This document shows positions 1-60,884 of a stretch of 60,884 bases of DNA, piece by piece (position 1 is the stretch's first letter; the number at the start of each line of letters is the position of its first letter). The notes below the pieces were generated by a model. It ran no database searches, was not told the DNA's origin, and worked only from the letters and a program-made list of their open reading frames with translations. The translations under genes and the position numbers were made by a program. Source of the DNA: a bacterium (lineage in GTDB: Bacteria; SZUA-182; DTGQ01); assembly GCA_040752695.1 (NCBI GenBank), contig JBFMGO010000025.1, positions 1-60,884 of the forward strand, in the 5' to 3' direction.

Positions 1-1871
1 TGTTCGATCATGGTCTTGACCATAATCTCGTATTTCTCGCTCTGTTCCTTATCCCTGGTTTTGGCCTTGGTAACGATGCGAGACAGATCCCGCACCGAAG
101 TCATCAGTTTTTTCTCGATGGCATCGCGCAAAGGAGCGTAAGACTTGTAGTTCACCTTCTCTTTGCGTCTCAAGAGGGCGAACATATAGCTGGTCACATC
201 CTGCCGGAAACCCTCGGCTGCGGAAACCGTAATGCCGATCTGCTCCTCGATGGAGCGAAGGAGTTTCTGATCCGGTTCCAATTCTTCTTTGGTGTTGGCG
301 TCCTTGACCTTGGTCCGGTTGACATAGGCTTCGGCGTGATCCAGATAGTTCTGGAACAGCGTTTCAGCCTGTTCTGCATAAGAGTGGACGAAAGCCTTGG
401 TAATTTCCCTCTCCAGTATGTCCAGGTATTCCTTGTGCAGAGTATCCTGCAGGAAGCCAAGATAGCGCTTTCGCACATCATCGGCCAGACTCATTTCCTT
501 GACCTGGGCAATCATCGCTTCCCGGATGGAAATGGGATTGATGCAGTTATATTCAGCCTCAGAAATGGCATTGTCGATGCTCTTCATGACAAAGCGGGTG
601 GAGATGCCTGACATTCCCTCATTGACCGCTTCTTCCCGCAGTTCTTCGGCATCGATCTTCTGATGATAACCCTTCTCGACAATTTCCTGACCATTGTAGA
701 GCCTGAGCTTGGTCATCAGATCGCACTTGTTCGTGGGCTGAAGCCTGGTAAGAATGGCAAACATGGAGGCAATCTCTATGGTGTGAGGTGCGATATGCGC
801 ATCGAACCGGCTTCTTTGAAGAATCTTCCGGTAGATTTTTACCTCCTCGTCCAACTCCAGCACGTAAGGAACTTCCACCTTGACAATTCGGTCAAGAATG
901 GCCTCGTTGGTGTGATCCGCTTTGAACTTCTCCCACTCCGCCTCATTGGAATGGGCCAGAATTACTCCATCAAAGTAGATCATCGAGTGTTTGCCTGGTG
1001 CAGGAATCATTTTTTCCTGAGTGGCAGTGATCATGGTATGCAGGTATTCAGTCTCATTTTTGAACACCTCGATGAATTCCACAATTCCCCGGTTGCCGGC
1101 ATTAAAGGCGCCATTCAGGGATAAAACCCGAGGATCATCTTCGGAATACAGATCCAGTTTGGAAATATCCTCACTGCCGATGAGGATCGAGGTGTCCTGA
1201 TTATTGGGATCCACCGGTGGAACCACACCGACCCCGCGGCGGGATCTGATGGAAAAATTCGCCGTCTCTACGGGAAATTTCTCATATTCCCTGTTGAATT
1301 CGTTCTTCAGCCGGAACCGGCAGACGGGACACAGGTCTCCCTCGATGGTAATACCCAGAAGACGGGCAAATTCCTCCCGCAGGTGATTTGGCAGAAGGTG
1401 CAGAGGTTCCTCATGCATCGGACACCCTTTCAGACAGAAGATGGAAGAGGACTCCTCAAGACCAGCCTTGAGCTTCTCCATCAGGCTGGATTTGCCTGCC
1501 CCCACCGGTCCTACAAGGTACAGAACCTGACGGCTCTCTTCACCGCCCATGGAGGCAGAGTGAAAATAGCGGACAATCTGATTGATCACCTTGTCCATCC
1601 CAAAGAATTCATTCTCGAAAAAGGTATATTTCCTGATAGTCTCATGCCTGCGGAGCCTCCTCAACCTTGGATTATCTTCAGGATGCTCCAAACGAACCCC
1701 CGGATCTGTAATTACCTTGAAAAGGCGGCCATGAGCCAATTGAGCAATGGATGGATCTTCCTTCACAAGCTCAAGGTAATCAAGAAATGTTCCTTCAAAA
1801 TGTTTCCGACTCCGATCCTCGCGATCCTTTTGGATCAGCGTTCTAAAATCGACTTTATTTGACCCAGACAT
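1..1871 (-). CDS. prkA: PrkA/YeaG family AAA+ serine protein kinase (3' end runs off the window)
   Basis: Not in the ORF track because it is open at the edge. Manual translation from ATG 1871 (GAGG RBS) gives MSGSNKVDFRTLIQKDREDRSRKHFEGTFLDYLELVKEDPSIAQLAH...GGEESRQVLYLVGPVGAGKSSL, the PrkA N-terminus and Walker A. Confidence 0.9.
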   Translation of the reverse strand, partial: MSGSNKVDFRTLIQKDREDRSRKHFEGTFLDYLELVKEDPSIAQLAHGRLFKVITDPGVRLEHPEDNPRLRRLRRHETIRKYTFFENEFFGMDKVINQIVRYFHSASMGGEESRQVLYLVGPVGAGKSSLMEKLKAGLEESSSIFCLKGCPMHEEPLHLLPNHLREEFARLLGITIEGDLCPVCRFRLKNEFNREYEKFPVETANFSIRSRRGVGVVPPVDPNNQDTSILIGSEDISKLDLYSEDDPRVLSLNGAFNAGNRGIVEFIEVFKNETEYLHTMITATQEKMIPAPGKHSMIYFDGVILAHSNEAEWEKFKADHTNEAILDRIVKVEVPYVLELDEEVKIYRKILQRSRFDAHIAPHTIEIASMFAILTRLQPTNKCDLMTKLRLYNGQEIVEKGYHQKIDAEELREEAVNEGMSGISTRFVMKSIDNAISEAEYNCINPISIREAMIAQVKEMSLADDVRKRYLGFLQDTLHKEYLDILEREITKAFVHSYAEQAETLFQNYLDHAEAYVNRTKVKDANTKEELEPDQKLLRSIEEQIGITVSAAEGFRQDVTSYMFALLRRKEKVNYKSYAPLRDAIEKKLMTSVRDLSRIVTKAKTRDKEQSEKYEIMVKTMIE

Positions 1872-2014
1872 GTTTTCCTCCCTGCGGCTTTTGCTTAAGA
1901 TAAATAAGGTCTACCCGATAAAAATCCCCGAAGTAACCCTCGGCAGTAAAAAAATGAATCTTAGTAGTAACACATTGGGACCTTGAGCAAGCAAAGGTAT
2001 ATTGCATAAAGATA

Positions 2015-2031
2015 TGCATAAATCTTGCCAA
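2015..2031 (-). promoter_or_regulatory. sigma-54 (-24/-12) promoter for prkA
   Basis: Minus strand TTGGCAAGATTTATGCA = GG-N10-GC, about 145 nt upstream of prkA. yeaG is sigma54/NtrC-dependent in E. coli. Confidence 0.6.
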
Positions 2032-2308
2032 GATGGCCCCTCCAAGGATAAACTTTACTTACCCCTATGTTCAGGGATTACTCTAACATCTAACTTAATA
2101 GACGGGCTTTTGCAACTTGGGTTATTGATATAATTATACAAAATATTGATAGGCAAATGCCAAATAAGAACGTGACAAAGTGCACCTCCTGCTTAATTTT
2201 CGAACATCAAGTGCTCATAATTAAATCTGCCGGCAAATGGGTTAAGCTTAAGGTTCATCTTTAAAAAAGATTTTGTGTTATCTTTTTCCGAATGGTATAC
2301 TAGCGTTG

Positions 2309-2369
2309 CGGGATAATGGATACCGGACACTGGATATCGGCTGGATATTTGGATACTGGATGCCGGTTC
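2309..2369 (+). repeat. degenerate heptamer tandem repeat (CTGGATA-like)
   Basis: cgggata atggata ccggaca ctggata ... ctggata tttggata ctggatg ccggttc. A 16-nt duplication (gaggtatgcggcagat x2) follows at about 2403-2434. Confidence 0.75.
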
Positions 2370-2489
2370 ATCTTGCTGCTGCAGGTAGGTGTCGTTCAAC
2401 ACGAGGTATGCGGCAGATGAGGTATGCGGCAGATAACGTAAAAAGGGGAGGAAAATTATAATGTGTAAAAGGGGACTTAACGATACGTT

Positions 2490-5400
2490 ATGAAAAGAGG
2501 AATTAAAATCGCCACTATTTTCCTCGGTGGCCTGGCAGCTATTTTCATCGGCCTTGGGATTTTCATCAAAATCTACTTCACCCCGCAAAGGGTGAGAGGG
2601 CTCATCACGCCATATGCAGAAAAGGCACTGGGGAGAAAGGTATCTATCGAGGATATCAAAGTCAACCTTCTCACAGGCATTGAAATTTCGAAAGTCAGCA
2701 TTGAGGATAATCCTGCTTTTCGCTCAGGGCCTTTCTTAACTGCGGACGAGTTTGTCCTGAAATATGCATTCTGGCCTTTATTGAAAAAAAAACTGATTAT
2801 TCGTGAAGTGCTCGCGGTTCGGCCTTCCATTATTATAGAAAAAAATAACAAGGGAGTTTTCAACTTCGATGATCTTCTCAAGAAGGTCAAGTCAGAGAGT
2901 AAAGAGCCCAAAGAACCTGAGCCCGCTTCGCAGGGGTTTGTATTCTTTGTCTCCCAGGCAGGGATTCAGGATGGGCGAATTACCTATTCCGATAAGCCTG
3001 GCCTGTCATCCTCTCAACCTGTTCTGTCGCCTTCTCAAACAGGCCGGCACCCTTCAGTGCTGACTCTCGATCGGGTCAATTTCGAGGCCCGGGATATCGG
3101 ATTAACCGGCCCTTTCACGGTGACCCTGTTTGCTGAACTGCCAGGTGAATCGAAAGGCCAAAAAGCAGCCACCTTGAGCCTGGACGGACAGATCGATCCT
3201 GCTGTGCAAAACATGGATCTCCAGGTGAAGGTCGATTCTCTGGACCTGAAAACCTTCTCCTCCTATTACCAGGAATCCATGCCTGTCAGAGTACTGTCCT
3301 CACGGCTTGCCCTTCAAAGCAGGATCAAAAGCACAAGGATGGAAAAGGTGCAGGCAGAGGGAGAAGTCAGCCTGGATGAGTTGAAGCTTATGTATTCAGC
3401 CGCCACACCCACGTCCACATCCACAACTAGGTCTGAATCCGTATCCAGATCCGCATCCAGAGCAGGATCATCATCCACATCCGCAGCCAGGTCCAGAGAA
3501 TCCGCCCAGGGTGGTCAACTGATCCAGGGTCTGGATTTGAAAGGCAATTATGTTCTCAACATGGATATGGTGCGGCATCTTTTGAAAATAGAACGAATAA
3601 ACTTGACCGCACTGGAAATCCCTCTCAAGATCACCGGTCAGGTAGCGAACTTCGATACCCAGGATAGAAAACTCGATATAGACTTTTCCTCTGCTGAAAT
3701 TGACCTTGGCAAGCTGGAGAAAAACATTCCTCCGGCTCTTTTGCCGGAAATCATGAAGAAGCTGGCCTTGAGCGGAAAGGTAACCGGCCTGCATTTCCAG
3801 GTGAAGACAGAAAAAGCGTCTGGCTCATCCTCACAATCCTCTCCTCCTTCCTCTCCCCTGGTCTACTTCGGCAAGGCTGGCTTATCGGGGGTACAGGTGG
3901 AGCTCTATCCTTCGTTGGTCCCGCGCCTTGACGGAAGTTTTCAGCTCGACCGGCATACGGTGAAAATACCGCAGATTACCATGGCACTCTTTGATTCAAA
4001 GACCATTCTGACTGGCACGGTTTCCGATTACCTGGAAAAAAACCCCGGCCTCAATCTTAAAGTGGATTCTCACGTTCCCGATCTGGCTAAAATCTATCAG
4101 GCGCTGCCCCCCGACCTCTCCCCCTGGCTGAAGAAGATCAAGGTACAGGGCGGGTCGGTAAAGGTAAGTACCTCCCTGTCAGGAAATCCGGCTGAGCCCG
4201 CTTCCCTGCACTATGAGGGAGAAGCACTCCTGGACAAGGTCAGGATTCAGCAGGCTTCCGATGCCTCTTCGCTGACGCAGATGGGAGGAATGGTGAGGTT
4301 TACCGAGAAACAGATCAGTGTTGAAAATTTGAACACATCCTTTACCCAATCCACCCTGGCCCTGAAAGGTAATATTACTGACTATAGAAAGACTCCGATC
4401 ATCCGCATGGATGTAACCTCCCCCCAGGTGAACCTGGACGAGATCCTGGCCACTGCTCAGGCATTAACAGGGGAGGGACCGCAGGAGCAGAAAGGACCAG
4501 AGGGAGAACCTGCTGGTGAGGAGAAACCAGCGGCTCAAAAGGACCGGGGCAAACCAAAAGCCCCTGAATCGGGCCCTGAGACCGGCCCTGCTTCCGGCCC
4601 TGAATCCGGAAAGATTTCTGCTGCGGGGAAAATCCATCTGGCCAAGGCTACCTACAAGACACTGACTCTGCGCAATCTGGATATGACCTATTCTTTACAA
4701 AACGATATCCTCAAGTGGCAAAACCTGAAAGCGGAAACTGACGGCCAAGGCACCCTGACCCTGGACGGTATGCTGGATATCAACCGGATGGCTTACTCCT
4801 CCCGGATTGATCTGCACTCTTTGTCCATCCAGGAAATACTCTCGGCTCTGGCCCCCAGGTACTCTTCGATCTTTTCCGGCAGGATTACCACGCAGGCTGA
4901 TCTGACCGGGGAGGGCAAGACGAAAGAGCTGGTTCAACAGAGCCTTGATCTGGCAGGCAAATTCGAACTTGCTGATGGAAAAATCCAGAATACGGATTTA
5001 GGAAAAGCCCTTTATGAACTGCTGCCGGTGACCAACTGGTCGGAGCTGAAATTCAAGACCATGAAGGGAAAGGCAAAAGTCGAAAAGGGAAAGGTTCATC
5101 TTGATTCTCATCTGACCAGAGAGGATTATATCCTTGAATCTCAGGGTACTATCGGTCTGGATAGCTCTCTGAGTATGGACATTCTCGTTAAGGTTTCGCC
5201 ACGGATCTCGAAAGAGAACAAACTTCTCGGCAGTTACCTGACCGATGACAGCGGATGGACAGTTATTCCGATTAAGGCTGACGGCACCTTGACCAAACCC
5301 AGGCTCAAGGTTGACCTCGAAGCGGTTGGTAAGGGAGTGCAGGAGAAACTGAAGGAAAAAATAAGGAAAAAACTTGAGGATAAGCTCGATGATAAGCTTA

Positions 5401-5594
5401 AGGATAAACTGAAGGATAAGCTTAAGAATAAGCTGTTCGAAAACCCCATCTTGAAAAAGGATGGCGATAATCAGCGTGATGGAGCTGCGAGTGCTCCAGA
5501 TGGAGAAACTCCGGATAAGGGTGCGCCGAAGCCAAAAACAGTCGATGACATATTGAAAGATACACTTAAGGGTTTTCTTAAGCAGGGAAAGTAA
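2490..5594 (+). CDS. AsmA-family / DUF748-like envelope protein
   Basis: 1034 aa with an N-terminal TM anchor, ALGRKVSIEDI, NNKGVFNFDDL and an AsmA-type C-terminus (IPIKADGTLTKPRLKVD). Several low-complexity inserts. Confidence 0.8.
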   Translation: MKRGIKIATIFLGGLAAIFIGLGIFIKIYFTPQRVRGLITPYAEKALGRKVSIEDIKVNLLTGIEISKVSIEDNPAFRSGPFLTADEFVLKYAFWPLLKKKLIIREVLAVRPSIIIEKNNKGVFNFDDLLKKVKSESKEPKEPEPASQGFVFFVSQAGIQDGRITYSDKPGLSSSQPVLSPSQTGRHPSVLTLDRVNFEARDIGLTGPFTVTLFAELPGESKGQKAATLSLDGQIDPAVQNMDLQVKVDSLDLKTFSSYYQESMPVRVLSSRLALQSRIKSTRMEKVQAEGEVSLDELKLMYSAATPTSTSTTRSESVSRSASRAGSSSTSAARSRESAQGGQLIQGLDLKGNYVLNMDMVRHLLKIERINLTALEIPLKITGQVANFDTQDRKLDIDFSSAEIDLGKLEKNIPPALLPEIMKKLALSGKVTGLHFQVKTEKASGSSSQSSPPSSPLVYFGKAGLSGVQVELYPSLVPRLDGSFQLDRHTVKIPQITMALFDSKTILTGTVSDYLEKNPGLNLKVDSHVPDLAKIYQALPPDLSPWLKKIKVQGGSVKVSTSLSGNPAEPASLHYEGEALLDKVRIQQASDASSLTQMGGMVRFTEKQISVENLNTSFTQSTLALKGNITDYRKTPIIRMDVTSPQVNLDEILATAQALTGEGPQEQKGPEGEPAGEEKPAAQKDRGKPKAPESGPETGPASGPESGKISAAGKIHLAKATYKTLTLRNLDMTYSLQNDILKWQNLKAETDGQGTLTLDGMLDINRMAYSSRIDLHSLSIQEILSALAPRYSSIFSGRITTQADLTGEGKTKELVQQSLDLAGKFELADGKIQNTDLGKALYELLPVTNWSELKFKTMKGKAKVEKGKVHLDSHLTREDYILESQGTIGLDSSLSMDILVKVSPRISKENKLLGSYLTDDSGWTVIPIKADGTLTKPRLKVDLEAVGKGVQEKLKEKIRKKLEDKLDDKLKDKLKDKLKNKLFENPILKKDGDNQRDGAASAPDGETPDKGAPKPKTVDDILKDTLKGFLKQGK

Positions 5595-5616
5595 AAATAA
5601 GGATAATCGATAACAC

Positions 5617-6279
5617 ATGTATAAAAAAAAAGGCAATGGTTCTATCGGCTCATTGGAAGGCAGGAATTTAATAATTGTCGATTATGAGATCACGAATGAG
5701 CCGGTTCTTCATAAAAGCGTAAAAAGGCTTCCATCCAGAGTCAGGAAGCAGATTGAGCAGTTACACGAAGCGATCAGCAGCAAGCCTGCTGAGGCGATTC
5801 CCTCCTTGCTGAAGCTGATTGAAAAATATCCACAAGTACCTGTGCTGGATAATTACCTCACTGCAGCCTATCGCCTCACCGGCCAAGAGGAAAAGGCCGA
5901 TTCGCTGACACTGGAAAGTTATAAAAGACACCCTGATTATTTGTTTTCAAAAATTGATTATGCCTTCTATTGCCTACAACAGGGAGACCCGTATAAAATA
6001 CCTGAGATATTTGACCATAAACTGGAGTTGAGACTGCTTTATCCTGATAGAAGGAAATTCCATATATCTGAGTTTATGAGTTTCATGGGGATTATGGCTT
6101 TATACAATAATGCAATAGGTGAACGAAAAACAGCTATAAAGTACTATGAAATAATTAAGCAGGTTGATCCATCCTATGATTTGGTGAGGGTTTTAAAAAG
6201 CGTCCTTTATCCACCTTTACTGGTCAGACTATTGAGGAAAATAGTAAAAATTCCAGCGGGAGGTGTTAAGTTCAAGTAA
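5617..6279 (+). CDS. TPR-like helical hypothetical protein
   Basis: 220 aa, AT-rich, TPR-like pattern (AIPSLLKLIEKYPQVPVLDNYLTAAYRLTGQEEKA). Confidence 0.6.
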   Translation: MYKKKGNGSIGSLEGRNLIIVDYEITNEPVLHKSVKRLPSRVRKQIEQLHEAISSKPAEAIPSLLKLIEKYPQVPVLDNYLTAAYRLTGQEEKADSLTLESYKRHPDYLFSKIDYAFYCLQQGDPYKIPEIFDHKLELRLLYPDRRKFHISEFMSFMGIMALYNNAIGERKTAIKYYEIIKQVDPSYDLVRVLKSVLYPPLLVRLLRKIVKIPAGGVKFK

Positions 6280-6440
6280 AGACATCTCGATTTTTATTTT
6301 ATCTCAAATTCTATACTTTTGCACTTTTCGTCATTACGAAGCTATTGATATTTCAATTAGTTGTTAAAAAATACAAAAGTACAGTCAAATTATATTAAAA
6401 ATAACCGCTCATATATAGTAGCCAACGCATCCATTTTCTT

Positions 6441-6466
6441 GTCATTCCCGCCTTCGCGGGAATGAC
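6441..6466. repeat. REP-like palindrome GTCATTCCCGC-CTTC-GCGGGAATGAC
   Basis: Perfect 11-bp stem. The core fits ATTCCC-N8-GGGAAT. A related degenerate copy lies at 7166-7192. Confidence 0.8.
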
Positions 6467-6534
6467 GGGATTTGAAGCCTTCTATAGCTGGTGTGTTACC
6501 TTATAAATATGAGCGAGAATAACAAGGAAAATGA

Positions 6535-7089
6535 ATGGATTTTTCGAAGACGAAAACCCAAAAAAAACGAGAGGCCAAGGTAGTGGAAGATCTGGCCAGA
6601 GAGCTGGTGGATCTGCCGTCTTCGGTCCTTCCGAAGCTTCCATGTGATGAGGAGATCCGGGTTGAAATTCGGGCCGCTCAAAGTATCGAGCAATTCGGAG
6701 CCCGGCGCAGGCAGATCAAATACCTGGCCAAGCTCCTGAGGGATGTCGAATTGTCCCATCTGTTCAATTTTCTGGAAGAGGCCCAGAAATCCCGATTAAA
6801 GGAAAACAGAATCATCCAGCGACTGGGGCAGCTTCGAGACCGGATACTGCATGAGGACGAGGAAGAGGAGGCACTCAAGGAGACAAAGGAGGAATTCCCC
6901 GGCCTCAGCCTGGAAATCCTTCAAGATCTGGCCGGTAAATATCGGCGGACAAGGAATCAGCGATTCTCAAGAGAGATTTTCCGACAGCTTAAGATCGCCC
7001 AAGGTCACGCCGAGTATGAGGAAAGGCTCAAGGATGCTGAGGAGAAGCTTGAGGAAGAGTGTGGAGAGGGACATGAGGAGGAACTCTGA
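6535..7089 (+). CDS. yjgA: ribosome biogenesis factor YjgA/DarP (DUF615)
   Basis: SKTKTQKKREAKVVEDLARELV, GARRRQIKYLAKLLR and REIFRQLK are DUF615 hallmarks. Confidence 0.85.
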   Translation: MDFSKTKTQKKREAKVVEDLARELVDLPSSVLPKLPCDEEIRVEIRAAQSIEQFGARRRQIKYLAKLLRDVELSHLFNFLEEAQKSRLKENRIIQRLGQLRDRILHEDEEEEALKETKEEFPGLSLEILQDLAGKYRRTRNQRFSREIFRQLKIAQGHAEYEERLKDAEEKLEEECGEGHEEEL

Positions 7090-7389
7090 GTACACGGCGC
7101 GGTAAATACGCGACCGGTTGTTCCTGACCTTTTAGTGGACACTCTTTAGTAAAAGTCTGCCCAACGTCATTCCCGCTTTCGCTCAGAATGACGAAATGGC
7201 GGAAACGAAGATCATTGCTAGCAAACCTATCTGGTTGCGGAATTCCCGCGCCGTGTACTAAGCAAGAGCAGGAACAGGAGAGCCTCAAGAAAGAGCACGA
7301 TCCTCAAGAAAGAGCTTAAGAGTGAAAAGCCTTAAGGAAAAAATATGGGTGAAGGGAATGAAAAAAATACATACTAAGGAAAAGAAGTT

Positions 7390-8193
7390 ATGAATCAAAC
7401 TGATCAGATGGATCATACGTTGGCTGTTTTTATTGATTTTGAAAATCTTGCCCTGGGATTTCAGGATCGAGATAAGAAACAACAAACGAAAATCAAATTT
7501 GATATCCAAAAAGTTTTAGAGCGGCTGGTAGAGAAAGGAAAGATCATTGTCAAGAAAGCTTATGCTGATTGGGGTAAGTTCAGCGATTATAAGAGCAATC
7601 TACACGAATTCGCCATCGAATTGATAGAGATTCCAAAGCGTGCGGTTACCGGGAAAAATTCCGCGGATATCCGCCTCTGCGTAGATGCCATGGATCTTTG
7701 CTATGCCAAGGAGCATATTGACACCTTCGTCATTGTTTCGGGGGATAGTGATTTTTCTCCTCTTGTCTCCAAGCTGAAGGAGAATGGGAAGCGGGTGATT
7801 GGCCTTGGGATGAAAAAATCGACCTCCTCCCTTCTTATAGCCAACTGCGATGAGTTTATCTATTATGAGGACCTGGAGCAAAAGGATGCCAGCCCCCCCA
7901 AATTACCAAAGAATACACCCAAGGTCAAACAGGCCGGATTACAGCTATTGATCGATTCGGTAGCCGCTTTGATGAGGGAAAACAAGGAAATACTCTGGTC
8001 ATCCATGATCAAGGACACCATGAAACGGAAAAGTCCCTCCTTCAGTGAATCAGCGCATGGGTACAGAAATTTCAGCGAGTTGCTTGAGGACGCTGAAAAG
8101 CGCGGCCTCGTTGCGCTGCGCATCGATCCGAGAAGCGGCACCTACGTTGTTACCAACTTCGGGAATGGGACAAATCAGAAGAAAAAGGTGTGA
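7390..8193 (+). CDS. NYN-domain (LabA/DUF88) protein with C-terminal OST-HTH/LOTUS domain
   Basis: VFIDFEN, KAYADW, GKNSADIRLCVDA, VSGDSDFSPLV. C-terminal KRKSPSFSESAHGYRNFSELLEDA. Confidence 0.9.
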   Translation: MNQTDQMDHTLAVFIDFENLALGFQDRDKKQQTKIKFDIQKVLERLVEKGKIIVKKAYADWGKFSDYKSNLHEFAIELIEIPKRAVTGKNSADIRLCVDAMDLCYAKEHIDTFVIVSGDSDFSPLVSKLKENGKRVIGLGMKKSTSSLLIANCDEFIYYEDLEQKDASPPKLPKNTPKVKQAGLQLLIDSVAALMRENKEILWSSMIKDTMKRKSPSFSESAHGYRNFSELLEDAEKRGLVALRIDPRSGTYVVTNFGNGTNQKKKV

Positions 8194-8232
8194 CGAAGAT
8201 GTAATAAAGATGTAATGCAGATATGACGAAAT
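8186..8232 (+). repeat. 11-nt degenerate tandem repeat starting across the NYN stop codon
   Basis: aaggtgtgacg aagatgtaata aagatgtaatg cagatatgacg. Confidence 0.65.
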
Positions 8233-8259
8233 CGGCACCTTAAGGAAATAGGATAAAAA

Positions 8260-8472
8260 GTGAAGACTGTGGCCATTGAAGAACATAAAACAGGAACGTT
8301 GATTTCTCCCAAGGTGAGTTCTGCTGTTGCCCGGGCAATTGCCGAGAATTTTTCTCCCCGGAAGATCGTCCTCTTTGGTTCGTATGCCTCCGGGCATCCC
8401 ACTCCATGGTTCGGGAGCATATCGAAACCAACACCACCGGGAGAATCAGAACTGATCAGTCTCCTTGAATAA
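8260..8472 (+). pseudogene. truncated minimal nucleotidyltransferase (MNT) antitoxin-like remnant
   Basis: ENFSPRKIVLFGSYASGHPTP matches the MNT start, but the following DSDxD catalytic motif is missing and no HEPN partner is present. Confidence 0.6.
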
Positions 8473-8503
8473 TTCAGCCTCCTTAGAATAATACGGCCAA
8501 TGA

Positions 8504-9478
8504 TCAGCCCCCTGCCAAGGTCAGGGCCATTATGGACACCAGGATGCCATGACGGTAGACATTGGACCTGCCTGGATTCGTCACCCCGAAAGACCCGTCC
8601 TTTTCCTGCCTTGAAATGATATAATCGATGCCTTGCTCCAAAGAGGAGATATCCCTTAGATTGAGCAGCTTGACGCACATGATCATCTCCGCCAGTACAT
8701 CCTCGTGGGTGGCCGTTATGGCCCATTCGATGCCCTGGTCGAACAGCTCGTTGAAAAAAGCCAGATTCTCGGCAATAACAGTTGGCGGCGGGAGTTCGCC
8801 AAAGTCGGTCAGAGCGAATATCTCATGAGTCAGGTCATAGACTGTAGTAGCAACAGGATCTACATACATCGGGTTAAATTGGGCACTGGTGTACTGCAAG
8901 ACCAGACCCTGACTCACTTCCTGAGAGAGGGTGCTCTTCGTCATGAGTTCTTCCAGCGTCTTGGGAGGATTATAGCCCAGTCTTTTTAAATAAACAGTAT
9001 TCCAAATGCAGGAAGTGATGTGAGATGGATACAGGAGAGGATCAGATATGATCTGGCCTTCTATGATTTTTTTCAGTTCCGGTGTCTGTAATCCCAATTT
9101 TTCAGCAATCTCTGTAATTGCCAGGACCATGGTGTATTCAGTCGGCTGCACTTTAAGGTTATGATTCGAGGCGATTAAGTCTAATCTTTTTTTGATTTCT
9201 TTGAGGTAATTATCTTTCTCAGACCCATCTTGCGTGTAGCGGTATAAGATATGAAAAGCCAATATTTCTTCTGATATCTCAATAAGTGCGCCATCGTTAA
9301 AACTTGCGGGATGCTTCAAGACCCATGACAGCGCCTTTTGGACCGGCTCTTTGGCCTTGCCTTTTTGAGAATTCGATGATCCTCCCCTCTGGCAGGACGT
9401 GATTAATGAGGTGAGTGATATGGCCAAAATGACCAGCAACCGTGACCAAATATGATACTTGTGATATTTACCGTACAT
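8504..9478 (-). CDS. putative lipoprotein with alpha-barrel-like / QW-repeat C-terminus
   Basis: Lipobox-like LITSC after a hydrophobic stretch. YDLTHEIFALTDFG, DVLAEMIMC and YIISRQEKDGSFG (prenyltransferase/QW-like). Confidence 0.6.
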   Translation of the reverse strand: MYGKYHKYHIWSRLLVILAISLTSLITSCQRGGSSNSQKGKAKEPVQKALSWVLKHPASFNDGALIEISEEILAFHILYRYTQDGSEKDNYLKEIKKRLDLIASNHNLKVQPTEYTMVLAITEIAEKLGLQTPELKKIIEGQIISDPLLYPSHITSCIWNTVYLKRLGYNPPKTLEELMTKSTLSQEVSQGLVLQYTSAQFNPMYVDPVATTVYDLTHEIFALTDFGELPPPTVIAENLAFFNELFDQGIEWAITATHEDVLAEMIMCVKLLNLRDISSLEQGIDYIISRQEKDGSFGVTNPGRSNVYRHGILVSIMALTLAGG

Positions 9479-9529
9479 GTTTTTTCCCCCTTATTTATCC
9501 CCGGTCTCAGGAAATTTTCTTCCCCCTGC

Positions 9530-9545
9530 TGCAAATGCCTAGCCA
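9530..9545 (-). promoter_or_regulatory. sigma-54 promoter for the lipoprotein
   Basis: Minus strand TGGCTAGGCATTTGCA (GG-N10-GC), about 50 nt upstream of ATG 9478. Confidence 0.55.
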
Positions 9546-9679
9546 GTTTTTCGTGGTCATAGAGTACAGAAGGTATTCTCCTCAGTTTACACGGAAAATG
9601 GATAGAGGTGTTAGTATTTTTTTTCCCAAAGAACATTTCTCTTATAAACTTGTTCAAATTGCTATATATTTCTAATAAT

Positions 9680-9708
9680 TTGACATTTAAAGATATTATA
9701 TGTAAAAT
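9680..9708 (+). promoter_or_regulatory. sigma-70 promoter
   Basis: TTGACA-N17-TAAAAT upstream of the 9853 ORF. Confidence 0.55.
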
Positions 9709-9852
9709 ACTTATAGCAAAAAAATATCAATGCCGAGAATTATAAGGGAAAAGTACTCATTTATGAGTTCGAGATATTCCGATCAAAAAAAAGAGTTATC
9801 CGATTCAATAAGGTGAAGACTGGAGACAAAAAAATGCGTTAAATGATAAGAC

Positions 9853-12800
9853 ATGCTTAAAGGGGGGGAAGTGAAGGGAGAATCAGGAATGCAAAAGGTA
9901 TTGAGGAGAAGAAAGTATTCGAAAGCGGGGAGATGGAGAAGAGGAAGATTTTATCTTTTTATCGTATGTGCACTGGTTTTTTTTGCTGCTTCCAGGACAG
10001 TATGGGGCGGATCGGGTGATGTAGCTTTCTACTGCCCCGGCATTCAGGGTATTATGACCACCGAGGAGCAGGATGCCTGCACCGGCTATATGTATACCAA
10101 TCTTAACCGGTCTTCAAAAGCTCTATTTTCCGGATTCGGTCAGAATGTAGTGAATTCATTGAAAGATTGGCTTGACAACCGGATGGCGGATGGGAAACAG
10201 GACATATTGGTGATTGTCGATCTTTGTCCTGATATCGTTTTTTGCGGTGAGACTGACGGATCGATGGCAGAGAAGTGGATGGAGTCGGGCAATATGCTTA
10301 TCTGGACAGGATCTGAGCCCTTTGCCTGCTCTTTAAGTGTGGATGGGACAAAACGGGACCACGGTGCCGGTTTGGGAGGGGCAGGCAAGGTGCTGAACGT
10401 ATCCTCAGCCGGCCTCTGTCAGGGTGGAGGCTGGCAGGAGCCGACTACTGCTGTCCGGGACTATAATGATCCGAACGGGGATTATGGAATCTCATCGTTT
10501 GTCCGTTATGAAGCCTGTCATGCGCTGCACTATGACCGGTTGCTCATCGATTCGCTCTCTTCAGACTGGCACCATGCGCCATTTTGGCGTGTTGATGAGA
10601 TATTTGCCGAAGACAGCGAAAATTATCAATCGGATAATATCGTTCTGGTTAATGTGCATGGTGGCAGATACGGTCAGTTTTACTGTGTCTCCGGCTTTAA
10701 CCAGGTCAGAATGGAGGTTATCACTCAGGTACTGAATAACTGGGAAGCCTTGCCAGGCAGGATTCTGGTTGTCCCCGGTCGGCTGTATGCTACGATCCAA
10801 TCGGCAATTGATGCGGCCCAGCCACGCGATACAGTCCTGGTCTTGGCTGGCACCTACAAAGAGCAGCTTGTCCTGAAAAGGGGGATCAAGCTGGTAAGCG
10901 ACATGCGTGGAGGCGGTAATATTCTTGTGAGTGGCCCAGGCTATGCGGACACTCTGTACGGGACAGAATCGAAAAAAGTGCTGGCCAGGGCTCAGCGTAC
11001 AATTCTTGACGGAACAGGATTCTGTGGCGGAATCGAATCAAAACCGATGATCGATTTTCCCGCCGGAGCGACAGTGGGCACTTTGGTCGATGGTTTCACC
11101 ATAACGCATATGCCATCCGTGATGCCGGCCGCGAACAACGCTCCGCCGGGCCGTGCTCATACGGTGCAGATGCGGGGAGCTTCCGGCACAATCATCAATT
11201 GCATTATCTGTGACAACGCAAGCAGCGGGATCGGAAGCCATGCCCTGTTTTTCGGCGAGGATAGCGGCACGCCTTACGGTCAGCTCGATCTTCGCTATAC
11301 CAACATCAAATATGATTCTCACCCGATCGTTATCAACAACGTAGTCTTTCGCAACGAGGGGAATAACCTGGGGAATAACCACTATGCCTATGCCATTTTT
11401 TATCATAACGAGTGCTTCGAATCCATCTCGGTCAACGGCCGCTACGCACCGGGTATCGGCTGCCAGCATGGAGCCCACGCCCTGATTGTCGGCAATCTGG
11501 TCTACAAAAGCGCCTGGGTCGGCATCGGCGGAGGCAAGGGCGAGGACCATGGGCAGTATCCGGTGAACAGACCTACCCATCCGACGGTCAGGAAGAACCG
11601 GGTCTATGATTCGGGCCAAAACGATACCTCCGACACCAGAGAGTGCGGAGCGGGTATTGGTGCGGATGATACGGGCGGCCTTGACCCCAAAACAGGGAGT
11701 ATGGTCTACCATATCATTGAGGGAAATTATGTAAATGGCGCAGTAAATGCTGCCATAGGCTGCCGCTCGCAGACTCCCGGCCTTGGCCATGTAAAAATTA
11801 TCAGCAATGAGGTGACAGGTGCAGGCCGCAGCGGACGGGGGCCGGGAATCGGAATCAAGGGGGCACACGCCCTTGAGATCAGCCACAATTTTACCTATGC
11901 CAACCACGATGCAGGAATCGGCATTACCGACGGTGGAAGCTGCGGCCTGATCACCAATAACGAGGCATGCGAAAATGACAGAGCAGGCATTGCCATGGCT
12001 AACGGGGCTGCGGTTAATGAAATCAGCAGGAATGATATTCACGATAACGGCCTTGCTGGAATTGGCCATGACGGCATATCAGGCGGCCGGATAAAGGTAA
12101 AGCTTGAATGCGAAAACCGGATTCGCAAAAACAAAGCTGCCGGAATCGGCATTATGGCCTCGGATGTGACCGAAATCCGTGGTAATGTGATTGAGGACAA
12201 TGCCAAGCCGGGGATCACTCTGATTGAGAGATCGGTGGTGGACCTTTTATGCGGCAATACGCTCGACAAGAACGGCATCACCGCCCAGACAGCAGGGCTG
12301 GCCGTGCTGGGAGGCTCCTCGGTCAAAATCAGGGATACGGCCATCACCCACAGCGGTACAACGGGTATCAGCGCTCTGGATGAGGGGACTTTCGTGCTGC
12401 TCGATAATTGCACCATCGGCAACAACAGCCAGTGTGGTTTGGGACCGAACCTTACCGTCCAGTCGGGTGCATCGGCCACACTTTCGGCGTGTGATTTGTC
12501 CTATACCAGGGGCTCACCGAACATTATGGCCTCAGGCAAGGGTACCACCCTGAACATGGAAGGCTGTACGGTCACCAAAAGCGCCAGTCCGGGGCTGGTC
12601 GCCAGCTCTGATGCCGTAATCACCATAGGGAATACCACTTTTGACGGCAATGGCACGAGCGGCACCCGTGGGGTAATAATCGATGGATGCACGATAGCTT
12701 TGGAGGGCGTCACCATCTGCAACAGCTCTCACCATGCCCTGGCAGTCAGCAATTGCACAGGCAGCATGGAGGGGTGCGAGTTTTACAAAAACGCCCTGGA

Positions 12801-13377
12801 CGGAGGTGGCCAGATAATCATCAGCAGCAGTGCGCTCAAGATCTGCCGTAACGTGCTGCACGATCCTGCTGGCTATCATTATCAAATCGCACTCTTTGAC
12901 GGATCGGATTGCAAGCTCTATCACAATACTATCGTGGGCAACTCAACTCAGGGTCCAGGGCCTCTCAATCAGGGACCGGGCGACGGCCTGTATGTCGATA
13001 TAACGAGCAGTGCGGATATCAGAAATAATATTTTCTGTAATCTCCCCAGGGGCATTACCCTGGATACAATCGTGGATAGCCTGGGAAATACCCTGGCCGA
13101 GGCTTTGGTAACAGCCTCAAGCAACTGCTTCTATCAGATTGCAGCATTTTCGGATCAGGGAATCAGGGGCAATAAAATCATCTTCGGCAATCCTTATTTG
13201 ACCGGCACCTTCCACCTTGAACCAAACTCTGACTGCATCGATGCCGCTGAGCGCATTCAGGGTGTGAACGATGTTTTCAGCGGCATGGGTCCGGACATCG
13301 GGGCCATGGAGTCGGAAGGAACAACAGAGGTAAGGGCGGCAGGGGTGAGGAGCAACAAAAGTGAGAAGGAGAAGTAA
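9853..13377 (+). CDS. large secreted right-handed parallel beta-helix repeat protein (pectin-lyase fold)
   Basis: Signal/TM segment, YATIQSAIDAAQPRDTVLVLAGTYKE, many N-x-I-x-x-N-x-x-x-GI repeats, C-terminal FHLEPNSDCIDA...GPDIGAME. The true start may be 9889. Confidence 0.8.
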   Translation: MLKGGEVKGESGMQKVLRRRKYSKAGRWRRGRFYLFIVCALVFFAASRTVWGGSGDVAFYCPGIQGIMTTEEQDACTGYMYTNLNRSSKALFSGFGQNVVNSLKDWLDNRMADGKQDILVIVDLCPDIVFCGETDGSMAEKWMESGNMLIWTGSEPFACSLSVDGTKRDHGAGLGGAGKVLNVSSAGLCQGGGWQEPTTAVRDYNDPNGDYGISSFVRYEACHALHYDRLLIDSLSSDWHHAPFWRVDEIFAEDSENYQSDNIVLVNVHGGRYGQFYCVSGFNQVRMEVITQVLNNWEALPGRILVVPGRLYATIQSAIDAAQPRDTVLVLAGTYKEQLVLKRGIKLVSDMRGGGNILVSGPGYADTLYGTESKKVLARAQRTILDGTGFCGGIESKPMIDFPAGATVGTLVDGFTITHMPSVMPAANNAPPGRAHTVQMRGASGTIINCIICDNASSGIGSHALFFGEDSGTPYGQLDLRYTNIKYDSHPIVINNVVFRNEGNNLGNNHYAYAIFYHNECFESISVNGRYAPGIGCQHGAHALIVGNLVYKSAWVGIGGGKGEDHGQYPVNRPTHPTVRKNRVYDSGQNDTSDTRECGAGIGADDTGGLDPKTGSMVYHIIEGNYVNGAVNAAIGCRSQTPGLGHVKIISNEVTGAGRSGRGPGIGIKGAHALEISHNFTYANHDAGIGITDGGSCGLITNNEACENDRAGIAMANGAAVNEISRNDIHDNGLAGIGHDGISGGRIKVKLECENRIRKNKAAGIGIMASDVTEIRGNVIEDNAKPGITLIERSVVDLLCGNTLDKNGITAQTAGLAVLGGSSVKIRDTAITHSGTTGISALDEGTFVLLDNCTIGNNSQCGLGPNLTVQSGASATLSACDLSYTRGSPNIMASGKGTTLNMEGCTVTKSASPGLVASSDAVITIGNTTFDGNGTSGTRGVIIDGCTIALEGVTICNSSHHALAVSNCTGSMEGCEFYKNALDGGGQIIISSSALKICRNVLHDPAGYHYQIALFDGSDCKLYHNTIVGNSTQGPGPLNQGPGDGLYVDITSSADIRNNIFCNLPRGITLDTIVDSLGNTLAEALVTASSNCFYQIAAFSDQGIRGNKIIFGNPYLTGTFHLEPNSDCIDAAERIQGVNDVFSGMGPDIGAMESEGTTEVRAAGVRSNKSEKEK

Positions 13378-13539
13378 AGAACAAGAGATAGAGAAGGAGC
13401 CACAAGGAGATGGAAAGCCAGGAAGATGTGTCGGGGAGGGAGGAATGGCCAGTCATAAGGTATTTCATACAAGGTAAGCAGGATCTTTCCCTCAAGGTTT
13501 TTTGCCAATGAGGGCCTGGTCCTGAACTTCTGAGTATAC

Positions 13540-13590
13540 GGGCAATCGTTGATCCGGAGTCAGATATGGGCAATCGTTAATCCGGAGTCA
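13540..13590 (+). repeat. 28-nt-period direct duplication
   Basis: gggcaatcgttgatccggagtca / gggcaatcgttaatccggagtca. A second duplication (ggccgctatgcacttt) occurs at 13767 and 13820. Confidence 0.75.
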
Positions 13591-14002
13591 CCAGATAGCC
13601 TATAACTATACCTATCAATATCCCTGACCAGGGATTTGAGGTCAGACCTCACCCTCTTGCTCCGCCAAGACACCGGCTGAGATATCCGAGGGCAAACCCG
13701 ATGACCCCACCTGCTGCTGCTCCGAGTATTTTCTTGATACTCATTTTTCAACCTCCACTGTGTTCCGGCCGCTATGCACTTTTATTGTGCCGGTCTTGAT
13801 CGTCTCCTCTGTCCCGGCTGGCCGCTATGCACTTTCACTGTCCCTGCCTTTTTTTAGTCCCCGCTCTTTCCCCTTTTTTAAAAGGAACTTGAGGAATTTT
13901 AATCTTTAACCGTAACTGAAGTGCTGAGAGACTATTCTTAATAGTATAAAGCCGGATGGTGAAAGTCAAGTTTTCGGCTTTACACCCGCTTGCGCATATA
14001 CC

Positions 14003-14401
14003 CTATTTCCTGTCCTTTACGGAATCAAACACTCTCTTCAACCTTCTCTCCATCTGTGCTGCAATCTCCCGTAAATCCTCATTGTCAATCATTTCCATAA
14101 CTGCTGCCGGTTTAATGACCGAAAGGACAGTTCTTTTATCTTTTTCATAAAGGATAACGTTATACGGTATCATTACCCCGATATTTTCTTCAGCAAGAAT
14201 AGCTTGATGAGCGTTGGATGGATGGGAAGTGCCCAGAATCACATATTTTTTGAAATCAATGCGAAGGTTCTCCTTGAACTTTTCTTTCAAATCAATGATG
14301 CTCCAAACACCAAGTTCTTCTTTTTTCAATTCTTCGAATACCTTTTCCAAGGTCTCTTCGAACTGCATGTTCAGCTCTTTGGTAAATCCGTAGTTCATCA
14401 T
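14003..14401 (-). CDS. DUF302 family protein
   Basis: YGFTKELNMQFEETLEKV...IDLKEKFKENL..DFKKYVILG...EENIGVMIP.NVILYE. Both usual Cys residues are substituted. Confidence 0.85.
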   Translation of the reverse strand: MMNYGFTKELNMQFEETLEKVFEELKKEELGVWSIIDLKEKFKENLRIDFKKYVILGTSHPSNAHQAILAEENIGVMIPYNVILYEKDKRTVLSVIKPAAVMEMIDNEDLREIAAQMERRLKRVFDSVKDRK

Positions 14402-14618
14402 TTTAACTCCTAATATTCATTTTCAGGCTTCTGACGCCTGAAGATTATATCAACCAAAAACAGGAAAAACAGTTTCTGTTATCTATTCGTTCATTAACGG
14501 GAAAGACAGTTATTTCAAAATGAGTTTGTTCATATTTGAATCAGCCGGATGGTAAAATCCCCCTTCTTGCTCCCCTCCCGCACCCTTTCAGACTTTCCTC
14601 GTGCCCTTGGATTGTGTA

Positions 14619-17600
14619 TTACCTATTTCCTTTGATCACACGATCCAACCTCTGGCTTAAGATGTGAGGGTCATACGGCTTGACCAGACACTCTTTAAAT
14701 CCATACTCCCTGTAATTGGCCATAATCGGATCGGATGAATAACCACTCGAAACAATTACCTTTGCATTCGAGTCGATTTTGATGATCTCTTTCATCGTTT
14801 CCTCACCTCCCATGCCACCGGGTATAATCAGATCCATAATCACCGCATCGAAGGGCCGGTCTGATTCCTGAGCTTTCCGATAAAGGTCTATTGCTTCCGT
14901 GCCGTCTTTGGCCAGGGCAGCGTCATATCCTAAAAAGGTGAGGGTTTGATAAAGCATGTTTCTCATCATATCTTCATCATCCATGACCAGGATCCTTCCC
15001 CTGCCGGCAAGGGGTTCTTTCAATATTTCCTCTTTTTCGGCAGGAGCTTTTTTCACGGCTGTGATTTCCTGAGGAAAGGCTGGAAGGTAGATATAAAAGG
15101 TCGTTCCGACCCCTATTTCGGACTCTGCGGTAAGGTACCCTTCATGGCTTTTGATTATTGAGTAGGAGACCGTGAGGCCGAGGCCGCTCCCTGTTTTTCT
15201 GGTAGTAAAATAGGGGTCGAATATCTTATTGAGGTTTTCTTTCGGTATGCCGTATCCCTGGTCTTGAATGGAAATTTCAACATACTTCCCTTTCGGTAAC
15301 CTTAAGGCATGGACTATGCTCTCTTCGGCAATATCTCTGTTTTTAGCCTGTACGGCGAGCATTCCGCCTTCGGGCATAGCCTGATCAGCATTGATAATCA
15401 GATTATTAATGACCTGACTTATCTGCCTCTCGTCAACCTTGACCGGCCAGAGATCTTCCTGAATGGCAAAGGTATACCCTATCCTGGAACCTTTCAGAGC
15501 GAATGCAGTCCAGTCTTTCAATAATTCGGCGATAGAGACAATCTGTTTGATCGGTGCTCCGCCTTTGGCAAAGGTAAGTAACTGATGGGTTAAAGATTTG
15601 GCACGCATAGAAGCCTGCTTCGCTTCGACCAGGGGCCGATAGATGGCGTGCTCTGAGCTGATAAACATCTTGGCCAGATCGATGTTGCCAATAATAATCG
15701 TTAAAATATTGTTGAAGTCGTGCGCAATTCCTCCGGCAAGAAGTCCTATTGATTCAAGCTTGCTCGCTTTTTGTAACTCTTCTTCCACTTTTTGTTTTTC
15801 AGTAATGTCACGACATACCATAATGAGGCCGGTGGGGTTGCCTTGTGCATCCCGCATGGGAACAATATTGCCGGCGATCAGTTTTCCCCGGCCATCTTTG
15901 GCCATCAGCACCGTACCTCTGACCAGATCGACGGTAGTTCCTGTTTCCATGGCAATCTCCAGAGGGTTCTGGCACGGCTCCTTTGTATCTTCGTGGATAA
16001 GATGGAACACATCCGCGAAAAATTTTCCTTCCGCCTCCTGCCGGGACCATCCGGTGAGCCCTTCGGCCACTGCATTGAATAAAACAATCCTGCCATCCAT
16101 ATCCATGGTAACGACAGCATCACCGATCGAGCGCAGGGTATCGGCCAGGCGGTCTTTTGAACGCAAGGTCACGGCCAGACGTTCTTTTTCAACCGCAAGT
16201 TCCTTTTCGGTCTCCCTGCGTTGAGAAATGTCCTGGACAATGCCGATAAAGTATTTCGGCTCTCCTGATGCTTCACGTACTAACGATACGGTCAAATTCA
16301 CCCATACAACGCTGCCGTCCTTGCGAAGGTAGCGCTTTTCCATCGAATAGGTCTTGATTTTACCTTCCAGTACCTGATTCATATTTTCTAAATCGATGAA
16401 CAGGTCATCCGGATGGGTAATATCCTGAAAAGTGAAAGCGAGCATTTCCTCCTGGGTATATCCCACAAGGTCACAGAACCGCTGATTGAGCTTGAGAAAC
16501 CGCCCCTCTGGCGATACATGGGCAATACCGACCGCGGCCTGCTCAAAGGTGCTGCGAAAGTGCACTTCGCTCTCCTTCAATGCTTTTTCTATTTTCTTTT
16601 TCTGAATGATCCGCCACATGCCATCCATAATGAGCGTCAATTGCTGCACATCCGTATCGTTATATTCTTCTTTCTTGTTTGCCACACCGGCCACCAGCAC
16701 AATCTTTCCATTATCGATAAGCGGAATATTCATATGCCGTTTAATCGGAGTATGCCCTTCGGGATACCCCTTTTTAAGGGAACTGGGGGCTTCGTAATCG
16801 TTGGTGATGACCGGTTTTCTCTGGCGGACAGCCTCACCCCATAATCCTGCCTCTTCAACTTTATAAACAACCTGTTTTTCAGGGACATGGCATTGTTCCC
16901 ATGCCTCTTTCGACCAGGCATGGATGGTCAGGACAGTTTCATCCTCGTTCAGGAAGAAGAGGTACCCGATCTGGCTCCCGGTCATACGAACACTCTCTTC
17001 GAGGGCGAAATCTTTAATCACCTGCTCCGGCTCATTGGCCATTTGTGAGAGCTTGTACAGGGTTTCGAATCTGGACTTGTTCAGGAGGAGTTCTTCCTCA
17101 GCCTGCTTGTGCTGTTTAATTTTTTGGTTTAAATCGGCATTAGCCTTAGCCAGTTCCCTGGTGCGATCAACCACACGCTCTTCCAGTTTATCATACGACC
17201 TGCGCAACGCATTCTGGGCCAGTATCCGCTCGTTGATCTCCTCCAGAAGATGCTCATTCTGAATCTCGAGCTCCCTTTGTAAGGCACTGAGCCGCAAGTG
17301 CGTTTCAACCCTGGCCAGCACTTCTTCTGTCTCAAAGGGTTTCGTGATGTAGTCAACACCGCCGGCTTCAAAGGCATGGATCTTGTCCTGGCTTTCAGTT
17401 AATGCACTGATGAAAATGACCGGAATATGACAATACTGCGCATCTAATTTTAAGTACTGGCAGACTTGATAACCATTCATGCCAGGCATTCTAATGTCGA
17501 GGATAATCAAATCGGGGATACTTTTTTGGACTGTTTTCAAAGCCAGCTCACCGCTGATTGCCGTCCTTACCTGATATCCGCGACCAGTCAGCATGGACGT

Positions 17601-17681
17601 TAAGGTTTTCAGATTTACCGGGTTGTCATCAACTATCAGAATGTCTCTTTGCAGAATGTCGCTTTTTCCTGTCTTAGTCAT
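14619..17681 (-). CDS. hybrid sensor kinase REC-GAF-PAS-PAS-HisKA-HATPase-REC (CckA-like kinase core)
   Basis: ILIVDDNPVN, LIILDIRMPGMNG, LAGGIAHDFNNIL, IFDPYFTTRKTGSGLGL, VIMDLIIPGGMGG. Confidence 0.92.
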   Translation of the reverse strand: MTKTGKSDILQRDILIVDDNPVNLKTLTSMLTGRGYQVRTAISGELALKTVQKSIPDLIILDIRMPGMNGYQVCQYLKLDAQYCHIPVIFISALTESQDKIHAFEAGGVDYITKPFETEEVLARVETHLRLSALQRELEIQNEHLLEEINERILAQNALRRSYDKLEERVVDRTRELAKANADLNQKIKQHKQAEEELLLNKSRFETLYKLSQMANEPEQVIKDFALEESVRMTGSQIGYLFFLNEDETVLTIHAWSKEAWEQCHVPEKQVVYKVEEAGLWGEAVRQRKPVITNDYEAPSSLKKGYPEGHTPIKRHMNIPLIDNGKIVLVAGVANKKEEYNDTDVQQLTLIMDGMWRIIQKKKIEKALKESEVHFRSTFEQAAVGIAHVSPEGRFLKLNQRFCDLVGYTQEEMLAFTFQDITHPDDLFIDLENMNQVLEGKIKTYSMEKRYLRKDGSVVWVNLTVSLVREASGEPKYFIGIVQDISQRRETEKELAVEKERLAVTLRSKDRLADTLRSIGDAVVTMDMDGRIVLFNAVAEGLTGWSRQEAEGKFFADVFHLIHEDTKEPCQNPLEIAMETGTTVDLVRGTVLMAKDGRGKLIAGNIVPMRDAQGNPTGLIMVCRDITEKQKVEEELQKASKLESIGLLAGGIAHDFNNILTIIIGNIDLAKMFISSEHAIYRPLVEAKQASMRAKSLTHQLLTFAKGGAPIKQIVSIAELLKDWTAFALKGSRIGYTFAIQEDLWPVKVDERQISQVINNLIINADQAMPEGGMLAVQAKNRDIAEESIVHALRLPKGKYVEISIQDQGYGIPKENLNKIFDPYFTTRKTGSGLGLTVSYSIIKSHEGYLTAESEIGVGTTFYIYLPAFPQEITAVKKAPAEKEEILKEPLAGRGRILVMDDEDMMRNMLYQTLTFLGYDAALAKDGTEAIDLYRKAQESDRPFDAVIMDLIIPGGMGGEETMKEIIKIDSNAKVIVSSGYSSDPIMANYREYGFKECLVKPYDPHILSQRLDRVIKGNR

Positions 17682-20600
17682 CGTGTTACCTCCTCAACCA
17701 GGGGCAGCAGCAGATCGAAGCGGAAATTGTCTACCAGGGCGAGCAGATCTTTGGACAGTTTCCGGTCTTTCTGTGCAATGTGCTCAATCACGCTTTTGGT
17801 CACTTCCGGATCGAGTTTTTCCACCGCTTCCCGTAACTCCAAAAGCCATTCGGAAGGCATGAGCCGGAGGGCTCCGGCATCGGGCAAGGCCGCTCTTTCA
17901 TCCGCCTCTGCCTGAGGCTCGTCTGCATACAGGTAGCGCACACCCAGATGCTTTTGCATCGCACTGAAGATATCGGCCTGCCGGAAGGGCTTTCGAATAA
18001 AATCATCGCATCCGGCTGATACTACTTCTCCCCTCTCTTCTTCGAATGCACTGGCGGTCAGGGCAATGATCCGCGTTCGGCTGTTCTTTTTTGTGTGTCC
18101 GGGCATTTTCCTTTCCTCCTCCCGGATTCTGCGGGTGGTTTCGATTCCGTCCATCACCGGCATGCGTATGTCCATCCAGATCAGATGGGGCTGCCACTTT
18201 TCATACAGTTCAATCCCCTTTCTGCCGTCTTCGGCCTCTTGCACTTCAAACCCGGCCGACTTCAACAGTTTGCTCAAAAGAAGACGGCTGGCCGGGTTAT
18301 CCTCGACAACCAGGATGCGGTAACCAGGCTGGCCAGGGGCCAGGGCAACCACACGGCGTTCCGGTTCCTCTACCTTCATTTCACTCCTGTCCACCGGCTC
18401 GGCCACGATATCGAAGGTAAAGGTCGAACCCTTGCCCACCGTGCTCTCTACGCTGATATCTCCGCCCATGAGATTGACATACCTGCGGCTGATAGCCAGT
18501 CCCAGCCCGGTGCCTTCGATGGTGGCCTGGCGGTGGCTCTCAATCTGCATAAAGGCGTCAAAAACAGCACTCGCCTGATCCTGGGGGATGCCGGGCCCGG
18601 TATCTTCAATTTCAAAGAAAAGGCGTACGGCAGGGCGTATACTTCTCTGTATATCACCATCATCGTGTACCTCCCCGCTGCCCGCAGCATGCTCTGCCGC
18701 TGGCTCGGCCTGTGCACCGCCATCCTTCGCCTCCAACACGCCCTTCACCCGCAAGGTCACGCTGCCTCTTTCGGTGAACTTGACCGCATTGCCCAAAAGA
18801 TTGATCAACACCTGACGCAGCTTCTTTTCATCAGCTCTCACGTACCGGGGGATATCTCGGCCCCGCTGAACCGTCAATTCCAGGCCCTTTTCTCTGGCCC
18901 GGTTCATCATGATCTCTTCGATGTCGGAGAGGGTCTGGTAGAGGTCAAAGGCATCTGTGCTCAGGGAAACCTGCCCTGCCTCTATTTTGGATACCCTCAG
19001 TACATCATTGATCAGGTTCAGAAGATGCTCTCCGCTGCGGTTGATAATATCCAGGTTTTCGAGCTGGGAGTCGCTCGCGCCCTGATCCCGTCTCATCAAC
19101 TGGGCAAACCCCAATATGGCAGTCAAGGGAGTGCGCAGTTCATGGCTCATGTTAGCCAGAAATAAGCTCTTGGCACGGTTGGCAGTTTCCGCCCTCTCCT
19201 TGGCAGACTGTAATTCCGCGGTCCGCTCCACGACCAGATCCTCCAAGTGCCGGCGGTATTTGCGCAATTCCTCATCAGCACTTTTTCGCTCGGTAATGTC
19301 GCGGGCAACGGCGAAAATTTCCCCCTCCTCCATCATCGGAAAGCTGTTCCAGGATATCCACCGGTAGGTGCCATCCTTGCACCGATAGCGGTTCTCGAAT
19401 TCGATAAGCGGCTGGCCACTCCGAAGCCGCTCTCCAGCTTCGATGGTCGATTGCCGATCGTCGGGATGAACGAAATCGAGCCATGGTCTGCTGAATAACT
19501 CGCTGGCACTCCAGCCTAAAGCCTTAGTCCAGGCCGGATTGAGCTGTTTGAAATAACCATCGAAACCCGCAATGGATAACATATCGATGGATTTGTTGAA
19601 GAAACGGTCTCGTTCCGATTCTGCCCGTCTTCTTTCCCTTATCTCTTTTTTAATCGAGTCGAACAGGACAGCGTTTTCCAGAAAAATGGCGGCCTGGCCG
19701 CAGAGGGTTTCCAAAATCCTGATCCGCTCCTGACTGAATATATCGGACGCTTCATCGTTTTCCAGATACAGAATGCCGCTTAATTTCCCTGCGTGGAGCA
19801 GCGGGTTACACAAAACGGATTTTGTCCGCTTTCGCTTGATGTGCGGATCGTTGGTGAAATCCCCTTGCCTGGCAGCATCGTTCAACACGACACTTTCCCC
19901 AGTGCGTGCCACATAACGGATAATGTCGGCGCAAACCGCTTCTTCGTTCTCGTCAATGCCCTGCGACTGCAAAACCCGTATGTCACTGTTACCGACATTG
20001 CCTTCGGCTTCAATTACCCATTTCCCATCTTTATTCAAAATCAAAAACCCTTTTTGCGCACCGGCGTTTTCAATGATGATCTGCATCATTTTGGCAAGGA
20101 GCCTGTCCAGCTCTATTTCCCCGGCCATAGCCTGGGCGGCCTTCATCAGGGCAGCCAAATCCATCGCCTCCGAACCGGGCAGAGTGGCTATAGGACCAGG
20201 TTCATTGATACTTTCAGCAAGAAGTTCCCCATACCGCTCCTTTATATCCTCCGCCTTGCGCACAGCACCCCAGTTTCGATAGCCAAGACAGGCCTTTTTC
20301 AGATATATACCGGCAAACTCCTCCTTGCCCTTCCCAAGCCAAAACCGGGCAGCCAACTCGTTGGCCAGCGCTTCGTTTTGGATAAACCCATTTTTCCCCG
20401 CAGATTCAATGGCCTGGTCATAGAGTTCCATAGTTTTATCCAAATCCTCGTTTGAGAGACGGGCAATTTCTGCACTGACCAAATAATATTTGTCAAGGAT
20501 ATTCTCTGGACAATGTTCCGCCCATATCTTAAGCTTTTCCTGGCAGGTCTTCATTTTCTCCATCCATTCCTTACGATGCCCGGATGAACCTGCCTGATAA

Positions 20601-23600
20601 AGGGCAGCCAAAGTCAGGGCAAAATAATAGGGGAATAACCATACGATAGCTTGTCCCATTATAGCTGGAAGGAGCCTTTCCAATTCACATCCTGTTTCAT
20701 AAGCTTCCTGATAATTTCTCCCTAAATAGCGATTTATAAATCTGCTCATCAGGAACATCGACAATGATGAATAATTCCCTCCCTTTCTTATTTCTTCCAG
20801 GCGTTGATCTTCATCATAACCATTGCCTTTCAGACTGTCCATCCGCTCTGTTTTTCCACTCAAACTCAAAATGAGCTGTATAAGACACTCTGATTGGTCG
20901 ATATTTGCCTTGTCCTTTGTTTTATAGAGAAATTTCAGGTAATTTCGGGAAGATTCGAGAACCTCAGGTAACCGGGTACCCTTTATAAAGGAATGGCAGA
21001 TTATTCGGCAACACGCATAACCAGGATGAATATAATCTCCAGATTCTATTCCATAGTGAATTGACTTCTTCAAATAGTCCAGGCTCTCCCGGATATGCAC
21101 TGTCCAATGAGAGATAAAATGGCTGAAAACAAAAAATGTGGCCGATCTCATGAGAGCACTGGAAAACTGTTCACTGAGATCAATCGCCATCTTACCGATT
21201 TCATACCCTTTCTTATAATCTCCTGCAAGAGAACGCAAAACCATCCCATATACACTCCATCCGTGAGCAGAATTATCGGCATTTCCGAACTGGCACGAAA
21301 GGCTTACAATAGTAAGGTTAAGCAATTTATAGAGCTCAATATTGACTTGATAGCTGGCTGGACCGGCTTTGAACAAAAGCTCTACGAGGAGTTGTTTACC
21401 TGGATCTTTCATATGAGGAAAATTGAGAATTTCCTGTACCGACTTATGAGCAAGATACGATTGTATGTAGTTCATTTTCCGGTCAATGGCTGTTTCGATT
21501 TCCCCGGCTGACAATGAAAAATCAAGACCGAATAAGCGGCTGCCTTCTTTCAAACAATCGATTGCTTTGTACATGTTCCCCAGTATGGTAAACATAACTA
21601 CCTTGAGTATATATACCTTAGCTGAATCGAAAAGAGACCGGGATCTTTGTAAGATAAAATCAGTCAATCTGATAGCTTCTTCATAGTTCTGGCTGAGATA
21701 GAGACATTCGGCCAGGTTGAGGTAGAGGTCACAGGTGAACCGGTAACAGGTATCCCAGCTTTCCCGGGCAAGTAAAGTCTTTCCCTTTTGAAAAAAATCC
21801 GCTGCAAGGGCATAGGCGATAGATTGTTTGGCTTTCATTCCAGCTCTGAAATTGAGGCGGGCTAATTCTGTCCTCTCTTTTTCTTTTTTCACCAGATCGA
21901 GTCCCTTATTCATCTGCCCGACAACATCAAATATTCTTTCATCAAGCTCTTTTTCCGTACCATTGTGTAAAAGCTGAAGGCCGATCTTGAGGTGAATAGC
22001 CTTTCGATCTTTTTCATAAATAAGGGAATAGGCCGATTCCTGCACCCGGTCGTGCAAAAATTTGTACTGAGAAACGAAAGGGGAGGATTCAATCGTATCG
22101 AAGGCTGCACTCCCTGATCCGGAAACAGGAATGATCAATCCTTCCTGAGCGGCAGGGAATAAATCGAGAAAGGTTTCCCTGGGCGGTTTTTCATGGATGA
22201 TGGACAGGGTATTCAAATCGAAGCGGTTGCCGATACAGGCCGCAAGACGCAGGGCCTTTTGGGTAGCCTCCGGCATTTTTTTCAATTTCCTGGTCATCAG
22301 ATCCACGATATTATCCGTGATGCCCATGTTCTCGATCCGGGCCAGGTCCCAGGTCCATCTTCGTTGTTGAACATCGAAGGTGAGTAAATCCCAGCGGTAT
22401 ATCGTGTTCAGGAACTGATTGACAAAAAAGGGATTGCCACCTGTCTTACACACCATCAGTTCGGCCAGTTGCCTTACCGGTCCCCTGTCCGGGTCACTGC
22501 GCACGGTATCGGCCATAAATTGTGTGATGTGCTCAACGTCTAATGGATTCAAGGTGATCAGCCTCAGTGCAATGCCTTCCCTTTGCAGATCTTCAATACT
22601 CATCGCTAAGGGGTGGCCTGCATCCACTTCGTTATCACGATAGGCACCGATAACGAGAAAATGCATCAGATCGGGATCGGTCAATAAGAGCATCAGCAAT
22701 CTTAATGAGGCATCGTCTATCCACTGCAAATCATCAAGAAAAATAACCAGTGGGTGCTCTTTTCCGGCGATGGCTTTGATGAAGTTCAAAAACACGTAGT
22801 TGAAACGGTTTTGTGCTTCCTGGCCGCCCAGTTCGGGGACATCAGGCTGTCTGCCAATGACCAGTTCAAGATTGGGAATGATGTCCGTCAGGACCTTGCC
22901 GTTTGTACCTGCGCTCTTTTGGATTCGGGTCCTGAAAAAAGCAAGCTGCGATTCATTCATGGCCAGTATCTGATTTACCAACCCGGTGAGGGCCTGAACC
23001 CAGGCCGAATACGGGATATTGTGCCGGTACTGCTCAAATTTTCCTTCAACGAAAAATGCCTGTCTTGCTGTCAGGGACTTATGTACTTCGTGAACCAGCG
23101 AGGATTTTCCTACTCCTGCATAGCCGGCCACCAGCAGCAGTTCCTTTTTCCCTTCGGCAATCCGCTCAAAGGCATCGAGCAACAGGGCAATCTCCTTCTC
23201 CCGGCCATAGAGCTTTTGTGGTATCTCAAACCGTGTGCTGATATCATCCTGCCCGATGGCAAAGCCGGGGATCTCTCCCTTTTGATTCAATCTGTTAAGG
23301 CACCTCTCAAGATCACGTTTGAGGCCAAAGGCCGACTGGTAGCGGTCTTCGGCATTCTTCGAAAGCAGCCGGTCGATGATTTCAGAAAGCACCGCCGGCA
23401 GATCTGGCCTGACCACATGGGCATTCTGTGGCACTTTGGCCATATGGCTGTGCACCAGCTCCAGCGGATCAGTGGAGGCGAAAGGCAACTGCTCCGCAAA
23501 GAGTTCATACAGCACGGCACCCAGCGAGTAAAGGTCACTCCGCTCGTCTACCTGACGGTTCATTCGCCCGGTTTGCTCTGGTGAAATATAGGCCAGGGTA

Positions 23601-24082
23601 CCTTCCGGCAAAGGGGCAGTGCTCAAGACCGGGGTTCCCCTGATCAGGCGGATGGCCAGACCAAAATCGATGATTCTCACCCGGCCCGTCGTGTTCTCGA
23701 TCAAGATATTGGTGCTGGTGAGATTCTGGTGAATAATCTTCTTTTGGTGAATGCCACTGAGAATATCCGCCAGGGTTACCGCTGCTTTCAGCTTTTCCCG
23801 AAGACCGGGTTTTGTGATCCTGCTCCAGTCCCCCAAGGTCTGGCCATCGATATATTCCAGGATCAGTGCCGGTCTGCCGTCACGGTATTCTCTGGCCAGC
23901 ACGTGCCGCACTCCGTCCAGGGACAGCATACTGGTAATCTTATATTCATTTTCAAGGATATCGGCCTGCCGACCGGTCAAAAGCCCTGCAACCGGCTCCT
24001 TGACCACCACGATCCGGTCTCTCCCATTTTCTGGCGGATAGGTCTTTTGTATCCTTGTTTTCCCCTGATAAATGATCTCCAT
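17678..24082 (-). CDS. Ser/Thr-kinase-like + AAA ATPase + GAF + PAS + hybrid histidine kinase (HstK-type), 2134 aa
   Basis: IIDFGLA, GTLAYISPEQTGRMNR, GYAGVGKS, IFLDDLQW, GGNPFF, FLANMSHELRTPL, EGTGLGL, IWMDIRMPVMDG. 4-nt overlap with the next gene. Confidence 0.92.
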   Translation of the reverse strand: MEIIYQGKTRIQKTYPPENGRDRIVVVKEPVAGLLTGRQADILENEYKITSMLSLDGVRHVLAREYRDGRPALILEYIDGQTLGDWSRITKPGLREKLKAAVTLADILSGIHQKKIIHQNLTSTNILIENTTGRVRIIDFGLAIRLIRGTPVLSTAPLPEGTLAYISPEQTGRMNRQVDERSDLYSLGAVLYELFAEQLPFASTDPLELVHSHMAKVPQNAHVVRPDLPAVLSEIIDRLLSKNAEDRYQSAFGLKRDLERCLNRLNQKGEIPGFAIGQDDISTRFEIPQKLYGREKEIALLLDAFERIAEGKKELLLVAGYAGVGKSSLVHEVHKSLTARQAFFVEGKFEQYRHNIPYSAWVQALTGLVNQILAMNESQLAFFRTRIQKSAGTNGKVLTDIIPNLELVIGRQPDVPELGGQEAQNRFNYVFLNFIKAIAGKEHPLVIFLDDLQWIDDASLRLLMLLLTDPDLMHFLVIGAYRDNEVDAGHPLAMSIEDLQREGIALRLITLNPLDVEHITQFMADTVRSDPDRGPVRQLAELMVCKTGGNPFFVNQFLNTIYRWDLLTFDVQQRRWTWDLARIENMGITDNIVDLMTRKLKKMPEATQKALRLAACIGNRFDLNTLSIIHEKPPRETFLDLFPAAQEGLIIPVSGSGSAAFDTIESSPFVSQYKFLHDRVQESAYSLIYEKDRKAIHLKIGLQLLHNGTEKELDERIFDVVGQMNKGLDLVKKEKERTELARLNFRAGMKAKQSIAYALAADFFQKGKTLLARESWDTCYRFTCDLYLNLAECLYLSQNYEEAIRLTDFILQRSRSLFDSAKVYILKVVMFTILGNMYKAIDCLKEGSRLFGLDFSLSAGEIETAIDRKMNYIQSYLAHKSVQEILNFPHMKDPGKQLLVELLFKAGPASYQVNIELYKLLNLTIVSLSCQFGNADNSAHGWSVYGMVLRSLAGDYKKGYEIGKMAIDLSEQFSSALMRSATFFVFSHFISHWTVHIRESLDYLKKSIHYGIESGDYIHPGYACCRIICHSFIKGTRLPEVLESSRNYLKFLYKTKDKANIDQSECLIQLILSLSGKTERMDSLKGNGYDEDQRLEEIRKGGNYSSLSMFLMSRFINRYLGRNYQEAYETGCELERLLPAIMGQAIVWLFPYYFALTLAALYQAGSSGHRKEWMEKMKTCQEKLKIWAEHCPENILDKYYLVSAEIARLSNEDLDKTMELYDQAIESAGKNGFIQNEALANELAARFWLGKGKEEFAGIYLKKACLGYRNWGAVRKAEDIKERYGELLAESINEPGPIATLPGSEAMDLAALMKAAQAMAGEIELDRLLAKMMQIIIENAGAQKGFLILNKDGKWVIEAEGNVGNSDIRVLQSQGIDENEEAVCADIIRYVARTGESVVLNDAARQGDFTNDPHIKRKRTKSVLCNPLLHAGKLSGILYLENDEASDIFSQERIRILETLCGQAAIFLENAVLFDSIKKEIRERRRAESERDRFFNKSIDMLSIAGFDGYFKQLNPAWTKALGWSASELFSRPWLDFVHPDDRQSTIEAGERLRSGQPLIEFENRYRCKDGTYRWISWNSFPMMEEGEIFAVARDITERKSADEELRKYRRHLEDLVVERTAELQSAKERAETANRAKSLFLANMSHELRTPLTAILGFAQLMRRDQGASDSQLENLDIINRSGEHLLNLINDVLRVSKIEAGQVSLSTDAFDLYQTLSDIEEIMMNRAREKGLELTVQRGRDIPRYVRADEKKLRQVLINLLGNAVKFTERGSVTLRVKGVLEAKDGGAQAEPAAEHAAGSGEVHDDGDIQRSIRPAVRLFFEIEDTGPGIPQDQASAVFDAFMQIESHRQATIEGTGLGLAISRRYVNLMGGDISVESTVGKGSTFTFDIVAEPVDRSEMKVEEPERRVVALAPGQPGYRILVVEDNPASRLLLSKLLKSAGFEVQEAEDGRKGIELYEKWQPHLIWMDIRMPVMDGIETTRRIREEERKMPGHTKKNSRTRIIALTASAFEEERGEVVSAGCDDFIRKPFRQADIFSAMQKHLGVRYLYADEPQAEADERAALPDAGALRLMPSEWLLELREAVEKLDPEVTKSVIEHIAQKDRKLSKDLLALVDNFRFDLLLPLVEEVTR

Positions 24083-24520
24083 ACATCCATTGCCTTTTTA
24101 CTGACAATCTATTGCCTTGCTACTAAAACCTTTAGTTGCAATACTTTATTATACACCTTCATTAGATTAATTACAATGAGTGCAAATAACTTCATCTAAT
24201 ATTTATAGTATAATATATTATTATACTATGTTGGATTTTGGTAAATCAGGAATTATTGTTTTTAAGTAAGGGAATTGCAGGCAGGTGTCAGATACAGCAG
24301 GTGTCGATCATTATAAAAAGCAGGATGAGTAAAAATTTAAGTAAGAACAATCCTGTCTATAAGCCGAAAAGAATAGTCAATATTATGCACAGGATGTCCG
24401 GAGATGTAGCGCCTAACTAAGTGGCTTTATAGCAAAGTACGTATTTATGAGTGCCAATTCATGATACAGGGTGGGACTTGCTGCTTCTATCCGGTCGCGT
24501 ATTTGACGCGATGCATACTG

Positions 24521-24654
24521 AGGTCATCCGGTAAGAGCTCATGTGGCATAGGGTTCATACCGTATAGGGTGGGTTATCCAGGTCCAACATGTACAGGTCA
24601 TCCGGATACATTCGACCCAGGTCATCCGGGTGTTGCCGGGCGCGGGATAGCCGG
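24521..24654 (+). repeat. about 24-nt-period degenerate repeats (AGGTCATCCGG) upstream of hdrA
   Basis: AGGTCATCCGG at 24521, 24595 and 24619; variants at 24571 and 24644. Confidence 0.6.
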
Positions 24655-27600
24655 ATGTTTTGTAAGGAGAAGGAGTCCGTCATAATCGCAGGGTCTGAAC
24701 CAAAGGGAAAAATTGGCTCTGTTCTGGTGGTCGGCGCTGGCATTTCCGGCATCCAGACTTCGCTTGACCTTGCCGAGTCCGGGTTTTTCGTTCACCTGGT
24801 GGAGCGATCTTCGGCTATTGGCGGCACCATGCCGATGCTGGACAAGACCTTCCCCACCCATGACTGCTCCATCTGCATCCTTTCTCCCAAACTGGTGGAG
24901 TGCGGGAGGCACTTGAATATCAGGACGTACACCAGGGCAGACCTGATCGACGTCCAAGGTGAAGCGGGAGATTTCAAGGTCAGGCTGGCCTGCCTCCCCC
25001 GCTTTGTCGATCCGGTCAAATGCAAGAACTGCGGGCAATGCGCCGAAGTCTGCCCAAATCATGGAGCCAACGAGTTCAACCAGGGGTTAGATCAAAGATC
25101 CGCCATTTACAAGCTTTATCCTCAGGCATTTCCCGATGCTTACGTCATTGATCAGGATAGCTGCAAGAGGTGCCGGGCCTGCCAGAGGATCTGCCCGGTC
25201 GGAGCTATCGATCTTGATGAGAAAGAGGAGGTTTTGGAACTTGAGGTGGGTGCGGTTATTCTTTCCCCGGGGTTTGAAAAGATAAATCCTCATTCGCTTC
25301 TTTCATATGGTTACGGGAGGTTCCCCAATGTGCTCACCAGCATCGAGTTTGAGCGGATTCTGAGCTCTGGCGGCCCTTTTCGGGGGGATCTGGTCAGGCC
25401 CTACGATCACCGGCAGCCCGAAAAAATAGCCTGGATTCAGTGCGCAGGCTCCCGAAGTGTGCTCGATGGCCGGGGGTATTGCTCCTCAGTGTGCTGCAGG
25501 TATGCTATAAAGGAGGCAATCATGGCCAAGGAGCACAGCAGCCGGCCCGACCTTGAAACCGTTATATTCTTTATGGATATCCGGGCCTACAGTAAGGGGC
25601 TGGAAAAATATTACACCACAGCCAGGGATGTGCGGGGAGTAAGATTTATCCGCTCGCGCATCTCGGAGGTAGTCGAGATCCAGGACGAGCGCAAGAACCT
25701 GCTTCTCAGATACTACGAGCCGGGGGTCGGTACCTGTGCCGAAGAATTCGATCTGGTTGTGCTCTCCCTTGGATTTCAGCCTTCGGCCAAAGCCGTCGAA
25801 TTGTGCCAGGGTTTGCATGTTGACCTCAACCAATATGGTTTTGGCGAGCCCGAGCCCCTTTCCGGTGTGGAAACCTCGAAGCAGGGAATATATATGGCAG
25901 GTGCCTTTGCAGGGCCTCAATGCATCTCCGAAAGCGTGACCCAGGCTATTGCTGCCAGCGGCTCTGCCGGAAGTTCCCTGGCGACCGCTCGCGGGACACT
26001 GGTCAGAGAGAAAACATTCCCTCCGGAAAAAAGCACAAAAGGTGAAATACCCCGCATCGGCGTATTCGTCTGCCACTGCGGAACCAATATAGGCCAGGTG
26101 GTCCGGGTGGCGGACGTGGTCGAATCTGCCAGGCAGCTCCCGTATGTAGCTTATGCCTGTGAGCACCTCCACGCCTGTTCGCAGGACAGCCAGACATCCA
26201 TCAGGGAGGCCATAGATCAGTACGGTCTGAACCGTGTCGTGATTGCCTCCTGCAGCCCGGCCACTCATGGGCCGCTGTTTCAGGAGACTGTCCAGGAGGC
26301 CGGCCTGAATAAGTACCTGTGCGAAATGGCCAATATCCGCGACCAGTGTGCCTGGGTACACAAGACTGCACCGGGCGAGGCCACAAAGAAGGCCAGGGAA
26401 CTGGTCAGGATGAAAGTGGTCAAACTGGCCATGCAGAATCCCATCAGGCAGATATCGGTCAGCCTTACCAGATCATGCCTGGTCGTCGGCGGCGGCTTGT
26501 CGGGCATGACCTGCGCTTTAAGCCTTGCCACCAAGGCAGGTTATGAGGTCCACCTGGTGGAAAAATCCGATGCCCTTGGCGGTCTGTGCCGCAGGATCAG
26601 GCAGGGGTTCAGGGGAGAGGATGTTCAGGCACTGATCAGCGATCTGACCGGCAGGGTCATGAGTAATCCTCTGATCAGGACGTACCTATCCACCGGGCCC
26701 AGGGAAAGTTGCGGCAGTGCGGGCAACTTTATCACTACCCTTTCCGATGGCACCCAGATCAGGCATGGCGCAACCATCATAGCCGCAGGCGGCAGGGAAT
26801 ATGAGCCCATCGGTGAATATCTGTATGGCCAAAACGACCGGGTCATGACCTACCTGGAGATGGAAGAAGCCCTGGCCAGAGGCGACGAGAGAATGAGGCA
26901 GAGCAATGACAGGCAGATCAAGGATGTGGTTCTCATTACTTGCGTCGGATCGAGAGAACCGGACAGGCCCTATTGCAGCCGGATATGCTGTCATAAGTCG
27001 GTCAAACTGGCCCTGACCCTGAAAGGCAGCTACCCCGGAGTGAACATCTACGTGCTCTACCGCGATATACGCACCTACGGCTTTATGGAAGACAAATACC
27101 GCGAAGCACGGGTCAAGGGCGTTACCTTCATCCGCTACGAAGCGGAAAACAAGCCCGCAGTAGAGCAAACCGCATCGGGAAGTATTCGGATTGCGGTCAT
27201 TGATCATATTCTGAAGCAGCCTCTGATTATCGAGCCTGATCTTGTCGGCCTGGCTGCTGCTGTTTTGCCTGCGGAAGATAGCACAAAATTAAGCCAGATT
27301 TTCAAGATTCCCCTCGATGAGCATGGATTTTTCCACGAGGCCCACATGAAGCTTCGTCCTGTGGATTGCGCTTCCATGGGGATCTTTCTGGCCGGTGTTG
27401 CCCACGGACCGAAAAATCTGGAGGAAAACCTGATCCAGGCCAAAGCAGCAGCAGGCCGCGCCGCAGTCCTGATAGGCAAGCCCAGCCTTGAGTCTCATGG
27501 CGTGGTGGCCATGGTCAACCCGGACAGATGCGCAGCCTGCCTTACCTGCGTGAGGCTCTGCCTCTTCAGTGCCCCGAAAATTAAAAATTATGTGGCCGAG

Positions 27601-28338
27601 ATCGAGCCGTCAATCTGCCAGGGGTGCGGTACCTGTGTCGATGAATGCCCCGAGCAGGCCATCAGTCTGCAAGGATATAACGATCATATATACCTGGCTA
27701 TGACCAGAAGCCTTTTTACAGGAGCGCACATCCAAAAGAGGAAAAGAATGCTCGATCCGCGAGTCGGAGTTGATCCGCAAGCCGTAGTTGAGCTGCAAGC
27801 GGAGGTTGAGCAAAAAGCTGAAGCTGAGCCGCAACCTGAGACTGAGCAAAAAACTGAATCCCGACCGAAAGCTGAATTTGAACCGAAAGCTAAAGTTGAG
27901 CAAAAAGCTGAATTCGAACCGAAAATCGTGGGCTTCTGCTGTCACTATTGTGCTTACGCTGCTGCGGACCTGGCTGGTTCACTCAGGCTTCAATACCCTC
28001 CCAATATCAGAATCATAGAAGTGCCCTGTTCGGGAGATGTTGGAGAGCAGGTAATCATCCAGACCTTTGAGTATGGCGCTGATGGGGTATTTGTCGCCGG
28101 ATGCCTGGAAGGAAGCTGCCACTTTCTCCAGGGAAACTATCACGCCAGCAAACGGGTCGAAGTAGTCAAAAAAATACTCGACGAAATCGGCCTTTCCAGT
28201 GAACGGCTGGAAATGTACAACCTTTCCTCATCTATGGGGAAGCGGTTTGCGGAAATCGCTCATGAGATGACCGGCCGCATTCGTCAACTTGGGCCGAACC
28301 CCTTGAGCAGAATCGGTAATTGCAGAAAAGGAAGGTAA
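24655..28338 (+). CDS. hdrA: large heterodisulfide reductase subunit A (two FAD modules) fused to MvhD
   Basis: VLVVGAGISG, MLDKTFPTHDCSIC, CAGSR...YCSSVCC, GVFVCHCG, second VVGGGLSG, ferredoxin CxxCxxCxxxC motifs. C-terminal FEPKIVGFCCHYCAYAAADLAG...GCLEGSCHF = MvhD. Start uncertain (24655 ATG or 24682 ATA). Confidence 0.9.
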   Translation: MFCKEKESVIIAGSEPKGKIGSVLVVGAGISGIQTSLDLAESGFFVHLVERSSAIGGTMPMLDKTFPTHDCSICILSPKLVECGRHLNIRTYTRADLIDVQGEAGDFKVRLACLPRFVDPVKCKNCGQCAEVCPNHGANEFNQGLDQRSAIYKLYPQAFPDAYVIDQDSCKRCRACQRICPVGAIDLDEKEEVLELEVGAVILSPGFEKINPHSLLSYGYGRFPNVLTSIEFERILSSGGPFRGDLVRPYDHRQPEKIAWIQCAGSRSVLDGRGYCSSVCCRYAIKEAIMAKEHSSRPDLETVIFFMDIRAYSKGLEKYYTTARDVRGVRFIRSRISEVVEIQDERKNLLLRYYEPGVGTCAEEFDLVVLSLGFQPSAKAVELCQGLHVDLNQYGFGEPEPLSGVETSKQGIYMAGAFAGPQCISESVTQAIAASGSAGSSLATARGTLVREKTFPPEKSTKGEIPRIGVFVCHCGTNIGQVVRVADVVESARQLPYVAYACEHLHACSQDSQTSIREAIDQYGLNRVVIASCSPATHGPLFQETVQEAGLNKYLCEMANIRDQCAWVHKTAPGEATKKARELVRMKVVKLAMQNPIRQISVSLTRSCLVVGGGLSGMTCALSLATKAGYEVHLVEKSDALGGLCRRIRQGFRGEDVQALISDLTGRVMSNPLIRTYLSTGPRESCGSAGNFITTLSDGTQIRHGATIIAAGGREYEPIGEYLYGQNDRVMTYLEMEEALARGDERMRQSNDRQIKDVVLITCVGSREPDRPYCSRICCHKSVKLALTLKGSYPGVNIYVLYRDIRTYGFMEDKYREARVKGVTFIRYEAENKPAVEQTASGSIRIAVIDHILKQPLIIEPDLVGLAAAVLPAEDSTKLSQIFKIPLDEHGFFHEAHMKLRPVDCASMGIFLAGVAHGPKNLEENLIQAKAAAGRAAVLIGKPSLESHGVVAMVNPDRCAACLTCVRLCLFSAPKIKNYVAEIEPSICQGCGTCVDECPEQAISLQGYNDHIYLAMTRSLFTGAHIQKRKRMLDPRVGVDPQAVVELQAEVEQKAEAEPQPETEQKTESRPKAEFEPKAKVEQKAEFEPKIVGFCCHYCAYAAADLAGSLRLQYPPNIRIIEVPCSGDVGEQVIIQTFEYGADGVFVAGCLEGSCHFLQGNYHASKRVEVVKKILDEIGLSSERLEMYNLSSSMGKRFAEIAHEMTGRIRQLGPNPLSRIGNCRKGR

Positions 28339-28339
28339 T

Positions 28340-28426
28340 CTGGATGCTGGATACAGGATACGTGATGAAGCGGAATGCGTGATGCGGAATGCCTAATGCC
28401 GGATGCGGAATGCGTGATGTATGACT
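28340..28426 (+). repeat. degenerate heptamer tandem repeat between hdrA and hdrC
   Basis: ctggatg ctggata caggata cgtgatg ... cggaatg cgtgatg cggaatg cctaatg ccggatg cggaatg cgtgatg. Confidence 0.8.
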
Positions 28427-28462
28427 TGTAACTCCTCAACCGGAAAAGGAGGAAAAAGTGCC

Positions 28463-28978
28463 ATGCCGAATGAGCCGATTCGGGTTTCGCAGCTTGACCG
28501 GAATTTCAGATTCGAGGTGGCTGCCGCACACCCTTGTGCGCAGGATCTCAATGCCTGCTTTACCTGCGGCACCTGTTCGGCAGGATGCCCGATTCACAGG
28601 GTGTATCCTGAGTATGATCCCGTGAGGATGCTCAGGATGATTCACCTTGGAATGAGGAGGGAACTCCTCAGCAGTGAGTGTATCTGGTATTGTGCCACCT
28701 GTCATACCTGTGAGCTGCGCTGTCCACAAAAGGTAAAGTTTTTCGACATCCTGAACATATTGAGGAACCTTGCAACTCAAGGGGGCTATGCTCCTGCTGC
28801 CTGGCTGAGCCAGGTCAGGCAGCTCAGGCAAACCGGGCTGGTCTTCCCAACCGAAGAGGCATGGGTAAAAAAACGAAAAGAGCTTTCTCTGCGTCCGGTT
28901 AAATGCAACGGGGAAAGGATCGCCAGGCTGCTTGAGCTGGCCGGTCTTGATAATTCGGTGTGCCCTCCTCCCAAATGA
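28463..28978 (+). CDS. hdrC: heterodisulfide reductase subunit C
   Basis: CFTCGTCSAGCP and IWYCATCHTCELRCPQ. AGGAGG RBS before ATG 28463. Confidence 0.9.
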   Translation: MPNEPIRVSQLDRNFRFEVAAAHPCAQDLNACFTCGTCSAGCPIHRVYPEYDPVRMLRMIHLGMRRELLSSECIWYCATCHTCELRCPQKVKFFDILNILRNLATQGGYAPAAWLSQVRQLRQTGLVFPTEEAWVKKRKELSLRPVKCNGERIARLLELAGLDNSVCPPPK

Positions 28979-28988
28979 AAGGGTAAAC

Positions 28989-29870
28989 ATGAAGAGAATG
29001 AGGTTTGCTCTCTTTTTAGGTTGCACTACTCCAACGAAAGTACCGCAATATGAACTTTCGGCACGCTGGGTTGCCCGACATCTCGACATCGAGCTGGTAG
29101 ATGTTGAGGATCTGGCCTGTTGCGGATCTAACCAGGTAAATTTGAGCCTTGAGGCAGGACTCCTGATGGCAGCCATGAATCTGGCCCTGGTCGAAAACCA
29201 GGGGCTCGATCTGATCACACTATGCGGTGGCTGCACCGGGGCACTGACCGAGGCAAGAGAGGAACTGAAAAACGAAGAGGTGAGGGACAGGATCAATAAA
29301 AAACTTTCGGCCATTGGCCTGACCTACCAGGGGAAATGCAGGGTAAGGCATTTCTCCAGAGTTCTCTACGAGGATATCGGCCTGAGCAGCCTGAAGGAAA
29401 AAGTGAAGCGGGATCTCTCAAAGCTGAAAACCGCTCCCCATTACGGCTGCCACTACCTGAAACCAAAAGGGGTCTACGAAGGATTTGACGAACCGGACAA
29501 TCCCAAAACACTTCACCGGCTTATCCTGGCAACGGGCGCTACCCTCGTTGAATACGATACCCTGCTCCTGTGCTGCGGTGGCAAAACCTTTCCAAACGCT
29601 CAGGATATATCGTTTTCTCTGGCCGGAATAAAGCTTGAGAACCTGATGGCCAGGGGAGTGGATTTCATTACCTTGCAATGCAATACATGCTATGTCATGT
29701 ATGGCCTCAACCAGCCCAATATAGCCAAAAAACTCGGCAAGCCGTATAATATCCCCGCCCTTCTTTACCCGCAGCTCCTTGGCCTTGCCATGGGCGCAGA
29801 CCCCAGAGCTGACCTCGGGCTCCACCTGAATATTCCTTTTCCTGGCAAAATTTTTGAAACCTTGAGCTGA
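28989..29870 (+). CDS. hdrB: heterodisulfide reductase subunit B
   Basis: Two CCG domains: FLGC/ACCG/LCGGC and HYGCH/LCCGG/QCNTC; YPQLLGLAMG. Confidence 0.9.
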   Translation: MKRMRFALFLGCTTPTKVPQYELSARWVARHLDIELVDVEDLACCGSNQVNLSLEAGLLMAAMNLALVENQGLDLITLCGGCTGALTEAREELKNEEVRDRINKKLSAIGLTYQGKCRVRHFSRVLYEDIGLSSLKEKVKRDLSKLKTAPHYGCHYLKPKGVYEGFDEPDNPKTLHRLILATGATLVEYDTLLLCCGGKTFPNAQDISFSLAGIKLENLMARGVDFITLQCNTCYVMYGLNQPNIAKKLGKPYNIPALLYPQLLGLAMGADPRADLGLHLNIPFPGKIFETLS

Positions 29871-29877
29871 TCAATAT

Positions 29878-31188
29878 TCAGATGCCCGTTTTAAGCCGGT
29901 GTCTCTGATAGGCGATCAGGGAAAAGGCCGCACTGATGAGCAGAAGCACCCGCGCAAGCCACTGTTTTCTTTTTCGGGCTTCCTGATAGTGCTTGCTCAC
30001 TTGCTGATCGAGCGTGCTTATGGATTTATAGACATCCTGGACGATCAGGCTCACGGTTTGGACGTCTTGTGAATGGGTAGCCTTAATGGCCTGGTTGAGG
30101 CTTTCGAGAGCGTCGTCCATTTTCATATTGAGGCTGGAAATATCGATATCCAGGTGTCTTTTAACCTGGTTAATGCTGCTCTGCCCTGTTTCGGTAACTC
30201 TTTTAGCCTGCTCGATAAGTGCTCGTATTTGAATGCCGTTCTGATATTCCGGTGACTCAGGTGTGTGGCAGCTTCCGCAGTGAAAGCCTGTTTCGCCGGT
30301 AAAAAGGTCCTCGCTGGGGCGAGGAATATCGTGGTAGCCGTGACAGTCAATGCAGCGTGGCTTCTGATTTTTTTTCAACAGGAGGCTATGGATACTTTTC
30401 TGGAAATATCGCTTGACATTCAAATGGCAATTGTAGCAGGCATCGGCGACCTGGGTGACCCCTGCCGGCTTTCCGCTGTGAATGCCGTGACATCCCGGGC
30501 AGGAGGGAACGAGCCGGGTATTTTTGCTATCAACTTTTTGGTAGAGCACCTTACCATGATAGCTCTTTTTATATTTAACAATCTGATCCGTAGGAAGGCC
30601 ATAGGGTTTCATGCGATTGATGTCAGAGTGGCATCGGGCGCAGGTGTAAGCGATCCGGGAGTGATTGACCCTCGATCTTGGATCGTCCGGTTTCCTGATA
30701 TCGTGACTGCCGTGACAGTCCACGCAGCAGGCTACGTCCGGATTATTCTTTTTCAGCAACTGCTGGCCATGGACACTGTTTTCGTACTGATTTTCCTCGT
30801 CAACCCGGATATCGTACTTTCGCATGTAGAGAACGTCTGCATGGCAGCGGTTGCAAAGGGCTGGAATCGCCTGCTTGGATGGTATTCCGGTAAAGCCCTC
30901 TTCCCCGATTCTGGGTGTTTTGGGGGAGTTGGGATTACCTCCATGGCATTCCTCACAGCATACCGGAACCAGGGCATGCGCGCTCATGGCCCATTGGTGA
31001 GCATATTGGGCCAATTCTGGCCTTAATCCCAGGTGACAGTTCAGACAGGAGTTTTGAATTGTCAAAGCCAAGGCCGTCTGGCAATGAACCAGAATAAAGG
31101 CGGATAGAATGTGCAGAGCAAAGACATGGGCCAAAAGAGGCATGATATGCCTGGCCGGATTAGCGCTGAGTAAGGGCAAAAGTCTCAT
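29878..31188 (-). CDS. membrane-anchored multiheme cytochrome c (9 CxxCH)
   Basis: CLNCH, CEECH, CNRCH, CVDCH, CARCH, CPGCH, CYNCH, CIDCH, CGSCH. Signal peptide, C-terminal coiled coil and TM helix. ATGA overlap with cytochrome b. Confidence 0.88.
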   Translation of the reverse strand: MRLLPLLSANPARHIMPLLAHVFALHILSAFILVHCQTALALTIQNSCLNCHLGLRPELAQYAHQWAMSAHALVPVCCEECHGGNPNSPKTPRIGEEGFTGIPSKQAIPALCNRCHADVLYMRKYDIRVDEENQYENSVHGQQLLKKNNPDVACCVDCHGSHDIRKPDDPRSRVNHSRIAYTCARCHSDINRMKPYGLPTDQIVKYKKSYHGKVLYQKVDSKNTRLVPSCPGCHGIHSGKPAGVTQVADACYNCHLNVKRYFQKSIHSLLLKKNQKPRCIDCHGYHDIPRPSEDLFTGETGFHCGSCHTPESPEYQNGIQIRALIEQAKRVTETGQSSINQVKRHLDIDISSLNMKMDDALESLNQAIKATHSQDVQTVSLIVQDVYKSISTLDQQVSKHYQEARKRKQWLARVLLLISAAFSLIAYQRHRLKTGI

Positions 31189-32261
31189 GAGTAAGCGCCT
31201 AGCAGGGTAAGAGTCAATAGGATGAGCAATCCAAGGATGCATAGAATAAGTGCCGGAAATTTTCTCTGCTGTTTTTCCCCTGTTGCTGAAGAACTGAAAA
31301 AGGGAAGCACCATTAGTGATATCAAAACTCCGAGGTGGAGCAGAATTCCCAAAACAACGCTTAGGCTTTGTCCATTCGGATGAATTTTACGCAGGAGCAG
31401 AAAGGTTTCATACGATGCCAGGAAATACCATTCAGGCTTGATGTGCAAAAGAGAATTAAAAGGGTCCGCCTTCGGATAGATATACGGCGGGAAGAAGGTG
31501 GAAAGAGAAAACAAGACAGCTATGAGAACCAGGAGAATCTGGACATGGAAAAGGAGATCTGAAGGGATGAGGGACTTATTGGCGGAAACGATATGAAACC
31601 TGCTCAGTGAGATGAAGATGATGGGAGCGATGAGAATGTGCAAAGCAAAAAACCGGGAGAGAGTTATTTGTGAGATCTCATTTCCTCCCCGGATAAGGAT
31701 TTTAATCGGCTCACCAACAAGCGGGATGGCTGCAAAAAGCTGGGTAATGAAAGTGGTTGCCCAATATGAGCCCTGAGTCCATGAAAGCAGGTGGCCGGTG
31801 GCACCGAAAAGACTGAGAAGGACCATCATTACGATACCTATGATCCAGGGAAACCTTTTGACCTGCCGGTGGCCCTGACTGATAAACTTCTGGGCTAAGT
31901 GAAGCACTACGGCTATAACCAGAAGATGGACACCCCAGATATGAACCCCACGGATCAGCCATCCGTAGTGAAGGATATTGGTAATCTGCTGGATCGATCT
32001 ATAGGCTTCAGAGATGGTAGGGCAGTAATACAAAAGCAGCAAAGCGCCGCTTATTCCTTCAATGCAGAATAAGTAGAAGATGATCCAGCCAGGACAGCAA
32101 GACCACTGGACAGGTTTAGGCTCCACGTACTCATAGACCTTGGGCATCAAGCTGAAAGGGCCGCTCCCCTCCAAGATGGCAGGTTCAGATCCTTCCCCCT
32201 GATTTTTCGGCACCTTCATACTGCCAGGAATATTCAGGGTGCAGGTTTTATCTCTATTCAT
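31185..32261 (-). CDS. cytochrome b of the bc/b6 family (fused b + subunit IV-like)
   Basis: GWLIRGVHIWG..VVLH, TGHLLSWTQGSYWA, TLSRFFALH...RFH, IKPEWYFL. Confidence 0.88.
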   Translation of the reverse strand: MNRDKTCTLNIPGSMKVPKNQGEGSEPAILEGSGPFSLMPKVYEYVEPKPVQWSCCPGWIIFYLFCIEGISGALLLLYYCPTISEAYRSIQQITNILHYGWLIRGVHIWGVHLLVIAVVLHLAQKFISQGHRQVKRFPWIIGIVMMVLLSLFGATGHLLSWTQGSYWATTFITQLFAAIPLVGEPIKILIRGGNEISQITLSRFFALHILIAPIIFISLSRFHIVSANKSLIPSDLLFHVQILLVLIAVLFSLSTFFPPYIYPKADPFNSLLHIKPEWYFLASYETFLLLRKIHPNGQSLSVVLGILLHLGVLISLMVLPFFSSSATGEKQQRKFPALILCILGLLILLTLTLLGAYS

Positions 32262-32645
32262 TGTACCATCTGTCTAATAAACTGATGAGGTTTCTGCGTA
32301 ATAACTTCGGAAAACCAAATCCCAGGGTGCACTTGGATGTCTATTTATATCTTAACCACTCGTTACTATATTTATCGCTTGTTTCGGTGGAGATATTCTG
32401 AAATAAAATCGCCTTAAGGAGTTTGCCTTTTTGAAAACGGCAAAACGCATGAAAGTCTGGAAAGATAGCGTTGTACGGGCAGGTAGTAATGCCGGTGGAT
32501 GAGGACCGAAAAGATTATGCCAGATAAAATGTATTTTTATGCCAAATACGATTTATTTATCGTTCATGAGGATTAACGAGCTGTATTGCAGAGCATCAAT
32601 TCCCTTAAGGATACATCCCTGCGGCAGTTCGACAAGGAGATGTGA

Positions 32646-33905
32646 ATGCCAACCACTCCCAGACCCGCGCCGCCTTTTTTTCACCTTATAGCCAAACCGA
32701 CGGGTGCCGTCTGCAACCTCGGCTGCAAGTATTGCTTTTTTCTGTCCAAGAAAGTGCTCTATCCCGGCAGTCGTTTCCGGATGGATAATGAACTGCTAAA
32801 AACCTATATCAAGCAACTGCTGGAAAGCCAAAGCAGGATGCCGGAAGTTAACGTGGCCTGGCAGGGCGGCGAGCCGACCCTGATGGGCCTGGAATTCTTT
32901 AAACTCGCGGTAGATATGGCCGAGCGGTACAAACAGCCAGGGCAAACCATCCTGCACACTATCCAGACCAACGGCACCAGGATCGATGATGCCTGGGCAT
33001 CCTTTTTCAAAAAGCACAACTTTCTGGTCGGTGTCAGCGTTGACGGGCCGCGCGATCTGCACGATACCTACCGGGTGGACAAAAGCGGCGCAGGCAGCTT
33101 TGACCGGGTGATAGCCGGTCTTAAGTATCTGCGCATGCATGGTGTTGATTTCAATATCCTCTGCACCGTCAATGCCGCAAACCAGGATTACCCGCTGGAG
33201 GTCTACCGCTTCTTCCGGGATGAGCAAAAAGTACAATATATTCAGTTCATCCCTATTGTCGAGCGAGTTACCGCCGGTTATGCACCACCGCCGCCCCTCC
33301 CGGCCAGAAGCCGGTGGCCCGGCTGCGGCCATCCCCTCTACGCTCAGGCAGGCAGCCCGGTGATGACCGGGCGTTCAGTGGGCGCAGAGCAGTATGGCCG
33401 CTTTCTGATCACCATCTTTGAAGAGTGGGTGCGACGTGATGTGGGCAAGGTATTTGTTCAGATGTTTGACGTAACCCTGGGGAGTTTTATCGGCCAATAC
33501 AGCCTGTGTGTCTTTTCCCCTACCTGCGGCAACGCCCTGGCCCTTGAGCACAACGGCGACATTTACCCGTGCGACCATTACGTTGAATCCGGATATAAGC
33601 TGGGCACTATCAAAGAGACCCACTTGATTGAACTGGTTGGATCGGACAAACAGCGCAGGTTCGGGCGTGATAAGCTGGACAGACTGCCAGGATACTGCCG
33701 TACCTGCACGGTGCGTTTTGCCTGTAATGGCGGCTGCCCGGTCAATCGCTTTCTCCGGACGCCGGACGGCGATTGGGGATTAAATTATCTTTGCACAGGG
33801 TACAGGCTTTTCTTCAATCACGTAATCCAGCCTATGAACATGATGGCCAGCCTGCTGCGGCAGGGACGCCCTGCTGATGAGGTCATGTCAATCTTGTATC
33901 AATGA
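32646..33905 (+). CDS. anaerobic sulfatase maturase (radical SAM/SPASM)
   Basis: AKPTGAVCNLGCKYCFFL, AWQGGEPTL, QTNG, NGDIYPCDHYV, CRTC..RFACNGGCP. Confidence 0.93.
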   Translation: MPTTPRPAPPFFHLIAKPTGAVCNLGCKYCFFLSKKVLYPGSRFRMDNELLKTYIKQLLESQSRMPEVNVAWQGGEPTLMGLEFFKLAVDMAERYKQPGQTILHTIQTNGTRIDDAWASFFKKHNFLVGVSVDGPRDLHDTYRVDKSGAGSFDRVIAGLKYLRMHGVDFNILCTVNAANQDYPLEVYRFFRDEQKVQYIQFIPIVERVTAGYAPPPPLPARSRWPGCGHPLYAQAGSPVMTGRSVGAEQYGRFLITIFEEWVRRDVGKVFVQMFDVTLGSFIGQYSLCVFSPTCGNALALEHNGDIYPCDHYVESGYKLGTIKETHLIELVGSDKQRRFGRDKLDRLPGYCRTCTVRFACNGGCPVNRFLRTPDGDWGLNYLCTGYRLFFNHVIQPMNMMASLLRQGRPADEVMSILYQ

Positions 33906-33990
33906 GTATTATATCAATAAGCATTGTATTAATGTGCATTATAGCAATGAGCATGGGATCAATGAGCATTATAGCGATGAGCAAAGCGAA
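33901..33990 (+). repeat. 6 x 15-nt degenerate tandem repeat starting at the maturase stop codon
   Basis: aatgagtattatatc aataagcattgtatt aatgtgcattatagc aatgagcatgggatc aatgagcattatagc gatgagcaaagcgaa. Confidence 0.85.
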
Positions 33991-34007
33991 AGAAAGGAGA
34001 TTACTCC

Positions 34008-36374
34008 ATGTCAAAAATCGTTGAATATAAACCCGGTACACCCTTTCCGGGGACCATCGGCAATACGCTGGACGAATCCTCGCCAGCCTGGCCGGAGCCT
34101 GCCCGGGCACAAGAGGGCGCACCCAACATCATCTTTTTCGTGTGGGACGATGTCGGCTACGGCCAGATGTCAGCGTTCGGAGGACTGTGTGAAACGCCTG
34201 TGATGGATGCTCTGGCCAGGCGGGGTTTGCGCTACACCAACTTCCAGACAACTGCGCTGTGTTCGCCCACCCGCGGCTGTGTCCTGACCGGCCGCAACCA
34301 CCACACCCTGGGCCTTTCGGCCATCACCGAATTGTCTATGGGCTTTCCGGCTCACAATGGCTACGTGGGCTTCGAGCATGGATTTCTTTCTGAGATCCTG
34401 CTCGAACACGGCTATAGCTGCTTTGCCGTAGGCAAGTGGCACCTGACCCCGCCGGAGGAAACCACCCCGGCAGGGCCGTTCCGGCGCTGGCCGCTGGGCC
34501 GTGGTTTCGAGCGCTACTACGGCTTTTTGGGAGGCGATACCGATCAGTGGCATCCAGACCTGACTTCCGACAACCATTCCGTCGTACCGCCCTGCAGCCC
34601 TGAGGAGGGGTATCACCTGAACATTGACCTGGCCGACAAAGCCATTGAATTCATTCAGGATGCTCACGTCAATGCACCGGACAGGCCCTTCTTCCTTTAC
34701 TACGCCACCGGCGCCGGGCACGCTCCGCACCATGTAGAGCCGGAATGGATCGCGAAATACAAGGGCAAGTTCGATATGGGCTGGGACAAATACCGCAAGG
34801 TGGTTTTTGAACGCCAGAAACAGATGGGTATCGTGCCGCAGGAGGCCGAGTTGGCCGGCCGTGATCCCGACGTGCCCGCCTGGGACTCCCTCTCTCATGA
34901 GGCAAAGACAATGTACGCCCGCCAGATGGAGGTGTATGCGGCCTTCATCGAGCAGACCGATTATCACTTCGGGCGAATTACCAGCTTTCTTGAGAAAATC
35001 GGCGAGCTTGACAATACGCTGATCGTTATCATTTCAGACAACGGCGCCAGCGCCGAAGGCGGTGTGCATGGTACCTTCAATGAAGTGCTCTTTTTCAACA
35101 ATTCCCCCGAAGAGCTGAAGGACAATCTGGCCCGCATCGACAAGTGGGGCGGCCCGGAAACCTTCCCTCACTATTCTTGGGGCTGGACCTGGGCCGGGGA
35201 TACCCCTTTTCGCCGCTGGAAGCGGGAGACCTATCGCGGCGGAGTCAGCGATCCATGCATCGTCTGCTGGCCAAAGGGGATACAGGCCGGTGGCGAGGTG
35301 CGCACCCAATATGCCCATGCCATAGATCTCGTACCAACAGTGCTTGAGGTACTGGGGATCGAAGCGCCTGAGACGATCCGGGGCGTGCCGCAGTCGATCC
35401 TTCAGGGCGTGAGCTTCGCCCACACCTTCAAGAACGCCAATGCCTCCACGAAGCACCACACCCAGTACTTCGAGATGTTCGGCCACCGCTCTGTCTACCA
35501 TGATGGATGGAGGGCCGTCTGCCCCTTCCCCGGCCCCAGCTTCGCTGAAGCCGCTGAGAAGAACTGGTATTTTGGAATGCCTCTCACCTCCGGTATTCTT
35601 CACCAATTGGACGCCCAAGGATGGGAACTGTATAATGTCATCGAAGATCCGGGCGAAATCCACAACCTGGCCGATATACAGCCCAAGAAGCTGAAGGAAA
35701 TGATCCAGCGCTGGTATACGGAGGCAGGTAAATATAACGTGCTGCCCCTGGCCTCAGCCGACATGCAGAGGCTCAATACGCCGCGGCCGACTATTGCCCT
35801 GCCCCGGCAACGCTTTGTCTTCTATCCGGGAGGCAGCCCGACGCCTTTTGCTGCCGCTCCCAAGGTCTATAACCGGCCACACAGCATCACCGCCAGGGTG
35901 GTCATCCCCCAAGGCGGGGCCGAGGGTGTGCTTCTGGCTCACGGCAATCGTCACGGCGGATACACTTTCTATATCAAAGACGGACATCTGCACCATCTTC
36001 ACAACTACCTGGGAGTTAAACGCTTTCAGGTGAGTTCGCCGGGACCTGTGCCTACGGGTGAAGTGACACTGCGCTATGAGTTCGAGCCGACCGGAGAGCC
36101 TGACTTCAGGAACGGCAGGGGTGCGCCGGGCCGCAGCCAGCTCTACATCAACGATGTGCTGGTAGCCAGTATCGGCCTGCCCTACACCGTGCCCACTACG
36201 TTCGGCATCGCCGGCTTGAGCTGTGGCCGCGACGTTTACGATACGGTCAGTCCGAAGGATTATCGTGCACCATTTGCCTTTACGGGTGAGATCAAGGAAG
36301 TAGTACTCGATTTGTCGGGCCACCTGATCAAGGACGATGAGTCCGAGTTGAAGCGGCTGATGACCCAGCAGTGA
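34008..36374 (+). CDS. arylsulfatase (Cys-type, AtsA/AtsD-like, no signal peptide)
   Basis: PNII..WDDVG, LCSPTRGCVLTGR (CxPxR), VGKWHL, SDNGAS. AAGGAG RBS. Confidence 0.93.
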   Translation: MSKIVEYKPGTPFPGTIGNTLDESSPAWPEPARAQEGAPNIIFFVWDDVGYGQMSAFGGLCETPVMDALARRGLRYTNFQTTALCSPTRGCVLTGRNHHTLGLSAITELSMGFPAHNGYVGFEHGFLSEILLEHGYSCFAVGKWHLTPPEETTPAGPFRRWPLGRGFERYYGFLGGDTDQWHPDLTSDNHSVVPPCSPEEGYHLNIDLADKAIEFIQDAHVNAPDRPFFLYYATGAGHAPHHVEPEWIAKYKGKFDMGWDKYRKVVFERQKQMGIVPQEAELAGRDPDVPAWDSLSHEAKTMYARQMEVYAAFIEQTDYHFGRITSFLEKIGELDNTLIVIISDNGASAEGGVHGTFNEVLFFNNSPEELKDNLARIDKWGGPETFPHYSWGWTWAGDTPFRRWKRETYRGGVSDPCIVCWPKGIQAGGEVRTQYAHAIDLVPTVLEVLGIEAPETIRGVPQSILQGVSFAHTFKNANASTKHHTQYFEMFGHRSVYHDGWRAVCPFPGPSFAEAAEKNWYFGMPLTSGILHQLDAQGWELYNVIEDPGEIHNLADIQPKKLKEMIQRWYTEAGKYNVLPLASADMQRLNTPRPTIALPRQRFVFYPGGSPTPFAAAPKVYNRPHSITARVVIPQGGAEGVLLAHGNRHGGYTFYIKDGHLHHLHNYLGVKRFQVSSPGPVPTGEVTLRYEFEPTGEPDFRNGRGAPGRSQLYINDVLVASIGLPYTVPTTFGIAGLSCGRDVYDTVSPKDYRAPFAFTGEIKEVVLDLSGHLIKDDESELKRLMTQQ

Positions 36375-36378
36375 GCCA

Positions 36379-36457
36379 ATCAAAGGAGTAGTACTCGATT
36401 ATGCCCGGCCACCTGGACGATGAGCCCGGGCTGAAGCGGCTGATGACGCAGCAATAA
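36379..36457 (+). repeat. degenerate copy of the last about 84 nt of the arylsulfatase gene
   Basis: atcaaaggagtagtactcgat...ctgaagcggctgatgacgcagcaataa versus 36291-36374 atcaaggaagtagtactcgat...ttgaagcggctgatgacccagcagtga. Confidence 0.85.
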
Positions 36458-36610
36458 ACCGATCAGTGGGCAAAGATGGAGTCAGGGGGGACAAAGATGG
36501 CGACAGGGGGGCTGAAGTACTATCTGCGGATTTTCGAACCGCTGATAGATCAGTCCCCTTTTTACTCTTTGCCAGGAAAACCGGCTGGCTGATTATCGAG
36601 CACGAGGTAC

Positions 36611-37234
36611 CTAAAGCAGACTGCTCGTCTGATGAGGTTTCCTTTTCAGGGCATAGTAGCTGTCCAGGTACTTCTCGATTGCCATTCGGCTTACTCTGGA
36701 TGAGCCTGGCGTATAGCCTTTGACATTTTTCTGCCAATACTGGTTGAAGGAAAAGACTATTTCTACCATATCCTTCTGGACGGTTTCCACTGCCTCCATC
36801 CGAATCCGGTCAATCTCGCCCCGTGCTTCCTGAAGGATTTTCTGAGCTTCTTCCCTTGCTTCCTTGAGGATGCGATCCTTAATCAGCAGGCTGGCAACAT
36901 GCCCCTGGCTAATCATGGTGGAGGCTTCCTGTTTGATGTCCTTCAGGGCCTTCGCCTTGACCACCTGCTGTTCGTGATCCTGGAGACGTGATTTTGAGGG
37001 TTTTCGGAAAACCGGGGCTGCACGCTGAAGGATTTTCTTGATCATGCTCCTTCCAACTTCCCAAAAGACGATAACCAACAGGATAAAAACAATCGAAGTC
37101 ATGAGATTTTCCGCAGAAGCCAGTGAGCTCAGTGAAGTCATCGGTATCAAGATCCCTCCCGCTTTAGCAGTGCCCGTTGTAACAGTGCAGCATGTGTTTT
37201 CGAAAAATGTGTGTGAAAATGACTGTTTGACCAA
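36611..37234 (-). CDS. orphan ATP synthase F0 subunit b-like protein
   Basis: Single TM (IVFILLVIVFW) followed by coiled coil KDRILKEAREEAQKILQEARGEI. The start could be 37141. Confidence 0.55.
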   Translation of the reverse strand: MVKQSFSHTFFENTCCTVTTGTAKAGGILIPMTSLSSLASAENLMTSIVFILLVIVFWEVGRSMIKKILQRAAPVFRKPSKSRLQDHEQQVVKAKALKDIKQEASTMISQGHVASLLIKDRILKEAREEAQKILQEARGEIDRIRMEAVETVQKDMVEIVFSFNQYWQKNVKGYTPGSSRVSRMAIEKYLDSYYALKRKPHQTSSLL

Positions 37235-37261
37235 TCAGGTTACGCGCTGCATAGTAAGAGA

Positions 37262-37277
37262 GGCAAGTTCAGTGCCA
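37262..37277 (-). promoter_or_regulatory. sigma-54 promoter
   Basis: Minus strand TGGCACTGAACTTGCC, near-perfect TGGCAC-N5-TTGC. Confidence 0.75.
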
Positions 37278-37452
37278 TAAATCGATTTGAACCCAAACTG
37301 CAAGGGGCCAAGGGGCTGGAAACGCTTGTTATTGGCTCTGTTGGGAAGTATCAGAGGCATTTCCCCCTGATGAAGAAAGGAAAGTTATAGTGCGACAAAA
37401 TTAGGAAAAATAATTCATATATGTAAAAAAATTCATATATACATACCAATGA

Positions 37453-37567
37453 GACCACAAAAGGCATAGGGACACTGAAGACACAGAGCTAATCATGCAC
37501 TGCCCTTACTCCATTATGATATTCTCGGAGTGCTGTGTCTTCGGTGTCTTCTGTGTCTTTTGTGGTC
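37453..37567. repeat. inverted repeat built from ACACAGAAG-like 9-mers (REP-like) downstream of glnS
   Basis: gaccacaaaaggcatagggacactgaagacacag ... ctgtgtcttcggtgtcttctgtgtcttttgtggtc. Confidence 0.75.
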
Positions 37568-37618
37568 AGATATTTTAAGCGGTTCGCTTTCAAACAGGTG
37601 TATTTCAAGTGACCGTCT

Positions 37619-39439
37619 TTATTTTTGCCCTTGCGATTTCTCGATCTTGGCCCATGAATCGCGCAGACCAACCGTCCGGTTAAAGACGAGCGATCCCTTC
37701 GAGGAATCGACGGGATCAACACAGAAATAGCCCTGCCTCAGGAACTGGTATCTGCTCCCCGGTGCAGCCTCGGCCAGCCCTGGCTCAACGCGACACGAGG
37801 TCAGGGTTTGCAGTGATGTCGGGTTCAAGAAATCCTTGAAATCGCGACCTTCTTCGGCGGCTGCCTCACTTGGGTTTTCCCTGGTGAACAGATGGTCATA
37901 CAGTCGAACCGTAGCCGGGATCGAGTGACTTGCGGAAACCCAGTGCAGGGTTCCCTTGACGTCGCGGCCATCGGAAGACCATCCGCCCCGCGTTTGCGGG
38001 TCATAGGTGCAGTGCAGCTCGACGATCTGGCCGGTTTGCTCATCCTTTACCACCTTCTGGCACGTGATGTAGTAGGCGTGCTTCAGCCGCACCTCACGGC
38101 CGGGTGCCAGGCGGAAGAATTTTTTCGGGGGATCTTCCCGAAAGTCTTCCCGCTCGATGTAAAGTTCGCGCGAGAAAGGAATTTTGCGCGATCCCATGCC
38201 GGGGTCTTCCGGATTATTCTCGGCATTCAGCTCTTCCACCCGATCTTCGGGGTAATTATCGATAATGACTTTGACCGGGTTCAGGACAGCCATGACCCTT
38301 GGTGCCCGCTTGTTCAGATCCTCCCTGATATAGTATTCGAGCAGGGCTATATCGACCATACTGTCCCTTTTGGCAACGCCGATGCGCTCGCAGAAATTTC
38401 GGATTGCCTCGGGCGTATAGCCGCGCCTTCGCAGCCCGGCCAGAGTAGGCATTCGCGGATCATCCCAGCCGGTGACATACCCTTTTTCCACCAGTTCGAT
38501 GAGTTTTCGCTTGCTCAGCACGGTGTGACTGAGATTGAGACGGGCGAACTCGATTTGCTGCGGATGGCATTTGACCGGCAACTGGTCGAGAAACCAGTCA
38601 TATAAAGGCCGGTTATTTTCAAATTCCAGCGTACAGATGGAATGGGTTATTCCCTCGATGGAATCCGAAATGCAATGGGCAAAGTCATACATCGGATAAA
38701 TGCACCAGGTGGTGCCTGTCCTGTGATGGGGTACCCGCCGGATGCGAAAGATGGTCGGATCGCGCATGTTCACGTTCGGTGAGGCCATGTCGACCTTGGC
38801 CCGAAGTACATGGGAGCCATCCTCGAATTCTCCTTTGCGCATACGCTCGAACAGGTCCAGGTTCTCCTCGACAGAACGCGTGCGATAAGGGCTGTTCTTG
38901 CCGGGCTCGGTCAGGGTGCCACGGGTTTGTCTGATTTCGTCCGGGCTCAGGCTGCACACATAGGCCTTGCCATCCTTGATCAATTGCACGGCATACTGGC
39001 AGAGTTGCTCAAAATAGTCGGAGGCATAAAAGAGCCGGTCTTCCCAGTCGAACCCAAGCCACCGGATGTCCTCCTGGATCGATTCCACATACTCGACATC
39101 CTCCTTGGTAGGATTGGTGTCGTCAAATCGCAGGTTGCATGTACCCTTGTATTCTGCCGCAATACCGAAATTAAGGCAGATAGACTTGGCATGCCCGATA
39201 TGGAGATAACCATTCGGCTCAGGTGGAAAGCGGGTCGCAACCCGGCCATTATTTTTATGTGCTTTTAGATCTTCCGTAATAATAGCCCGGATAAAATCAA
39301 CGGAGGAAGCCGAATCGGCCTTGGATTTATTCGCAGCGCCGTTCACGACTCCCGCTTCGTTCGCGGTTCTCGCTTCGTTCGCAGCTCTCTTCTCATTTTG
39401 CATGGTAGCGTTGCCTTGTTCCGTGTTTGGCATTTTCAT
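37619..39439 (-). CDS. glnS: glutamine--tRNA ligase
   Basis: [63 protein letters not shown]. Confidence 0.96.
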
Positions 39440-39898
39440 GGAAATCTGTTACCTCGATATTGATGTTAGTGGCAATACATATTGAATATATTGCCCATAG
39501 TATACATGGATCATTACCTGTCAGCAAGATATTTTATCAGCATCATATTTTACCATAGTATCATTATTCATTCAAAGGGTGAGAGATCCAAGATCGAGGA
39601 GACAGCATGTCCCTCCAAGGGGAGAGATCAAGGCGGGATGTTCCTCCTGGCCCCAATTTTATGGGATGGATATGCTCTGACGACTATTTCAATATGAGCA
39701 ATTATGATATATTTGTTTCATTTGAACTTGTATCAAGTCGTGACACCTGATGCAAGTTAAGGAGAACATAAGGAGAACATAATGAGCAAAAAGATGGAAC
39801 CAGTTGCTTTATTTTTGCCCCGCATTTCGCATCCCTGGGCGGTCTTTTATAAATATTTTTTCCAGCAATTAGATCCACGCCCTGCCCGGCACACCAAA

Positions 39899-39932
39899 AA
39901 AGAGCAAGGAGGAATACTCCTCCTTGCTCTTT
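39899..39932 (-). terminator. intrinsic terminator hairpin
   Basis: Perfect 15-bp stem AAAGAGCAAGGAGGA-atac-TCCTCCTTGCTCTTT with a T-run on the minus strand, 30 nt after the hydrolase stop. Confidence 0.7.
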
Positions 39933-39962
39933 ACCAGGCAAGATATTGATTACCGCTCCAGG

Positions 39963-40961
39963 CTATGGATTATCGGTAACGACCAACTCCCTCACCGGTG
40001 TTCCGTCGCTCCATTCTCCCATATACCGTTGCTGCGGTGTATTGCCGAGGGCATACTCCCTGTTTTCACCGTAAAAGGCCGCATCAGTCAGAGCGTCAAA
40101 CAGTTTCCAGAGGCAGTAATAATCAAGGGGATCTGTTTCATTGGAATGTGAACAACAGGGGGCAAAATGGTCAGCATGCAAGGAAGGAGAGCCGTGGCTA
40201 TCCGAAACCATGATGATAAAGTCCTTATTATCAAAGGGAATTTGTGACGTATTCCAGAAAATATTTTTAGCATCCGAAGCACCGACAACGCCATCCCGGT
40301 CGCCCACTAAGCTGAGGAGAAGGGTATTGGAAGGAATTGTCGACAGATCTTCCAGCTTGAACGATGAGCTAATGCCCGGCTCAACTGACATGACTGCCTT
40401 TGGAACAGGTAACCCGGCAGTTTCGGCCAGGGCAGCCATATTAGCAGCAAGTATCCCACCGCATGAGTGTCCTACCACTGCAAATCTGCTCAGGTCCGGC
40501 TCTACATGCCCCTCGCTGTTCAGTGTTTTCAAGGAGTCCACCACTGCTTGAATAGAATTGGAAGTATATTGGACGGATCCAGTGACCATAGTTTGATATG
40601 TAGGGAAAACAACAATATTACCCCTTTTAACTATGTGTTGGATCCATGCATCATAGATACCGGGATCCGTTCCTCCCCACCCATGAAGGAAGACAATCAG
40701 AGGTGCATTGTCCGGTCTTGGCAAGTCCGGCTCATAGATATAGTAATGTAAGGCACCTGCACCGTGACTGCTCCTGGTAACCTGGCTGTGGGCGTAATCT
40801 ATACTGCCAGGTCCTGTTGATGGCTGAGCAGGCATTGAGGTAGCCAGGGCAGCAGAGGCAGAAATGAAGGCTGTACAGAGTAAAATGAGAAATGCTTGCC
40901 CAACTTGTGAGAACATACCTTGAGTGATAATATGGCTTATGGTTTGTCTCAGTAATGACAC
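39963..40961 (-). CDS. secreted alpha/beta hydrolase (chlorophyllase/cutinase-like)
   Basis: Signal peptide, VFLHGWG, nucleophile GHSCGG, GDRD, ADHF. Confidence 0.82.
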   Translation of the reverse strand: MSLLRQTISHIITQGMFSQVGQAFLILLCTAFISASAALATSMPAQPSTGPGSIDYAHSQVTRSSHGAGALHYYIYEPDLPRPDNAPLIVFLHGWGGTDPGIYDAWIQHIVKRGNIVVFPTYQTMVTGSVQYTSNSIQAVVDSLKTLNSEGHVEPDLSRFAVVGHSCGGILAANMAALAETAGLPVPKAVMSVEPGISSSFKLEDLSTIPSNTLLLSLVGDRDGVVGASDAKNIFWNTSQIPFDNKDFIIMVSDSHGSPSLHADHFAPCCSHSNETDPLDYYCLWKLFDALTDAAFYGENREYALGNTPQQRYMGEWSDGTPVRELVVTDNP

Positions 40962-41527
40962 TACAATCTCCTATTTCAGGCTAAGGTTAATAATTTTAAG
41001 GTCTTGAGCATTGTTGGCATTTTTTGCTATTCTTATAATTTTTTGTATTATATGCTGTCTCTTTAACCAAATGGAATAAATACCCCATGAACCTCAATTG
41101 CCAAGGTAAAACAATATGTTCCTGAAAAGTATTCCTCCTTTGTTTAATGTATTGGGTGTATGGTTAATAGGTTATAAAATATAATAAAAAAGATTGATGA
41201 AAGATTGGTAATGAATGCGCATTAGCATATAATATAAGTCTCAATTTGTCACGCTTTTTTTAACCTCGTTTCGAGGTAATTTTGAGATAAATTTACTTAT
41301 TTAATATCTTTATTCTATAACTCTCTACCGAACACTTTTTATCCACGATAGTGTCCGGTAGTGAGAAATTTTAACCACAAAATACATGAATTACAGAAAT
41401 TATATAAGTTTTTGTATTTTGATGGCAAGGATAAACTTGGATTGGCACTCTCCTGGAAGTGCTTTTTGGAGTGGAGGGTGATTTCCGTGTTATATTGTAA
41501 CTGCTTTGCGTTGTAACCGCGGGCACA

Positions 41528-42544
41528 TTAACGTTTTCCATCACCAAGTACTTTGCCGCGTGTGCTGATAATAATTTTTTCGACCGGGACGTGCTCTCCC
41601 GCATCAGTCAGCCCTTTCTCGACAAGTGCAGAAAGACCCGAACAGCATGGTACTTCCATCATAAGAACAGTGATTCGCCTGATATCTGCTGCTTTGAAGA
41701 TGCTGGAAAATTTCTGGACATATTCCTCACCATTGTCGAACTTTGGGCATCCCATCAGGACAGCCTTGCCCGGCAGAAAATCGCGATGAAGGGCAGGGCA
41801 GGCGACTGCCGTACAGTCGGCCAGAACCAGCAAATGGGCTCCCTTGAGAAATGGAGCTGATGGAGGCACCAGCCTGATCTGGACAGGCCAGTGGGAAAGG
41901 CCGGATTCTGCGGCTGCATGCTCGACCGGGCGATTGGCCTCAGGGCATGGCGTTGCCTGCTTGAAGCTTTCCACATGAGTCGAAGGACATCCGCACGCCA
42001 GAGTGGCCGGTCTTTTATGCTCCCTCTCTTTCTCTTCGGCCTGGCTCTGAGATTGTTGTCCCTGCTGTCCTATCTGTCCCCGTTGTCCCTGCTGTCCGGT
42101 CCGTTGTTCTATCTGGCTCTGCTGACTCTGTAACAGGCTTTGGTGCGGCGCGCTTCGCTGTCTCTGTATTTGCCTGCCTTGTGTCTGGATTTGCTGTTCA
42201 TTCCACATCTGACCGGGTGCCTGGTCTTGTGGATCGCTTCGCATCTGGTCCTGCGGCTTGCTTTGTGACTCACTCTGCATCTGGCCCTGCGGCTGGCTTT
42301 GAGAACCCAAATATTCCACTACTGCCGCAGCGTCAAAGTCTTCGGCCTCGCGCTCAGTGACCTTGAGCGCTCCTTGAGGGCACTCTCCCAGGCAGGCACC
42401 CAAACCATCGCAGTACTTTTCCGATACCAAACGCGCCTTGCCATCAACGATCTGAATGGCTCCTTCGGCGCAAGAGGGCACGCACAGTCCGCAGCCGTCG
42501 CAAAGCTCCTCGTTAATTTCAATGATATTCCGTGTAACCTTCAT
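41528..42544 (-). CDS. 4Fe-4S ferredoxin-domain protein typical of hcp operons, with a Gln-rich insert
   Basis: CDGCGLCVPSCAEGAI, CDGLGACLGECP, CGCPS, LSHWPVQIRLV, GCPKFD, MEVPCCSGL. Confidence 0.85.
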   Translation of the reverse strand: MKVTRNIIEINEELCDGCGLCVPSCAEGAIQIVDGKARLVSEKYCDGLGACLGECPQGALKVTEREAEDFDAAAVVEYLGSQSQPQGQMQSESQSKPQDQMRSDPQDQAPGQMWNEQQIQTQGRQIQRQRSAPHQSLLQSQQSQIEQRTGQQGQRGQIGQQGQQSQSQAEEKEREHKRPATLACGCPSTHVESFKQATPCPEANRPVEHAAAESGLSHWPVQIRLVPPSAPFLKGAHLLVLADCTAVACPALHRDFLPGKAVLMGCPKFDNGEEYVQKFSSIFKAADIRRITVLMMEVPCCSGLSALVEKGLTDAGEHVPVEKIIISTRGKVLGDGKR

Positions 42545-42702
42545 ACTTTATCTCCTTGATGTCTTTTGGGTCTCACCATGGTACTGTTGGTAACTCGTGA
42601 TTTACAGCCCGAATGTTTCCTGGATGCGTATTGTCTTTGTCCCCCCTCTCTTAAGGGGGAGTGAGTTGCCAGGAGGCTAAAAATTCCCCATGCCCCCTTT
42701 AC

Positions 42703-42826
42703 ATCAGCCCCCTGGCATCCAGCCCCTGGCACCAGTATCCAGTCCCGGCACCAGTATCCAGCCTTAGTATCCAGTATCCAATGCCCGGTATCCGATATCC
42801 GGTGTCCAGCGTCTACAGCATTCTAC
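42703..42826 (-). repeat. degenerate heptamer tandem repeat (CTGGATA on the minus strand) between hcp and the ferredoxin
   Basis: Plus strand: cagtatc cagtatc caatgcc cggtatc cgatatc cggtgtc cagcgtc. Confidence 0.8.
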
Positions 42827-42835
42827 CTTTTACAT

Positions 42836-44578
42836 CTATCCCAGTATGGCCTTCAGGTCCTCGTCCGGCGTGCTGATAGGCTTGATATTGAACGTCTTGA
42901 CCAGAACATCGAGCACCGCAGGGCTGACGAAAGCGGGCAGGCTCGGTCCCAGGCGAATATCCTTGATGCCCAGCGAGAAAAGGGTCAAGAGGATCGCTAC
43001 GGCTTTTTGCTCGTACCAGGAAAGGATCAGGGAGAGCGGCAGGTCATTCAGGCCGCAGTCGAAGACCTTGGCCAAGGCCGCGGCAATTTGGATAGCCGAG
43101 TAGGCGTCATTGCACTGGCCGATGTCCAGAAGTCTGGGAATGCCGCCGATATCACCAAGGTTTTTATCGAAGAAGCGGAACTTGCCGCAGGCCAGGGTCA
43201 AAACGAGGCAATCGGAGGGGATTTTCTCTACCAGCTCGGTATAATAATTCCGGCCAGGCCTGGCACCATCACAGCCTGCCACCAGGAAGATGTGACGCAG
43301 GGCTTTTGTCTTGACTGCATCGACCACTTTATCAGCCACGGACAGGACGGCATTTCTGGCAAAGCCCACCATGACCGATTGCGCGGCAATATCTCCAGAA
43401 AAACCGGGCATGGACAGTGCCTTCTCTATGAGCGGGCTAAAATCCCGGTTCTCGATGTGGGTCACTCCAGGCCAGCCCACTACATCACAGGTAAAGATGT
43501 TATCCTTGTATGAATCCCCTGGTTTTTGAATGCAATTGGTGGTCATCAGAATAGCGCCGGGAAATTGGGCGAATTCCCTGACCTGATTTTGCCATGCAGT
43601 ACCGAAATGGCCATAAAAGTGAGGATATTTCTTCAAACCCGGATAGCCGTGGCAGGGGAGCATCTCGCCGTGAGTATAGACGGAGATCCCCTTTCCTTCA
43701 CTTTGCTTGAGTACCTCTTCCAGGTCCTTGAGATCATGGCCGGACACCAGAATGGCCTTTCCCTTTTTTGCTCCGAGCGGGACTTTAGTGGGCACCGGAT
43801 GGCCATAGGTGCCTGTATTGGCAGCATCGAGCAATTCCATGGCACGCAGGTTCACCTTGCCGCATTGTAAAACAAGCCTGACCAGTTCCTCGGCGGACAG
43901 GTTCCTATTCAAGGTTGCAGCCAGACCCTCATGAATGAAGGCATACACAGCCTCATCCTCCTCCCCCAAAGTGGCTGCATGAGAGGCATAGGCAGCCACA
44001 CCTTTGATACCTATGGTCAGCGTCTGCTGCAAGGAGAGGACATCAGGCGAAACACCCGGGCCTGAACCACCTGCGTCACCATGGCTACCATGGCTACGGG
44101 GGTTACCGAGGTTACCGGAACTGCCGGAGCTACCGGTGTTACCTGCGCCACCTGCTGTGGGATTTGACTTTATTCCTGCGGCTTCACCCTGCTTTACCAG
44201 GCCTGCCAGATCTGGTTCAGGCCTGAAGGTGGCTGGCCCAGCCTGGATGGAATCAGGAAAACCGACCGTGCCGCCTGCTGCCTCAACTTTGCTCTTCATG
44301 CTGTCTCTGAGCTCCACGCACCGGTGGATGAAATGAACAAAACGGTTCGGATCAAAATTTACATTGGTCAGGGTGGAAAAAACAGCTTCGCAGGTAAAGG
44401 TATTTACCTCAGGGTCTCGAACATCCTTTTTGCGGCCTTCTACAGCGTAGAGTGACAATCCCTTGAGAGCGTAGATGAGAAGATCCTGCAATGCGGCTAC
44501 CCCGGGTTGTTTGCCGCAAACACCCGATACCGTGCACCCCTCTCCCCTGGCAGTTTGTTCACATTGATAACAAAACAT
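42836..44578 (-). CDS. hcp: hybrid cluster protein (hydroxylamine/NO reductase)
   Basis: MFCYQCEQTA..GCT..GVCGK, ILVSGHDL, YTHGEMLP, GCDG, DIGQCNDAYS, LSWYEQKA. GGAGGAG RBS. Confidence 0.96.
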   Translation of the reverse strand: MFCYQCEQTARGEGCTVSGVCGKQPGVAALQDLLIYALKGLSLYAVEGRKKDVRDPEVNTFTCEAVFSTLTNVNFDPNRFVHFIHRCVELRDSMKSKVEAAGGTVGFPDSIQAGPATFRPEPDLAGLVKQGEAAGIKSNPTAGGAGNTGSSGSSGNLGNPRSHGSHGDAGGSGPGVSPDVLSLQQTLTIGIKGVAAYASHAATLGEEDEAVYAFIHEGLAATLNRNLSAEELVRLVLQCGKVNLRAMELLDAANTGTYGHPVPTKVPLGAKKGKAILVSGHDLKDLEEVLKQSEGKGISVYTHGEMLPCHGYPGLKKYPHFYGHFGTAWQNQVREFAQFPGAILMTTNCIQKPGDSYKDNIFTCDVVGWPGVTHIENRDFSPLIEKALSMPGFSGDIAAQSVMVGFARNAVLSVADKVVDAVKTKALRHIFLVAGCDGARPGRNYYTELVEKIPSDCLVLTLACGKFRFFDKNLGDIGGIPRLLDIGQCNDAYSAIQIAAALAKVFDCGLNDLPLSLILSWYEQKAVAILLTLFSLGIKDIRLGPSLPAFVSPAVLDVLVKTFNIKPISTPDEDLKAILG

Positions 44579-44672
44579 TTTTTCTCCTCCTTGTGTAAGA
44601 TATAGATTTGACCACAAGTGTGGATTTGACCACGTGCTTACCTTAACTTTATCTCTCTTTTGAAATATAGGC

Positions 44673-44688
44673 TTTGACTTAAGTCAAA
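44673..44688. promoter_or_regulatory. putative HcpR operator TTTGAC-TTAA-GTCAAA
   Basis: Perfect 16-bp palindrome of Crp/Fnr type (TTGAC-N4-GTCAA) between divergent hcp and the Crp/Fnr gene. Confidence 0.75.
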
Positions 44689-44752
44689 ACAAATGATATT
44701 TTCTCATAAGTACTCGTGCACTGTAAGTATTTATAGGTAAGGGGCAGCCATA

Positions 44753-45454
44753 TTGAGGAGCGTTCATGGTATGGATTTACTGGGTTGTTTATCAGCTATA
44801 CCGCTTTTCGCGGGTTTGGACAGGGATCAATACGAAGTATTGTCACATATTGTAGTTGATCAGGTTTTTAAGCGGGGCCAGACTATTTTTACCGAAGGAG
44901 AAGAGGGCAGGGGATTTTATGTTATGATCCTGGGCAGAGTGAAAATTTTCAAGCTCTCACCTGAGGGCAAGGAGCAAATTCTCCATATTGTCGGGCCAGG
45001 AGAACCCTTCGGAGAGGTTGCGGTCTTTGCAGGTCAGCCATTTCCGGCACACTCTGAAACCATAGAGGAAAGCCGCACTTTTTTCTTTCCCAGGGCAGAT
45101 TTCATTGAACTTATTAAAAAGAATCCTCTTCTGGCCATGAACATGCTGGCTGTTCTTTCACAGCGTCTGGCCGGGTTAACCGTACTCATAGACAGCCTCT
45201 CCCTGAAGGAGGTCCCTGCCAGACTGTCCGCTTACCTTCTTGCCCAGAGCGAGCGGAAAAGCACGGGCAATGACCTGTCCCTGGATATTACCAAAGGGCA
45301 ACTGGCAGGTTCTTTGGGCACCATCCCTGAGACCCTCTCTCGCATTCTTGCCAAAATGGCCAAAGGAGGGTTAATCCACTCCGATGGCCGCCGGATTACG
45401 ATCATGAACCGCCAGGGATTGGAGGAACTGGCCGAAGGACAAAAGCGGCTTTGA
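44753..45454 (+). CDS. hcpR: Crp/Fnr-family regulator HcpR
   Basis: cNMP domain (GRVKIFKLSPEGKEQIL, FGEVAVF), HTH LGTIPETLSR, divergent from hcp. The start may be 44771. Confidence 0.85.
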   Translation: MRSVHGMDLLGCLSAIPLFAGLDRDQYEVLSHIVVDQVFKRGQTIFTEGEEGRGFYVMILGRVKIFKLSPEGKEQILHIVGPGEPFGEVAVFAGQPFPAHSETIEESRTFFFPRADFIELIKKNPLLAMNMLAVLSQRLAGLTVLIDSLSLKEVPARLSAYLLAQSERKSTGNDLSLDITKGQLAGSLGTIPETLSRILAKMAKGGLIHSDGRRITIMNRQGLEELAEGQKRL

Positions 45455-45585
45455 GAGATGCCTTTGTTTTGCCGCTTTCCAGAGATCAGAATATAGAAGA
45501 CCAGCTATGTCCCCCAAAAAGGACCATTCAGCAGCAGCCGTAGCAGCCGTCTCCTGGCCGTTTCAGGTTCCCAGCATCAGGGTCC

Positions 45586-45834
45586 CTAGCTGTTCAGGCA
45601 GGAATCCATATTTCCTTTCAGGCGCTCTAACAGGGCTCTTTTTTCTTGCACCTCTTTTAATTTTTCCTGAAGATTATCTGTTTCAGGATCAAAGGTACAT
45701 ACACCGAAAGAGCAATCTACATTGAGTAATCCACCTAATTTGTGGCCCAGTTTTTTAATCTCTTCGTTTAACTCCTCTATTTCCCTATCCAATATTTTTT
45801 TTTCATTCTCCATGGCCATTTTATAATTCTCCAT
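45586..45834 (-). CDS. small coiled-coil hypothetical protein with a central C-x4-C
   Basis: 82 aa: two heptad-rich helices flanking DCSFGVC. Confidence 0.55.
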   Translation of the reverse strand: MENYKMAMENEKKILDREIEELNEEIKKLGHKLGGLLNVDCSFGVCTFDPETDNLQEKLKEVQEKRALLERLKGNMDSCLNS

Positions 45835-46150
45835 AGTAAAATCAGGGTTTAACTGAATTGCTTTTCCATGAAGATACTACTTTCGATAAGAATTGTAAAG
45901 CTTATTTTCACCTAAGCGGTTCGTCGTGTAATGGGGAAGGAAATAACAATTTTTACCTATCCATCGTTAAAATTTATAAAAGCTCTAAAGAACGTTCAAT
46001 TAAATCAAAAAGATGTTCAATCAAATCGGACACTTTTTGCCAAAATCCTCAACCGTCATTTCCCATGAAACGCGAAGCCCCTAAGGCAGCATACATATAA
46101 TTCACCGTTTGCGATGAAAAAGGGATGGCAACGTGCAGTCATGTGTATCC

Positions 46151-46180
46151 TTGACAATCCCTTGGAGGATCATCTATTAT
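46151..46180 (+). promoter_or_regulatory. sigma-70 promoter upstream of rpn
   Basis: TTGACA-N18-TATTAT. Confidence 0.45.
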
Positions 46181-46238
46181 GAAAGCAGAGTGAGTATGGA
46201 AGAAAAAAGCACCATGAATGATAAGACATTGAACCGGC

Positions 46239-47312
46239 ATGAATAAAGAGGACCTGAACCATCCGCACGATTGTCTGACCAAGGAGATACTGAGCAGGAA
46301 GGAGAATGCCAGAGATTTTTTCTTTCACTACCTGCCAGCCCACATCAGGGATCTTCTCGATCTGGACAGCCTTGAGATCTGCAAGGACTCCTTCATCGAT
46401 GCCCATCTGGATGAGTACTTTTCAGACCTGCTCTATCAGATTAACCTCCAGAATGCATCCGCCGATCAGGAGGATGCGGAGGAGGAGGAGAAGGCGGCGG
46501 CAGAGCAGCAGCCACAGAGAGAGAAAGGGTATGTGTATGTGCTCTTTGAGCACAAGAGTACACCGCAAGAGTGGATAGCTTTTCACCTTTTGCGCTACCA
46601 GGTCAGGATATGGGAATTGTTTTTAAAGCAGAACGATTCAGCCAGAAGGTTGCCGGTGATTATCCCCCTGGTGCTGTATCATGGGAAGAAGAAATGGAGG
46701 GTGGGTCTTCAGTTCTCTGACCTTTTCGTGAATCCAAAAGGGGGGCTTATGGCCTTTATCCCTGATTTTACCTATCTTCTGTGTGATCTGTCAGTCCTTG
46801 GTGATGATCAGATCAGGGGCAGGGCCATCATGAGGCTCTTTTTCGTTCTGCTCAAGTATATCCACGACCCTGCACTGCTCAGGTATCTGAGGGAATTACT
46901 GCCTGATCTGCTCCATGATCCCCTCCTGTCCGGCCAGGAACTGCAAGGTATATTGACCACCATCTTCCGCTATATTATCTGTGTGTCGGATGTGGTGAGC
47001 GTGGATGAAATCAAGGAAATAGTCGAAACAGGCTTAGGGAAGGATAAGGAGGACTTAATCATGACCCTCGCCGAACAACTGATCCAACAGGGAATGCAAC
47101 AGGGAATGCAGCAGGGGATACAGCAGGGTGAGATAAAAAAGGCCAGGGAGGCGATTGTGGATGTTCTGGAGACTCGTTTTGGCCCCGTTCCATCCTCAGT
47201 CAGAGAGAGACTCTCTGGTATCAGCGATCAGGCCGCGTTGGAAGATCTGCTGCGCAAGGCTGTCACCGTTGCTTCTGTGGCTGAGTGGGAGAACATGACT
47301 GGCGGAAAGTAG
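46239..47312 (+). CDS. Rpn/YhgA-family PD-(D/E)XK nuclease (transposase_31)
   Basis: HPHD..TKEIL, LDLDSLEICKDSFID, FSDLLY, YVLFEHKS, VIIPLVLYHG, MTLAEQLIQQGMQQG. Confidence 0.92.
   Translation: MNKEDLNHPHDCLTKEILSRKENARDFFFHYLPAHIRDLLDLDSLEICKDSFIDAHLDEYFSDLLYQINLQNASADQEDAEEEEKAAAEQQPQREKGYVYVLFEHKSTPQEWIAFHLLRYQVRIWELFLKQNDSARRLPVIIPLVLYHGKKKWRVGLQFSDLFVNPKGGLMAFIPDFTYLLCDLSVLGDDQIRGRAIMRLFFVLLKYIHDPALLRYLRELLPDLLHDPLLSGQELQGILTTIFRYIICVSDVVSVDEIKEIVETGLGKDKEDLIMTLAEQLIQQGMQQGMQQGIQQGEIKKAREAIVDVLETRFGPVPSSVRERLSGISDQAALEDLLRKAVTVASVAEWENMTGGK
47061..47312 (+). CDS. in-frame internal small protein (RpnS-type antitoxin), 83 aa
   Basis: TAAGGAGG (47045-47052) 8 nt before the in-frame ATG of MTLAEQL... 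Confidence 0.7.
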   Translation: MTLAEQLIQQGMQQGMQQGIQQGEIKKAREAIVDVLETRFGPVPSSVRERLSGISDQAALEDLLRKAVTVASVAEWENMTGGK

Positions 47313-47580
47313 TCTCTCCTGATGAAAAGTCGTACGCTGTGAAAAGTCGAACGTTCATGCATGTCTGGAAAGAGTGGATGAAGTAAATGGTAGTTTATGG
47401 CGATATATCGAGTATCCATAGAGTGTCCGGTAGCGAAGTTTTCCCAATCCTGGCCTGACTGATTCTGCAATTTACGAAATTGCAGGCAAAATTACCTGGT
47501 GGCAGCAGATGTTTTTCACTATTGAATATCCTTTTCTTAAAAGGACATACAATTCAAGAAAAGGCATTCCCGTTATCGAT

Positions 47581-47679
47581 TTCAATCATCTGCGCGGAAG
47601 GATTTTCCGAATGTGCGATTATCTACGCGGATAGATTTCCAGAATGTTCAATCATCTGAGCTGATGGATTTCCCAAATG
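47581..47679 (+). repeat. 3 x 33-nt degenerate tandem repeat upstream of recB
   Basis: ttcaatcatctgcgcggaaggattttccgaatg / tgcgattatctacgcggatagatttccagaatg / ttcaatcatctgagctgatggatttcccaaatg. Confidence 0.8.
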
Positions 47680-47754
47680 GCGGCACCAAGCGATCTTCGC
47701 TGCCATCGCCTGAAAGGAGCCGGCCGTTATTGATTCAACCGGAGTTTGGGAATA

Positions 47755-50700
47755 ATGACCTCCTTTGACCTGCTTAACAGCCCACTTGAGGGCCGCAACC
47801 TGATCGAAGCCAGTGCAGGCACGGGAAAGACCTATACCATTGCCGGGTTGTATCTTCGTCTGCTCCTTGAGCAGCGGCTGTCCGTAGATCAAATCCTGGT
47901 CGTCACTTTCACCGTAGCTGCAACTGAAGAGCTGCGCGGCCGGATTCGATCGAGGATCAGGGATGCCCTGGCCGCCTTTGCCTCTGGAAGCAGTAATGAT
48001 GATGATTTTCTGGCCGGTCTGGTTAAAAAATGTGATGACAGACGTGAGGCCGAGCTTCTTTTAACCAATGCGCTGCGCTGCTTTGACGAGGCTGTGGTTT
48101 TCACTATCCATGGATTCTGCCAGAGGACCCTGCAAGAGAAGGCCTTCGAGTGCAGTTCCTTTTTCGACACCGAGCTTATCACTGATCAGAGCAGCCTCAT
48201 GCAGGAGGTTGTGGATGATTTCTGGCGCATTCATGCCTACAATTCTCCTTCTCAGGCGTTTATCAGTTTTGCCGGGAATAAGTGGGGTCCCCGGGCACTG
48301 GCGGCACTTGTGCAGGCCAGTGCCAGCAGACTCAATGTGCTGCGGGTGATCCCCGAAGAAGACCCGCCGGATACCAGGGATCTTGAGGATGCCTGCACCA
48401 TAGCCCTTGACAAGATGCGTAAGCTCTGGCCTACAGTACGCGAAGAGGTAGAGGAGCTTTTGGCAGGCAGTCAGGGGTTGAACCGCCGCAAGTACCCGCA
48501 AGCCAGCCTCAAGGGCTGGATACAAACGGTAGATAAGTACCTGTCGGCAGGCAGTTTTTTGCCCTTTCCCGGAGAACTTGAATGTTTTGGAGCAAATGCC
48601 CTGGAATGTGCGGTTAAAAAGGGGTGTCAGCCTCCCAGACACCAGCTTTTTATCCTTGTAGATGATCTTTGCAGCAAGCTCAAGGAGCTTGAAGCGGCCT
48701 TTGACCAAAGGCTCATTCACCTCAAAAGGAAGCTCCTGCTTTTTGTCCGGGAGGAACTTCCTAAAAGAAAGATCGAGCAGAATATCCGCTCCTTCGACGA
48801 TCTTTTACTTTCCCTCCAGTCTGCCCTGAGAGGAAAGGGAGGTGCCGATCTGGCCCAGGTCATACGGGAAAAGTATCGCGCCGCTCTCATCGACGAGTTT
48901 CAGGACACTGACCCGATCCAATACGCCATTTTCAAAACTATCTACCCGGACAGGGAAAATATCCTGTTCCTTATCGGTGATCCGAAGCAGGCTATCTACA
49001 GTTTTCGCGGAGCAGATGTTTTTGCCTACATCGAGGCAGCCAAAGACGTAGAAGCCAGGTATACGCTCGGCACCAACTGGCGCTCCGTACCCGAACTGAT
49101 CAGAGCGGTCAATACCATATTCTCGAACAGAGACAATCCATTTATCTTTGAGGACATTCCGTTTCACCCGGTTAGCCCGCCGGCAGTCAGCGTTCCGGAC
49201 GAGAGAGGGAAGACCTGCCTTGAGCTTGACGCACAGCTCAATGCTGCGTCTGTTCGGGAGTGTGGCACACAGATCGATACTGCTTCTCTTCAGAAGCTTG
49301 GCGCACAGGCCGGTGATGCGCCTCTTAAGGAGTTTGGTACACAGCCTGGTGGTGCTCATATTCAGAAGCTTGACGCACAGCCCGATACTGCATCTCTTCA
49401 GCTCTGGTTTCTTGGCTGCGAGGATGTTCATCATCCGGCGGCATCGGGCAAAAGGATCAGTAAGGGAGAGGCAAAGAAGCAATTGCCCGAAGCCGTGGCA
49501 AGTGAGATCGGGCGGCTTTTGAGAGCAGGGCAAAAGGGGCAGGCACGTATCGACGGCCGGCCTGTGACTCCGGGGGATATTGCCGTTTTGGTCCGGACCA
49601 ATGAGCAGGCACGCTCTATGCAAGAGGCCCTTCAGGTACGGAAAATTCCCAGTGTGCTCTACAGCTCGGAGAGTCTTTTCACCTCCCGCGAGGCTGTGGA
49701 GCTGCTCACGGTTCTGGCCGCAGTGGCCGAGCCGGGCAGGGAGGAGAAGATCAAGGCCGCCCTGGTCACCGATCTCATGGGGATGTCCGGCAACGAACTG
49801 GCCAGTCTGATCGGTGACAGTGCCGCCTGGGGGATGTGGCTTGAAAAATTCAGGGCTTATCACGAGTTGTGGGCCAGAAGGCAGGGGTTCATGATCATGG
49901 CCAGTACCCTTATCGCGCAGGAAAAGATAAAAAGCCGCCTTTTGGCCTACCGGGACGGCGAGCGCCGGGTAACCAACCTCCTGCACTGCATGGAAGTTCT
50001 TCATCAGGCTGCACTGGAAAATAACCTTGGGATAGAGGGCCTGGTGAAATGGTTTACCCGGCAGATCAACGAGCATCCGGAAAAAGAGGAGTACCAGATC
50101 CGTCTCGAGACAGATGAAAAAGCAGTCAAACTGGTCACGATCCATAAGAGCAAGGGGCTGGAATATTCGATTGTTTTTTGCCCTTTCTGCTGGAGCGGAG
50201 TGCGGGAAGAAAAGGAAATGGCCTTTTTTCATGATCCCGAAAGCGGGCACAAGACCACGATTGTCCTTGGCTCCCAGAACCTGCTCCATGCCAGGGGGAA
50301 GGGGACGGTCAAATCACTGGCCACGCAGGAGGCTCTGGCCGAGGACCTGCGCCTGCTCTACGTCGCCCTGACCAGGGCCAGATACCGCTGCTATCTCGTC
50401 TGGGGAACAATTGGCCGTGCCGAAGCATCAGCTCTCGCCTACCTGCTCCATCCTGCCGAAGGCGATGGGACCGCCGGGGGGAGTGATCCTGTCCAAACCA
50501 CTGCTGCCTGGCTGTCCAGACTGGATAATCAGAAGATGCTCGATGATCTTGGTGTCCTGGCTCAAAAAGCGAAAGGTGCCATTACTATCTGCCCGATGCC
50601 GGAGACTTCGAAAGACACGTTTGAAGCTGCCGAAGGGCCTGGCGATAGTCTTTCCTGCCGCACATTTTCCGGCAGCATCCCCGACGACTGGCACATAGCC

Positions 50701-51822
50701 AGCTTCTCCTTCCTGGTGTCCGGCAGGGAGGAACTGGGTGAGTGGGGAGAAGGCCGGGGCCTTGATGAGAAGCATCCAGTCGAGGATGCCGGAGTAGATC
50801 GTGGAGTAGATCGTGGAGTAGGTCGAGAGGTAGGTCGAGAAGTAGATCGAGGAATAGATCGTGGAGCAGGTCGTGGAATAGCGGCAGGAGGCCAGGAAAT
50901 TGCGGCAAGAGGCCAGGAAACGGCTGGAGGCCAGGAAATAACGGCTAGAGGTCAGGAAAAGCGGATAGGGGCTGCAGGGCAAAGAACCGTAGCGGCAGGC
51001 CAGGGAATAGTGTCAGAAGACCAGGAGGAAGATGCACTGCTGTCGCCGGATGACTTCCCCAGAGGAACCAGGGCAGGGACTTGCCTTCACGATATTCTCC
51101 AGAATCTCGATTTCGCCGAAAGAACCCCTGAGGCTACCGAAAAGCTGGTCCAGGAGAGGCTGGCTGCACATGGCTTTGATCCGGCCTGGACCATGCCAGT
51201 CTGCTCCCTGCTTGACCGGGTGCTGGCTACCCCACTGCTGGACGGGCAAGAGGGATTCTCGCTCTCTTGTTTGGCCAGGAAAGACCGGGTGGCAGAGATG
51301 GAATTTTATCTCCCCCTGGAGCGGATTACCTCCCGGGGGCTTGGCAGGATTTTTGAAGCTCATGGCGGCCCCGATGTTCCCAAAGGGTTTGCCGGGATGC
51401 TCGAAATGCTCGATTTCGCTCCGGTCAAAGGTCTGCTCAAAGGGTTCATTGACCTGGTGTTTCACTTTGGTGGCCGCTACTATCTGGTGGATTATAAGTC
51501 CAATTACCTCGGCCCCGGGCTGGAGAATTACGCACAAGACATCCTGCCTGAGATTATGGAGCGGGAATATTACCTTCTGCAATACCACCTATACACCGTG
51601 GCCTTCCATAAGTATCTGGCCCGGCGGGTTAAGGGCTATGATTACGAGGTCCACTTTGGCGGCATTTTCTACACTTTTTTGCGCGGAATGGACCCCAGCC
51701 GAGGCTCTGGCTTCGGGATCTATCGGGCCCGTCCGTCCCTGGCCCTGATCGACAGTCTTGACCGCTACTTTTGCGGCAGCAGCATGGTGCTGGCGGGGGG
51801 CAAAATAGATCCTTTGAAATAG
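47755..51822 (+). CDS. recB: exodeoxyribonuclease V beta subunit
   Basis: LIEASAGTGKT, TIHGFC, LIDEFQDTD, IGDPKQAIYSFRGAD, TIHKSKGLE, LYVALTRA; nuclease GFIDLVF...VDYKSN. Confidence 0.95.
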   Translation: MTSFDLLNSPLEGRNLIEASAGTGKTYTIAGLYLRLLLEQRLSVDQILVVTFTVAATEELRGRIRSRIRDALAAFASGSSNDDDFLAGLVKKCDDRREAELLLTNALRCFDEAVVFTIHGFCQRTLQEKAFECSSFFDTELITDQSSLMQEVVDDFWRIHAYNSPSQAFISFAGNKWGPRALAALVQASASRLNVLRVIPEEDPPDTRDLEDACTIALDKMRKLWPTVREEVEELLAGSQGLNRRKYPQASLKGWIQTVDKYLSAGSFLPFPGELECFGANALECAVKKGCQPPRHQLFILVDDLCSKLKELEAAFDQRLIHLKRKLLLFVREELPKRKIEQNIRSFDDLLLSLQSALRGKGGADLAQVIREKYRAALIDEFQDTDPIQYAIFKTIYPDRENILFLIGDPKQAIYSFRGADVFAYIEAAKDVEARYTLGTNWRSVPELIRAVNTIFSNRDNPFIFEDIPFHPVSPPAVSVPDERGKTCLELDAQLNAASVRECGTQIDTASLQKLGAQAGDAPLKEFGTQPGGAHIQKLDAQPDTASLQLWFLGCEDVHHPAASGKRISKGEAKKQLPEAVASEIGRLLRAGQKGQARIDGRPVTPGDIAVLVRTNEQARSMQEALQVRKIPSVLYSSESLFTSREAVELLTVLAAVAEPGREEKIKAALVTDLMGMSGNELASLIGDSAAWGMWLEKFRAYHELWARRQGFMIMASTLIAQEKIKSRLLAYRDGERRVTNLLHCMEVLHQAALENNLGIEGLVKWFTRQINEHPEKEEYQIRLETDEKAVKLVTIHKSKGLEYSIVFCPFCWSGVREEKEMAFFHDPESGHKTTIVLGSQNLLHARGKGTVKSLATQEALAEDLRLLYVALTRARYRCYLVWGTIGRAEASALAYLLHPAEGDGTAGGSDPVQTTAAWLSRLDNQKMLDDLGVLAQKAKGAITICPMPETSKDTFEAAEGPGDSLSCRTFSGSIPDDWHIASFSFLVSGREELGEWGEGRGLDEKHPVEDAGVDRGVDRGVGREVGREVDRGIDRGAGRGIAAGGQEIAARGQETAGGQEITARGQEKRIGAAGQRTVAAGQGIVSEDQEEDALLSPDDFPRGTRAGTCLHDILQNLDFAERTPEATEKLVQERLAAHGFDPAWTMPVCSLLDRVLATPLLDGQEGFSLSCLARKDRVAEMEFYLPLERITSRGLGRIFEAHGGPDVPKGFAGMLEMLDFAPVKGLLKGFIDLVFHFGGRYYLVDYKSNYLGPGLENYAQDILPEIMEREYYLLQYHLYTVAFHKYLARRVKGYDYEVHFGGIFYTFLRGMDPSRGSGFGIYRARPSLALIDSLDRYFCGSSMVLAGGKIDPLK

Positions 51823-51833
51823 GAGCATCAAAT

Positions 51834-51941
51834 TTCCAGTGGGAAAATGGACAGGATTTATGCCCTGATACCCTGTACTTAGAGGCTGAAAAGTCCCGCT
51901 GCATGGAAAACGATCCAAATATCAGGGAATCGAGGTTATAA
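51834..51941 (+). pseudogene. C-terminal remnant of a DUF2442-like gene
   Basis: Manual translation FQWENGQDLCPDTLYLEAEK...* resembles the DUF2442 W-x-NG-x-D-x-x-P-x-x-LY motif. No N-terminal half is present. Confidence 0.55.
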
Positions 51942-52025
51942 AGCCTCAACACTTTATAAAAGATTACATTTCCTTAACGCAAGATCGAAGCACTCCTATA
52001 CCCTAAACACCGTGAGGAACGACTG

Positions 52026-54167
52026 ATGGACGGAAATTGGTTAACGGTTTTTGACGGCCAGGAGGAGGGAGGCATGGAAATAAGCAGGCATTTTGCCCTC
52101 TTCATGCTTGACCTGGCCGGGGCTGGAGAGCGGAGCCCGGAGCTTTTTCTGGCTGCGGGTCTGGTCAGCCGCTACACTGAAGAGGGGAATGTATGCCTTG
52201 ACCTTCCCCTTATCGCAGGCCGGCCTGTGGCCGAGGTGCTCGACGGTGCGGAGATTGAGATGCATTGCCCGCCGGTGCCTTATTGGATTGATGTGTTAAG
52301 GAATACAACGGTTGTTGGGCGGCCCGGTGAATTCAAGCCCCTGATTCTGGACGAGAAGGGAAGACTGTACCTTTACCGCTATTGGGAATACGAAAAAAAT
52401 GTGGCTGACAGCCTGACTGAGCGGGCTTCCAGACTGTGCCCGGATATTGACGAAGCACTCCTTGAGGATGGAATCAGGCGGCTTTTCCCTAATCCGGCGG
52501 CGGCAGGGGCTCACGGGCATGCAGAGGAAATCAAGCATGCAGGGGAAATCAAGTATGCCGGGAAGAACGAACATGCAGGGGGTAATGAGCCAACCGGAAA
52601 GAATCAGCCAGCCGGAATGAATAATCCAGCCGCAAAGGATGATCCTGACTGGCAAAAAATTGCTGCCCTGACTGCTGTTCGCCGGATGTTCTGTGTCATT
52701 TCAGGCGGCCCCGGAGCGGGCAAAACTTCTACGGTGGTCAAGGTTTTGGCGCTTCTCCTGGAGCAGGCCAAGGGGAAAGCCCTGCGCATTGCCATGGCCG
52801 CACCTACAGGGAAGGCTGCGGCCAGGCTTAAGGAGTCAATCCGGCAGGCCAAAGGTGAACTGGCCTGTCAGCCCGATATCCTCAAGGCTATTCCTGATGA
52901 AGTGTCAACTATTCACCGGCTTCTTGGTACCATAACCACGCGCGATCCTTTCCTGTTCCGCAATGGAGAGGAAAACATGCTTCCATGCGATGTGGTAGTG
53001 GTGGACGAGGCATCCATGGTCGATCTTCCCCTGATGGCCCGGTTGGTCAAGGCGGTTCCACAAGGAGCCAGGCTGATCATCCTTGGGGATAAGGACCAGT
53101 TGGCCTCTGTGGAAGCAGGTGCCGTTCTTGGTGACATCTGCGGTGCAGGTCAGAGCCATCTCCCGCTGGCCTTTACCGGGCAGTCGGCGATAGATAAGGA
53201 AACGGCAGCGGGTATGAAAGCGGGTATGGATACGGCGATGGCCGGCCCGATCAGCATAGAATCCCCATCGCCGGCGGAAGTCAGAGGAGGGGCAGGGGCC
53301 TTGAGGGACTCTCTGGTCATCCTGCGCAAAAGTTACCGGTTCGGCCCGGACAGCGGCATCGGCCTTGTCAGCCGCTCAATTAATGAAGGCCGGGGTGCAG
53401 CGGCTCTGAGCCTTCTCAAAGGGCTTAAGGGAGGACTCAAAGGGCTTGACAGGCTTGATGAGCTTGGTGGCCCTTATGAGCTTCCTGCTGACGGATACGG
53501 AGATATTTCCTGGAGGCGTTGTCCATCGCCGGGAGCTATGCCCAAGGCCATAGCTGAGCGGATTACCCAAGGGTATGCAGATTATCTCAAGGTGGATGAC
53601 CCCGAAGAGGCGTTCCGGCGATTTAATGGTTTTCGCATCCTGTGTGCACTGCGCAAGGGACCCTATGGCGTTGAGCGGGTGAATGGCCTGGTTGAAGAGG
53701 CACTTCAGAAAGCAGGACTGATCCCGATCGGCAGGGACAGGGTAAGGGGCCGTCAATACCGGGGCCAGCCTGTCATGATCACCCGGAACGACTACCGGCT
53801 TGGACTCTTCAACGGCGATGTCGGCCTCATTTTGCCTGACCCTTCGCAGAGCGGCGCTCTGTATGCCTATTTCCCGACCTCCGATGGTGCCATGAGAAAG
53901 ATCCCGCCCGGCCGACTCCCTGAACACGAAGCAGTGTATGCCATGACCGTTCACAAAAGTCAGGGGTCGGAATTTGACCGGGTGATTTTTCTTCTGCCCG
54001 ACGTGGATGCTGAGGTCCTCACCCGCGAGCTCATCTATACCAGTATTACCCGGGCCAGGGAGTATGTGGAGGTGTGGGGCAGGGAAGAGGTGTTTATCAA
54101 GGCCATATCAAGGCGCATTCAGCGACAGTCAGGTTTGCAGGATGCTCTGTGGGGGGAGGGAGCGTAA
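52026..54167 (+). CDS. recD: exodeoxyribonuclease V alpha subunit
   Basis: RLYLYRYWEYE, DWQKIAA, ISGGPGAGKT, APTGKAAARL, VDEASMVD, GDKDQLASVEAG, MTVHKSQGSEF. Confidence 0.95.
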   Translation: MDGNWLTVFDGQEEGGMEISRHFALFMLDLAGAGERSPELFLAAGLVSRYTEEGNVCLDLPLIAGRPVAEVLDGAEIEMHCPPVPYWIDVLRNTTVVGRPGEFKPLILDEKGRLYLYRYWEYEKNVADSLTERASRLCPDIDEALLEDGIRRLFPNPAAAGAHGHAEEIKHAGEIKYAGKNEHAGGNEPTGKNQPAGMNNPAAKDDPDWQKIAALTAVRRMFCVISGGPGAGKTSTVVKVLALLLEQAKGKALRIAMAAPTGKAAARLKESIRQAKGELACQPDILKAIPDEVSTIHRLLGTITTRDPFLFRNGEENMLPCDVVVVDEASMVDLPLMARLVKAVPQGARLIILGDKDQLASVEAGAVLGDICGAGQSHLPLAFTGQSAIDKETAAGMKAGMDTAMAGPISIESPSPAEVRGGAGALRDSLVILRKSYRFGPDSGIGLVSRSINEGRGAAALSLLKGLKGGLKGLDRLDELGGPYELPADGYGDISWRRCPSPGAMPKAIAERITQGYADYLKVDDPEEAFRRFNGFRILCALRKGPYGVERVNGLVEEALQKAGLIPIGRDRVRGRQYRGQPVMITRNDYRLGLFNGDVGLILPDPSQSGALYAYFPTSDGAMRKIPPGRLPEHEAVYAMTVHKSQGSEFDRVIFLLPDVDAEVLTRELIYTSITRAREYVEVWGREEVFIKAISRRIQRQSGLQDALWGEGA

Positions 54168-54457
54168 TTTGTCCGCATGAGTAATCTTTTCTCTATGCAT
54201 CAATCTGGCTTTTCCCCGTAGGATGATATCGCTTATCAAATATACTGTACAGGAAATACGTGGTCAGTTATCTACAGTTATCGGCTAAGAATACCGGATT
54301 GAATTTGGGTACTATGCCTTTCTAATGAGCCATCGGTGATTACCTGCGTTGGATGGTAAGGCTCGCTACCTCTTGTAGATAAATAAACCCTTAATGCCTC
54401 GACCTGTATTTTCAATGATTCAAAATTATGTTTTTTTCATACGAATTATCAAATGAC

Positions 54458-54483
54458 CTCATGTTGACTATTATCAACATGAG
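54458..54483. promoter_or_regulatory. palindrome CTCATGTTGA-N6-TCAACATGAG (Crp/Fnr-like core)
   Basis: Perfect 10-bp arms. Core TTGAC-TATT-ATCAA, upstream of the radical SAM gene. Confidence 0.45.
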
Positions 54484-54651
54484 CGAAATCATTTGAGCCT
54501 TTCTCTTAAGTGCGTCCGGTAGAGAGGCTTTCTTTTATGCATGTAATGCAGCTTCATACATGTTATACTATAGCAAAGCACCGGAAGCAAATTGAAAAAT
54601 ATGCAAAATTGAAAAATAAGAGCAATTGAAAAAACAGGGAAGATTCTTTTC

Positions 54652-55599
54652 ATGAGCAGCATGAGCAGCACGAGCAGCAGGATTTATGACTTCAATACCT
54701 ATCTGAGGGCACTCTATGGAGAGCGGGTGCAAAAGATCACCATCGATGCAGGATTTACCTGCCCAAACCGCGACGGCAGCAAGTCTACTGGAGGCTGTAT
54801 CTTCTGCAATCGGCAAGGTTCGGGCACGGGGCAGTGGCTGACTGGCCTGTCAGTGAAAGAGCAGATCCAAAGAGCGCAGCAATTGATCCGGCAAAGATAC
54901 AAGGCCGGTAAATTTCTGGCTTATTTTCAATCCTTCAGCAATACCTATGCTTCTGTAGAGACCCTGCGTCGCCTGTACGAGGAGGCACTGTCCGTAGAGG
55001 GGGTTGTAGGACTATGCATCGGCACCAGGCCGGACTGTATCGATGAAAACGTGCTGGACCTTCTGGATAAGTATAGCCAGACCCATCTTGTCTGGCTTGA
55101 ACTGGGACTACAATCCTTCCATGATAAAACCCTGCAAAAGATCAACCGGGGCCATGGGACAGAAGAGTTTCTCAAGGCAATCGAAATGACCCGACACAGG
55201 GAAAAAATCAACATTTGTGTTCATGTCATCCTTGGCCTGCCCGGAGAAACGCGATCCGAAATGATCGATACCGCCCGCAGGCTTTCCTGCCTGAGAATTC
55301 ACGGTATCAAACTGCACCTCCTTTACGTAATCAAAGACACTCCCCTGGCCAGTATGTACATGCAGGGAGAGTACCACTGCCTCACCAGCGAGGAGTATAT
55401 CGATATTTTCTGTGAATTTGTCCAGCACCTTCCCCCTTCCGTAGTTATCCAAAGACTCATCAGCGACCCTCATCCTGATGAATTGCTTGCCCCCGCCTGG
55501 GCACTTGACAGAAGCCAGAACCGCCGGAAAATTGAAGAGGCGATGGAGCGAAAAAATATCCGGCAGGGAGAAAAACTGATCAGCAGGCAGCAGAGTTGA
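54652..55599 (+). CDS. TIGR01212 family radical SAM protein (YhcC/YtqA)
   Basis: KITIDAGFTCPNRDG..STGGCIFC, YFQSFSNTY, IGTRPDC, ELGLQS, GIKLHLL. Confidence 0.92.
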   Translation: MSSMSSTSSRIYDFNTYLRALYGERVQKITIDAGFTCPNRDGSKSTGGCIFCNRQGSGTGQWLTGLSVKEQIQRAQQLIRQRYKAGKFLAYFQSFSNTYASVETLRRLYEEALSVEGVVGLCIGTRPDCIDENVLDLLDKYSQTHLVWLELGLQSFHDKTLQKINRGHGTEEFLKAIEMTRHREKINICVHVILGLPGETRSEMIDTARRLSCLRIHGIKLHLLYVIKDTPLASMYMQGEYHCLTSEEYIDIFCEFVQHLPPSVVIQRLISDPHPDELLAPAWALDRSQNRRKIEEAMERKNIRQGEKLISRQQS

Positions 55600-55720
55600 C
55601 AGTGGAGTAGAGTAGGCAGCAGAATTGACAGTAGAGCGGGCAGCAGTGCAGGCAGCAGGATTGACAGAAGAGCAGGCAGTATGGTGGGTAACAGAGCAGG
55701 CAGCAGAGTGGGCAGCAGGG
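55581..55720 (+). repeat. about 12-nt degenerate tandem repeat starting in the last codons of the radical SAM gene
   Basis: gcaggcagcaga gttgacagtgga ... gtaggcagcaga attgacagtaga gcgggcagcagt gcaggcagcagg attgacagaaga. Confidence 0.8.
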
Positions 55721-55722
55721 CG

Positions 55723-55914
55723 GGGCTTTTTTGCCCCGCCAAATCCAATGATGAAAGGTGGGGCAAAAAGCCATATACATCCCCTCCGCAGTTACGTGCT
55801 GGCTCTCCCTTGAGGCAGCCAGCCAATCCCTCTCCTTCAAGGGAGAGGGATTGGTGAGGGTGATCTTTCAGTGCGTCTCCATCCCATAAGGTTGTGCGTC
55901 TCCATCCCATAGGG
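55723..55914. repeat. cluster of REP-like palindromes and a short duplication between convergent genes
   Basis: ggctttttTGCCCCGCC...GGTGGGGCAAAAAGCC; tccctctcc-ttcaag-ggagaggga; gtgcgtctccatcccata x2. Confidence 0.65.
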
Positions 55915-55990
55915 TGAAAACGAAACCGTACCAGTTACTTGCGCCGAGAGGTGTACGAGCTTGTCGTCCGTCTTCAGGCATTATCAGGCG

Positions 55991-58279
55991 CTATGGGTTG
56001 ATTTTTCCTCCCAGGTACTTGCTGAAGAGCGTTTCGACATCGGCAGAGGTGCATTCTCCATCCATGTTCACATCACAGCATATCTCGGAGCAGGTGCCGC
56101 AGAAAGTCGTAGGACAGATGTTGAGCGATTTTTCATAGAGGCAGAGTGCATCCTTTGGAGTCACCTGGCCATCGCCGTTCATGTCCTCCGCACAGGGCGG
56201 CGGGGAGAGGATGCATCCATTGGTTGTTTTCCATCCCTCCATATCATCGGACAGATTCTCAAGACACAGGCTGCACTTTCCTGCCCGTGGGGTAACGGGA
56301 GAAAACTGAAGCGTAACGAGCGTACCGCTATAGCCGGCTGGAACGATTTTTTCTCCACGGTCAGAGCCGTAATTGCTTCCGGTACAGTGGATTTGCCCTG
56401 GCCTGATCTGCTGGCAGTTGCAGAGGTTAAATCCTTTGAAAAACTGGCCCGGCTCAAATCCAAGATAAGTGGTCATGCCGGGATCGTAGGTAATATCGTA
56501 TCCAAAAGAGAGTACCTCGTGGGGGGCGTTTTGAATTCGGATCGGGATCAAGCCGATCCCCTGGCTGATATCGAGCACTCCTGAGTCATCGGTGGTACAG
56601 GCACAGCCCATTGTGGTCTCCTGTATCCCCTGGATGCAGACCTTATCCAGGCAAAACTGGGCTCCGTCTATCCCCTGGTAGTGAAAAGCCAGGCGAAAGG
56701 GAGTATTATTGATTTCCGGCGGCAGACGGTAGCTCACCGGTATCCATGTCCAGCTTTCGTCATCGTAATCCAGATGATCTTCGATGATGTTTTCGGTAAT
56801 TAAAATATCATCGCCCGTCCCTCCGTCCCAATCTCCACGCACTGCCCATAAACTGACCTGATAGTGACTCTGGCTTACTCCCCAGTAGTAGGAGCCCATA
56901 AAGGCGAAGGCCACGGACAGGTCATGTCCTTTAACCTTCCAGCTCAGCAGGACTTCATTCTGAGGTTGCAGATCAGGATCGTATTCAACCACGATGGACT
57001 GCAAGCCTTCGTACACAGGAGATGTGGAGGTTTTCCAGGTGTAACCGGTGTTTTGAGTCTTTTTTTCCCATTGTGACGGAAGCCCTCCGCTCTTGTTTTC
57101 AAAGCCTTCTTCGAGGTCGCAATCCCAGGATATCGGTGCAGAATAGTAGATTAAGCTTTCCTCAATTCCACATTCGTTTTTCCCCATCTTAATCCGAAAC
57201 CATCCTGAATCTCCCCAGTACGGACCCCAACTATTTTTACAGATCCAGGTATGATCGCTATCGTCCCAGCCTATTATCACTATGGCATGATCTCCAATAA
57301 TGGACCCCTGCACATGCTCATAGGCTCCACGGGAATAATACATAAAATCGTCGTATACGGTCATGGCTACTAACAGAGGCCCTTTCAGCAGCTTCTGCTT
57401 GATCAGTGTCGGATTGACCGCTTGCGGAAATCCGCTGACCCAGTTCCAGTCCGGAATTTTCTCCAACTGGCTTTCCCAGGCAGGACACCGGCCCTCACAA
57501 GCCACATCCTGGGCTTTATAGGGAAAGCAGTCCTCTTTCGGCGCTCCTATGTTTTTTAAAAATGCTGCACTGCTATCCATAAACCATCCACCGCAGCCTC
57601 CCTCACTGCACGAGAGCATGAACTGCTCCGAGTAATCGAGATTCAAAGTCGGGTCTCCCAAACCGATTTTTTTCATCGACTCCATCACGGCAATGGATGC
57701 ATGCGCCCAGCATGAGCCGCACGATCCCTGATTTCGAATCGGCGTAGTCCAGTTGCGTTTATCTTTGCTGCGCCAATCGAACTGAGAAGGCAAGGTTACG
57801 CTGCCTGCACCGGCGGGGCTTGCAGTCAAAGAACCGCTCCCTTCCGGGAAGGCCGATTGATCCTCTCCCCGCTGGGAGGATGCGTTCCCCACCAGGAAGT
57901 AAGATTCAGCTTGAGAAAAGCTCCTGGCCCTCAGGTACCCTGCACCTCGTATGGCTGTGCCCCGTGAATAATCGCTCTGCATACCCTGCACGCCCTCCGC
58001 ACTCTGTACGCCCTCCGCACCCTCTGCACCCTCCACGCCCTGCATGTCTGCGAAGGGTCTTCTCTTCCCTAAAAGACCGCACAGTGCCTGTTTCTGCGCC
58101 ATAGAGAGGTTCGATGTCGAAGTCTCTCTGGCTACCCAATGTTTTTTCCTGCCTTTAATGAGCTCGTTCAGGGTTTGAACATTCAGCTTCTCCCCCCTGG
58201 CTATGCTGCCCACTCCATTACCTACGGTTAAGATGATGAGAATTAACACCACGAGAGGTTTGAAAAAATAGCTTTTCAT
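55991..58279 (-). CDS. secreted papain-family (C1A) cysteine protease with adhesin-like, cohesin and dockerin modules
   Basis: Signal peptide; LPSQFDWR, NQGSCGSCWA (Cys), DHAIVIIGW (His), CKNSWG (Asn). Cohesin IPIRIQNAPHEVLSFGYDITYDP...GYSGTLVTLQF. Dockerin DMNGDGQVTPKDAL...DVNMDGECTSADV. Confidence 0.88.
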   Translation of the reverse strand: MKSYFFKPLVVLILIILTVGNGVGSIARGEKLNVQTLNELIKGRKKHWVARETSTSNLSMAQKQALCGLLGKRRPFADMQGVEGAEGAEGVQSAEGVQGMQSDYSRGTAIRGAGYLRARSFSQAESYFLVGNASSQRGEDQSAFPEGSGSLTASPAGAGSVTLPSQFDWRSKDKRNWTTPIRNQGSCGSCWAHASIAVMESMKKIGLGDPTLNLDYSEQFMLSCSEGGCGGWFMDSSAAFLKNIGAPKEDCFPYKAQDVACEGRCPAWESQLEKIPDWNWVSGFPQAVNPTLIKQKLLKGPLLVAMTVYDDFMYYSRGAYEHVQGSIIGDHAIVIIGWDDSDHTWICKNSWGPYWGDSGWFRIKMGKNECGIEESLIYYSAPISWDCDLEEGFENKSGGLPSQWEKKTQNTGYTWKTSTSPVYEGLQSIVVEYDPDLQPQNEVLLSWKVKGHDLSVAFAFMGSYYWGVSQSHYQVSLWAVRGDWDGGTGDDILITENIIEDHLDYDDESWTWIPVSYRLPPEINNTPFRLAFHYQGIDGAQFCLDKVCIQGIQETTMGCACTTDDSGVLDISQGIGLIPIRIQNAPHEVLSFGYDITYDPGMTTYLGFEPGQFFKGFNLCNCQQIRPGQIHCTGSNYGSDRGEKIVPAGYSGTLVTLQFSPVTPRAGKCSLCLENLSDDMEGWKTTNGCILSPPPCAEDMNGDGQVTPKDALCLYEKSLNICPTTFCGTCSEICCDVNMDGECTSADVETLFSKYLGGKINP

Positions 58280-58357
58280 AGCGATTCACCCGATTGTCTA
58301 TAATTTTAATGGAATATAAAAATCGTTTATTATTAAAAATCGCATCATTTCACAATC

Positions 58358-58573
58358 TATGGTTCAGTTACGGTCATAGTTCGATTTCAGTTATAATTTA
58401 TCTAATTGCAGTTATGGTTCAGTTACGATTTAGTTCCGGCTATGGTTCAGTTACGATTTAATTTCGGTTATCATTTAATTTCGGTTATGGCTCAACTTTC
58501 GTCAAGGTTTTGTTAAGATTAAGGTTTCGTTAAGATTAAGGTTTCGTTAAGATTATGGTTTCGTTGTGATAAT
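58358..58573. repeat. two repeat tracts upstream of the protease
   Basis: tatggttcagttacg at 58358, 58413 and 58441; 4 x 17 nt ggtttcgttaagattaa at 58506-58573. Confidence 0.8.
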
Positions 58574-58649
58574 GCTTCATTTCTGACAATCCTTCGCCTT
58601 CGATTATGCTCCGCTTTTGGCTATGCTCAGCTTTCGATACAGAGATATA

Positions 58650-59168
58650 TCAATTTCTCCAGCAGGTAAATCGTCCGCTCCCCGTTTCCCAATCCTTCAA
58701 ATCATCTACTTCACCGTCTATACTCAGGGTACTGTTTTGGCATTTGACCTTTTTGAAATATAAAAACAGTACATTTCCACTCTGCCCGGAGGGGATTGTA
58801 TTCTTAGCTGTGTTGAAGCCACCGCATCGCAAAACTCCGGGCTCTACCTGGACGCAGCTAAAATATTTGCATTTTTCTACCATTTCCCCCCGCTCATATT
58901 GACTGTATGCAAGAACCTGCGGGTTGAAATGCACCTCAAAGCCAAAGCATTGCACAGAATTGGGAGCATTTTTGACAGAAACAGTGAACATAACTGACTC
59001 CTTCATGTTTCCTTTCTGGCTATCGATAGTCAGGTTTTGGCAATTCCCAATCCTGCCAGCAGCCCCCAGCCAGACAACCCAAAAAACAAGAAAAATCATC
59101 GCCCGCTTTGGTGAAACTTTTTTAGTGCATGTCATAGTGTGTGGCCCCCTGGTAGATGAAGAATTCAC
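58650..59168 (-). CDS. secreted stand-alone cohesin-domain protein
   Basis: Signal/TM then LTIDSQKG..ESVMFTVSVKNAPNSVQCFGFEVHFNPQVLAY...IPSGQSGNVLFLYF. Clearly homologous to the protease's cohesin-like module. Confidence 0.75.
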   Translation of the reverse strand: MNSSSTRGPHTMTCTKKVSPKRAMIFLVFWVVWLGAAGRIGNCQNLTIDSQKGNMKESVMFTVSVKNAPNSVQCFGFEVHFNPQVLAYSQYERGEMVEKCKYFSCVQVEPGVLRCGGFNTAKNTIPSGQSGNVLFLYFKKVKCQNSTLSIDGEVDDLKDWETGSGRFTCWRN

Positions 59169-59342
59169 TTCTTAGCTAATTTTCAATTCTAAATAACTTG
59201 AATTTTTATCGGAAGTTTCTGGGAATCAAGATTACTAATCGCTAAATTTAGGTGTAGTTTTTAATCAAAAACGGAGGAAATAATCAGGATATTGCTTGAA
59301 TTAAACAACCTGCACAGCCATACAGGATGGGACTTTACTAAG

Positions 59343-59611
59343 GAATGGCACTTATAGAACAAATCTATCAGCTAACCATAAATCCAATAATTTTCAGGAC
59401 AAGGACACGAAGAGCACGCAGGAGCACGAAGACCACGAAGAGGTTTTAAAACCAGGAGCTCATTTCCTCTGAATTTCAGCAGCCAGGCCGATTACTTTCC
59501 TTAAAGCAACCCGTCAAAACCTCTATTCTTTCTTATCTTTTTACCTTCGTGTTCTTCGTGTCCTCACTTGCACCTTAAAAACTACCTTCTTGGCTTATGT
59601 AAGTGCCATTC
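59343..59611. mobile_element. putative 269-bp MITE-like / nested palindromic element
   Basis: 12-bp terminal inverted repeats GAATGGCACTTA / TAAGTGCCATTC. Internal 21-bp inverted arms at 59402-59422 and 59544-59564. No ORF. Confidence 0.5.
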
Positions 59612-59702
59612 GACTTATAAGGGAAGGTTCCCCCTCTTTTCTTCAATAAGATAATACTGGTAAGGTAATACTAGGTAAGGTATTGAGCGTTTGTATAATT
59701 CC

Positions 59703-60194
59703 TCAACTACATTTCCTGCAATAAATAACCTTGTCATCTCCGGGAGCATAGAAATCTTTCAGAGTTGCCTCTTCCTGATATCCGCAATGCAGGTAGAAGA
59801 GCCGTGTAGGTTCGTATTGTTTTTTGGAGGATGTTTCAATATAGATACGTTGTCCTCCCATAGTGGCTATCGTCTGCTCGCTTTTGGACAGGAGTTTTTT
59901 CCCGAGCCCCAATCCGCGGAAATCATTGTGGACGGCAATCCAGTAAAGATCATAACTGGCTTTCGTGCAGGCGATAGGGCCGAAGCATGTGTAGCCGATC
60001 ACTCTTTTTGCCTGCTCTGCAAAGAGGAAATAGTAGCCGCTTCGAATATCTTTTATCAGCCGCTCTTCCACCAGTTCAACAGCAGTTTCAACCTCTTCAG
60101 GAAAAAAGAATCCGGATGACTCGATTATCTCGCGGACACTCTCCCTATCGGATTGCGTTACGGTATTACGGTAAGTGATAATGTCTAGATTCAC
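59703..60194 (-). CDS. GNAT family N-acetyltransferase
   Basis: YDLYWIAVHNDFRGLGLGKKLL, IYIETSS..YEPTRLFY..CGY. Confidence 0.9.
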   Translation of the reverse strand: MNLDIITYRNTVTQSDRESVREIIESSGFFFPEEVETAVELVEERLIKDIRSGYYFLFAEQAKRVIGYTCFGPIACTKASYDLYWIAVHNDFRGLGLGKKLLSKSEQTIATMGGQRIYIETSSKKQYEPTRLFYLHCGYQEEATLKDFYAPGDDKVIYCRKCS

Positions 60195-60230
60195 TGATTC
60201 TTATTCTCCCTTCAGGCTATTGTGTGGGAA

Positions 60231-60322
60231 CAGGTTTCAGTTTCATTTTGGGATAGACTCTTGGATTCAGCTTCATTGGATTCAGTTTCGTTGGTTTCAG
60301 TTTTATTGATTCAGTTTACTGG
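60231..60322. repeat. 15-nt degenerate tandem repeat upstream of the GNAT
   Basis: ttggattcagcttca ttggattcagtttcg ttggtttcagtttta ttgattcagtttact. Confidence 0.75.
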
Positions 60323-60884
60323 AAAAATACATCTAAGAGACAGCATCAACCCGTATTCCTTCAAAGACCGGATTTAAAGCTTTCTCTGGACCGCCGTGCA
60401 ATATTGAAATCATGGCGTATGTATGCGTTCATTTATAGGCGCATGTGTCGTATTATTATACCAAAAATGTCCATCCAAATCCGCTTAATACGTCTTGGAC
60501 ACTAACTTTTTGTGCTTTAACGAGTTTCGGTAACAGAGGGATATTCGGTTGAACCCCTCATGCCATTGTAAAAATCCAATTATGACTCAACGGTATGCTC
60601 GCCTCAAAAATAAAACACTATAAGGTCTACTAACAGAAAGTCTACCAGATAAAGTTTACCAGGGGGTAGACTGAGATAATTTTATCGATTGACCTGTAAA
60701 TATCTTATAGTGTACTCTTAAACCATGGAAGATATAATTTCACCGACAATTAAGAGGACTCGACAGTTAAAAGTTTTATCTCAAGCAGCCCGTTTAAGTT
60801 GCTGAAAGTCGCAAGGCTGAGATTGTCTGGAACGAATTAAACCATAAATCGCATGAGCATTGACTTTGTGTAAATTCCCCAGGA

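Follow-up and report, generated by a model that had tools for sequence, protein, structure and literature searches.

The window analysed is the whole contig JBFMGO010000025.1 (60,884 nt; assembly GCA_040752695.1), whose segment 55991..59168 carries two genes of the same strand. They encode a secreted papain-family protease that ends with a cohesin and a dockerin (P0001) and a stand-alone cohesin (P0002; Table 1). This layout had been proposed by the first-pass annotation of the DNA and is borne out by Pfam, by an HMM built from the genome and by an AlphaFold model. A promoter/terminator scan, which remains at chance level (12 vs 7.5 ± 2.7; 6 vs 5.6 ± 2.4), found no terminator-like site between the two genes. 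The NCBIfam search gave no match for P0001 or P0002, nor did a related-locus search with P0001 as query. A P0002 start at the GTG at 59168 was rejected, since the alignment of the orthologs begins with the ATG at 59135.

Table 1. Features of the protease and lone-cohesin genes, with positions in the window
Feature	Position	Strand	Basis or remark
P0001, secreted C1A protease, 762 aa	55991..58279	-	Signal peptide-propeptide-C1A-MAM-like-cohesin-dockerin
P0001 predicted signal peptide, about residues 1-28	58196..58279	-	Sequence; hydrophobicity 2.7
P0001 predicted propeptide, 29-162	57794..58195	-	Invariant W48, L66, C67
P0001 papain-family C1A catalytic domain	57146..57793	-	Pfam, alignment
P0001 candidate MAM/cleaved-adhesin-like beta-sandwich, 385-553	56621..57127	-	Lead and weak low-confidence model
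P0001 internal cohesin, 566-695, type I-like fold	56195..56584	-	Predicted docking face degenerate
P0001 Cys-rich dockerin, two intact Ca loops	56009..56188	-	Repeat 1 recognition positions invariant, repeat 2 variable
Degenerate 17-bp direct repeats, intergenic	58355..58582	.	Between P0002 and P0001 genes
P0002, lone cohesin gene, 161 aa	58650..59135	-	ATG start 59135; Cohesin 31.1 bits
P0002 predicted Sec/SPI signal peptide	59040..59135	-	Cleavage before invariant Gln33; no lipobox
P0002 mature stand-alone cohesin	58653..59039	-	Conserved predicted docking face G65, R103, G105, F107, D144, D145

Residues 163-378 of P0001 match Peptidase_C1 (PF00112) over the Pfam cut-off (E 3e-48, 165 bits). 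The catalytic triad that was read as intact at first pass, C190/H331/N349 (positions 57712, 57289 and 57235), is invariant together with Q184 (57730) across 13 aligned rows, 4 of which are duplicates or near-duplicates of other rows. By domain and catalytic residues, P0001 belongs to the C1A (papain) peptidases and is predicted to be proteolytic. From what is general in the C1A family, residues 29-162 presumably form an inhibitory propeptide. The module 385-553 gave no Pfam match at E<=1 and no PDB sequence match. A Cleaved_Adhesin cluster of the Atlas, at 0.88, provides a lead only, and the full-length model, which is poor (pLDDT 35.8, 13 rows), matched MAM proteins weakly and gives hints only.

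The internal cohesin scores 12.1 bits against Pfam Cohesin, below the 24.1 cut-off, and 88 bits against the genome-built HMM. The AlphaFold model of residues 559-762, in which cohesin and dockerin form one unit (pLDDT 88.5, pTM 0.76), matches solved cohesins (Foldseek E 7e-10) and superposes on the type I cohesin 6kgc_A with Z 16.2 and rmsd 2.0 A over 124 aligned residues, in searches that barely probe the dockerin part. Because the genome-built HMM and the model both match cohesins, the module is accepted as a real cohesin fold despite its Pfam score. The downstream domain had been described as a Cys-rich duplicated dockerin; indeed, Dockerin_1 (PF00404) matches residues 698-751 at 23.4 bits, barely over the 22.9 cut-off, and the model shows a two-EF-hand dockerin with two F-hand Ca2+ loops followed by helices (model 150-160 and 187-197), in which D1/N3/D5/T9/D12 are kept in both repeats. 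Its two repeats are unequal: positions 10, 14, 17 and 18 of repeat 1 (P708, L712, Y715, E716) are invariant in 9/9 orthologs, while positions 10 and 14 of repeat 2 vary among the nine. Therefore, this dockerin does not display the symmetric recognition residues of the dual binding mode of type I dockerins, in contrast to the symmetric ones on other proteins of the genome.

P0002 exceeds the Pfam Cohesin (PF00963) cut-off (31.1 vs 24.1 bits), its profile matches solved cohesins, and it is 26% identical to residues 559-688 of P0001 (E 1e-16), in agreement with its first description as a signal peptide plus one homologous cohesin. The signal peptide was read by eye from the sequence and the ortholog alignment, and disulfides C94-C104 and C132-C158 are likely. 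P0002 and its 6 orthologs terminate with the cohesin module, and a pattern search of these 7 proteins found none with a lipobox, a hydrophobic C-terminal stretch or a sorting tail that contains Cys. P0002 was also considered as a lipoprotein and rejected, its candidate Cys being preceded by N/H/K/M and absent in 2/7 (Cys32 is Gly in the orthologs of genome G003 and locus L101). The first-pass annotation had cast the lone cohesin as a cap or an anchor: the anchor finds no lipobox or tail to rely on, whereas the cap is a plausible role. In a quick tree (131 columns, as for the other cohesin tree) that omitted three long-branch rows (C39, C46 and the first cohesin of C59), P0002 groups with other cohesins that lack a dockerin, in a clade with 99% support.

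The two genes are conserved as a pair. Full-length protease orthologs (57–69% identity) occur in 4/5 same-family genomes, where each has the lone cohesin as its immediate upstream neighbour in the same orientation, and a metagenome ortholog found on two contigs has the same neighbour. Both genes are present together in 5/20 class genomes, and neither ortholog was found in the other 15, a pattern that may stem from one operon gain and one loss. In G003 (76% complete), the pair provides the sole matches to the cohesin-dockerin family profile; in G004 (95% complete), the profile matches only one frame more, which is 77 codons long and encodes a dockerin. Conversely, the pair is dispensable, because G001 has a cohesin/dockerin set (20 dockerin and 22 cohesin matches) in which neither gene was found.

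The docking-face positions of these cohesins were set by sequence alignment to type I cohesins. Position 105 aligns with their strand-6 Leu, which we take to be Leu83 in the usual numbering. This Leu83 is an affinity hot spot (PMC12484212). Position 105 is Gly in 7/7 lone cohesins and Gly or Ala in 48/56 cohesins other than the protease-internal ones, but neither of these in any of the 9 protease-internal cohesins, which have V, S, T, W, R or Q instead. The latter also carry Lys and Glu at position 65 in 2/9 and an aromatic at position 107 in only 1/9; in P0001 itself, T633 replaces the Gly and S635 the Phe. Six matched lone/internal pairs have equal overall identity (0.51/0.51), which is distributed differently. 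At 13 predicted face positions, identity is 0.64 in lone versus 0.38 in internal cohesins (p 0.01 by permutation); the back face shows the reverse, with 0.51 in internal versus 0.31 in lone ones (p 0.017). These p-values overstate the significance since the six pairs are kin; without four positions noticed before testing, the face contrast is 0.52 vs 0.39 (p 0.14). The predicted docking face thus appears as the least conserved part of the protease's internal cohesin. As G593 is kept in 7/9 and D679 in 9/9, this module may still bind a dockerin weakly.

The genome holds 53 cohesin/dockerin frames, 26 of them cohesin-dockerin tandems, and has at most 3 cohesins per protein. The first-pass annotation had reported no glycoside hydrolase in the window and proposed an assembly directed at protein. 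None was found in the 6 window proteins scanned against Pfam, and the genome-wide census extends this non-cellulolytic context: no GH5, GH9, CBM3 or SLH was found in the 96.6% complete genome, and no glycoside hydrolase catalytic family in 52/53 cohesin/dockerin frames scanned. Of the marks of a cellulosome, neither a dockerin-bearing GH5/GH9 nor a CBM3 multi-cohesin scaffoldin was found. The dedicated proteolytic complex is not upheld by the same census, because a peptidase exceeds the Pfam cut-off in only 4/53 frames (4–5 peptidases in all) and the cargo includes multiheme cytochromes and exported CO dehydrogenase. CotH kinase, HYR, lamin-tail and C25 domains are likewise present in these proteins.

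We favour, with about even chances of being right, the view that the lone anchorless cohesin binds the protease dockerin 1:1 as a cap or shuttle in a conserved pair, the protease's own cohesin being only a structural support for the dockerin. In favour of this view, cohesin and dockerin are separated by just 8–13 residues in 44/46 tandems and are modelled as one unit, and the stand-alone cohesin G of Ruminococcus flavefaciens offers a precedent. Starting from the folds, catalytic residues, synteny, co-occurrence and conservation pattern of the pair, the following steps can be predicted. In a diderm cell, the Sec pathway would bring both proteins to the periplasm, where disulfides would form and Ca2+ be bound. 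The dockerin would use repeat 1 only (P708, L712, Y715, E716) to dock on the lone cohesin, at its Gly-lined face (G65, R103, G105, F107). With the hydrophobic face of the dockerin covered, the enzyme would travel as a soluble heterodimer, and the capped protease would neither be chained nor be immediately caught by the other cohesins of the cell. Removal of the propeptide would follow; the MAM-like module may hold the substrate and the products may feed peptide uptake. In a wider picture, which we consider rather doubtful, this genus would form a scaffoldin-free, self-polymerising extracellular mesh of about 25 interchangeable tandem proteins with dockerin-only cargo (multiheme cytochromes, exported CO dehydrogenase, CotH kinase, alpha-2-macroglobulin). 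An orthogonal private pair would keep the papain protease out of it, since the socket of the protease would be disabled and its asymmetric plug covered by the dedicated free cohesin.

Other readings share part of this evidence. The dockerin could end on a cell-anchored cohesin of the same receptor clade, with the lone cohesin carrying it only for a time, a role already proposed for CohG. This somewhat unlikely hand-over would fit a diderm host (7 secretin matches) in which L011 (G000:C20:4856-6535), a lipoprotein with a lipobox and two cohesins, shares the 99%-supported clade of P0002, as do single cohesins of G006 and G009 with Cys-containing C-terminal tails, which rest on pattern matches (no NCBIfam sorting-tail family was found in 24 frames scanned). 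However, neither G003 nor G004, both of which keep the pair, yielded an anchored cohesin of the family, and the protease dockerin has Y/E at positions 17/18 where generic dockerins of the genome have F and R/K/Q, which suggests a private partner. The head-to-tail protease polymers imagined at first pass, with the lone cohesin limiting chain length, are improbable: although the internal cohesin has a full fold and an overall conservation equal to that of the lone one, its central face is variable, bulky or charged, and its conservation lies on the opposite face. The short cohesin-dockerin junction probably disfavours binding in cis, which would help chaining. Furthermore, the ScaH dockerin of R. 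flavefaciens recognises its own cohesin (PMC5301203), which favours the polymer and counts against the cap.

The two modules might also not bind each other at all, the cohesin-dockerin tandem being a Ca2+- and disulfide-stabilised tail and the lone cohesin having another task, such as inhibiting the protease as a beta-sandwich or helping it to fold. Such tandems are widespread across many phyla without known function, and the family has Gly at the site of the strand-3 Asp of type I cohesins and Pro/Ala where Clostridium thermocellum dockerins presumably have Ser/Thr. Nevertheless, this reading is hardly probable, as the conservation of the lone cohesin is concentrated on the canonical docking face (0.64) rather than on the opposite side (0.31), and as the archaeal cohesin 2xdh, used as a working binder according to PMC9705933, also has Gly at position 105. 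Finally, the dockerin could aim the protease at cohesin-coated cells, the lone cohesin being a co-secreted safety cap for the producer's own cohesins. Related tandems in Desulfobacterales genomes, the persistence of the pair in genomes nearly devoid of a network of their own and the alpha-2-macroglobulin and Kazal domains among the dockerin cargo are compatible with this decoy, but it is very improbable, since a propeptide already gives latency.

The pair bears on what lone cohesins and the very frequent cohesin-dockerin tails of other proteins do outside cellulosomes. It is small and, in two genomes, self-contained, and it yields predictions at the level of residues (G105 and R103 versus Y715 and E716, and a disabled internal face). 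Under the preferred reading, its cohesin and dockerin, disulfide-stabilised and probably orthogonal, would be of use for enzyme scaffolding; should no more than the general theme hold, a further lineage joins an already described class. A literature search, mostly open-access, found no lone cohesin paired with a protein of C1A-cohesin-dockerin architecture.

Several known systems resemble it in part. The pair of Archaeoglobus fulgidus is archaeal and, to our knowledge, has no papain domain; its cohesin-dockerin gene presumably lies beside a single-cohesin gene, and its dockerin binds both its cohesins. Its cohesin 2xdh is likewise non-cellulosomal and type I-like (Z 14.0), with Gly at the strand-6 position, and binding by the pair is described as verified in PMC9012536 and PMC9705933. 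In R. flavefaciens, CohG/ScaG and ScaH/ScaF (PDB 4n2o, 4wkz) also associate an anchorless lone cohesin with cohesin-dockerin proteins, with a dockerin-bearing cysteine peptidase in the same system; cohesin G binds the dockerins of ScaB, ScaF, ScaH and CttA (PMC5301203), and a title cited in PMC6507058 calls it a "molecular shuttle". However, the modules there are of type III and the cellulosome is Gram-positive, with a ScaE that is anchored by sortase and a ScaH that binds its own cohesin, whereas the present pair has a type I-like fold (Z 16.2 vs 10.7 to 4n2o/4wkz), disulfide-rich modules, a diderm host, a lone cohesin that is coupled, in operon-like fashion, to a single catalytic cohesin-dockerin protein, and an internal cohesin predicted not to bind. 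The X-module-dockerin dyads of type II/III scaffoldins likewise fuse a beta-sandwich, likely supporting, directly before the dockerin, but the support domain is here a cohesin by fold and descent. P0002 also differs from the anchoring single cohesins OlpA, SdbA and ScaE by its lack of a cell-envelope anchor.

A cellulosome-like proteolytic complex has already been proposed in print, as the planctosome of Nemodlikiaceae (PMC6461901). This and the complex of Ca. Stygibacter (PMC8542988) are, like the present system, predicted cohesin-dockerin assemblies with peptidases and without cellulose degradation in uncultured diderms, and the HYR, lamin-tail and C25 domains are a further common point. The hypothetical planctosome has a lamin-tail/P-domain/cohesin anchor to which M12B and M14 peptidases attach by dockerins; here, the sole LTD protein of the genome carries dockerins and CotH without cohesin, M14 is absent and an M12 match lies below the cut-off. 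In both complexes, dockerin-only peptidases (M12B, M14, S8, C25) are brought together by a scaffoldin that is an anchor or has several cohesins. In the present system, a cohesin is part of the peptidase itself, the product of the neighbouring gene is anchorless and peptidases make up less than 1/10 of the cargo.

The predicted secreted papain-like protease P0001 and the lone cohesin P0002, encoded directly upstream, form a conserved gene pair (coordinates are collected in the table). As the first-pass annotation had proposed, P0001 is a C1A protease with an intact triad: Pfam assigns Peptidase_C1 to residues 163-378 (E 3e-48), and the predicted catalytic Q184, C190, H331 and N349 are invariant among aligned orthologs. 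The dockerin also stands (Dockerin_1, residues 698-751, 23.4 bits versus a cut-off of 22.9). The P0001 cohesin reaches only 12.1 bits in Pfam, but AlphaFold, given a 46-row alignment, models residues 559-762 with confidence (pLDDT 88.5, pTM 0.76), and the model resembles type I cohesins (Z 16.2 against 6kgc_A). The middle module is, at the level of a lead, MAM/adhesin-like; the protein database holds C1-cohesin-dockerin proteins without it and eight more full-length P0001-type entries, some from these same genomes. P0002, on the same strand, is 26% identical to P0001 559-688 (E 1e-16), in agreement with the co-oriented homologous cohesin described earlier.

Features of the pair, its surroundings and the cohesin/dockerin network (G000, source genome; G002, a relative)
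Feature	Location	Strand	Description
P0001	window 55991-58279	minus	762 aa, C1A protease with cohesin and dockerin
P0002	window 58650-59135	minus	161 aa, start ATG 59135, Pfam cohesin 31.1 bits
12-bp repeats	window 55606-55731		downstream of radical SAM gene
Degenerate 17-bp repeats	window 58355-58582		between P0001 and P0002
MITE-like element	window 59343-59611		269 bp, 17-bp inverted ends, upstream of lone cohesin
L011	G000:C20:4856-6535	minus	predicted lipoprotein, two cohesins
L016	L016:1556-5287		cohesin-only, tailed
L023	G000:C47:20667-22925	minus	anaerobic CO dehydrogenase catalytic subunit (TIGR01702, 583 bits > 478)
L029	L029:3362-4777	minus	dockerin-tagged GEGP-type diheme protein
L034	G000:C83:13746-17723	plus	dockerin-tagged cytochrome, 23 CxxCH motifs
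L049	L049:1-1650 (G002:C61)		phage-like morphogenesis ORF fragments (names by eye)

Full-length P0001 orthologs (57-69% identity) occur in four of the five same-family genomes, all four with the lone cohesin directly upstream, and a metagenome ortholog seen on two contigs shows the same arrangement. Among 20 class genomes, which are kin and hence not independent, searches detected both genes in five and neither in 15; this co-occurrence may reflect one gain and one loss. The pair is no by-product of the genus-level cohesin/dockerin expansion, since the relative G003 has it as its sole matches to the cohesin-dockerin family profile and G004 adds only one dockerin (77-codon frame) and one divergent cohesin. 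The P0001-P0002 intergenic stretch has no second copy anywhere in the source genome, and the MITE-like element has partial copies on two other contigs. The phage-like fragments of G002 lie directly downstream of its protease ortholog, and an upstream GNAT gene (named by eye) is common to this locus and the window.

In the alignment to solved cohesins, G65 of P0002 occupies the strand-3 Asp position and G105 the strand-6 Leu position of type I, the latter presumably corresponding to Leu83. Leu83 is described as an affinity hot spot in excerpts of PMC12484212. Position 105 is Gly in all seven lone cohesins. Of the 56 cohesins outside the protease, 48 have Gly or Ala there, versus none of the nine inside it, which have T, V, V, V, W, S, S, R and Q; position 107 is Phe/Ile in 7/7 lone cohesins versus one aromatic among the nine internal ones, two of which have Lys or Glu at position 65. 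Lone and internal cohesins from six matched gene pairs are equally conserved overall (identity 0.51 each). With faces assigned from sequence alignment, the 13 predicted docking positions give 0.64 for lone versus 0.38 for internal cohesins (p 0.01); on the back face the order is reversed, 0.31 versus 0.51 (p 0.017). Minus four positions noticed beforehand, the docking contrast becomes 0.52 versus 0.39 (p 0.14). The protease dockerin is asymmetric: repeat 1 keeps P10, L14, Y17 and E18 in 9/9, and in repeat 2 P10 is gone and position 14 is variable. The generic dockerins of this genome are instead symmetric, with F17 and, in most cases, R/K/Q18. Of 46 tandems, 44 have a cohesin-dockerin junction of 8-13 residues, the other two being pattern misses. 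A quick tree groups the lone cohesins (99% support) within a 99% clade of dockerin-free cohesins, including the L011 di-cohesin and tailed single cohesins of relatives G006 and G009, and places the protease-internal cohesins in a separate clade with a long stem. The lone-cohesin profile retrieves 1057 clusters at E<=0.001, with other tail-less cohesins of 146-170 aa among the 16 examined of 150 listed matches.

The census proposed earlier was run on the source genome (6.05 Mb, 96.6% complete, 2.3% contamination). Pfam gives 40 cohesin and 42 dockerin matches, and genome-built HMMs 53 frames (8 cohesin-only, 19 dockerin-only and 26 with a dockerin directly after a cohesin), 44 of which have a hydrophobic N-terminal stretch. 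Pfam searches of 52 of these frames detected no glycoside hydrolase catalytic family, a 109-residue contig-edge fragment being omitted. The suggestion of an assembly that targets protein is not supported: peptidases are few (two C1, two C25, one M12 match below cut-off) and the cargo is mixed, with polysaccharide deacetylase, several beta-helix domains, vWA, PQQ-type propellers, CotH kinase, alpha-2-macroglobulin, Kazal domains and redox proteins (the L034 cytochrome, the L029 diheme protein and the L023 CO dehydrogenase, which carries a Tat-like motif). GH5, GH9, CBM3 and SLH, searched genome-wide, were not found. Omp85 (four) and secretin (seven) matches indicate a diderm organism. The expansion is patchy across relatives (20 and 29 dockerin matches in two congeners, 1, 1 and 4 in other family members, 17 in G007); related tandems are present in Desulfobacterales records, and Atlas clusters of such proteins span several phyla.

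Several network proteins have unusual architectures. L023 bears a twin-arginine motif and a single CxxCH and has its dockerin at the C terminus; among 20 relatives compared, only G002 has a full-length ortholog (92% identity). L041 (G000:C130) is an alpha-2-macroglobulin with an internal dockerin, L009 (G000:C13) a CotH kinase that carries two dockerins as well as lamin-tail domains, and L037 (G000:C98) a beta-propeller protein with Kazal repeats and a cohesin-dockerin tail. L011 lies three genes away from a type IV pilin-like gene. A Gly/Ser-rich tail with Cys-Phe-Ile/Val terminates about 20 large secreted proteins of the source genome (the raw pattern gave 39 matches, many of them spurious); NCBIfam lends it no support. 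Two of these proteins bear divergent cohesins, and single cohesins with a tail of this kind occur in relatives; the loci noted for this group, relatives included, are L022, L046, L180, L181 and L182. The cohesin-only L013, L016 and L032 carry long low-complexity Tyr/Trp/Ser/Gln/Pro-rich tails that may act as non-covalent surface anchors.

P0002 itself has no anchor, which speaks against the role of anchor first suggested for it. We give an even chance to a mechanism in which the lone cohesin would bind the single conserved face of the protease dockerin and cap or carry the presumably active protease as a soluble 1:1 complex, the internal cohesin playing an X-module-like part. It is rather unlikely that the dockerin would instead be handed over to an anchored cohesin, for which L011 is the best candidate anchor of the network. 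The head-to-tail polymer proposed earlier, each P0001 dockerin binding the cohesin of the next P0001, is improbable given the residues of the internal cohesin at positions 105 and 65; it may suit the other 25 tandem proteins better, because G105 is kept in 18 and G65 in 21 of the 24 pre-dockerin cohesins scored. Just behind it ranks the prospect that cohesin and dockerin do not bind at all, and a decoy would be very surprising.

By the features tested, the system is neither a cellulosome nor a planctosome. In excerpts of the papers concerned, Ruminococcus flavefaciens cohesin G, stand-alone like P0002, binds group-4 dockerins and ScaH-Doc recognises its own cohesin (PMC5301203), and a shuttle proposal for a stand-alone cohesin is cited (PMC6507058). 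The P0001 model matches the stand-alone Ruminococcus cohesin 4n2o at Z 10.7 and the archaeal cohesin 2xdh at Z 14.0, against 16.2 for 6kgc_A. Excerpts of other papers propose a peptide-degrading planctosome (PMC6461901) and a cellulosome-like complex containing S8 and C25 peptidases (PMC8542988), and describe extensive cohesin/dockerin proteins in ANME (PMC9012536) and the use of an Archaeoglobus fulgidus cohesin-dockerin pair (PMC9705933). A papain-like cellulosomal module is reported in PMC3573020. The general theme of non-cellulosomal cohesin-dockerin proteases is already known; the pair described here is real, conserved and testable.
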